From NCBI RefSeq assembly GCF_900167395.1, contig NZ_FUWK01000014.1:1-32000 (forward strand): a stretch of 32,000 bases of DNA, written 5' to 3'. A program made the position numbers and the translations under genes. A model generated the notes under the pieces. That model had not been told where the DNA came from. It did not search any database and worked only from the letters and a program-made list of their open reading frames with translations. This document shows positions 1-32,000 of the stretch, in pieces. Position 1 is the stretch's first letter; each line of letters begins with the position of its first letter. The stretch comes from Nitrosomonas europaea. GTDB lineage: Bacteria > Pseudomonadota > Gammaproteobacteria > Burkholderiales > Nitrosomonadaceae.

Positions 1-330
1 ATACTGACGGGTGGACAGCGCAATGATTGCACGCAGGCTCTTGATCTGATCAGCGGGTTCAGGCCCTCGCATGTTCTGGCGGATAAAGGCTACGACAGCG
101 ATAATATTCTCGACGCCATTGCCTCCATGAAGGCCGTGCCTGTCATCCCACCGCGATCAAACCGCAAAATACGAAGAACGTATGATCGCGAAATCTATAA
201 ATGCAGAAATATCATTGAGCGCACATTCAACAAACTCAAGCATTGGCGCAGACTTTCAACCAGATATGACCGTAAAGCTATTTACTTCTCCGCCTTCATA
301 CATCTGGCTGCAGCAACTTTATGGCTTTAA
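1..330 (+). CDS. IS5-family (DDE_Tnp_1) transposase, C-terminal 109 codons, 5'-partial
   Basis: Frame 1 is open from base 1. Translation: ILTGGQRNDCTQALDLISGF..HVLADKGYDSDNILD...YKCRNIIERTFNKLKHWRRLSTRYDR. The DKGYDS (second catalytic D) and ERTFxxLKxWRRLxTRYD (catalytic E region) motifs are hallmarks of IS5/IS427-like transposases. Confidence 0.85.
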   Translation: MLTGGQRNDCTQALDLISGFRPSHVLADKGYDSDNILDAIASMKAVPVIPPRSNRKIRRTYDREIYKCRNIIERTFNKLKHWRRLSTRYDRKAIYFSAFIHLAAATLWL

Positions 331-375
331 ATGTCGATTCGACCTAGGCGTTTTATCAAAGCGGTTCATCAAACG
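1..375 (+). mobile_element. Right-hand end of an IS5-family insertion sequence. The rest lies left of the window and the right boundary is approximate.
   Basis: The transposase ORF runs off the left edge. The IS end must lie between the stop codon (330) and the host hairpin at 376-405. The terminal inverted repeat could not be defined without the other end. Confidence 0.55.
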
Positions 376-405
376 GCAATGGCAACTCGCGATTATTGCC
401 ATTGC
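376..405 (-). terminator. Hairpin downstream of the PEP-CTERM gene (possible terminator)
   Basis: Perfect 10-bp inverted repeat GCAATGGCAA (376-385) / TTGCCATTGC (396-405) with a 10-nt loop, 33 nt past the minus-strand stop at 438. On the minus strand it is followed only by CGTTTGAT, a weak U-tract. Confidence 0.35.
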
Positions 406-437
406 TGTTGTGAAATAAAATACCGTGTTAAATCAGA

Positions 438-1226
438 TTAGCTGTTCTTGCGACGGCGAGTAGCTGTCATACCAAGCAGGCCTAATCCCAATATCGCCAG
501 AGTTGCGGGCTCAGGTACATTGTTAGTGTCATCACCACCACCACCAGCAACACTGCCAAAACCATCCAGATAGACATAACCCCAGTGTCCAGTAGGCTGG
601 CAATCAGCCGCTACGAGGGACAACATGAAATCATGGCCTTTCAGTGTGTCGTTGATATTGAGCGTCTCGATTTGCCAGTCTTGGGTGTAGTAATTACCAC
701 CACTTAATGAGAAGCGACTGTCTACGCCACTTCCGCTAGAAGCGGCATTATATTCCCGGGTAATAAGATCAATGCCGTCTGTAAGATCAGTTAATACCAG
801 TTTGAAGGTGGCGGCGTCATTGACACCATGTGCACCCAGCAGAACGGCTTTCCATACAAAGTTGATGCTGTCTTCCGTGTAGTTGGTGACGGTCTGCGTG
901 ATTGCGGAAGCATAGCCACCCCAAGTGGTGTCTTCGATACGGGCACTGTAATTACCGGCATACACGGTGCTGCCAAACGCGGCTCCAACATTGGGATCAA
1001 TGGTGCCAGCGCTAATTATTTGCGAATGCATTGCATAGTTATCATTGGCAAATACCCAGTCTGGCGTCAGGTTGGCGTTATTGATACTGGCACGATAAGC
1101 TGAGTTTGAAACTGTCCAGCCGTTGAAGTTACCAGTTTCGAAACCTCCATTGACGAAGGGATCGGCGTGCGCGGCTGATACCAGCAGTGTGGAGGCTGCC
1201 AGAGTAAGAGCAAATTTTGTTTTCAT
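438..1226 (-). CDS. PEP-CTERM sorting-domain secreted protein with a CBM-like N-terminal domain
   Basis: 262 aa. Signal peptide MKTKFALTLAASTLLVSAAHA. NGGFETGNFNGW motif typical of CBM4_9-like modules. C-terminal VPEPATLAILGLGLLGMTATRRRKNS is the PEP motif plus TM helix plus Arg cluster (exosortase sorting signal). Confidence 0.85.
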   Translation of the reverse strand: MKTKFALTLAASTLLVSAAHADPFVNGGFETGNFNGWTVSNSAYRASINNANLTPDWVFANDNYAMHSQIISAGTIDPNVGAAFGSTVYAGNYSARIEDTTWGGYASAITQTVTNYTEDSINFVWKAVLLGAHGVNDAATFKLVLTDLTDGIDLITREYNAASSGSGVDSRFSLSGGNYYTQDWQIETLNINDTLKGHDFMLSLVAADCQPTGHWGYVYLDGFGSVAGGGGDDTNNVPEPATLAILGLGLLGMTATRRRKNS

Positions 1227-1285
1227 ATAAACCTTTTATTGTTTAAATTAATGATAAATAGGCAGTTTCTGCCAGATAGATATAA

Positions 1286-1301
1286 AGCATGAGATATGCC
1301 A
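1286..1301 (-). promoter_or_regulatory. Candidate sigma-54 (-24/-12) promoter of the PEP-CTERM gene
   Basis: The minus strand reads TGGCATATCTCATGCT, against the consensus TGGCAC-N5-TTGCW. The GG and GC dinucleotides have the correct 12-nt register. It sits about 60 nt upstream of the ATG at 1226. Confidence 0.45.
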
Positions 1302-1697
1302 GCTTTTCATGGCTTTTGTATGTGTATGAAATTACGTTACTTCCTGTTTCTTGATTTGTGAAATGACCAGAAAGGAGGGGGCTTGTGTAAATTCTTTTGA
1401 CAACTTTCTGATATTTCCCGGAGATGAGGGTGCTATCAGTAAGGTTTCTCAGAATTTCTGTGAGAAGGTTAAAACCCGGGTAGAGGGTTTCGACAAAATA
1501 TAGTTTGTTAAAAAAGTGTGGCGCAACTCCAGATTACTGATCAGTGGGAGATTAATCCGGGGCTTAGATGCGCAGTGCAGTCTCAATTTGAGATAAAAGT
1601 GATCGGGAGAGGATATTTAGCTCTTTTTTTCATACGCTCGTTATGGTTGCCAAACCAGTATAATTGACGCTTTTTTAATTTCTCGAGAGGAAAGCTG

Positions 1698-2702
1698 ATG
1701 CATACCGGTACTACCCTTACCCAGTTCATCATTGAAGAGCAGCGTCACATCGCGGGAGCGAGCGGTGATTTCACCGCATTGCTGAACGATATCGTGACTG
1801 CTATCAAGACCATTTCCAATGCGGTGAACAAGGGGGCGCTGATTGGTGTGATGGGGGCGCTGGATACAGAAAACGTTCAGGGTGAAACCCAAAAAAAGCT
1901 GGATGTGATTACCAATGAAATCATGATCCGCAACAATGAATGGGCTGGTCATCTTTCTGGCATGGCATCGGAGGAAATGGATGATGTCTACTCGATTCCG
2001 TCTCCTTATCCACTCGGCAAATATCTGCTGGTATTTGACCCGCTGGATGGTTCCAGTAACGTGGATCTCAATATTTCCGTCGGGACGATTTTTTCGATTT
2101 TGCGCTCGCCAGTGCCAAGCCGGGCTGCCAGTATGGAAGATTTCCTGCAACCCGGCGTCAAACAGGTTTGTGCAGGTTATGCATTGTATGGTTCATCCAC
2201 CATGTTGGTGCTGACCACAGGCCATGGTGTCAATGGTTTTACGCTGGATCGTGATATCGGTGAATTCGTGCTGACACATCCAAACATGAGGATTCCCGCC
2301 GATACCAGGGAATTTGCCATCAATGCCTCCAACCAGCGTTTCTGGGAAGCACCGGTACAGCGTTATGTGGCGGAGTGTCTGGCAGGAAGTACCGGGCCGC
2401 GCGGTCGCGATTTCAATATGCGTTGGGTGGCTTCGATGGTGGCAGAGGTGCATCGTATCCTCACTCGCGGTGGTATTTTCATGTATCCGCGCGATACCAA
2501 AGATCCCTCCAAACCCGGCAGACTGCGTCTGATGTACGAAGCCAATCCGATGAGTTTTATCGTCGAACAGGCAGGCGGGTTATCCACCACCGGCTACGAG
2601 CGCATTCTGGATGTCGTGCCGCAGGATCTGCATCAGCGTGTACCGGTGATTCTGGGCTCGAAGAACGAGGTCGAGGTGGTTCTGGAGTATCACAATGCCT
2701 GA
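1698..2702 (+). CDS. fbp: Fructose-1,6-bisphosphatase, class I
   Basis: 334 aa. Contains the [11 protein letters not shown] metal-binding motif and [33 protein letters not shown] lies upstream of the ATG. Confidence 0.95.
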
Positions 2703-2727
2703 TGCCATCTGATTGATGCTGGCTGAA

Positions 2728-3708
2728 TTATCCGGGGGAGGAGAAAGCCTGCACCCGGTTATGCGGCCGGGTGTAATCGATATCCGGCCCTTTAGGAATG
2801 ATCTGGGTCGGATTGATGGTCGAGTGGCTGTAGTAGTAATGGGTTTTGATGTGTTCGAAATTTACGGTACCGGCGATACCAGATATCTGGTATAGCGCAC
2901 GCAGGTAATTGGATAGATTAGGATAATCTTCGATACGCTGTTTGTTGAGCTTAAAATGGCTGTAATACACGGCATCGAAGCGAATCAGTGTGGTGAAAAA
3001 CCGCCAGTCAGCCTCAGTCAGGCGATTACCCGCGAGATAGCGGCGGGTATTCAGGCTGTCATCAATTGCATCCAATCTATTGAAGATTCGATCGTAGGCT
3101 TTTTCGTAAATAAGCTGGTCAGTGGCAAAACCGGCTTTGTAAACTCCGTTGTTGAAATCCCGGTAGACCACTTCATTGATGGTGCCGATCTCATTGCGCA
3201 GGGCTTCGGGGTAGAAGTCGAGATCATTGCCGGTGAGCGAGTCAAACGCACTGTTGAACATGCGGATGATGTCGGCTGATTCATTGCTGACAATGGTGTC
3301 GCGTTGCTTGTCCCATAGCACCGGTACCGTAACCCGGCCGGTATAGTCCGGTTTGGCCCGGGTATAGAGTTGGTGCAGATAGCGGATGTCTTGTACAGGA
3401 TTGTCACGAGAAATCTCACTGAACGCCCAGCCGTGCTCCAGCATTCTGGGATCGACGATGGTAATACCGATATGTGCCTGCAGATCTTTCAGATGGCGGA
3501 AGATCAGAGTGCGATGTGCCCACGGGCAGGCCAGTGACACGAACAGATGATAGCGGCCGGATTCTGCAGTAAATCCTCCCTCGCCGGAAGGGCCGGGTTG
3601 CCCGTCCGGGGTGACCCAGTGACGGTACTGAGCATTTTCACGTACAAACTCTCCATTTTGGAGGGTATACCACTGATCCTGCCATTTTCCGTTTATCAAG
3701 AGTCCCAC
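2728..3708 (-). CDS. yqjG: Glutathionyl-hydroquinone reductase (Xi-class GST, YqjG/ECM4 family)
   Basis: 326 aa, collinear with E. coli YqjG as recalled. Active-site motif SLACPWAHRTLI, plus RVTVPVLWDK and NGVYKAGFAT. GTG start preceded by SD GGAGGG. Confidence 0.9.
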   Translation of the reverse strand: MGLLINGKWQDQWYTLQNGEFVRENAQYRHWVTPDGQPGPSGEGGFTAESGRYHLFVSLACPWAHRTLIFRHLKDLQAHIGITIVDPRMLEHGWAFSEISRDNPVQDIRYLHQLYTRAKPDYTGRVTVPVLWDKQRDTIVSNESADIIRMFNSAFDSLTGNDLDFYPEALRNEIGTINEVVYRDFNNGVYKAGFATDQLIYEKAYDRIFNRLDAIDDSLNTRRYLAGNRLTEADWRFFTTLIRFDAVYYSHFKLNKQRIEDYPNLSNYLRALYQISGIAGTVNFEHIKTHYYYSHSTINPTQIIPKGPDIDYTRPHNRVQAFSSPG

Positions 3709-3977
3709 TGGCTTATCCCTCCGGATTCAGATTCAGGCGACAGCAGTGCCAATCCATCGAAGAATTCACCGGATCCCGCCAGTAATGCCATCAGGTAACC
3801 GGGATTGGGGCCGATTGAGTTCATCCACTGACCGGTCGCTTCAAGGCCATTGACACCAAACCAGCTAAATAGCTTCTGTGCACCATGTGCCATGAAAACG
3901 CCACCTGTTGTGATACGCAGCAGCAATATCACCAAGTCAGTTTTGTCATGTGTTGCCAGAATCGTTGAAATCTTCAT
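3696..3977 (-). CDS. DoxX-family membrane protein (yqjF-like), apparently C-terminally truncated
   Basis: MKISTIL...LLRITTGGVFMAHGAQKLF...GYLMALLAGSGEFFDGLALL matches the first two DoxX TM helices. It then ends in the non-hydrophobic tail SPESESGGISQWDS, which overlaps the yqjG SD and start. The start was chosen at ATG 3977 (SD GAGGT); the track ORF starts at 3989. Confidence 0.6.
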   Translation of the reverse strand: MKISTILATHDKTDLVILLLRITTGGVFMAHGAQKLFSWFGVNGLEATGQWMNSIGPNPGYLMALLAGSGEFFDGLALLSPESESGGISQWDS

Positions 3978-4396
3978 CTGTGACCTCATGTTACTTTTTT
4001 GTTATTACAGCCGCTGCAGACCGGGAAGAATCTGCTGTTAGATATCGGTGTGTTCATCGTACTGCAGCAAACATTTTTACCGAACTGGCTGCTTGCCTTG
4101 ATAGTGGCAAATTGGCAGGTTTTCAAGTGATTGAATATTGCTATGACTGATATGGTTGCGATATAGCTGATTTACCCGTGCTTTTTCCAGAAAATAACAG
4201 GGTTATATCCGTTGTAGTATGGAATCGTGATTATTTCCGGTAACGACTACATGGCTGTTACGTTTGTTGGTAAGTGCCGGGAAATCGGAGTTATTGAACG
4301 ATTCTGGAAATCCTGTGTCGTAAACAATAATTTTTGCGCGGATTCCCGCAACTGGTAAACCCTCTGATGGCCATGGCTAGAACTGGCCTCCCTTCG

Positions 4397-4428
4397 AGCC
4401 TGTACGGAATTTCCGTACAGGCTTTTTT
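4397..4428 (+). terminator. Strong intrinsic terminator with no annotated plus-strand gene upstream
   Basis: AGCCTGTACGGAA-T-TTCCGTACAGGCT is a 13-bp perfect stem, followed directly by a T-run (TTTTTT across 4423-4428). The minus-strand reading has no U-tract. Confidence 0.7.
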
Positions 4429-4618
4429 CATAGTGTGCCCGAGATTGTATATTTCGATCGTTACCGGGTAAAGGTATCGAATTTCACCCGTTCACTTGGC
4501 ATGATACGTAACTACGTAACAGGGCTGAAGAGTGTGCGCCTGAATTTATGCTGCCAGTAGAACTGGAAGATCCGGAATCAGACCAGGGAAAACAAGGCAG
4601 ATGTCTGCTGTCTTCTCT

Positions 4619-5002
4619 TCAGGCCTTATTCATGACGTAACGAAGAAGATCTGTCGAGGTAAGAATACCCCATGGCTGATTTTCTTCTGCCCTGACGATG
4701 AGACTGTTGATTTTATTATCTAACATGATTCGGATAGCCATATTGATTTCGGCAGAGGGATCGATGACGACGGGCGTATCAGTCATCAGATCCCTGACGA
4801 GATGTTCATCCTTAGTGTTGCCTGAACCATGCCAGGCCATTGAAAGATCTCTGTCACTCAGAACGCCAACCAGTTTCCCGCCATCGAGTACAGGCAGATG
4901 ATGGCAGGCACATTCTTTCATCATGACCAGGGCTTTTTCTACTGAAATGTCGAAACCTATCGTTTTCGGCATAGGGGTCATCAGATCACGTACCTTTGTC
5001 AT
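4619..5002 (-). CDS. CBS-pair domain protein
   Basis: 127 aa with two CBS motifs (HHLPVLDGGKLVGVLSDRDL; INSLIVRAEENQPWGILTSTDLL). Its start overlaps the stop of the upstream CBS gene (ATGA). Confidence 0.85.
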   Translation of the reverse strand: MTKVRDLMTPMPKTIGFDISVEKALVMMKECACHHLPVLDGGKLVGVLSDRDLSMAWHGSGNTKDEHLVRDLMTDTPVVIDPSAEINMAIRIMLDNKINSLIVRAEENQPWGILTSTDLLRYVMNKA

Positions 5003-5409
5003 TTTTTGCCTCGCAATATTTCTACCAGAATATCCAGTGCATCGGTTACTGTGAATATGCCTTGCAGGTTTCCCTGTTCATCACTGACCAGAACGCTGCC
5101 GATCTTTTTTTCCGACATCTTCAGGATAACGTCCTCAATGGATGTGCTGCCCCGGAAAATTATAGGATCGGGTGTCATCAGATCGGCAGCCCTGACCAAA
5201 AATTTCTCACGAGTGCTCAAAGCCGAGATAATTTTGAGATCCCGTTCACTGACGATACCTGTAACCTTGCCGTCTGACATGATGGGAATGTGCCGCACTT
5301 TGAGGTTTTTGATGAGATCCAGCAATTCTTCGATCGAGCTGTCCTCGCGAGCCGTGACCGGATAGGGGGTGGTAAATTCCTGAATCGGCAATTCAAGTTT
5401 CGTGCTCAT
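4999..5409 (-). CDS. CBS-pair domain protein
   Basis: 136 aa (VRHIPIMSDGKVTGIVSERDL; IGSVLVSDEQGNLQGIFTVTDAL). Translationally coupled to 4619-5002. Confidence 0.85.
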   Translation of the reverse strand: MSTKLELPIQEFTTPYPVTAREDSSIEELLDLIKNLKVRHIPIMSDGKVTGIVSERDLKIISALSTREKFLVRAADLMTPDPIIFRGSTSIEDVILKMSEKKIGSVLVSDEQGNLQGIFTVTDALDILVEILRGKK

Positions 5410-5596
5410 AAAACATCTCCATATACGTGAACTGGGCTGAGTTATACCAGATCATGAGGTATTAGGGAATCTTGCCCGGGGAGAAGGGCCGACAGTCTCT
5501 GGCAAAGAGGGAGTCGTACCTGGACCACGGATTCCGGATTTGCAGTGAATGCTGCTCGTTTCTGATCGGTGAAAACGCAGGGCATACTTCCTGTTG

Positions 5597-5977
5597 TTAT
5601 TTTCGTACTTTGGTTTTCTTAGCGGATTGTGCAGATCGGGGTTTGAGTTTTCGTTTGGAGCCGGGTTTGAGTGTATCTGGAGTCATAGCTCTGGCGATTT
5701 TTTTATCAGGATTTATCCGGTATATAATCAGAACTCTGCCGATTTGCTCGACGGGTGCCGCGTTCAGTGAGAGGCAGATTTGCTCCAGCAGGGAAGCTCT
5801 CTGATCCCGATCGCCATCGAGTACCTTGACCTTGATAAGCTCATGTTTCAGAAGGCTTCGATCCAGCTCGCCAATGACATTTTCAGTCAGGCCATCCTTG
5901 CCAATCGTGACTGTCGGATTCAGGTGATGTGCGCTGGCTGCAAGTTGCCGGCGCTGTGCCATATCGAGTTCAAGCAT
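5597..5977 (-). CDS. yhbY: Ribosome-assembly RNA-binding protein YhbY (CRM domain) with a Lys-rich C-terminal extension
   Basis: 126 aa. LNPTVTIGKDGLTENVIGELDRSLLKHELIKVKV aligns with E. coli YhbY. SD AGGAAGG lies 4 nt upstream of the ATG. It is divergent from rlmE, as in E. coli. Confidence 0.85.
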   Translation of the reverse strand: MLELDMAQRRQLAASAHHLNPTVTIGKDGLTENVIGELDRSLLKHELIKVKVLDGDRDQRASLLEQICLSLNAAPVEQIGRVLIIYRINPDKKIARAMTPDTLKPGSKRKLKPRSAQSAKKTKVRK

Positions 5978-6020
5978 TAAACCTTCCTAAAAGAGTTGAA
6001 TTTTACCTGATTTTTACCTG

Positions 6021-6641
6021 ATGAAATCTGCCAGAACCAGCAGGGCCTGGATAAAGGCTCATATCAACGATAATTTTGTCCGCAAGGCCAACCACGAGGG
6101 CTATCGCTCGCGTGCCGCATACAAGCTGCGGGAAATTGCCGAACACGATGCCCTGTTCGTACCAGGGATGACAGTTGTCGATCTGGGTGCAGTGCCTGGC
6201 AGCTGGTCGCAAGTAGCACTCGAATCCGTTGGGCCGACAGGAAAGGTGTTTGCGCTGGATATGCTGGATATGCAGCCACTACCCGGTATGACGTTCATTC
6301 AAGGAGATTTCCGCGAAAATGAGGTTCTGGCGATGTTGGAAGCAGCACTGGGCGGGAAACGTGCAGACCTTGTTATTTCCGATATGTCACCCAATCTTAC
6401 CGGTATCCGTGTCAGTGATCAGGCTCAAGGCATGTATCTGGCCGAGTTGGCCTTGATATTTTGTCGTGAACATTTGAACCCTGGCAAAAATTTCCTTGTC
6501 AAAGTTTTCCAGGGAAGTGACTTTGAAGCTTTCCGGCAGATGATGCAAACCGATTTTTCAAAAGTTGTCATCCGGAAACCAAAGGCTTCGCGAGATCGCA
6601 GTAAAGAGCTATATTTGCTGGGACTAGAAAAAATAATCTGA
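6021..6641 (+). CDS. rlmE: 23S rRNA (uridine2552-2'-O)-methyltransferase RlmE/FtsJ
   Basis: 206 aa. SAM-binding motif VVDLGAVPGSWSQ, DLVISDMSPNLTG and KVFQG...RKPKASRDRSKELYL, collinear with E. coli RlmE. Conserved position upstream of ftsH. Confidence 0.95.
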   Translation: MKSARTSRAWIKAHINDNFVRKANHEGYRSRAAYKLREIAEHDALFVPGMTVVDLGAVPGSWSQVALESVGPTGKVFALDMLDMQPLPGMTFIQGDFRENEVLAMLEAALGGKRADLVISDMSPNLTGIRVSDQAQGMYLAELALIFCREHLNPGKNFLVKVFQGSDFEAFRQMMQTDFSKVVIRKPKASRDRSKELYLLGLEKII

Positions 6642-6725
6642 TAGACTGCGGTGACATCTTGTAAAAAGTAAACCGCAATGTGTCAGAAACCCGGTTTCGT
6701 CGAGAAGCAAAATTGAGGAGCTAAT

Positions 6726-8657
6726 ATGAATAATCTGATTAAGAACATGGCTATCTGGTTGGTGATTGCTTTGGTACTGATGACAGTATTCAATCAATTC
6801 TCCACACGGCAACCATCACAGCCCCCCATGGAATATTCACAGTTTATTAGTGAAATGCATCAGGGCAGGATTGCCAAGGTAGTGATTGACGGCCGGACTT
6901 TACGAGGATCGAAAACAGATGGTCGTCAGTTTATCGTTCATTCACCCTCCGATCCGTGGCTGGTAAGTGATCTGTTGAAAGCGGGTGTATCAGTGGAAGC
7001 AAAACCGGAAGAAGAGCCATCCATGCTGATGAGCATACTGGTGTCATGGTTCCCGATGTTGCTGTTGATTGCCGTCTGGATCTTTTTTATGCGTCAGATG
7101 CAGGGAGGCGGCCGGAATGGCGGTGCTTTCTCGTTCGGGAAAAGTAAAGCCAGGATGCTTGATCATAAGAACAACAATGTGACTTTTGCGGATGTGGCTG
7201 GTTGTGAAGAAGCCAAGGAAGAGGTTGCCGAACTGGTGGAATTCCTGAGAGATCCCTCCAGATTCCAGAAACTGGGCGGACGTATTCCTCGTGGCGTTTT
7301 GATGTGCGGCAGTCCGGGAACGGGTAAGACATTACTCGCTCGTGCCATTGCCGGTGAAGCAAAAGTGCCATTCTTCAGCATTTCCGGTTCGGATTTTGTT
7401 GAAATGTTTGTAGGTGTGGGTGCTTCCAGGGTGAGAGATATGTTCGAGCAGGCGAAAAAGCATGCACCCTGCATCATCTTCATCGACGAGATCGATGCGG
7501 TTGGGCGTCAGCGCGGTGCCGGGCTGGGAGGTGGAAACGATGAACGTGAACAGACCCTGAACCAGTTGCTGGTCGAGATGGATGGTTTCGAAGGCAATAT
7601 GGGTGTGATCGTCATTGCGGCTACCAACCGTCCTGACGTACTTGATCCTGCATTGTTGCGTCCAGGCCGGTTCGACAGACAAGTCGTCGTTCCATTGCCG
7701 GATATACGTGGCCGGGAACAGATCCTGCAGGTGCACATGCGCAAGGTTCCGGTATCTCCTGATGTCAAAGCCGGTATCCTCGCCAGAGGTACACCCGGTA
7801 TGTCAGGAGCTGATCTTGCCAATCTGGTCAATGAGGCTGCGCTGTTTGCTGCACGCGCTGGTAAACGCCTGGTCGATATGGATGATTTCGAACGTGCGAA
7901 AGACAAGATTCTGATGGGTGCTGAGCGTCGTTCCGTCGTCATGCCGGAAAATGAGCGCCGTAATACTGCCTATCATGAATCCGGACATGCAGTGGTAGCT
8001 TACCTGTTGCCTAAAACTGATCCGGTTCACAAGGTTTCGATCATTCCGCGCGGGCGTGCACTGGGTGTCACCATGCAATTGCCTTCCGAGGATCGTTACA
8101 GCATGGATCGTGATCAGATATTGCAAACCATAGCGGTCATGTTTGGCGGCCGCATTGCAGAAGAAGTGTTCATGAGCCAGATGACTACCGGTGCCTCCAA
8201 TGACTTTGAACGGGCAACGGATACTGCTCGCAAAATGGTAATGCAGTGGGGTATGTCTGAGACGCTGGGACCTATGGTGTATGGTGAAAATGAGGGCGAA
8301 GTGTTCCTTGGTCGTTCAGTCACCACACACAAGAATCTAAGTGAAGCAACCATGCAGAAGGTCGATGCCGAGATCCGCCGTATCATTGATGAGCAGTATG
8401 CACTTGCACGCAAGCTGATCGAAGAGAACAAGGATAAAATCGAGGCAATGACTCAGGCACTGCTTGAATGGGAGACGATAGACAGCGACCAGATCAAGGA
8501 TATCATGGAGGGTCGCCCGCCACGTCCGCCACAGGCACCGACTTCTTCTGCGCGGCAGGATAAAGGTTCGGCAGGCTCAGCAGCCAGTGAAGTAAAACAA
8601 CCTGCTGGTGAACCTGCAACGACCGAGGCTCCTGCTGCCCAGAAAGTCGAAATCTAA
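6726..8657 (+). CDS. ftsH: ATP-dependent zinc metalloprotease FtsH
   Basis: 643 aa. Two N-terminal TM helices, Walker A GSPGTGKT, Walker [10 protein letters not shown], an SRH region and the zinc site HESGH. SD GAGGAG upstream. Confidence 0.98.
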
Positions 8658-8681
8658 AACAGTACGTTATTTTCTTTCCAG

Positions 8682-8720
8682 TGGCCTGTACGTTCTTTTG
8701 ACGCACAGGCCATTTTTCTT
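8682..8720 (+). terminator. Intrinsic terminator/attenuator between ftsH and folP
   Basis: TGGCCTGTACG (8682-8692) pairs with CGCACAGGCCA (8702-8712), an 11-bp stem with one mismatch. It is followed by TTTTTCTT. Confidence 0.6.
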
Positions 8721-8725
8721 GCCCA

Positions 8726-9568
8726 GTGAACAGACTACAAAGAATTCTTCAGCAAAATCGTCCGCTGATCATGGGCGTAATCAATGTCACGCCCGATTCC
8801 TTTTCCGATGGTGGATATTTCGATACGACCGAAAAAGCAATTGAACAGGCAAGGCGCCTGATTCAGGAAGGGGCCGATATCCTCGATATTGGAGGAGAGT
8901 CTACCCGTCCGGGGAGTCTGTCCGTGGGGGGGGATGAAGAGCTGTTACGGGTGATGCCCGTCATAGAGTTTGCTTTGAGCATGGATATTCCGGTATCCGT
9001 CGATACCTCCAAGCCTGAAGTCATGCGTGCCACAATTGATGCCGGAGTGGATCTCGTCAATGACATCAATGCGTTGCGGGCTCCGGGTGCACTGGATGTC
9101 GTTGCAGACAGTGCAGTCATGATTTGTCTCATGCACATGCAAGGAAAACCGGAAACGATGCAGCACAATCCTCAATATTCCGATGTGGTTGCCGAAGTCA
9201 TATCATTTCTGGAGCAGCGAGTTGCAGCAGCAGTATCAACCGGAATAGAGCGAGAGCGTATCATCATCGACCCTGGTTTTGGTTTCGGCAAGACATTCGA
9301 GCATAATCTCATGCTGCTGCGTGGGCTGGATCGTCTTGTTTCCACGAATTTTCCCGTTCTGGCAGGTCTTTCACGCAAATCCATGCTGGGAACGATCACG
9401 GGTAATGCGGTGAATGACCGTGTCCATGCCAGTGTGGCTGCAGCGCTGTTGGCGGTGGGTCAGGGGGCCCGGATCATCCGGGTACATGACGTCAAAGCGA
9501 CACGTGATGCATTCTCAGTTTTTGCAGCAGTGAATCGTATTGCCCCGGGCTTTCTGCTACATCTGTAA
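8726..9568 (+). CDS. folP: Dihydropteroate synthase
   Basis: 280 aa, GTG start. Motifs IMGVINVTPDSFSDGG, DIGGESTRPG and IIIDPGFGFGK. Confidence 0.95.
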   Translation: MNRLQRILQQNRPLIMGVINVTPDSFSDGGYFDTTEKAIEQARRLIQEGADILDIGGESTRPGSLSVGGDEELLRVMPVIEFALSMDIPVSVDTSKPEVMRATIDAGVDLVNDINALRAPGALDVVADSAVMICLMHMQGKPETMQHNPQYSDVVAEVISFLEQRVAAAVSTGIERERIIIDPGFGFGKTFEHNLMLLRGLDRLVSTNFPVLAGLSRKSMLGTITGNAVNDRVHASVAAALLAVGQGARIIRVHDVKATRDAFSVFAAVNRIAPGFLLHL

Positions 9569-9748
9569 TCCTGTCAGTGACCGGCTGTGATGATAGTCAC
9601 TTCCGGATTGTCATAATTGTGTCAAAGTTGGCGATTAACCGGCGTTTGGCTGGTTGCCGGCGGAGCATTATGTTTGTGGAATGCGGATATTGATTTTGCA
9701 AACCCGATCAGGGCATATTCAGGTATTCATCGAGAAAACAATATTGAA

Positions 9749-11125
9749 ATGAAGAAAAAATATTTTGGTACGGATGGCATTCGCGGGAAGGTGGGAGATT
9801 TTCCGATCACACCGGATTTCTTTCTGCGTCTGGGGTACGCTGTCGGCAAGGTGTTGCTGGCTTCTGACCGGCAACTGGCTGCGGATAAACGACCAACAGT
9901 GCTGATAGGCAAAGATACGCGGATATCGGGCTATATGCTGGAATCCGCACTGGAAGCCGGTTTCTCGGCAGCAGGCGTGGATGTGCTGCTGTCCGGGCCA
10001 TTGCCGACACCGGCAGTGGCTTATCTCGTCCGGGCGTTGCGTATCCAGGCAGGTGCAGTCATTTCTGCTTCACACAATCCGTTTGATGATAATGGCATCA
10101 AGTTTTTTTCTTCTGCAGGCTCAAAATTGCCAGATAGCATGGAGCTTCAGATCGAGGCTGAACTGGATCAGCCCATGAAAACGACACCTTCCATCAAATT
10201 GGGCAGGGTACAACGTCTCAGAGATGCCGCCGGCAGGTATATCGAATTCTGCAAAAGTACTTTTCCCAATCAGCTCGATTTGCGGGGGCTGCGCATCGTA
10301 GTCGATTGTGCCAATGGCGCGGACTACCATATTGCCGGGCATGTCATGCATGAACTGGGGGCCGATGTGATAACGACCCATGCCAGCCCGGATGGCTTCA
10401 ACATCAATTACGAATGTGGAGCGACTCATATCGAGACACTTCAGGGTTCAATCCTGCAGCATAAGGCTGATATCGGAATTGCCGTGGATGGTGATGGTGA
10501 CCGGGTACTGATGGTCAGCAGGGAAGGGGTGCTGTACGATGGCGACAGCCTGGCTTACATCATTGCCAAACACCGGCAACAGCTTGGTGAGCTGCAAGGC
10601 GGGGTGGCCGGAACACTCATGACCAATCTGGCGGTCGAGCAGGCTTTCGAGCGACTCGGGATTCCATTTGCCCGGGCAAATGTCGGAGATCGCTATGTTT
10701 CCGAGCTGCTGCAGCAAAACGACTGGTATCTGGGCGCCGAGAATTCCGGCCATATCATCTGCCGGGACAAACACACGACGGGGGATGGCATTATTTCAGC
10801 CCTCCAGGTTTTATATGCATTGCGTGATACCGGCCTGACACTGGCTGATTTTATGCGTGATGTTCCCTTTTTCCCTCAACGTCTGATCAATGTAAAGGTT
10901 TCCGGAAATTTTGATTTCCGCAGCAACCCGGCGGTTGCAGCCTGCAAAAATGAAGCGGAACAGGCGCTGGGAAACGATGGACGTATTCTCCTGCGCGCTT
11001 CCGGAACGGAGCCGCTGATCAGGGTCATGGTGGAAGGAAAAGTACTGCAACAGACCGATTACTGGGCAGAAAAAATTGCTGAAACGATTCGCCAGCAGGC
11101 AGCTTCTTCGATGACCGGAAGCTGA
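9749..11125 (+). CDS. glmM: Phosphoglucosamine mutase
   Basis: Start moved to ATG 9749 (MKKKYFGTDGIRG, the canonical GlmM N-terminus). Phosphoserine loop SASHNPFDDNGIKFF and metal site DGDGDR. The track ORF from TTG 9617 adds 44 non-homologous residues. Confidence 0.95.
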   Translation: MKKKYFGTDGIRGKVGDFPITPDFFLRLGYAVGKVLLASDRQLAADKRPTVLIGKDTRISGYMLESALEAGFSAAGVDVLLSGPLPTPAVAYLVRALRIQAGAVISASHNPFDDNGIKFFSSAGSKLPDSMELQIEAELDQPMKTTPSIKLGRVQRLRDAAGRYIEFCKSTFPNQLDLRGLRIVVDCANGADYHIAGHVMHELGADVITTHASPDGFNINYECGATHIETLQGSILQHKADIGIAVDGDGDRVLMVSREGVLYDGDSLAYIIAKHRQQLGELQGGVAGTLMTNLAVEQAFERLGIPFARANVGDRYVSELLQQNDWYLGAENSGHIICRDKHTTGDGIISALQVLYALRDTGLTLADFMRDVPFFPQRLINVKVSGNFDFRSNPAVAACKNEAEQALGNDGRILLRASGTEPLIRVMVEGKVLQQTDYWAEKIAETIRQQAASSMTGS

Positions 11126-11168
11126 GTTACCATCGCAAATCTGTAATATCCTCTGTTTATTCTTATTG

Positions 11169-11195
11169 CGTACCTGATGACAGTCATCAGGTACG
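11169..11195. repeat. Perfect 27-bp palindrome (13-1-13) between glmM and pstS
   Basis: CGTACCTGATGAC-A-GTCATCAGGTACG. There is no flanking T-run on either strand. Confidence 0.8.
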
Positions 11196-11248
11196 AGTTG
11201 CCATCAGTCGTCATTACCAAATAATTCTTGAAAAACAGAGAGGTTATC

Positions 11249-12262
11249 ATGCAACAATCTTTACTGAGATTCGATACCGGATTTCTGGTCGCAATCCTTG
11301 GTTTTGCTCTCCTGAGCGGAATCGGCACGATGGTTCAAGCCAGACCGCTGGTGAAAATCAGTGGTTCGAGTACGGTCTTTCCAATTACAGAGGCTGTTTC
11401 AGAAGATTTCCAGGCTGCCAAGAAAGGAGCCATTATGGTCACTGCCGGTATCGCCGGCACGGGTGGGGGATTCAAGAAATTCTGCCGGGATGAAGTCGAT
11501 ATCGTGAATGCTTCCCGTCCGATCCTGTCCTCTGAAATGGAGCAATGCCGGCAGAATGGTGTGCAGTACATCGAAATGCCAATTGCTTTCGACGCTTTGA
11601 CGGTGGTGGTCAATCCTGGAAATGACTGGATCAAGTCCATGACAGTGGCCGAATTGAAAAAAATCTGGGAGCCGGCAGCACAGGAAAAAATACTCAACTG
11701 GAACCAGGTCAACCCGGCCTGGCCCAATGCCAGAATCAAACTGTTCGGTGCCGGAGCGGACTCAGGGACATTCGACTATTTCACCGAGGCCGTGGTCGGC
11801 AAGGCAAAATCCAGTCGTGGAGATTTTACGGCTTCGGAGGATGACAATGTACTCGTGCAGGGGGTGGCGAGTGATTTGAATGCATTGGGTTTCTTTGGCT
11901 TTGCCTACTACATCGAAAATCATAAAAAACTGAAAGCCGTGGCAATTGATAATGGTTCAGGTGGCATTCTGCCTTCCATGCTTACGGTCCAGAATGGAAG
12001 TTACCAGCCGTTATCGCGTCCCCTCTTTATCTATGTGAATGCAAGATCGGCGGGTAAGCCTGAAGTCAGGGAATTTGTCATCTTTTACATGCAACATGCG
12101 CAGCAACTGGTTGAGGAAGTGAGATATTTTCCATTGAAAAAAGAGTTCTACGATTTCAACCTCAAACATCTTCAGAACAAGACACTCGGTACGGTATTCG
12201 GTGGTGAAGCTGGCATGGGGATATCCATCGAGGATCTGTACAAGCGGGAAAGAGTTCAATAA
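11249..12262 (+). CDS. pstS: PstS-family phosphate-binding periplasmic protein (solitary, no pstCAB adjacent)
   Basis: Start at ATG 11249 with SD AGAGAGG. Signal peptide present. ISGSSTVFPITEA, GTGGGFKKF and FGAGADSGTFDYFTE are typical of PstS/PhoT-type binding proteins. Confidence 0.8.
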   Translation: MQQSLLRFDTGFLVAILGFALLSGIGTMVQARPLVKISGSSTVFPITEAVSEDFQAAKKGAIMVTAGIAGTGGGFKKFCRDEVDIVNASRPILSSEMEQCRQNGVQYIEMPIAFDALTVVVNPGNDWIKSMTVAELKKIWEPAAQEKILNWNQVNPAWPNARIKLFGAGADSGTFDYFTEAVVGKAKSSRGDFTASEDDNVLVQGVASDLNALGFFGFAYYIENHKKLKAVAIDNGSGGILPSMLTVQNGSYQPLSRPLFIYVNARSAGKPEVREFVIFYMQHAQQLVEEVRYFPLKKEFYDFNLKHLQNKTLGTVFGGEAGMGISIEDLYKRERVQ

Positions 12263-12429
12263 CCGGCAGGCGATTCCAAATAAGGTTGTGATTACAGATA
12301 CGGAATGATACACGTGTACCGGTAGAGATTCGCCTGGTCCGGCCGTGTATCATGAGGTCATTGCATCATTCTGGTAACATTTTCAACGGATCCAACGATT
12401 CCTTGCTTGTTAAGTTCCGTTGCCTGTAT

Positions 12430-13857
12430 ATGGATTATTTACCTGTTTTTCTCAACATCAAACAGCGTGACTGCCTGGTTGTGGGCGGCGGGGAGATTGC
12501 CGTTCGCAAAATCAGGCTGTTGCTGCGGGCACATGCACGTATCCATGTGGTATCTCCTGCCATCAGCGAGGAGCTGAGTAATCTGCTGCTGCAATCACCT
12601 GTGATCACCCATACTGCTGAATCTTTCCGGCCGGATCATTTGCAGGATAGGGCGCTGGCCATTGCTGCCACCAATGATCATGAAGTGAATCGGGCGGTCT
12701 CCGCTGCCGCCAGGAAAGCGGGCATTCCGGTAAATGTCGTAGATAATCCGGATTTATGTACCTTCATCATGCCGTCTATTCTCGACCGTTCTCCGATCAT
12801 CGTTGCGGTTTCAAGTGGTGGTACTTCTCCGATATTGGCGAGGCTGTTACGTTCGCGGCTGGAAGCGCTGATTCCTTCTGCCTATGGTCGGCTGGCCGAG
12901 TATGCCGCACGGTTTCGTGACAAGGTCAGACAGCGTTTTATCCATCAGGAGAATCGTCGTTTTTTCTGGGAGAGAATGCTGCAGGGGCCGTTTGCAGAAA
13001 TGGTTTTCGCCGGCAGAGATCAGGCCGCACAGGATTATCTGTCAGAAGCGTTGGAAAACAGTACCGATCAGTTTCCGACCGGAGAAGTTTATCTGGTGGG
13101 TGCAGGCCCGGGTGATCCCGATTTGCTTACTTTCCGGGCCATGCGCCTGATGCAGCAGGCGGATGTGGTCATTTATGACCGGCTGGTTTCTCCCGCCATT
13201 CTCGATATGGTCAGACAGGATGCAACGCGCATCTATGTTGGAAAAGTGCGTAATCAGCATACCCTGCCGCAGACATCGATCAATGAACTGCTGGTAAAGC
13301 TCGCCCAGGAGGGTAAACACGTTCTGCGCCTGAAAGGAGGAGATCCCTTTATTTTCGGGCGAGGGGGTGAGGAAATCGAAACCCTGTCGCAACACCACAT
13401 TCCGTTTCAGGTGGTTCCCGGGATCACGGCGGCTTCAGGCGTGGCCAGTTATGCAGGGATTCCCCTGACCCACCGTGATCATGCACAATCCTGTGTCTTT
13501 GTGACGGGACATCTGAAAGACAACACCATACAGCTCGACTGGCCGGCGCTGGCGCGGCCAAATCAGACCATCGTCGTCTATATGGGGCTGCTGGGGGTCA
13601 CCGAACTATGCCGGCAACTGATTGCTCATGGTCTGCAGGCAACCACACCGGCTGCGATCGTTCAGCAGGGTACGACCCCCAACCAGCGCGTGCTGACAGG
13701 TACGCTGGAAACGTTACCGGACATCATTCAGCAGAATCCACTGAAACCTCCCACACTGATCATCGTGGGAAACGTCGTCAAGCTTCATCAAAAACTCGCC
13801 TGGTTCAATTCAACTTCGGAACCCATGGGCACATCTTCCGGGCCGGGATACCCTTAA
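12430..13857 (+). CDS. cysG: Siroheme synthase (uroporphyrinogen-III C-methyltransferase / precorrin-2 dehydrogenase / ferrochelatase)
   Basis: Start at ATG 12430 (MDYLPVFLNIKQRDCLVVGGGEIAVRK, the NAD-binding N-terminus). The C-terminal half carries SUMT motifs VGAGPGDPDLLT and LKGGDPFIFGRGGEE. 475 aa. Confidence 0.93.
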   Translation: MDYLPVFLNIKQRDCLVVGGGEIAVRKIRLLLRAHARIHVVSPAISEELSNLLLQSPVITHTAESFRPDHLQDRALAIAATNDHEVNRAVSAAARKAGIPVNVVDNPDLCTFIMPSILDRSPIIVAVSSGGTSPILARLLRSRLEALIPSAYGRLAEYAARFRDKVRQRFIHQENRRFFWERMLQGPFAEMVFAGRDQAAQDYLSEALENSTDQFPTGEVYLVGAGPGDPDLLTFRAMRLMQQADVVIYDRLVSPAILDMVRQDATRIYVGKVRNQHTLPQTSINELLVKLAQEGKHVLRLKGGDPFIFGRGGEEIETLSQHHIPFQVVPGITAASGVASYAGIPLTHRDHAQSCVFVTGHLKDNTIQLDWPALARPNQTIVVYMGLLGVTELCRQLIAHGLQATTPAAIVQQGTTPNQRVLTGTLETLPDIIQQNPLKPPTLIIVGNVVKLHQKLAWFNSTSEPMGTSSGPGYP

Positions 13858-13922
13858 TTCCAATTTGCACGCCGGTCGGATGACCGGACGTTCAGCCGTT
13901 TCGAACGCGGTAAATCACCCCC

Positions 13923-13968
13923 TGCGACAATTTGTCGCATTTTCAGCCGGCCAATTTGTGAAGATAAT
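13923..13968 (+). promoter_or_regulatory. Operator-promoter module, copy 1, upstream of FecI-like sigma gene 1
   Basis: Perfect 8-1-8 palindrome TGCGACAATTTGTCGCA (13923-13939). It is followed by TTTTCA (-35-like, 13940-13945), a 17-nt spacer and GATAAT (13963-13968). The same architecture recurs at 27466 and, on the minus strand, at 31644. Confidence 0.6.
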
Positions 13969-14025
13969 CTGCACATCGCAATGTGTGCTGATTGTTTCAG
14001 ATTCTATTTCTCAAAGGCCATTTCC

Positions 14026-14571
14026 ATGCAGGAATCCTCTGCCGCCGATACGGGGACGGCGGTCATCGATGCGTTGTATCGCGAACATCATCGCTGGTTG
14101 CTTATGTGGCTCAGAAAAAAACTGGGTTGTCCGCAGAATGCTGCCGATCTCTCGCACGATACTTTCGTTCGATTGCTCTCGTTGCAGGAAATGCCTGTAC
14201 TGCGAGAACCGCGTGCCTACCTGCTGGTAACGGCCAATCGGCTGATGATCAACCTCAACCGGAAGCATAAAGTCGAGGCGGAAACCCTGCACAGCATTGC
14301 TGCACTGCTTTCAGAACGCACAGAGCAGGATGTCGCTCATGTTGCTGCAGTACGTCAACTGCTCGAAGCGACCGTGCTGATGCTGATCGATGGACTGGAT
14401 GAGCGATCACGCCAGGCTTTCCTGCTGGCGCGCGTCGAGGATATGACCTATGCGGAAATTGCTGAAACGATGCAAGTCTCGATCAGTCGGGTCAAGCAAT
14501 ATCTCGTCAAAGCACTCGCCTACTGCCATGTTCACCTGCATCAGCTCAAGGAAGATGTATGTCTGAAGTAA
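14026..14571 (+). CDS. fecI: ECF sigma factor, FecI-like (iron-starvation group)
   Basis: 181 aa from ATG 14026, collinear with E. coli FecI as recalled. Region 2 is ALYREHHRWLLMWLRKKLGCPQNAADLSHDTFVRLL; the region 4 HTH is MTYAEIAETMQVSISRVKQYLVKA. Confidence 0.9.
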   Translation: MQESSAADTGTAVIDALYREHHRWLLMWLRKKLGCPQNAADLSHDTFVRLLSLQEMPVLREPRAYLLVTANRLMINLNRKHKVEAETLHSIAALLSERTEQDVAHVAAVRQLLEATVLMLIDGLDERSRQAFLLARVEDMTYAEIAETMQVSISRVKQYLVKALAYCHVHLHQLKEDVCLK

Positions 14572-15485
14572 CGGATCACCATACCGTTTCCCTGAGTGAA
14601 CAGGCGGCCGAGTGGGTCGTGCGGCTGTCGGACAGCCAAATCAGCACCGCACAGCAGGCTGATTTCGAAGCCTGGCTGGCGCAGGATATCAGGCATCGTG
14701 AAGCCTACGAACAGATCAGTCGCCTCTGGCAAAGCGTCACGCCGCAACGGCGCAGAAAGCACCGACCAGCCGGGTTGCTGGCCAGTATCGTACTGGTACT
14801 GATTGGTATTTACTGCCTGCCGTTATCGACGTGGCTGGCAGATGAACGAACGGCAACGGGAGAAATTCGCCAGGTGGCATTGCCTGACGGCAGTACCATC
14901 ACGCTGGATAGCGATTCTGCAGCCGATGTCGTCTTCGATACTCACGCACGCCGCATCATTCTGCATCGCGGCCGCATATTTGCGGCAGTGGTTCCGGATG
15001 CAGCAGAGCAGGGTGCTCATCACCGGCCCTTCATCATCGAAAACCGTGATGGAACTGCCCAGGCACTGGGTACCCGTTACATTGTTGAGCAGACCGGCGA
15101 TCACAGCCGGGTCAGCGTCGTGGAGTCGAGTGTCAATGTAACCAGCCGTGACCGGCCGGATCAGTCCATTACCGTGTACAGCGGTCAGAGTATACGTTTC
15201 GACAGTGAGCAGATCCATGGCCAGGAACCGATCCCGCCCGCTGCAGCGAGCTGGGTGCAGAGCAGGCTGGTTTACCGCAATGCGCCACTCAGCCAGGTGA
15301 TCGATGATCTGGCCAGATATCGGACCGGTTTTTTGAGAATCAGCGGGGCCGCTGCACAGCTTCGCTTTACGGGTGTGCTGCCAGCTGATGACCCCGATAC
15401 TGCACTCAAGATTTTGCAGCATGCCCTGCCAATCGGCATCGATCGCTACACCCGGGTACTGATCTGGATCAACCTGCAAACCTGA
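14559..15485 (+). CDS. fecR: FecR-like transmembrane anti-sigma factor / signal transducer
   Basis: 308 aa, overlapping the fecI stop by 13 nt. N-terminal anti-sigma domain (AAEWVVRLSD...FEAWLAQD..HREAY), one TM helix (LLASIVLVLIGIYCL), and a periplasmic FecR domain plus a C-terminal domain. Confidence 0.9.
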   Translation: MSEVTDHHTVSLSEQAAEWVVRLSDSQISTAQQADFEAWLAQDIRHREAYEQISRLWQSVTPQRRRKHRPAGLLASIVLVLIGIYCLPLSTWLADERTATGEIRQVALPDGSTITLDSDSAADVVFDTHARRIILHRGRIFAAVVPDAAEQGAHHRPFIIENRDGTAQALGTRYIVEQTGDHSRVSVVESSVNVTSRDRPDQSITVYSGQSIRFDSEQIHGQEPIPPAAASWVQSRLVYRNAPLSQVIDDLARYRTGFLRISGAAAQLRFTGVLPADDPDTALKILQHALPIGIDRYTRVLIWINLQT

Positions 15486-15495
15486 TCGCCGTCGT

Positions 15496-15640
15496 GCGAT
15501 TACTCCCCTCTTGGAGGAGCAATTCCTCTTCTAATCTGTCCCCGCCCGGCTGCAGCAGGAAAGCAGTTGTTGCGCGATTACTTCCTCCCGGAGGAGCAAT
15601 TCCTCCTCTAACCCGCCACCCGGTCGGCTGCAGTAAAAGC
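15496..15640. repeat. Two tandem copies (period 78 bp, about 80% identical by eye) of a hairpin-containing element
   Basis: Copy A (15496-15564) is GCGATTACTCCCCTCTTGGAGGAGCAATTCCTCTTCTAA...GGCTGCAGCAGGAAAGC. Copy B (15574-15640) is GCGATTACTTCCTCCCGGAGGAGCAATTCCTCCTCTAA...GGCTGCAGTAAAAGC. Each contains a GAGGAG-CAATTC-CTC(C/T)TC hairpin. Confidence 0.8.
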
Positions 15641-15659
15641 GTAGTCGGCCGGGTGTTTT
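15619..15659 (+). terminator. Probable intrinsic terminator of the fecI-fecR transcript
   Basis: CCCGGTCGGCT (15619-15629) pairs with AGTCGGCCGGG (15643-15653), an 11-bp stem including two G-U pairs. It is followed by TGTTTT. Confidence 0.45.
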
Positions 15660-15830
15660 GCCAGAGATCGGCTGAAATATAACCTATGTGCCACTTCCTG
15701 CTTTCTGGATCGCCACGTGATTGACAGTGGTGAATTTAAAAATCATGTAATCAGCACTGCCCGGTTTTCCGGCTCGTGTCTCATGGATAACAGAAGCACA
15801 TTTTTTACCGACCAGACACAGGGAGTTTTC

Positions 15831-18329
15831 ATGATTATAAAAATAATTTCGTTATATCACGGCTTTTTGTTTGGATTGGTGCTGGCTGCCGGCCTGTTCA
15901 TCTCGGCCAATGTTGCTGCGCAGTCTGCCGTCACTCAGCAAACGATTGCAATCGATATTGCCGCACAGCCCCTCGAACAGGCGATCACGCAGCTTGCCAC
16001 CCAGGCAGGTTTGCTCATCGGCGTTGATGTCAGTCTGGTTGCAGGTAAACAGGCTCCTGCACTGAATGGGCGCTTTACTCCCCTGCAGGCGATCGGGCAA
16101 CTGCTCAAAGGCAGCGGACTCACCGTAGTCGAGAATGCACCCGGGCGCTACACACTGGAAGCTGCCCCCGCAGGGCACACGAACAGTAATGCAGAGGCAG
16201 TGACTTTGCCGGAAATGAAAATAACCAGCGTGATCGATCCTGATGCGCCGGATAACCCAAGTTACCAGAAAACAAAAGCTTTTTCAGCCACAAAAACCGA
16301 TACATCGATCATGGAAACACCGTTTTCAGTGCAGGTAGTGCCTCGTGCCGTCATGGATGACCAGAAATCGACCAAAGTGAAGGATGCGCTGGAAAACGTC
16401 AGCGGTGTGCGCCCGCAGCCATCGTTAGGTGGCGGTGGCGGCTTCATCATTCGCGGCTTTAGAACCGGGAATATTTACCGCAATGGTCTTTTATCCAGTG
16501 AAGGATTTTTTGGCGATTTCGACGCCAGCAATCTGGACAGCATTGAAGTATTGAAAGGCCCTGCGCAACTGTACGGGCGCACTGAGCCGGGTGGACTGAT
16601 CAGCGTTATCACCAAAAGGGGACTGGAAATCCCCTATTATTCGGTAGAACAGCAGTTTGGCTCTTATGATTATTTCCGGACACAATGGGATGCAGGCGGG
16701 CCCGTTACGGAGGACAAAAAATTGCTGTACCGGTTTTCGGGTGCCTACCAAAGCAACAATTCGTTCCGTGATTTCATTTCCGGGGACAGGAAAGTATTCA
16801 ATCCCAGCCTTACCTGGCGGCCAACGGATGCCACCGATGTGACGATTGACATCGAAGGTACCGAGAAATTTGCTTCTGCTGACTTTGGTATTCCGGTGAT
16901 CGGCAATCGCCCCGCGCCGATTCCGATCAGTCGTAATCTGGGCGATCCCAACACGCCGACAGGTGATCAATCGAGTGTGAAGGTCGGCTCCGAAATCAAC
17001 CATCGTTTCAGCGAAAATTGGGCGATACACCACCGCTTTCTGGCCAGCCTGACTGATGGGTCAACTACCTTTGTGAATCCTGCGCCCGCGTTCAACGCAG
17101 TCGCTGCATTGAACCCGGCTACCGGGTTGTTGCAACGTAATATCTTCACCCAAAACAGTGAACAGGAGCATTATGCAACCAATCTGGATGTTACCGGCAA
17201 ATTTGACCTGGGGTTCAGTCGTCATCAAGTATTGGTAGGATTTGATTTTTACCGCACCTACAATAAATACGGAACAAAAGGGCAATGGATTGTTCCTGAT
17301 CCCAATTTAGCAATCAACATCTACAATCCATATCCCAGCTACGGTATTTCGCAATCAACTTTCGATACAGCTTTCCTGACCAGTTCAGCGCCGGGTACCA
17401 ACTTCAGCGTAATTTACAACAACTGGTATGGTGTTTATTTCCAGGATCAGATCACCTTGTGGGACAAGTTGCATATCATCGGTGGCGGTCGCTATGACTG
17501 GGCGGAAACCGGGCGCGGCAGAAGTGACAACTTCGATACAGCAGATTCTCTGGTCAAGCCAAATATCCGTAAAGATCAGGGTTTCAGTCCCAAGGCCGGC
17601 ATTTTGTACGAGCCCTGGAAAGAACTCAGCATCTACGGTAGCTGGACTACATCATTCGGCGCCAATAACGCACCGGCGGCCGACGGAAGAACTTTCGATC
17701 CGCAAACTGCAGAGCAATTCGAAGCTGGTGTCAAAACCCAACTGTTTGACCGCCGTCTGACAGGAACACTGGCGTATTACCATCTGACCAAAGACAATAT
17801 TCTGGTCAACGACCTGTCAACAGCCGACCCGTTCGACAAGATCGCCAACAAGCAGCGCAGCCAGGGGATCGAACTGGACATATCGGGTTATATAACAGAC
17901 AGCTTTAGCGTGATCGCCAGTTACGCCTTTACTGACACCCGCATCCTCAAAGACTATTCTGGCGCTACAGCGGGCAATCGGCTTGCCAATGTGCCTAAAC
18001 ATGCTGGCAGTGTCTGGCTGCGATACGATGTGAAAAAATTCGCTCCACTCAACGGTTTGAGTTTCGGTTTGGGCGTTTTCGCAGCTGGAAAGCGGGAGGG
18101 GGATGTCCAGAATACCTTCCAGTTACCCGGCTATGCCCGCCTGGATGCGTTTGCTGCCTACCGGATGAAGCTCGGCCCGACCCGTCTGACTGCGCAGATC
18201 AACGCACGGAATATTCTTGACAAACGCTACTACGAATCGACTGATCCTGATAGTAATGTCGCGCCCCGACTGGGTGTCTATCCCGGTGCTCCGCTGACCA
18301 TTCTGGGTTCCTTGCGTCTTGAATATTGA
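15831..18329 (+). CDS. TonB-dependent siderophore receptor/transducer with an N-terminal signalling (STN) extension
   Basis: Start at ATG 15831 (SD GGGAG; signal peptide MIIKIISLYHGFLFGLVLAAGLFISANVAAQ). STN domain: IDIAAQPLEQAITQLATQAGLLIGVDVSLVAGKQAPALNG...LLKGSGL. Plug: ETPFSVQVVPRAVMDDQ...IEVLKGPA. Followed by a long beta-barrel ending GSLRLEY. Confidence 0.92.
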   Translation: MIIKIISLYHGFLFGLVLAAGLFISANVAAQSAVTQQTIAIDIAAQPLEQAITQLATQAGLLIGVDVSLVAGKQAPALNGRFTPLQAIGQLLKGSGLTVVENAPGRYTLEAAPAGHTNSNAEAVTLPEMKITSVIDPDAPDNPSYQKTKAFSATKTDTSIMETPFSVQVVPRAVMDDQKSTKVKDALENVSGVRPQPSLGGGGGFIIRGFRTGNIYRNGLLSSEGFFGDFDASNLDSIEVLKGPAQLYGRTEPGGLISVITKRGLEIPYYSVEQQFGSYDYFRTQWDAGGPVTEDKKLLYRFSGAYQSNNSFRDFISGDRKVFNPSLTWRPTDATDVTIDIEGTEKFASADFGIPVIGNRPAPIPISRNLGDPNTPTGDQSSVKVGSEINHRFSENWAIHHRFLASLTDGSTTFVNPAPAFNAVAALNPATGLLQRNIFTQNSEQEHYATNLDVTGKFDLGFSRHQVLVGFDFYRTYNKYGTKGQWIVPDPNLAINIYNPYPSYGISQSTFDTAFLTSSAPGTNFSVIYNNWYGVYFQDQITLWDKLHIIGGGRYDWAETGRGRSDNFDTADSLVKPNIRKDQGFSPKAGILYEPWKELSIYGSWTTSFGANNAPAADGRTFDPQTAEQFEAGVKTQLFDRRLTGTLAYYHLTKDNILVNDLSTADPFDKIANKQRSQGIELDISGYITDSFSVIASYAFTDTRILKDYSGATAGNRLANVPKHAGSVWLRYDVKKFAPLNGLSFGLGVFAAGKREGDVQNTFQLPGYARLDAFAAYRMKLGPTRLTAQINARNILDKRYYESTDPDSNVAPRLGVYPGAPLTILGSLRLEY

Positions 18330-18421
18330 GCCTGGGTAATTCAACAAATTGGGCAGGATGTCATCCTGTGAAGGTAATGATCCCATCGCGATCATTCATT
18401 TTATTTTGGAGGACGAAAGAA

Positions 18422-19639
18422 ATGACGATTCAAAACACGTTGACAAAAATTTTCCCGGTCGGGTTGCTTGTATGGTTCTGCTGGTCGCTGCCAGTGAGTG
18501 CAGAAACTGGCCAGCCCGGGTTTCCAATACAAGAAATCACCGTTCCGGCCAGTGAAGAGAGTAAGCAGCATCATTTGGCGAAAACGGATGACGGCCGCCT
18601 GATCCTCAGCTGGGTCGAAAGCGACGGGCAAAACAGCACGGTCCGTTTCGCCATTCGCGAGGGGCAGGGCTGGTCGCCTGTACGTACCGTGACCTCAGTC
18701 GACGGCAAGCTGGGTGACCCGCCCGTTGTATTCGGTCTCGACGATGGCAGTCTGGCGGCTGCCTGGATGCCCTATGCCAAAGGCGGAAAAAGCAAATATG
18801 CGGCAGACATTTTCCTGGCTCGTTCGCAGGATGGTGGCTTGACGTGGAGCAAGGCGTTCAAACCTTATGGTGAATCGGCACGTATCTACGATGCGCAAAT
18901 GTCGCTGACGGCGTTGCCAAATGCCCGTATCGCGCTGGTCTGGACCGATATGCGCGAGACAGGTGATCCCGGGAAAAACGATCGCTATCAACTGATGGCC
19001 ACTGTGCTTGCGAAGGGGCAACAATCGGCAGGCACGGAGCTGAGGCTGGATGATGATATTTGCTCCTGTTGCCGTGCATCTACCACTGCTGAAGGAGAGA
19101 GCCTGTTAACGGTTTACCGCGATCATAGCCAGGGCGAAATACGTGATACCGGCGCTGTGCGCTGGGATACAGACGGCAAGGTGCAAGCACTCTCTGCCCC
19201 GGGTGATGGCTGGCGTATCGAAGGTTGCCCAAGCAATGGCCCGGCGGTTGATATGTCCGCTTCGTCGGTAGCCTTAGCCTGGTTTTCCGCTGCTGACGAT
19301 AAAGGCCGTTTCAAAGTTGCTTTTTCCACAGACGGTGGTAAAGGTTTCACTAAACCGTTCGAAGTCGATGACGATGCCAGAGGTTATGTCAACGTAGCGT
19401 TGCTGAGCACCAATGTTGCGCTGGTCAGCTGGCGCAAGAGAGCGGGGCCGGAAGATGAACTTCGTATTGCGAAAGTGACAACGGATGGTATCAGCCGGCA
19501 AACCGCTATTTATCAGGGAGATTTTCCGGGTTGGCCCAGTAAATATCCGGGCATGATAGTCCTCGATCACCAGGCTTTCGTTGCCTGGACTGATCCGATA
19601 AAGAAAAAAGTGCGCCTTGTCGCGGTAACGCTTGATTAG
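18422..19639 (+). CDS. Secreted BNR/Asp-box (sialidase-like) beta-propeller protein with a Cys cluster
   Basis: Start at ATG 18422 (SD GGAGG; signal peptide ...CWSLPVSA/ETG). Asp-boxes SQDGGLTWS and STDGGKGFT. Repeated strand pattern ending in W: LILSW, LAAAW, IALVW, ALAW, ALVSW, FVAW. Cys motifs DDICSCC and EGCPSNGP. Confidence 0.6.
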   Translation: MTIQNTLTKIFPVGLLVWFCWSLPVSAETGQPGFPIQEITVPASEESKQHHLAKTDDGRLILSWVESDGQNSTVRFAIREGQGWSPVRTVTSVDGKLGDPPVVFGLDDGSLAAAWMPYAKGGKSKYAADIFLARSQDGGLTWSKAFKPYGESARIYDAQMSLTALPNARIALVWTDMRETGDPGKNDRYQLMATVLAKGQQSAGTELRLDDDICSCCRASTTAEGESLLTVYRDHSQGEIRDTGAVRWDTDGKVQALSAPGDGWRIEGCPSNGPAVDMSASSVALAWFSAADDKGRFKVAFSTDGGKGFTKPFEVDDDARGYVNVALLSTNVALVSWRKRAGPEDELRIAKVTTDGISRQTAIYQGDFPGWPSKYPGMIVLDHQAFVAWTDPIKKKVRLVAVTLD

Positions 19640-19863
19640 CATGGCAGGCTGGGGTTCGCACGCTCATCCCAATCTATATTTTTTATGATGCGGCCCCTGG
19701 CCGCTGCAGCCTTTTTCAGTGTTTCTTTGCGTATCCGCCTGCCTGCTTCGATCTGGGTATAGCCAGCTTGTGTGATACCCATGTGGCTGACCATTTCTCT
19801 CCGAGTCGCTCCATATCGCAGCGCGGCTCGTGATGACAATGAGCTGTGTGCCATTTCCCTCAT
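19636..19863 (-). CDS. Small XRE-family helix-turn-helix protein
   Basis: 75 aa. MVSHMGITQAGYTQIEAGRRIRKETLKKAA matches the HTH_3/XRE pattern (xLTQxxxAxxxGxSQxxISxIExGxR). It overlaps the BNR gene stop by 4 nt (convergent) and is divergent from the PepSY operon. The start (19863 or 19854) is uncertain. Confidence 0.65.
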   Translation of the reverse strand: MREMAHSSLSSRAALRYGATRREMVSHMGITQAGYTQIEAGRRIRKETLKKAAAARGRIIKNIDWDERANPSLPC

Positions 19864-19913
19864 GATTCAAAAATCAGCTACCCGATTTTTGGGCTCGCGT
19901 GTCATGGTTAATA

Positions 19914-19963
19914 GGAACACATTTTCTGTTCAGTGACGGGAGGTTCCTGTGACTGCAGGAACA
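19914..19963. promoter_or_regulatory. Cluster of four GGAACA/TGTTCC half-sites in the XRE/PepSY divergent region
   Basis: GGAACA (19914-19919), TGTTC (19927-19931), GTTCCTG-N6-CAGGAAC (19943-19962) and GGAACA (19958-19963). This gives two dyads in the 204-bp intergenic region. Confidence 0.3.
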
Positions 19964-20067
19964 GAAGCACTCAGCCTGCAATCAGGCTGTCAGGCCGTGT
20001 TTCTGAAATTTATTACAACCATGTCCGGTTTCAGCTGACTCAAACGTCTTATATAGAGAAGAGATCG

Positions 20068-21390
20068 ATGAAGACTTCAATGATGCTTTTATTCCGTAAT
20101 CCGTTTTCAGGGCTTAGAAAAATGGTACCGACACGTTCTTTTTGGGTTTGGCTGCACCGCTGGGCTGGGCTGATCATGGCCGCTTTTCTGATCATCGTGG
20201 GGGCGACGGGCAGTCTGCTGGCGTTCTACCCCGAACTGGAACGCCTGATCAATCCCCATATTTACCCCAGGCAAGTTCTGGAGAAAAAACTGGATATGGC
20301 GACGCTTGCGGAACTGGCGGAGCAGCGGGTGCCTGCCGGCAGAGTGAATGGGGTGTTGATGGAGGCCAATCAGGAAGCTACTCTGATCTCCATGGATGCC
20401 CGTCCGGATAATGCCGATCCACCGAACAAGCTTGGATTTGATCAGATGATCGTCGATCCGTATACCGGTGAAGAGCTGGCTCGCCGCCAGTTTGGCGAGA
20501 TTTCGGAAGGCATGATCAATTTCATGCCCTTCATTTACAAACTGCATTATGCGCTGGCGCTAGGCAAGTTCGGGGTATGGGTATTGGGGATTTGTGCTCT
20601 GATCTGGACGATCGATTGTTTCGTCGCGTTTTATCTGACCCTGCCGCAGCGACGCAGATCCGTGACCGCACCCGCATCCGGTAATCATGGCAACTGGTGG
20701 CGGCGCTGGCAGCCGGCCTGGAAGATTCGCTGGCACTCGGGCAGCTACAAGCTCAATTTCGATCTGCACCGTGCCAGCGGATTATGGCTATGGCCGGTTC
20801 TGCTCATTTTTGCCTGGTCCAGCGTCTACATGAATTTATGGGATACGGTCTATACCTGGACAACCCGGGCAGTGATGGAATACAAGGCGCCCTGGACAGA
20901 GTTTTCAAAACGGGAAATTCCTCTGGCGGAGCCTGGGGTGGATTGGCGGCAGGCTCAGCGCATTGGCGAACAGTTGATGAGTGAGCAGGCGAACAAGCAT
21001 GGTTTTGCAGTCGAGCAGGTTATTGCCCTGAGACTGGATCGTGGAAACGGTACTTATCAGTACATTGTGCGCAGTTCAAAAGAGATCCAGGATCGGCGCG
21101 GCAGAACGAGCGTATTTTTTGATGCTGATACGGGTGAACTCAAACTGGCATTGCTGGCGAGCGGCCAATACAGCGGCAATACCGTGACGAATTGGCTTTT
21201 TGCGCTGCACATGGCCAATGTATTTGGATTGCCGTACCGTATTTTTGTCTGTGTGCTCGGCCTGGTTATTGTCATGCTGTCAGTAACCGGCATCATCATC
21301 TGGATCAGGAAACGGGCAGCGCGCCTCAGCCCGAAAAATCATCAGTACGATTCGCGCTACCTGAGGCCATCGGTACATCGCGATTCATAG
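20068..21390 (+). CDS. PepSY-associated TM-helix protein (PiuB/FoxB-like putative ferric-siderophore reductase)
   Basis: Start at ATG 20068 (the track ORF starts at GTG 19933). There are four predicted TM helices, each with a conserved His: WLHRWAGLIMA, YKLHYALALGKFG, FDLHRASGLW and LFALHMANVFGLPYR. Confidence 0.85.
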   Translation: MKTSMMLLFRNPFSGLRKMVPTRSFWVWLHRWAGLIMAAFLIIVGATGSLLAFYPELERLINPHIYPRQVLEKKLDMATLAELAEQRVPAGRVNGVLMEANQEATLISMDARPDNADPPNKLGFDQMIVDPYTGEELARRQFGEISEGMINFMPFIYKLHYALALGKFGVWVLGICALIWTIDCFVAFYLTLPQRRRSVTAPASGNHGNWWRRWQPAWKIRWHSGSYKLNFDLHRASGLWLWPVLLIFAWSSVYMNLWDTVYTWTTRAVMEYKAPWTEFSKREIPLAEPGVDWRQAQRIGEQLMSEQANKHGFAVEQVIALRLDRGNGTYQYIVRSSKEIQDRRGRTSVFFDADTGELKLALLASGQYSGNTVTNWLFALHMANVFGLPYRIFVCVLGLVIVMLSVTGIIIWIRKRAARLSPKNHQYDSRYLRPSVHRDS

Positions 21391-21405
21391 TCATCCGGAG
21401 AGAAA

Positions 21406-22821
21406 ATGCCGATCCGTCTCAAACCGGCTGCGGTGCTTGGCTTTGTGATGTTTGTCAGCGGCTGTCATACAGCACCGGAACGGCAGGCAAACAGGCTTGA
21501 TGTTTCTGTACCTTCTGTGTGGAGTGCTTCTGCAAATACTTTTCCTCTTGCCGGGCAAAAATGGGTGGAATCGTTCGACGATCCGGTGCTGTATTCGCTG
21601 GTCGAACAGGCTTTGACCAGCAACTTCGATTTGAAGACAGCAGTGGCACGTGTCGATGCCGCTATTGCACAGGCACGTATCGATGGCGCCGCACTCTGGC
21701 CTCAGCTCTCATTTGCACCGGGATACCAGTATACGCAGGTGCGCAGTGCCGGTTTTGGTTCGGCGCAATACAGTGTATTCGAAGCCTTGTTCAATCTGAG
21801 CTGGGAAGCGGATATCTGGGGGCGCATCCGTTCATTCAGGGAAGCAGCCCGACAGGAAGTGGAAGCAACCAACGCTGATTTTCAGGCAGCACGGCTATCG
21901 CTTGCTGCACGTGTTGCGCAGAATTATTTTGCATTACTGGAAGCGAAGCTTCAGGCTCAGGTGGCAGAACAATCTGTTGCGGATCGCGGCACGATTGCCA
22001 GTCTGGTACAAGGGCGTTTCGAACGGGGTCTGGTGCGTGCGCTGGAGGTGCGCCTGGTGTTGACCGATCTGGCCCAAGCCAGATCACAGCTCGCTGCCGC
22101 CAGAAACCAGGTGCAGCTTGTAACCCGTCAACTGGAAATTCTGCTGGGAGATTATCCTGACGGTTCATTGCCTCAAATCGACGATACGGTTACCGCTTTA
22201 TCCGGTTCAACGATCCGGCAGGCTCTGCCTGTTCCTCCATCACAACTCCCTGCCGGACTGCCTGCTGAACTGCTGACCAGACGCCCTGATCTGATCGCCT
22301 CATTTGCACGGCTGCGCGCAGCTGATGCACGGCTGGAAAGTACCAGCAAGCTGCTATTACCGCGCATTACGCTGACAGCAGCGGGAGGGACACGTGACAG
22401 TGCGTTGACCGACCTGATCGATCCACGATCGGTCGTCTGGAATCTGTTTGCCGGAGCGGTACAACCATTGTTCACCGGTGGGCGTATCCGTGGAAGTATT
22501 CAATTGAACGAGGCCTATGTGGAAGAAGCCTTCAACCGGTATCAGGATGTGGCGCTGAATGCCTTCCGTGAAGTCGAGCAGGCACTGGCAGCAGAAGAAT
22601 GGTTACGTGCACAGGAAAAAGAATTACGTGAAGCCGTGCAGCAGACTGAAGCCGGTCAGGAACTGGCGCTGTATTCCTATCGCCAGGGGTTCATCCAGAT
22701 TCTGACATTGCTGGACAGCTATCGCAGTACGCTGAATGCGCAGAGTGCTCATCTGGCTGTCAGGCGGCAACTGTTGAACAACCGTGTCAATCTCTATCTT
22801 GCTCTTGGGGGCAGTATTTGA
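21406..22821 (+). CDS. RND efflux outer-membrane factor lipoprotein (NodT/OprM family)
   Basis: 471 aa. Lipobox FVSGC. Two OEP repeats with long coiled helices. SD GGAGAG. It starts only 15 nt after the PepSY stop. Confidence 0.9.
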   Translation: MPIRLKPAAVLGFVMFVSGCHTAPERQANRLDVSVPSVWSASANTFPLAGQKWVESFDDPVLYSLVEQALTSNFDLKTAVARVDAAIAQARIDGAALWPQLSFAPGYQYTQVRSAGFGSAQYSVFEALFNLSWEADIWGRIRSFREAARQEVEATNADFQAARLSLAARVAQNYFALLEAKLQAQVAEQSVADRGTIASLVQGRFERGLVRALEVRLVLTDLAQARSQLAAARNQVQLVTRQLEILLGDYPDGSLPQIDDTVTALSGSTIRQALPVPPSQLPAGLPAELLTRRPDLIASFARLRAADARLESTSKLLLPRITLTAAGGTRDSALTDLIDPRSVVWNLFAGAVQPLFTGGRIRGSIQLNEAYVEEAFNRYQDVALNAFREVEQALAAEEWLRAQEKELREAVQQTEAGQELALYSYRQGFIQILTLLDSYRSTLNAQSAHLAVRRQLLNNRVNLYLALGGSI

Positions 22822-23019
22822 GCACCCATGAAAAATGATCTTGAGTACGATAAAAGATACGTTATCTATCATTGAGTTACTGATTTTATTGCCGTGGCAT
22901 GTCCGGTTCTGGCTGGCTAAAACGTCATAGAAGAAAAGGTTCCAAAACTACAACTCCATTCAAACTTCTGTTTGATCATCTGCAGTGTTGTTTCCCGGTA
23001 AAAGAATAAAAACAAAATT

Positions 23020-24258
23020 GTGAGCTTACGTCGTCAAATCCGGATTGCCACCCTGGTTTTCCTTATGGGTGGATTGGCAGCCTGGCTGCTCATTCAATTC
23101 CCGCCTGAAAATGGCAAACAGGAAGAAACACTGACACCGCCCATTGTTCGGGTTGCTCAAGTGGAAATGCAATCGAAGCGTTTACATGTCCATTCACAAG
23201 GACAGGTCGTCGCGCATACCGAAATCGATCTGGTGACAGAGGTTTCCGGCCGGATCATCGATACCTCGCCCGTTTTTGTCAGTGGTGGATATTTCAATAA
23301 AGGGGATGTGCTGGTCACCATCGATCCGGCTGATTATGACCTGCGTGTGGCACAGGCACAGGCACAAGTCAGGGAGGCACGTCATTTACTGATGCGTGAA
23401 GAAGCGGAAGCAGCCCAGGCTCATGATGAATGGAAGCATCTGGGCCAGGGTGATCCCGGTCCACTCAGCCAGCATATTCCGCAGCTGCAGGAAATGCGTG
23501 CGAAACTGGCTGCTGCAGAAGCTGCACTCAAATATGCCAGACAGCTCAGACAACGTACCCGGATTCGTGCCCCGTTTGACGGGCGCGTGCGCAACCACAA
23601 TACCGGTATCGGGCAGTATGTCACGCAGGGTAATGTACTGGGAGTGATCTACAGCAGCGACTATGCAGAAGTCCGGTTGCCGGTTAGTACCCGGGATCTG
23701 GCGTTCATCGATGTACCCGATACATTGGTTGCGGATGAAGAGAATTCAAAGCGAATGCCGCGGGTGGTACTGGCAGCGGAATACCAGGGAGAAAAACGAT
23801 TCTGGCAGGGGCGGATCGTACGCAGCGAAGGCGTGATCGATCGAAATACCGGTATGCTGATGCTGGTTGCGCGGATCCCGGATCCATTTCTGCGGACATC
23901 CTCTTCACCGCAATCCGGTGAGGATCGCTTATCCAGGCTGACCAATACCACAGCGCTGCCAGTTGGTCTGTTCGTCGAAGCCCTGATCCAGGGGCGTCGA
24001 TTCGACCGGCTGGTGATTCTGCCGACCAGTGTCGTGTTCAAGGATGATCAGGTAGCCGTTGTCGATCAGCAGGATCGATTGCATCTGCGTACGGTTAAGC
24101 TGCTGAAACGTGAACATGAGCAGGCCATCATTCAGGCCGGGCTCACTGCCGGGGAGCGAGTACTGCTGTCGGGCTTGCTGCAGCCTGTAGAGGGCATGCA
24201 GGTTACACCTGAATTGCCGAACACGAATGACCAGGCCAGTGGCGACAGTCATCCATGA
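23020..24258 (+). CDS. RND efflux periplasmic adaptor (membrane fusion protein, HlyD_D23 type)
   Basis: 412 aa, GTG start. N-terminal anchor RRQIRIATLVFLMGGLAAWLLI. Lipoyl/hairpin region (GDVLVTIDPADYDLRVAQAQAQVREA...). Its stop overlaps the RND start (ATGA). Confidence 0.88.
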   Translation: MSLRRQIRIATLVFLMGGLAAWLLIQFPPENGKQEETLTPPIVRVAQVEMQSKRLHVHSQGQVVAHTEIDLVTEVSGRIIDTSPVFVSGGYFNKGDVLVTIDPADYDLRVAQAQAQVREARHLLMREEAEAAQAHDEWKHLGQGDPGPLSQHIPQLQEMRAKLAAAEAALKYARQLRQRTRIRAPFDGRVRNHNTGIGQYVTQGNVLGVIYSSDYAEVRLPVSTRDLAFIDVPDTLVADEENSKRMPRVVLAAEYQGEKRFWQGRIVRSEGVIDRNTGMLMLVARIPDPFLRTSSSPQSGEDRLSRLTNTTALPVGLFVEALIQGRRFDRLVILPTSVVFKDDQVAVVDQQDRLHLRTVKLLKREHEQAIIQAGLTAGERVLLSGLLQPVEGMQVTPELPNTNDQASGDSHP

Positions 24259-27200
24259 AACTGATCATCTGGTTTGTCAAGAATCCGGTGGCCGCCAATC
24301 TGCTGATGATCCTGATCATCGTCGGTGGAATCGTGGGATTGATCACTGCAGACCGTTATGTCTATCCGCCGGAGCCGCGTCACCAGCTCCAGATCACTAC
24401 CATTTACGACGGGGCAGGGCCAGGTGAAGTCGAGCAGGCGATCTGTATCCCGATCGAACATGCAGTCCACGATCTGCAGGGAGTCAGGCATCTGCACGCC
24501 GAAGCAAAGCAGTCGCTTTGCCGTGTGCTGGTGGAGTTTGATCCGGCTGTCGATGCCACCCGGCTGCAGGCGGAAGTTCAGGCACGTCTGGAAGCCGTGA
24601 CAGTGTTTCCCGAGGATGCAGATAAACCGGTGATCCGTGAATTGAAAACAGGCCCGCAGGCGATCATTGCCACAGTACGCGGTATGGCTGATCTGCGTAC
24701 GTTACAGCATTACCGTGATCGATTGCATATTCGGTTGAGCACTCATCCGGATATCGGTCAAATTCTGCTCTTTCCGGAAATACCGTATGAAGTATCAATC
24801 GAGATCACCAGAGAAGATTTACGGCGCTACGGCTTCAGCTTCGATGAAATTGCTGAAATGATTCGTGCTGTTTCCGGCAATATCTCAGCAGGGGAATTAA
24901 AGAATACCGATGGCAGGTTATTGATCAGAAGCCAGGCACAGGCCATGACGGCAGAGGATTTTGCTGCCATCCGCCTGCGATCGGACCGGCAGGGCATGCA
25001 ACTGAAACTTGGCGATATCGCACATATCACTGAGACCGTACGTGACCAGAGCATGCTGGTCAGATCGGATGGTCTGCCGGCAATGGAAATCCTGATCTGG
25101 CCACGAAACCAGCTGGGGAAAACGGTAGATGCGGTAAATCAGGTCATTACCGCATTTCACTCCGAACTGCCCGCCGACGTCGAAGTGATTACCTGGGACG
25201 ACTGGTCCAAGTATTACGATGAGAATATGTCGATGCTGAGAGGCAACGCCATCTCCGGCTTCATCCTGATATTCGTCGTACTGGCACTGGTTCTGGATAT
25301 GCGATTGGCGTTATGGGTCAGTGCAGGCATTCTGATTTCGGTTTTCGGTGCCTTCTGGTGGATACCGATTCTGGGTATTTCCCTGAATGTCTACACCATT
25401 ACCGCGTTGATTCTGATTCTGAGTGTGGTGGTGGATGATGCCATCATCGTTGGTGAGCATATCTATCTGCTTCAACAGCGGGGTCAGTCTGGTATATCCG
25501 GTGCCATCGGTGGTGTACGCGCGATGGCACCGCTGGTTGTGCCCATGGTATTGACTACCGTGATTGCATTTACGCCGGGATTGCTGCTGCCGGGGTTGAC
25601 CGGACATCTGCTGTACAACATTTCTGCAGTGGCGATCCTGGCGCTGCTGTTTTCCATGACGGAAACACTGCTGATTCTGCCTGCCCACCTGGCCGGGCAG
25701 AGTCCAAAGGATCCAGACGCTGCAACCGGGATCATGCCTCATTTTCTGAGATATGCGATGGCAACGCTCAAGGAGCAGGTGGATAACGGATTGCGCTGGT
25801 TGACCGGATGTTATACGCGCGCTTTGCACCTTGCACTGCAGTGGCGTTATATCGTGATCGCCGGCTTTACGGCAGCATTACTGCTGATTGCTGCGCTGGT
25901 CATATCAGGGCGCATCACCACTGTGCTGGACAGATCGGTGGATGATTACTATCTGGTGGGCATGCTCAAATTTCCAGCTGGTACCGCATTTGAAGAAGTT
26001 GACCGCCAGTTGTTTCGGCTGGGGCATATCGCTCATGAAATCCGGGCTGAGCTGAATCAGAAATATTATTGTGATGATTCTGCTGAGAACGGTGACAGTG
26101 TTCGTCATGTGCTGATGTTCAGTAATGATAATGTAGCGGTGGTTAACCTTGAAATGGCTATCGATGACCGTATTCGCGACCAAGTGGACGATATCAAACA
26201 GCAGTGGCGGGAACGTTTTGGCCCGTTGCCGGCGGGTACGACGTTGACCCTCCAGAGTTTCTGGCCACGTGATCTCGGTGTGTCGACAGAGGGGCCACCC
26301 AAGGCGATCGAATGGGTACTGACTGCGCCGGATACCGCTGTGCAAAATGCAGCCGGGGAGATACTGAAGCATAAGCTGGCTGCCTATGCCGGGGTGCACA
26401 GTGTCACCAGCTCGATGCAGCCCGGCAAACCTGAGCTGCATCTCGAACTGAAACCTGCCGCTGCCTTCTACGGCCTGACGATGCGTGACCTGAGTGAACA
26501 GGTACGACATGGCTTTTTCGGGCTCGAAGTGCAGCGGTACTATCACGAACACGATGAAATCCGTGTCATGCTGCGTTTCCCGCAGGAAGACCGGCAAGCA
26601 CTGGAGCAGCTGCAGAATATGCCGATCAGATTACCTGGCGGGAACAGCGTACCGTTTGGCACAATTGCCCGGGCGGAATATCAGTCCGGGTTCGCCAGTA
26701 TTCAACGCACTGATCGGGAACGTATTCAACTGATTGGCGCGGAAGTCTATCAGGATCAGGTGGATGTCGAATCCATCCTGGCCGATATGCGTGTGCATGT
26801 GATCCCGCAACTGAAAGCGCAATTTCCCGGGCTGGACATCAAGCCAGGCGAATCCCGGCAGAAACAGGAAGAAGTGATGTCGGATCTGTGGCTGTACGGA
26901 GTCCTGGCACTGTTTGGAATGTATGCGTTGCTTGCGATCCCGTTGCGTTCCTATGCCCAGCCATTGATCATCATGCTGACTGTTCCTTTTGGTTTCATCG
27001 GAGCAGTGGTCGGTCATTTGCTGTTTCGGATTCCACTTTCACTGGAGTCGTACTTTGCACTGTTTGCCGTGAGCGGGATTGTCATCAATGACAGTCTGGT
27101 TCTGATTGCACAGATCAATAAAAATCTGCAACAGAAAATATCTGTCATAAGAGCTGCGGTGGCAGCAGGTAAATCACGTTTCCGCGCCATATTGCTGATG

Positions 27201-27377
27201 AATGTCACGACCCTTGCAGGCTTGTTACCCCAGCTCAGTTCACAGGGTTACGATGCGGAAAAAATCATGCCGATGGCTGTCACCATTGCGTTTGGCATGC
27301 TCTTCACGTTTTTCGTCACACTGTTTCTGGTACCGGCCGTGTGTGTCGTATTCAACAAAAATATCCAAAGCGGTTAG
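24255..27377 (+). CDS. RND efflux permease (AcrB/AcrD/AcrF superfamily, 12 TM)
   Basis: 1040 aa. N-terminus is MKLIIWFVKNPVAANLLMILIIVGG. The TM4 motif ILSVVVDDAIIVGEH carries the Asp-Asp proton-relay pair of hydrophobe/amphiphile-type pumps. Two large periplasmic loops are present. Confidence 0.92.
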   Translation: MKLIIWFVKNPVAANLLMILIIVGGIVGLITADRYVYPPEPRHQLQITTIYDGAGPGEVEQAICIPIEHAVHDLQGVRHLHAEAKQSLCRVLVEFDPAVDATRLQAEVQARLEAVTVFPEDADKPVIRELKTGPQAIIATVRGMADLRTLQHYRDRLHIRLSTHPDIGQILLFPEIPYEVSIEITREDLRRYGFSFDEIAEMIRAVSGNISAGELKNTDGRLLIRSQAQAMTAEDFAAIRLRSDRQGMQLKLGDIAHITETVRDQSMLVRSDGLPAMEILIWPRNQLGKTVDAVNQVITAFHSELPADVEVITWDDWSKYYDENMSMLRGNAISGFILIFVVLALVLDMRLALWVSAGILISVFGAFWWIPILGISLNVYTITALILILSVVVDDAIIVGEHIYLLQQRGQSGISGAIGGVRAMAPLVVPMVLTTVIAFTPGLLLPGLTGHLLYNISAVAILALLFSMTETLLILPAHLAGQSPKDPDAATGIMPHFLRYAMATLKEQVDNGLRWLTGCYTRALHLALQWRYIVIAGFTAALLLIAALVISGRITTVLDRSVDDYYLVGMLKFPAGTAFEEVDRQLFRLGHIAHEIRAELNQKYYCDDSAENGDSVRHVLMFSNDNVAVVNLEMAIDDRIRDQVDDIKQQWRERFGPLPAGTTLTLQSFWPRDLGVSTEGPPKAIEWVLTAPDTAVQNAAGEILKHKLAAYAGVHSVTSSMQPGKPELHLELKPAAAFYGLTMRDLSEQVRHGFFGLEVQRYYHEHDEIRVMLRFPQEDRQALEQLQNMPIRLPGGNSVPFGTIARAEYQSGFASIQRTDRERIQLIGAEVYQDQVDVESILADMRVHVIPQLKAQFPGLDIKPGESRQKQEEVMSDLWLYGVLALFGMYALLAIPLRSYAQPLIIMLTVPFGFIGAVVGHLLFRIPLSLESYFALFAVSGIVINDSLVLIAQINKNLQQKISVIRAAVAAGKSRFRAILLMNVTTLAGLLPQLSSQGYDAEKIMPMAVTIAFGMLFTFFVTLFLVPAVCVVFNKNIQSG

Positions 27378-27465
27378 GGAGCCCTGAAAGGGCGAATCGA
27401 TCCGGGCTGCTATTTCCTGCCATGATGAGGTTCCTCAAGCATTTCGTAACCGCCGGACTTCCGGG

Positions 27466-27511
27466 TGCGACAATTTGTCACATTTTTCGGTCCGGAGAAA
27501 GACAGTATGAT
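27466..27511 (+). promoter_or_regulatory. Operator-promoter module, copy 2, upstream of FecI-like sigma gene 2
   Basis: TGCGACAATTTGTCACA (27466-27482, one change from copy 1). It is followed by TTTTTC, a 17-nt spacer and TATGAT (27506-27511), the same offsets as copy 1. Confidence 0.6.
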
Positions 27512-27546
27512 GAGCGCAGTTTTTAGCCAGGTATGCCCTACTGTTC

Positions 27547-28047
27547 ATGACAATTACCTATTCCGGCGATGAACTGTTTCTTCAACTGCGCGGTGATCTG
27601 CTGAATTATCTGTGTCGCAAGCTGAGCAAAGATGAAGCAGCCGATATACTTCAGGAAATCTATCTGCGATGGCGCAGGCAGGATATCTCGAGTATCGAAA
27701 ACCCGCGCGCCTTCCTGTTTACCGTTGCGCTCAATCTGATCCGGGATCAGGCACGCCGGCAGGCGCATGTGCAAACCTACGCCAATACCATGCAACACCT
27801 GTTTCAGGATAAACCTGCGGACTATGATCTGGCACAGCATTGTGACGAACGCAGACAAATAGAATATCTGCAGCAGGCTCTGGATCAGTTGCCGGAAAAT
27901 GTACGCCATGCTTTTCTTCTTTTTCGCCTCGATGGTTTGACATTTGCTGAAATCGCACTGCAGATGGGTATTTCAAGCAAATCCGTGGCACGCTACATTC
28001 AGCACGCCAGCGAGCACTGCCTGACTGCTCTTGCGCAATATCGGTGA
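27547..28047 (+). CDS. fecI: ECF sigma factor, FecI-like (second copy)
   Basis: 166 aa. Region 2 is DEAADILQEIYLRWRR...PRAFLFTVALNLIRDQARR; the region 4 HTH is LTFAEIALQMGISSKSVARYIQHA. Confidence 0.88.
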   Translation: MTITYSGDELFLQLRGDLLNYLCRKLSKDEAADILQEIYLRWRRQDISSIENPRAFLFTVALNLIRDQARRQAHVQTYANTMQHLFQDKPADYDLAQHCDERRQIEYLQQALDQLPENVRHAFLLFRLDGLTFAEIALQMGISSKSVARYIQHASEHCLTALAQYR

Positions 28048-28115
28048 TAATACTCTACTGATCATTTCGATCCTGTGAAGTAATCAGCATTTATCAAAAT
28101 GCTCCGGAGTGCAGT

Positions 28116-29099
28116 ATGCACCTATCAAACAGTCCGAATTCGCATGACCCTGATGCACAGGCACGATTCTGGTTCGCACGGCAGCAGGGTCAGACTTTGT
28201 CGGAAGCGGAACAGCAGCAACTGGCTGAATGGCTGGCTGCCAATCCACTGCATCAGGATGCCTGGCGGCGTGTGGAGGAGGACTGGCTGGCAATCGACCG
28301 TTATCGTCATGCACTGAATGATGAGTTGAAAAAGGCACGCCGTAACCGTCCCGGACAGCATAAAGCGGCCTTTCAACTTAAACGACGGGCGGCAGCTGCA
28401 GCTCTGTTGGTGGCAGTATGCATTCCTGTGCTGTATCAGGGCATGACCGGAACGACAACATACTGGAACACCTTGAAAGGTGAACAGCAGCAGATCACCC
28501 TGGCCGGTGGCTCCACTCTGAATCTGGATACTGCAACGCGTATCACTGTCACGCAGAACTGGTTCACACATCATGTCCAGCTGCATGAAGGTGAAATCTA
28601 TCTGGAGACGGCATCATCCGACTGGCATACTTTGAGAGTGAGTGCGGAGCATTACGAAATTCGTGATATCGGCACACGTTTTTCGGTCAGGTATATCCCT
28701 GATCAGTTCATGGTCGAAGTTGCTGAAGGTACGGTTGAAGTAAAAAAACAGGGACAGCTGGTGTTACTGCAAGCGGGTGAAGTACTTTCCATCATTACCG
28801 GCAGTAATGAATGGAGGCTGGCGGCACTGCCGGCAGGGGATATCGCTCACTGGCGCAAAGGTCTGCTGGTATTCAATGCACACCGGCTGCATGACGTATT
28901 ACACGAAATCGCACGCTATCATACGGTTCAATTCGATCTGGCCGATTCCGCCATTGGCGAGATACAGGTCAGCGGTCGTTTCAAGCTCGATGAGCTCGAT
29001 ACCAATCTGCAAATCATCGCCGATACACTGAAAATCAATATCGAACACCCGGCACCCGGCCGTTACAGGCTGGGTGCCTTGCGGCAATCAACACGCTGA
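28116..29099 (+). CDS. fecR: FecR-like transmembrane anti-sigma factor (second copy, no adjacent receptor)
   Basis: 327 aa. SD GGAG. N-terminal domain ARFWFARQQGQTLSEAEQQQLAEWLAANPLHQDAW, TM helix AAAALLVAVCIPVLY, a FecR domain and a C-terminal domain (LLVFNAHRLHDVLHEIARYH). Confidence 0.88.
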   Translation: MHLSNSPNSHDPDAQARFWFARQQGQTLSEAEQQQLAEWLAANPLHQDAWRRVEEDWLAIDRYRHALNDELKKARRNRPGQHKAAFQLKRRAAAAALLVAVCIPVLYQGMTGTTTYWNTLKGEQQQITLAGGSTLNLDTATRITVTQNWFTHHVQLHEGEIYLETASSDWHTLRVSAEHYEIRDIGTRFSVRYIPDQFMVEVAEGTVEVKKQGQLVLLQAGEVLSIITGSNEWRLAALPAGDIAHWRKGLLVFNAHRLHDVLHEIARYHTVQFDLADSAIGEIQVSGRFKLDELDTNLQIIADTLKINIEHPAPGRYRLGALRQSTR

Positions 29100-29210
29100 G
29101 GGACACACACGCATTCACCGAAGTATCATGCTGTGTGTGCCGTATATCGATCACGAGTCGGAAAGTAGCCGGGATTATTTACTATCAGTTCATCCCGGCC
29201 CTCGTACTTG

Positions 29211-29834
29211 TTATTTGAAATGTCTGATACGGGTATATTCTCCTTCAGTTTTGAGCGTAATCGTCATCGGGGTGGATGTCCGGTTTCGCCAGAACCACCC
29301 ATGATCACCGTCAAAAGCTGCTTCTAAGACGCCTTCCCGCATTTGTCCGGTCCCCTTGCTGTAACTATGGTAGTTGATCTTCAGTTCTTTTGAATCTCCA
29401 TGCTGATCAAAAACAGCTGTTCCACCATTAGTCCGCCAAACGTAGTGAACTTTACTTCCCTTTGTCATCGTCACCTTGATCTCAGTACCTTGATTTGGGG
29501 CAAGCGTTATCTTTTTTTCATGACTCATCTCTGATTTTGGAGCAAGCGGCAGAGATTCTGTTACTGCTGTTACCGCTTCAGATAATTCGATCTGCAGGCT
29601 GGCAGCCGCATTCGCCCGATCTGCAGTTGCTTCTTCTGTCAGAGAAACTTTGATTTCTCCCATTCTTTTCAGACCGGTGATTTCACCGAAACCGGTTGGA
29701 TCGATACCGTATTCCGCAGGCATTACAACAGTGACGAGTAAAAATATCGCAGTCAGTAATGCAATGACGGTAGATCTGATCAATCTGCCGGTTGAGGGTA
29801 TCTCATGAGTTGAAGGTATGTTTGCGTTATACAT
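29211..29834 (-). CDS. Membrane-anchored periplasmic protein of unknown function (beta-rich C-terminal domain)
   Basis: 207 aa. N-terminal anchor LIRSTVIALLTAIFLLVTVVMPAEYGIDPTG. C-terminal domain: KKITLAPNQGTEIKVTMTKGSKVHYVWRTNGG...DGDHGWFWRNRT. SD AGGAAA. It starts 20 nt after the HupE/UreJ stop, so the two genes are co-transcribed. Confidence 0.6.
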   Translation of the reverse strand: MYNANIPSTHEIPSTGRLIRSTVIALLTAIFLLVTVVMPAEYGIDPTGFGEITGLKRMGEIKVSLTEEATADRANAAASLQIELSEAVTAVTESLPLAPKSEMSHEKKITLAPNQGTEIKVTMTKGSKVHYVWRTNGGTAVFDQHGDSKELKINYHSYSKGTGQMREGVLEAAFDGDHGWFWRNRTSTPMTITLKTEGEYTRIRHFK

Positions 29835-29854
29835 AATTTTTCCTGTAAGAATAA

Positions 29855-30538
29855 TCAGATAGTGCTGAATAAAATGAAATGGCCTGTAATCTGGTATCCC
29901 ATCAAGAGGAAGCCGAGCATCATCATGAATGTATTGGTGTTATAGGCGTGGTTCATGAATTTTCCGGATTTCCTCCAATATGCAATTGCGATCAGAATGG
30001 CCGCCAGTGCCAGAATTTGTCCGATCTCGACACCGATATTGAAGAAAATGAGATTTGGCAGGAGTCCATCAGCCGGTAATTCGTACTCCAGGATCTTGGT
30101 GGCAAGGCCAAAACCATGAAACAGTCCGAAGATAAAAGTGGCAATCTTTGTATCAGGCTGAAAACCAAACCAGCGCTGAAAGGCTCCCATATTGTCCAGA
30201 GATTTGTAAACGATGGAAAATCCGATGATTGCATCGATCAGATAAGGGCTGACAGCAACCTCAAACAGAACACCGGATAACAGCGTAATGACATGGCCGG
30301 CAGCGAACAGCGTGACATAAATACAGATGTCCTTCAGTCGATACAAAAAGAAAATCACACCCAGCAGAAAAAGCAGATGATCGTGACCGGTCATCATATG
30401 TTTTGCGCCGAGATAAATAAAAGGTATCGGCAATATGCCGGTACTTTCCAGGATATAGCCCTTGTCACCCTCGGTGACACCATGCGCAGTAACATCAGAA
30501 GTAACTCCAAAAATTACTGCGATAAAAAGAGCCTTCAT
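29855..30538 (-). CDS. HupE/UreJ-family metal (Ni/Co-type) transporter
   Basis: Start at ATG 30538 gives the signal peptide MKALFIAVIFGVTSDVTA, with a His at the predicted mature N-terminus. Signature HMMTGHDHLLFLLGVIFF, plus FGLFHGFGLA. Six TM helices. The track ORF from 30610 adds 24 non-signal residues. Confidence 0.8.
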   Translation of the reverse strand: MKALFIAVIFGVTSDVTAHGVTEGDKGYILESTGILPIPFIYLGAKHMMTGHDHLLFLLGVIFFLYRLKDICIYVTLFAAGHVITLLSGVLFEVAVSPYLIDAIIGFSIVYKSLDNMGAFQRWFGFQPDTKIATFIFGLFHGFGLATKILEYELPADGLLPNLIFFNIGVEIGQILALAAILIAIAYWRKSGKFMNHAYNTNTFMMMLGFLLMGYQITGHFILFSTI

Positions 30539-30573
30539 ACATAAACAAGTCAACACGCCATGCTCCACAGGAG

Positions 30574-30595
30574 ATGACATTTTCATTTCAGTCAT
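30574..30595 (-). promoter_or_regulatory. Dyad ATGAC-N12-GTCAT just upstream of the HupE/UreJ start
   Basis: The plus strand reads ATGAC (30574-30578), attttcatttca, GTCAT (30591-30595). The dyad lies 36-57 nt upstream of ATG 30538. Confidence 0.3.
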
Positions 30596-30821
30596 GCAAA
30601 TTGTCTCCATGAATTACAGTCCGTGGATCCGGAATTTCCGTAAACCGCGGCGATGGAACGGGTGCTGCAACAGTACTGGTTCTGTCAGGAATATAGCCTT
30701 TCCCCTGTCAAGTATCCGAGACAATGATTACCAGATGAAACCGGTAATACTGAGACAGGACATACAACAGACTGAAATCGCACTGGCGCTGACTGAGCCG
30801 TCAGCACACCCGATTGTGAAA

Positions 30822-31235
30822 TTAGTACCTGATTTCTAAAGAAGCGGTATTTCGAGGAGGGCGGAACGGTAAATCAAGAGTTGATTCAGGAATGCCGGCA
30901 GGAAAGAATCCGGGGATATTTTCCTTTCCCGGGAGAGATGGAATAATCGGTAGCAAGATAAAATAGAAAGGCTGAAACTGCCCGGCTGCATGCAGGATTA
31001 AATGATCTGTGAAATCCGGATCGTTATCGAGGGTTTCGTCATGATGCTGATGAAACCCTGTATCTGCTGCGTGATCATGGTACGAATGATGATGATCGAA
31101 TCTATGCGATACATGGAAATGATCAAGCTCATGTTTGAAGATTTCCTGATGGAATGACCAGGCAACTGCATTTGTCAATAAACTGACAAACAGTATCAGA
31201 AGAATAAAATTGTCGGTCATATATCTCTTGCCCAT
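30822..31235 (-). CDS. Small His-rich exported/anchored protein (putative periplasmic metal-binding accessory protein)
   Basis: From ATG 31235: MGKRYMTDNFILLILFVSLLTNAVA (signal/anchor). Then HQEIFKHELDHFHVSHRFDHHHSYHDHAADTGFHQHHDE, with 15 His in 39 residues, and a Pro-rich C-terminus ending PFRPPR. The start is uncertain (31235, 31220, or GTG 31331 in the track). Confidence 0.55.
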   Translation of the reverse strand: MGKRYMTDNFILLILFVSLLTNAVAWSFHQEIFKHELDHFHVSHRFDHHHSYHDHAADTGFHQHHDETLDNDPDFTDHLILHAAGQFQPFYFILLPIIPSLPGKENIPGFFPAGIPESTLDLPFRPPRNTASLEIRY

Positions 31236-31403
31236 GGCAGCAAAACTGTATACACACCCGATCAGATCGTCAACTTTTCTGATCTGATAAAAGGTGGTTT
31301 GATGATTGCACTGATTTTTCCTGAAAATCACACTGAAAACAGCTGACTAAATCCTGACGACAGTGGACGAAAAGTGACATAAAAACAATGGCAGGAGAAG
31401 TAG

Positions 31404-31449
31404 AAAAAAAACGCCTGTCGATTTATAAAAAGACTATAAAAGGACAGGC
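31404..31449 (-). terminator. Intrinsic terminator on the minus strand
   Basis: The minus strand reads GCCTGTC (31449-31443), an inner TTTATA/TATAAA helix, GACAGGC (31419-31413), a G, and then U8 (31411-31404). Confidence 0.7.
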
Positions 31450-31592
31450 AGAAGTAGAGGAGGGAAGCAATTACTTACCGGTGAGCACACTTTCATCCAG
31501 ACAAGATCCGAAAGAAAAACCTGCATTCTTTCTCATGAATCTATATTCATATTGCAGATATGAATCCGGATATCAGAGGTGGTACAGATAAT
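31404..31592 (-). ncRNA. Candidate ~190-nt sRNA, or attenuator leader, bounded by a promoter and a terminator
   Basis: The predicted TSS (~31592) lies 7 nt past CATAAT. There is no SD-preceded ORF; the longest minus-strand ATG ORFs are 21 and 30 codons. Alternative hairpin arms ATGAAT/ATTCATAT/ATATGAAT lie at 31535-31565. A C/U-rich stretch CUUCCCUCCUCUACUUCU (31467-31450) precedes the terminator. Confidence 0.4.
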
Positions 31593-31598
31593 GAGCCA

Positions 31599-31644
31599 AT
31601 TATGTTCTCAAACATCCTGTTTGAGAATGTGACATATTGTCGCA
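31599..31644 (-). promoter_or_regulatory. Operator-promoter module, copy 3 (minus strand)
   Basis: The minus strand reads TGCGACAATATGTCACA (31644-31628), TTCTCA (31627-31622), a 17-nt spacer and CATAAT (31604-31599). This is one mismatch to copy 2, with identical spacing. Confidence 0.55.
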
Positions 31645-31710
31645 TCGCTTATTTGGCGAGGCTTTTGGCTGAAAAGAAGTGCAAAATTCGAGTTGAAATG
31701 TATCGAGATA

Positions 31711-31741
31711 GGAACGGTCAGCTAAGCTGACCGTTCCTTTT
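31711..31741 (+). terminator. Hairpin with a short T-run and no obvious plus-strand gene
   Basis: GGAACGGTCAGC-TAA-GCTGACCGTTCC is a 12-bp perfect stem (31711-31737), followed by TTTT. Confidence 0.45.
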
Positions 31742-32000
31742 CACATCATCCGGCATGCGAGTTCACAATCGCTGCACGGGCGAACGGAGAACATCCTGCT
31801 CGCTTCATGTCCCGGTTTTAAAATGTGCAATGTGGTAAGAAACTGCACCTAAGCAGGTGCCTCATTTCTGTTTGGCCTGTACGATATCTTCTGATATACC
31901 CTGATAACTCTTTGAAAATCATACATATACACATAGAAAAAGCTCAGAGACTTCAGTAACGCTGCTGTATGCAAAGGTGGGCATGATGTAAAGGTGTCCG

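Follow-up and report, generated by a model that had tools for sequence, protein, structure and literature searches.

Results

Three copies of one dyad lie upstream of two fecI-fecR gene pairs and a non-coding unit

The window, that is, the whole 32,000-nt stretch of Nitrosomonas europaea DNA analysed here, carries two gene pairs of the fecI-fecR type and a non-coding unit, each preceded by a copy of the same inverted repeat. The features are given below in order of position, with gene numbers as in N. europaea ATCC 19718.

13923 to 13939, + strand: dyad site 1, TGCGACAATTTGTCGCA, a perfect 8-1-8 palindrome, predicted to bind a RegA-type regulator at -52 to -36
13940 to 13968, + strand: sigma-70-type promoter of the first fecI gene (fecI1); -35-like TTTTCA at 13940-45, 17-nt spacer, -10 GATAAT at 13963-68
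ORF from 13981, likelier start ATG at 14027, + strand: NE0533, fecI-type ECF sigma gene (Pfam, NCBIfam)
14559 to 15485, + strand: NE0534, fecR (Pfam, NCBIfam)
15717 to 18329, + strand: NE0535, siderophore-type TonB-dependent receptor (Pfam, NCBIfam)
18326 to 19639, + strand: NE0536, following NE0535
19933 to 21390, + strand: NE0537, PepSY_TM (Pfam, NCBIfam)
27466 to 27482, + strand: dyad site 2, TGCGACAATTTGTCACA (sequence match, pattern search)
27483 to 27511, + strand: promoter of the second fecI gene (fecI2); -35 TTTTTC, 17-nt spacer, -10 TATGAT at 27506-11, predicted start near 27518
27547 to 28047, + strand: NE0541, fecI-type sigma gene, after site 2
28116 to 29099, + strand: NE0542, fecR, after NE0541
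29211 to 29834, - strand: NE0543, 207 aa, downstream of the small-RNA terminator
29855 to 30610, - strand: NE0544, HupE_UreJ_2, downstream of the same terminator
30822 to 31331, - strand: NE0545, His-rich, 169 aa, downstream of the same terminator
31404 to 31592, - strand: small-RNA-like transcription unit of ~189 nt (promoter, fold, terminator)
31449 to 31413, - strand: small-RNA terminator stem GCCUGUCC/CGACAGGC, then a T8 run at 31411-31404
31470 to 31447, - strand: unpaired CU-rich segment UUGCUUCCCUCCUCUACUUCUGCC of the small-RNA unit (fold)
31599 to 31627, - strand: promoter of the non-coding unit; -35-like TTCTCA at 31627-22, 17-nt spacer, -10 CATAAT at 31604-31599
31628 to 31644, - strand: dyad site 3, TGCGACAATATGTCACA read on the minus strand (sequence match, pattern search)

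The three dyads share the consensus TGCGACAAT(T/A)TGTC(G/A)CA, and each is followed by a TTnnnn hexamer, 17 nt and an nATrAT hexamer. The first-pass annotation had given the coordinates and sequences of the dyads, the three hexamer pairs (TTTTCA/GATAAT, TTTTTC/TATGAT and TTCTCA/CATAAT) and the 23-nt distance from dyad to nATrAT, and all proved to be exactly as described. It had also placed sites 1 and 2 before FecI-type ECF sigma genes and site 3 before a non-coding unit; this arrangement is borne out, each sigma gene being followed by a FecR gene and the unit at site 3 having no conserved ORF and ending in a terminator. A search of the 32 kb with the dyad pattern and up to three mismatches returned these three places only, and dinucleotide shuffles gave a mean of 0.18 matches, with the observed count reached in none of 100. 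A fourth, perfect dyad lies ~2.6 kb past the end of the window, before the next fecI gene, NE0547, and is followed by TTCCAC, 17 nt and CATAAT. Site 1 has orthologues with the same flanks in N. eutropha (L083) and Nitrosomonas sp. HPC101 (L024), and an orthologous contig from a Nitrosomonas metagenome (L194) carries the site 3 dyad unchanged. No regulator gene was found within the window, whose remaining genes encode housekeeping or efflux functions, and a full-text literature search with the exact dyad strings returned unrelated matches only.

The dyad occupies a fixed position in sigma-70-type promoters

The promoters of fecI1 and of the non-coding unit each scored 9/12 with a consensus scanner and have predicted starts near 13975 and 31592, respectively. 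The same scanner missed the fecI2 promoter because its -35 hexamer, TTTTTC, is very weak (2/6 match to TTGACA). The first-pass annotation held the common offset of the -10 hexamer to be very unlikely by chance, and dyads in other genomes agree: at 119 loci, an nAnnnT hexamer lies exactly 23 nt after the dyad in 102 of 122 unique sites and at any other offset in 17 at most. Furthermore, of 81 additional sites that had not been selected by the search pattern, 59 show the 23-nt geometry on one flank, where the background is 5.4% per side. At 65 of 124 sites the -35 hexamer matches TTGACA in three positions of six or fewer, despite two T being forced by the search pattern, while 94 of the 124 have a -10 hexamer with at least four of six matches to TATAAT. 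These promoters thus combine a site at fixed distance, a weak adjoining -35 and a recognisable -10, the features of class II-type activator-dependent sigma-70 promoters. No -10 geometry was found on the dyad's far side at the sites in other genomes, and we accordingly rejected a symmetrical divergent promoter that would drive the kinase gene regB found next to many of them (see below).

Taken together, these results demonstrate that the dyad copies are genuine promoter-linked regulator sites. The proposal that a single kind of regulator-binding site recurs three times in the window holds, as do its placement at about -52 to -36 in sigma-70-type promoters that have 17-nt spacers and the idea of joint control of FecI-type sigma genes and a non-coding unit. 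In our model the dyad, an abutting and usually weak -35, 17 nt and a good -10 would form a fixed module, and it is this fixed geometry that puts the dyad at about -52 to -36, with its centre near -44. The invariant -10 spacing and weak -35 hexamers favour activation over metal-dependent repression, and a dimer bound near -44 would most likely activate sigma-70 RNA polymerase in a class-II-like manner.

Site 3 precedes a candidate small RNA gene

The unit downstream of site 3 has its own promoter, an intrinsic terminator, conserved sequence and structure and no conserved ORF, and we regard it as a candidate gene for a trans-acting small RNA. Its fold has a z-score of -3.39, and an equally good fold was seen in none of 200 shuffles. 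Rfam gave zero matches for the whole window at gathering thresholds, and permissive scans of two small-RNA regions gave sub-threshold noise only. Among the fetched loci, homologs were limited to the N. europaea copies and one orthologue, on L194. In this orthologue the 5' part, the CU-rich segment and the terminator are retained, and the terminator shows a compensatory double change. An internal stretch of 58 nt containing a 21-codon ORF is missing, and no homolog of NE0545 follows downstream. We rejected the reading of the unit as a riboswitch or as a leader of NE0545, because no Rfam match was found and NE0545 is absent downstream of the orthologue. NE0545-43 may nevertheless be co-transcribed with the small RNA by terminator read-through. 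In addition, a conserved family of candidate CU-rich small RNAs of ~95 nt is encoded beside regBA in Methylococcaceae; among the small-RNA units, the Methylobacter member has a weak Rfam match to mmgR/suhB (24 bits, under threshold).

The module is widespread and precedes iron- and copper-acquisition genes

The module is widespread in beta- and gamma-proteobacteria. Downstream of it we found genes for TonB-dependent receptors, tonB-exbBD, fecIR, PepSY_TM, MbnPH, SCO1/PCuAC and CU-rich small RNAs; TonB-dependent receptors account for 28 of 78 first genes after dyads, and ECF sigma factors for 12 of 59 first genes at Nitrosomonas-type promoters. The regulon is thus dominated by iron- and copper-acquisition genes, and for this reason the link to metal physiology is real, though indirect.

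By RNA-seq of O2-limited versus NH3-limited N. europaea cells, NE0541 and NE0547 were 3.96-fold and 2.4-fold higher (Data Set S1, PMC6967387), as were the genes downstream of the small RNA (NE0545, 2.8-fold; NE0544, 2.3-fold; NE0543, 2.1-fold; PMC6967387). NE0533 and NE0534, at site 1, were slightly lower under O2 limitation, with a 1.5-fold fall for NE0533, and many unrelated genes also changed about 2-fold in this data set (PMC6967387).

The dyad fits RegA-type sites and adjoins regBA-like genes in other lineages

Although the first-pass annotation could match the dyad to none of the operators it considered, the dyad fits the published consensi of the redox response regulators RegA (SSGNVRDNHYSNCSS), PrrA (YSCGGC(5)GWCRMA) and RegR (GNGRCRTTNNGNCGC), as quoted in PMC5506826. 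At the specified positions, the dyad GCGACAATTTGTCGC matches 15/15, 11/12 and 10/11, respectively, and natural variants such as TGCGGCA..TGCCGCA reproduce the PrrA half-site GCGGC. The match alone is weak evidence, since these consensi are degenerate and since the RegA of At. ferrooxidans is a misfit to the alphaproteobacterial consensi (PMC5506826).

Gene neighbourhoods point to the same family. Of 65 divergent neighbours of dyads, 22 encode histidine kinases of ~460 aa, each followed by a gene for a 182-aa response regulator, and regBA-like genes lie within the 8-kb locus at 31 of 124 sites, where roughly 0.2% would be expected for a single-copy operon. The dyad adjoins such genes in Methylococcaceae, Methylophilaceae, Gallionellaceae and others. 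In a reciprocal test, contigs were fetched via RegA-like proteins alone (L130, L211 from Methylotenera mobilis, L212 and L213); in all four, a dyad with the 23-nt geometry stands beside regB, against a chance expectation of ~0.03 per 10 kb.

The neighbouring response regulator has the Pfam domains PF00072 and PF02954 and resembles two known structures, that of RegA from B. pseudomallei (3rqi, E = 3e-45) and that of the effector domain of PrrA (1umq, E = 4.5e-12). The 27 regulators examined contain GN[IV]SxxARxL[NG]MHRR[TS]LQRKL, including the conserved helix MHRR[TS]LQRKL; one partial sequence (L023) is cut after MHRR. The kinases carry a 6TM_PilS-like domain, and 27 of 27 examined have the GGxxNP[FILM] motif (NGxxNPF in L123), an H-box of the AHE/D/QxxTPL type and the redox-box Cys. 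The best NCBIfam matches of the kinase and regulator are NF033791 and NF033792, and their scores (185-209 bits against 250; 225-248 bits against 350) fall below the equivalog cut-offs, for which reason we term the proteins RegB/RegA-family (COG4567-type) and not equivalogs of the alphaproteobacterial proteins.

We therefore consider it probable that TGCGACA-N3-TGTCRCA is a class-II-like activator site, centred near -44, of a response regulator of the RegA/PrrA/ActR family. The regulator would be a ~180-aa protein that combines a receiver domain with a Fis-type helix-turn-helix, partnered by the quinone/redox-sensing membrane kinase RegB. For N. europaea itself we infer that a RegA-type protein binds these sites, that it activates transcription and that the signal is the redox state of the quinone pool.

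Alternative regulators

In Nitrosomonas the dyad might be read by a different protein whose Fis-type helix-turn-helix is RegA-like, for instance an orphan response regulator or one of the NtrX-like kind, regBA having been lost or replaced; the promoter module would then be unchanged and the input signal different, for example iron or copper status. What speaks for this is that regBA is beside none of the Nitrosomonas dyads, yet adjacent in Methylococcaceae, Methylophilaceae, Gallionellaceae and others: the Nitrosomonas sequence retrieved around dyads, ~0.8 Mb, contained none. Homolog searches that started from Methylotenera and a Gallionellaceae contig gave, among the matches listed, Methylophilaceae or Gallionellaceae proteins only. 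When metagenomes were scanned for Nitrosomonas-type promoters, regBA turned up only on a Gallionellaceae contig and on a high-GC contig, whose TonB-dependent receptor resembles Rhodocyclaceae genes. However, Nitrosomonas dyads do not differ in sequence, flanks or spacing from those of lineages with adjacent regBA, and within the family the helix of RegA hardly varies. Moreover, a 17-bp site kept at dozens of promoters argues that regulator specificity has not changed. We thus regard such a replacement as unlikely.

The first-pass annotation favoured a shared metal-responsive regulator; our analysis does not support a metal-sensing regulator of the Fur family. On such a model the dyad would be the operator of a metal-responsive repressor (the Fur-family paralog NE0730 or NE1722, or another metalloregulator) that, once loaded with metal, obstructs the -35 region at promoters for the uptake of iron and other metals. 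The almost exclusively metal-acquisition content of the regulon (TonB-dependent receptors, tonB-exbBD, fecIR, PepSY_TM, MbnPH, HupE, PCuAC) is in its favour, as are the three Fur homologs of N. europaea, two of them of unknown specificity (PMC3050691), and the two Zur-like Fur-family genes divergent from dyads (L033 and L114). These two are, however, the only Fur-family genes among the 65 divergent neighbours, compared with 22 RegB-like kinases, and a tblastn search of the fetched loci with an approximate E. coli Fur sequence as query found nothing. The AT-rich core of the dyad gives 11-12 of 19 matches to the 19-bp Fur box GATAATGATAATCATTATC or its 7-1-7 consensus; this lies within the chance distribution, in agreement with the earlier view that the dyad is unlike a Fur box. 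Fur boxes downstream of dyads were no commoner than in shuffled sequence, the promoter regions scoring 10-12/19 and controls alike. Fur-type operators overlap promoters at variable positions, whereas the strictly fixed position of the dyad, abutting weak -35 hexamers, is typical of activators. The Fur box recognised in N. europaea is E. coli-like (PMC3050691), and we rejected a Fur-type operator. The fit to the RegA, PrrA and RegR consensi also speaks against the model, as does the finding that deletion of regA lowers the expression of such genes in Methylomonas (PMC13274454); we consider a metal-responsive repressor quite improbable.

Finally, an autoregulated ECF-sigma (FecI-type) promoter of which the dyad is part, or a dispersed repeat with no regulatory role, is highly improbable: three of the four N. 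europaea copies do precede fecI genes, but the hexamer 23 nt downstream is a sigma-70-type TAnnnT and not an ECF -10 element, the module stands before TonB-dependent receptors, tonB, small RNAs and regB in organisms and at loci with no fecI nearby, and the gene-indifferent scatter expected of a generic repeat is not seen, the copies all being intergenic, upstream of genes and oriented toward them.

Discussion

In N. europaea the module stands at the head of three or more fecI-fecR operons (those of NE0533 and NE0541, and that of NE0547 beyond the window) and of the predicted ~189-nt CU-rich small RNA upstream of NE0545-43. With a RegA-family protein as the probable regulator, a redox two-component system, not Fur, would then top these siderophore cell-surface-signalling cascades. 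N. europaea has more than twenty fecI-fecR-receptor sets, and Fur has been assumed to control them from upstream. Should they be headed by a RegA-type activator site, this key nitrifier would couple its iron acquisition to the respiratory chain's redox state, i.e. to oxygen or ammonia supply, which bears on nitrifier behaviour at low oxygen; both the iron-uptake sigma factors and a small RNA would be tied to the redox state of the cell. A wider and more tentative suggestion concerns ammonia oxidisers, methanotrophs, Gallionella and many marine gammaproteobacteria: there RegB/RegA, rather than Fur, might be the primary switch acting directly on iron and copper acquisition, driving CU-rich small RNAs and the FecI-type sigma genes at the top of siderophore signalling cascades. 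As part of this suggestion, which we put forward as possible only, the RegA-dependent CU-rich small RNAs (the RNA at 31592-31404 and the ~95-nt Methylococcaceae family) would be previously undescribed. Such RNAs could perform iron sparing in place of RyhB/PrrF. A literature search for RegA-type control in ammonia oxidisers found no report.

The RegA-family regulators of beta- and gamma-proteobacteria would also gain a sharp, scannable motif with fixed promoter geometry, where earlier work on alphaproteobacteria and Acidithiobacillus gave degenerate motifs or none. Furthermore, candidate small RNAs under a RegA-type regulator are flagged in several environmentally important groups, and a testable explanation is offered for the RegA-dependent iron genes of Methylomonas.

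Comparison with known systems

Among the closest known systems are the alphaproteobacterial RegB/RegA redox two-component systems (PrrB/PrrA, RegS/RegR, ActS/ActR). The dyad has the same inverted GCGRC...GYCGC half-sites, and the proteins encoded beside it keep the near-invariant helix of the regulator and the quinone motif, H-box and redox Cys of the kinase. Genes of the SCO1/SenC and PCuAC types are dyad targets, just as senC is a RegA-type target in Rhodobacter. The literature describes the alphaproteobacterial sites as degenerate, as variable in spacing and as differing from one species to the next (PMC5506826), whereas the dyad is a high-information 17-bp palindrome with a fixed 3-bp centre at one fixed position abutting the -35. 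Its regulon consists mostly of iron and copper acquisition and small RNAs, in contrast to photosynthesis, CO2 or N2 fixation and terminal oxidases, and the dyad-linked proteins fall under the NCBIfam equivalog cut-offs.

It has been reported that Methylomonas sp. DH-1 deleted for regA expresses TBDR, tonB-exbBD and feo at only 3-23% of the wild-type level, RegA acting as an activator under reducing conditions (PMC13274454). Because ChIP detected RegA at the feo promoter only, and not at the tbdr or tonB promoters, that study considered tbdr and tonB to be indirectly regulated (PMC13274454); CU-rich small RNAs of the kind described here could carry this 'indirect' effect, for example by silencing a repressor mRNA. 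In R. capsulatus, RegA controls about 40 iron-uptake genes and represses them (PMC5359404), the opposite of the activation predicted here. Both systems resemble the dyad regulon in that a TonB-dependent receptor, tonB-exbB-exbD and iron transporters are controlled, and neither study defined a binding motif for these genes (PMC13274454, PMC5359404). FecI-type sigma genes or small RNAs are among the reported targets in neither.

Several redox- or iron-regulated small RNAs have C/U-rich anti-Shine-Dalgarno seeds: FnrS, PcrZ, RyhB/PrrF and the alphaproteobacterial mmgR. Like them, the predicted units are stand-alone genes of 80-190 nt running from promoter to terminator under a global regulator site, with an unpaired CU-rich stretch before the terminator; unlike them, they belong to no Rfam family at threshold.

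At class II promoters, CRP and FNR bind at -41.5 and lambda cI binds PRM at -42. There, as in the dyad module, a dimer palindrome stands at an invariant distance from the promoter, adjoining or overlapping a poor -35 that is paired with a good -10. The module differs in its centre near -44, not -41.5, and in its predicted regulator, a two-component response regulator with a Fis-type helix-turn-helix that we assume to touch sigma region 4 or alpha.

Cell-surface-signalling cascades of the fecIR type are controlled by Fur elsewhere, as with fecIR in E. coli and pvdS and fpvI in Pseudomonas. The dyad-headed operons share with these cascades a master-regulator site on the promoter of an ECF sigma/anti-sigma operon, which in turn drives a TonB-dependent transducer bearing a signalling (STN) domain at its N terminus. 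They differ in having no Fur box (10-12/19, the chance level) and in the placement of the site: the Fur repressor operator lies over the -35/-10, whereas the dyad keeps a constant distance on the upstream side of the -35, in the manner of an activator site.

Three dyads mark predicted promoters in the window

Dyads in the window (window coordinates, strand, feature)
13923-13939, plus strand, site 1, TGCGACAATTTGTCGCA
27466-27482, plus strand, site 2, TGCGACAATTTGTCACA
31644-31628, minus strand, site 3, TGCGACAATATGTCACA

The 17-bp palindromic dyad lies at all three positions, and has the sequences, that the first-pass annotation had reported, and the promoter anatomy described there was also correct: in 3/3 copies a TTnnnn hexamer abuts the dyad, followed by a 17-nt spacer and an nATrAT hexamer, an arrangement that we refer to as the module. 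With up to three mismatches, these are the only places in 32 kb that match the dyad pattern; dinucleotide shuffles of the window gave a mean of 0.18 matches, and 0/100 attained the observed count. The dyad observation is real and well past chance expectation. A simple consensus promoter scanner independently recovered the promoters of sites 1 and 3 (9/12 each) and missed that of site 2 because its -35 hexamer agrees with TTGACA at only 2/6 positions. Placing the -10 hexamer at -12 to -7 puts the dyad at -52 to -36, with its centre near -44.

Two hairpins were seen close to these promoters. One (GCACATCGCAATGTGTGC, 13971-13988, plus strand) coincides with the start of transcription predicted for fecI1; N. 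eutropha retains it with a single change (GCATATCGCAATGTGTGC), but Nitrosomonas sp. HPC101 does not, and a 5' stem-loop and a second operator are both candidate roles. The other, a strong hairpin (GGAACGGTCAGC/GCTGACCGTTCC, 31710-31745), separates the site-3 dyad from NE0546, a divergent receptor gene, and has a T-rich tail on the plus strand only and no plus-strand gene upstream.

Genes around the sites
NE0528 (hflB) to NE0532 (cysG), window genes
NE0533, fecI-type sigma gene, downstream of site 1
NE0534, fecR
NE0535, siderophore-type TonB-dependent receptor with an STN signalling domain
NE0536, between NE0535 and NE0537
NE0537, PepSY_TM
NE0538-40, RND efflux system
NE0541, fecI-type sigma gene, downstream of site 2
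NE0542, fecR
29211-31331, minus strand, NE0545, NE0544 and NE0543, opposite strand to the fecI genes

Gene names are those of N. europaea ATCC 19718 (AL954747.1; genome coordinate = window coordinate + 557,199), and a published expression table anchors their numbering. NE0545 (169 aa) is His-rich, with HHHSYHDH and HQHHDE runs, NE0544 is HupE_UreJ_2, and a family search with NE0543 (207 aa) gave no match; together the three resemble a metal-uptake operon. A fourth, perfect dyad (TGCGACAATTTGTCGCA) was found ~2.6 kb past the window end (genome 591827-591843; 6688-6704, minus strand, of fetched locus L127), where TTCCAC, 17 nt and CATAAT follow and NE0547, the next fecI-type sigma gene, lies downstream. 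Thus, with sites 1 and 2, all three fecI genes of this ~40-kb region have the module.

The module is widespread and keeps its geometry

A scan of a species-representative genome collection with the dyad and the two following T returned at least 119 loci, against ~35 chance matches expected over the whole collection. Among the matches listed, module loci fall in Nitrosomonas, Nitrosospira, Methylotenera, Gallionella, Nitrotoga, Rhodocyclaceae, Methylococcaceae, Porticoccaceae, SAR86, Pseudoalteromonas, Thiomicrorhabdus and others. The fixed -10 offset claimed from the window alone holds in these other genomes: among the matches listed, nAnnnT stands exactly 23 nt past the dyad at 102 of 122 unique sites (any other offset, at most 17), and the opposite flank of the dyad shows no such arrangement. 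Outside the query selection, the fetched DNA held 81 further dyads (at most 2 mismatches in 14 half-site positions), and 59 of them have the geometry on one side, where the background is 5.4% per side. Most -35 hexamers are poor; those at -10 are good. Some sites are double: at three loci (L134 5547-5578, L186 660-691, L114 286-317) two dyads overlap by 2 nt at a common half-site boundary (TGTGACAAATTGTCGCGACAATTTGTCACA), and at L019 6070-6114 two complete dyads, whose starts are 26 bp apart so that 8 bp separate them, serve divergent promoters.

Iron- and copper-acquisition genes dominate the downstream genes listed. TonB-dependent receptors account for 28/78 first downstream genes among the matches listed, and other targets include tonB-exbB-exbD, fecI-fecR, PepSY_TM, MbnP-MbnH, SCO1, PCuAC and DUF1775. 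The commonest Nitrosomonas target (L042 1342-3641, minus strand; L036, L051, L115), also present at ~25 metagenome loci (L135, L136, L142, others), is an operon whose first gene encodes a ~250-aa protein without a Pfam match, followed by genes for a ~157-aa product, a TlpA-like redoxin and DUF4266. In a metagenome scan for the Nitrosomonas-type variant (dyad and GATAAT at the fixed distance; 78 loci), ECF sigma factors were 12 of 59 non-redundant first genes, so the fecI association noticed in the window holds at scale.

Site 3 precedes a predicted small RNA

The unit behind site 3 runs ~189 nt from a predicted start near 31592 to a hairpin and eight T (31449-31404). Its fold beats 200/200 shuffles (z = -3.39), a CU-rich segment (UUGCUUCCCUCCUCUACUUCUGCC) directly before the terminator is predicted to be unpaired, and an Rfam search with the unit gave no family match. 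In an ortholog from Nitrosomonas metagenome contig L194, the dyad, 5' part and CU-rich stretch are conserved, as is the terminator, in which a compensatory change (TC/GA to CT/AG) was seen. This ortholog lacks an internal 58 nt, which hold the only small ORF (21 codons), and no NE0545 homolog lies downstream of it; the unit is thus read as a stand-alone predicted non-coding gene and not as a leader, in agreement with the non-coding unit of the first reading of the sequence.

Many other module promoters precede short terminated units with CU-rich segments. A predicted small-RNA family of ~95 nt in Methylococcaceae (L053 3610-3707, plus strand, and 14 related loci, dyad upstream) shares the invariant core AGUUG.GUUAUAU.CUUCCUA, ends in a terminator in which five base pairs covary, and in most of its loci is divergent from regB-regA, a redox-sensing histidine kinase and response regulator pair. 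Its sole Rfam match, mmgR/suhB, was sub-threshold (24 bits).

The dyad points to a probable RegB/RegA-family regulator

Gene neighbourhood was the decisive clue to the regulator. Among the matches listed, 65 loci have a divergent gene; in 22 of these it encodes a ~460-aa histidine kinase and is followed by a gene for a 182-aa response regulator, and both genes fall inside the 8-kb locus at 31/124 sites, where we estimate ~0.2% for a random single-copy operon. The response regulator matches the structures of B. pseudomallei RegA (3rqi, E = 3e-45) and the PrrA effector domain (1umq, E = 4.5e-12) and has the family recognition helix MHRR(T/S)LQRKL, and 27/27 kinases examined carry the RegB hallmarks (GGxxNP(F/I/L/M), H-box, redox-box cysteine). 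The best NCBIfam matches are the ActR/PrrA/RegA and ActS/PrrB/RegB models with scores under the equivalog cut-offs, and we therefore call the proteins RegB/RegA-family, not equivalogs. The dyad agrees with the published consensi (quoted in PMC5506826) of RegA (SSGNVRDNHYSNCSS) at 15/15, PrrA (YSCGGC(5)GWCRMA) at 11/12 and RegR (GNGRCRTTNNGNCGC) at 10/11 specified positions, and natural dyad variants reproduce the PrrA-type GCGGC half-site. In a reciprocal test, a RegA-like protein was the sole criterion for choosing four contigs (one marine, one from Methylotenera mobilis, two Gallionella-like); 4/4 have a dyad at most ~100 nt from regB (chance, ~0.03 sites per 10 kb), with the 23-nt geometry facing a divergent TonB-dependent receptor gene or DsrE-PCuAC-redoxin operon.

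No regBA was found near Nitrosomonas dyads in ~0.8 Mb of fetched DNA, which would place the predicted regulator gene elsewhere in these genomes. The best 120 proteins in RegBA homolog searches were all from Methylophilaceae or Gallionellaceae, with no Nitrosomonas protein, and the literature searched is silent on regBA in N. europaea. Replacement in Nitrosomonas by another protein of the same specificity is less likely, and the sites are best read as predicted new members of a RegA/PrrA-family regulon whose motif is unusually sharp and whose class-II-like geometry is fixed. Pseudomonas, Burkholderia and Ralstonia, which possess RoxSR/RegAB and are heavily sampled, have no locus among the 119 strict-motif matches listed; the sharp dyad and iron regulon may be limited to one subfamily of the RegBA system, or alternatively sites in these genera lie beyond the matches listed.

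The metal-responsive regulator first proposed is probably the wrong class, since the dyad fits the RegA, PrrA and RegR consensi and, in other lineages, adjoins RegB-like kinase genes. That the dyad is not a classical Fur box was rightly noted: it scores 11-12 of 19, with 10-12 of 19 for the four N. europaea promoters. The box reported for N. europaea Fur (NE0616) is E. coli-like (PMC3050691), and classical Fur boxes downstream of dyads were no commoner than in shuffled sequence. The exception is the tonB-exbB-exbD promoter of N. eutropha Nm24, where a 17/19 Fur box (GATATTGATAATCGTTATC, L054 ~969-987, plus strand) just 3' of the -10 accompanies the dyad and suggests dual control at this one operon. 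Fur-family genes are only 2/65 divergent neighbours among the matches listed, both Zur-like, at one betaproteobacterial and one Methylococcales locus (L033 1390-1857 and L114 826-1329, both plus strand); metalloregulator genes may thus be regulon members.

Direction of regulation and comparison with known systems

A redox two-component system would, in the mechanism we propose, control FecI-type sigma genes and a small RNA. The invariant position of the dyad beside weak -35 hexamers is like that in activator-dependent promoters. In a Methylomonas sp. DH-1 strain deleted for regA, expression of feo, of tonB-exbBD and of a TonB-dependent receptor gene fell to 3-23% of the wild-type level, with RegA ChIP positive at feo only (PMC13274454). 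In N. europaea chemostats (O2-limited versus NH3-limited; PMC6967387, Data Set S1), NE0541 was 4.0-fold up (p = 0.051), NE0545, NE0544 and NE0543 were 2.8-, 2.3- and 2.1-fold up (p = 0.001 to 0.036), NE0547 was 2.4-fold up (p = 0.007) and NE0533 was 1.5-fold down; since many unrelated genes in this table shift ~2-fold, these changes are weak support.

The finding is useful because it supplies a scannable motif for RegA of beta- and gamma-proteobacteria. It also suggests a wiring of iron uptake to redox state in nitrifiers and methanotrophs, and points to candidate small RNAs so far undescribed. In R. capsulatus, ~40 genes for iron uptake are likewise under RegA control, which there is repression (PMC5359404). 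The RegB/RegA regulon is a known kind of system, of which the N. europaea sites are a new, predicted instance.

Follow-up and report, generated by a model that had tools for sequence, protein, structure and literature searches.

Near the end of the window, by which we mean the whole stretch of 32,000 nucleotides of Nitrosomonas europaea DNA that was analysed, lies a divergent intergenic region of 757 nt. On one flank, on the plus strand, a gene for a TonB-dependent receptor with an STN domain starts just beyond the window end. On the other flank, on the minus strand, lies an operon composed of NE0545 (a His-rich membrane protein), NE0544 (a HupE_UreJ_2 protein) and NE0543 (207 aa). The surrounding 40 kb contain three FecI-type ECF sigma/FecR pairs, TonB receptors, PepSY_TM proteins and an RND pump. 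Within the intergenic region the minus strand carries a palindromic operator, a promoter (P1), a body of about 190 nt and an intrinsic terminator. The predicted non-coding RNA body extends from 31404 to 31597, which corresponds to complement(588603..588796) in N. europaea ATCC 19718 (AL954747.1), where the coordinate equals the window coordinate plus 557199. The predicted 5' end of the RNA most likely lies near 31592-31597. The elements from which the original prediction had been assembled (palindrome, promoter, dyad, hairpin arms, C/U stretch, terminator and open reading frames) were all found in place.

N. europaea is a model ammonia oxidiser with an unusually high demand for iron and haem. 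It makes no siderophores and possesses more than 20 FecI/FecR/TonB-receptor systems, the control of which is poorly understood. A small RNA (sRNA) candidate with genome coordinates, together with an operator common to FecI-type sigma genes, would offer two experimental entries into the metal homeostasis of a nitrifier. The unit was compared among four N. europaea strains (the window and contigs L083, L089 and L093) and with a sister Nitrosomonas lineage (contigs L086, L087, L088 and L091).

The operator palindrome and promoter P1

P1 is a sigma-70-type promoter on the minus strand (31599-31627), with the -35 hexamer TTCTCA (31627-31622), a 17-nt spacer and the -10 hexamer CATAAT (31604-31599). 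It was recovered by the promoter scan. A GC-containing 17-bp palindrome of 8-1-8 geometry, TGCGACAATATGTCACA (31627-31643, minus strand), adjoins the -35 hexamer and is centred at about -44. Two other copies are present in the window on the plus strand, at 13923-13939 and 27466-27482, preceding the ECF sigma genes at 13981 and 27547, respectively, and a fourth was found just beyond the window end, ahead of the next ECF sigma gene. The consensus of the operator is TGCGACAA-N-TTGTCGCA. Its pattern was found at three sites in the window, where 0.09 would be expected by chance, and none of 100 shuffles reached three. No copy of the palindrome was seen in about 0.8 Mb of unrelated loci. Outside the window, copies were located in L081 (5967-5983), in L091 of the sister lineage (1931-1947 and 9658-9674) and in two contigs carrying distant homologues of the His-rich gene, L082 (303-319 and 2433-2449) and L085 (179-195).

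In seven promoters, four of them from N. europaea and three from distant relatives, the palindrome (17 bp), a weak -35 hexamer (6 bp), 17 nt and the -10 hexamer follow each other in exact register. The module stands ahead of FecI-type sigma genes and of distant His-rich genes; it also precedes a PepSY_TM-OEP-MFP-RND operon of the sister lineage. It looks like the motif of an undescribed regulon; literature searches with the palindrome and the locus tags gave no informative matches. The sharing of the operator with two iron-starvation sigma genes, a part of the original prediction, was borne out as regards the sharing. The genes are of the FecI-type ECF class, and control of the operator by iron is an assumption. 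A second short terminated unit was sought after the operator copy at L091 1931, and the candidate was rejected as it folded no better than shuffled sequences.

The idea that the unit follows the Fur logic of RyhB, PrrF and NrrF gained no support, as the operator is unlike a Fur box and the Rfam models of iron-responsive sRNAs found no match. The Fur box published for N. europaea resembles that of E. coli, and the Fur protein of N. europaea can complement an E. coli fur mutant (PMC3050691). No canonical Fur box was detected in any promoter of the 41-kb uptake-gene region, the best matches to GATAATGATAATCATTATC being at chance level. In the manner of Fur-family boxes (Fur, Zur, PerR, Mur), the palindrome is an inverted repeat of the 15-19 bp class placed against or over the -35 hexamer of metal-uptake promoters. 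The geometry of these boxes is 7-1-7 in the model of Baichoo and Helmann, as cited in PMC3050691. The sequence TGCGACAA-N-TTGTCGCA, by contrast, resembles none of those that could be matched. It is a matter of speculation whether the uncharacterised Fur paralogues of N. europaea, NE0730 and NE1722 (Zur-like), are candidates for binding it. The control of fecI genes, taken as an analogy, inclines us towards a putative repressor; the position of the operator centre near -44 and the weak -35 hexamers may also be compatible with an activator. Nickel, cobalt or zinc would be as likely a signal as iron, in view of the linked His-rich protein, the HupE_UreJ_2 protein and the czc-like pumps.

The spacer of P1 is itself a perfect dyad, TTCTCAAAC-AGGAT-GTTTGAGAA (31605-31627). 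Described as a 9-5-9 repeat and scored here as 10-3-10, it belongs to a set of just four perfect inverted repeats in 32 kb whose arms measure 10 nt or more and lie 1-12 nt apart. The suggestion that it forms a second operator is not borne out by its conservation. In the sister lineage both hexamers of P1 (6/6 each) and the spacer length are kept, and five of the 17 spacer bases are changed, which breaks the dyad in L086 and L091. The dyad is a feature specific to the N. europaea lineage, and a conserved operator role is improbable.

Two minor observations concern the sigma genes of the region. Those located behind operator promoters (13963-13983 and 27506-27549) have leaders that are very short or devoid of a Shine-Dalgarno (SD) sequence: the ATG at 13981 lies just 12 nt past the -10 hexamer, and two sigma paralogues have in common a conserved 35-nt leader without an SD. 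In addition, a 37-nt direct repeat, present in two copies (15507-15543 and 15584-15620) which are 81% identical and 77 nt apart, was found between a FecR gene and the TonB receptor gene at 15717. A CCTCC..GGAGG dyad forms part of each copy, and the repeats may have arisen by duplication of an ECF-dependent promoter or leader.

Terminator, fold and coding potential of the RNA body

The unit ends on the minus strand with an intrinsic terminator (31404-31449), GCCUGUC..GACAGGC followed by U8, in which a GC stem of 7-8 bp encloses an inner AU helix of 7 bp. The loop limit of the terminator scan (3-8 nt) was the sole reason why the scan missed it. With a free energy of -17.3 kcal/mol, the good terminator expected at this place was confirmed. 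In the sister lineage the stem is kept, with a compensatory change of a U-A to a C-G pair, a U7 tail and a free energy of -19.3 kcal/mol.

The RNA body folded better than its shuffled versions in both lineages (z-scores of -3.1 for N. europaea and -4.5 for the sister lineage). In the RNAalifold consensus a multi-branched 5' domain is followed by an unpaired C/U stretch and by the terminator, and all the differences between the two lineages fit this consensus: among the 58 pairs one shows a compensatory change, five show one-sided compatible changes and none is broken. In a shuffle control for covariation, 248 of 500 alignments reached the observed value, the test having no power with two diverged lineages. 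Single-sequence folds disagreed in the 5' domain, and the minimum free energy fold of N. europaea lost five of the nine changed pairs when it was threaded on L086. Within the 5' domain, all predictions agreed on a single helix, the 8-bp hairpin AUUCAUAU-cugca-AUAUGAAU (31545-31565, minus strand). This hairpin and the terminator are the only robust structures. As for the two mutually exclusive hairpins described previously, the arms ATTCATAT, ATATGAAT and ATTCAT are indeed present, but covariation lent them no support and the 8-bp hairpin alone appeared in all folds.

Directly 5' of the terminator lies a C/U-rich stretch, CUUCCCUCCUCUACUUCU (31467-31450, minus strand), of anti-SD character. About 12 nt of it, CCUCCUCUACUU, showed an unpaired probability of at least 0.9 in both lineages. 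The stretch is included in a block of 39 nt (31443-31481, minus strand) which is 100% identical between the lineages, and the unpaired anti-SD segment postulated for this RNA is accordingly present and accessible in both. Scans for target duplexes, applied to 33 translation-initiation regions and to all 50-nt windows in 41 kb, revealed no outlier. The best initiation region, that of FBPase, reached -26 kcal/mol, which corresponds to the 1% background level and is expected with 33 tests.

Could the unit be a small protein gene instead? The plus-strand reading frame of 67 aa (31388-31591), which the original prediction had mentioned, and minus-strand ATG frames of 5, 21 and 30 codons do exist in N. 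europaea. None of them is preceded by an SD, and the 67-aa frame gave no match in Pfam. In L086 the ATGs of the 21- and 30-codon frames and an inner ATG are mutated, only the trivial 5-codon frame being retained. Indels of -2, +1 and -1 shift the 67-aa frame by a net -2 in the sister lineage and leave a fragment of 31 aa. The reading frames of both strands being broken in this way, the unit has no coding potential, and a small protein encoded by the 67-aa, the 21-codon or the 30-codon frame is very improbable.

Conservation in N. europaea and in the sister lineage

Among the four N. europaea strains, none of the 296 sites between the operator and a point 55 nt past the terminator was variable. 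In the flanking non-coding DNA 36 of 477 sites (7.5%) varied, a significantly higher proportion (p = 3e-8), and in the neighbouring coding sequence 1.1% did. A further group of N. europaea-like contigs (L094-L104), compared by BLAST only, brought no new difference over the part of the unit that they cover. Many independent Logan contigs in this group (L097 and L099-L104) start at identical bases inside the RNA body (31524-31533), at positions which coincide with SNPs relative to the sister lineage. These shared starts most likely result from breakage of the assembly graph in mixed-strain samples and not from biology.

The sister lineage is 88% identical to N. europaea over 575 nt, and its His-rich protein is 85% identical. 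The operator is conserved at 17 of 17 positions, and the substitutions are distributed as one would expect for a functional sRNA gene. Over the RNA body the divergence between the lineages was 8.7%, compared with 31% and 17% in the non-coding DNA just downstream (Fisher p = 6e-4). The highest value belongs to the 55 nt directly past the terminator, which diverged at about three times the rate of the RNA body. The latter is conserved on a par with the neighbouring coding genes and is under purifying selection. The absence of conservation in related genomes would have told against the original prediction; instead the operator, P1, the terminator and the 39-nt block are all kept in the sister lineage.

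The conserved block is bounded on its upstream side by a perfect hairpin with 14-bp arms (31710-31738), which precedes the operator by about 65 nt. It is followed by TTTT on the plus strand only, and a compensatory A-U to G-C change distinguishes N. europaea strains at this hairpin. The region homologous to the sister lineage starts within the loop of this hairpin, a position suggestive of either a rearrangement breakpoint or a plus-strand terminator. Since other sequence precedes the block in the sister lineage, it is the operon that the unit accompanies, not the TonB receptor gene. In every genome in which it was found, it sits directly upstream of NE0545-HupE on the same strand, and it was never seen apart from this operon.

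The distribution of the RNA is narrow. The HupE gene is highly mobile, with 70-80% identity among many phyla, and its 80 best loci in GTDB genomes, including two Nitrosomonas metagenome-assembled genomes, showed no DNA similarity to the unit. An nhmmer profile built on both lineages recovered only orthologues in 0.9 Mb of collected sequence. A metagenome scan with the 20-mer CTTCCCTCCTCTACTTCTGC returned three orthologous contigs and two chance matches in an unannotated, membrane-permease-like reading frame. The RNA body had no significant homology with the leaders of distant His-rich genes (L082, L084 and L085). An Rfam cmscan of the whole window at gathering thresholds gave no match, and when 31150-31800 was scanned permissively (E <= 10), the RNA body still had no match. 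Among the sequences searched, the RNA is confined to N. europaea and the sister Nitrosomonas lineage. We also considered whether an ECF sigma gene had been duplicated and had decayed, the unit being what is left of its 5' end; this was rejected, no similarity being visible beyond the promoter.

This narrow range would suit the view that the unit is a transcriptional insulator or a relic: a terminator gained later would have separated an ancient operator-promoter from its gene, and the RNA would have no function of its own. Homologues of the RNA body could be detected in the two close lineages only, and the sister lineage has a rearranged upstream context. Against this stand the conservation of the RNA body, equal to that of its coding neighbours and far above that of the adjacent non-coding DNA, the 39-nt invariant block, which is not expected of a relic, and the maintenance of the promoter hexamers. 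We hold a functionless RNA to be improbable.

The downstream operon and a model for the unit

The operon has a promoter of its own, P2 (31245-31273, minus strand), TTGACG/A-17-TACAGT, located 9-10 nt before the ATG at 31235. P2 is conserved in four lineages, two of which are devoid of the RNA unit. It lies so close to this ATG that the NE0545 mRNA would be nearly leaderless, with no SD. The annotated start of NE0545 (GTG 31331, 169 aa) is probably wrong and the ATG at 31235 is preferred; other annotations give the protein 132-137 aa. The His-rich protein is rarely encountered: a set of 5.8 billion proteins yielded only four clusters of it. Upstream of the distant homologues in L082 and L085, the palindrome-promoter module is found 105-177 nt from the ATG, with no RNA body and no intervening terminator; in L082 it lies upstream of a czcCBA-like operon. 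The presence of the module ahead of these distant genes makes the link between operator and gene appear ancestral. A paralogue of the His-rich N-terminus (MNRSLTIHSIVSVLFVSLLTNSVVWTFHGDQI), truncated to 31 codons, is also present in L082, at about 30-124 of the minus strand, with its own palindrome-promoter 177 nt upstream.

These relationships lend some support to the alternative mentioned with the original prediction, a leader or attenuator of the His-rich/HupE operon. According to this alternative P1 is the metal-regulated promoter of the operon, the terminator halts most transcripts, some factor or condition permits read-through, and the short RNA is a by-product. The unit does occupy the strand and the position of a leader and is always linked to the operon, and the homologues in L082 and L085 have the same module upstream with no terminator between. 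An attenuator, however, needs a competing structure, and no antiterminator was found. In truncated folds the best rival of the 15-bp terminator (-17 to -19 kcal/mol) was a pairing of 5-6 bp, between the 5' arm of the terminator and (G/A)CAGG. There was no match to a riboswitch or leader family (NiCo, cobalamin, M-box, yybP-ykoY and others), even at E <= 10. The candidate leader peptides are lost in the sister lineage, where the start and the internal ATG of the 30-codon frame are mutated. The operon has its conserved, near-leaderless P2, and conservation in the region is lowest over the approximately 130 nt that separate the terminator from P2. Finally, the ATG of NE0545 lacks an SD, which implies poor translation from transcripts with a long leader. 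A cis-acting attenuator leader is thus unlikely, and if the unit were merely that, it would be an ordinary regulatory feature. The presence of P2, the lack of an antiterminator and of a leader peptide, and the unconstrained DNA between the terminator and P2 together favour a discrete RNA acting in trans.

We consider it somewhat more probable than its negation that the unit is an independent regulatory sRNA gene of about 190 nt, acting in trans through the C/U-rich anti-SD stretch and probably derived from a regulated 5' leader. It possesses what is generally found in trans-acting sRNA genes: a conserved promoter and terminator of its own, no conserved reading frame, and a conserved and accessible seed. 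We propose the following model for this sRNA gene. A dimeric regulator, probably a repressor, would bind the 17-bp palindrome adjoining the -35 hexamer of P1, and the same site would serve it ahead of at least three nearby FecI-type ECF sigma genes. The regulator would leave the DNA, presumably under metal limitation, and P1 would fire. The transcript, the existence of which we infer from the conserved promoter and terminator, would end at the strong intrinsic terminator. It would be composed of a structured 5' part, an unpaired C/U stretch of about 12-15 nt and the terminator hairpin with its U-tail. The C/U stretch would most likely pair in trans with the SD regions of target mRNAs, possibly with the involvement of Hfq, and lead to their repression. 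The unit would probably descend from a 5' leader through which NE0545, the His-rich gene, was once regulated, as is suggested by the operator-promoter standing directly upstream of the distant homologues of this gene. The unit may then exemplify a clean and recent birth of an sRNA gene from a 5' leader.

A broader proposal, of which we are rather doubtful, sees in the RNA the post-transcriptional arm of an undescribed metal-starvation regulon of Nitrosomonas, defined by the non-Fur-box palindrome, to which NE0730 or NE1722 may bind. In it, the palindrome would control, in place of a Fur box, the FecI-type sigma genes, the RND/PepSY operon of the sister lineage and the His-rich/HupE-type genes, and the sRNA would be a recent addition that arose when the His-rich 5' leader gained a terminator.

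The unit is a good candidate for a metal-responsive sRNA, as predicted from its sequence. Its anatomy is the one known from metalloregulated sRNAs; the RNA itself has no homologue in Rfam or, beyond the two lineages, in the sequences searched. In common with RyhB (RF00057), PrrF (RF00444) and NrrF (RF01416), it has a stand-alone promoter, a palindromic metalloregulator-type operator common to metal-uptake genes, a length in the range of about 100-200 nt, an unpaired pyrimidine-rich region and a Rho-independent terminator with a U-tail. It differs from them by the absence of a covariance-model match, by an operator which is not a Fur box and by a very narrow phylogenetic range. Small RNAs derived from 5'-UTRs or from attenuation are another term of comparison, such as the riboswitch-derived SreA and SreB of Listeria and the premature-termination products detected by Term-seq in E. 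coli. The candidate resembles these as a short terminated transcript upstream of a co-oriented operon and, apparently, by an ancestral promoter-leader-gene arrangement. Unlike them, it shows no detected ligand-sensing aptamer or alternative structure, and the operon downstream has its own conserved promoter.

Fifteen psRNAs were predicted in N. europaea by Gvakharia et al. (2010, FEMS Microbiol Lett 312:46), a study cited in PMC3927594. That prediction was of the same kind as ours and concerned the same organism, and the candidate RNA (588603-588796) may coincide with one of the 15. One member of the set, psRNA11, is reportedly responsive to iron and to Fur.

Some observations were made on the genes next to the unit. 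In L091 (9590-10430), compared with the window (27443-29225), most of the FecR anti-sigma gene (27998-28981) is deleted. The deletion fuses the ECF sigma gene to the 3' end of FecR, so that in the sister lineage the pair beside the HupE operon is in decay. The HupE_UreJ_2 protein NE0544 (29855-30610) is 66-81% identical across the loci L001-L080, which span Cyanobacteria, Planctomycetes, Verrucomicrobia and Alpha-, Gamma- and Deltaproteobacteria. Its relatives are usually paired with a 207-aa protein similar to NE0543, and this distribution indicates that the pair is a highly mobile module. The UniProt name of the HupE_UreJ_2 protein refers to ORF1 of the nickel-resistance plasmid pTOM9.
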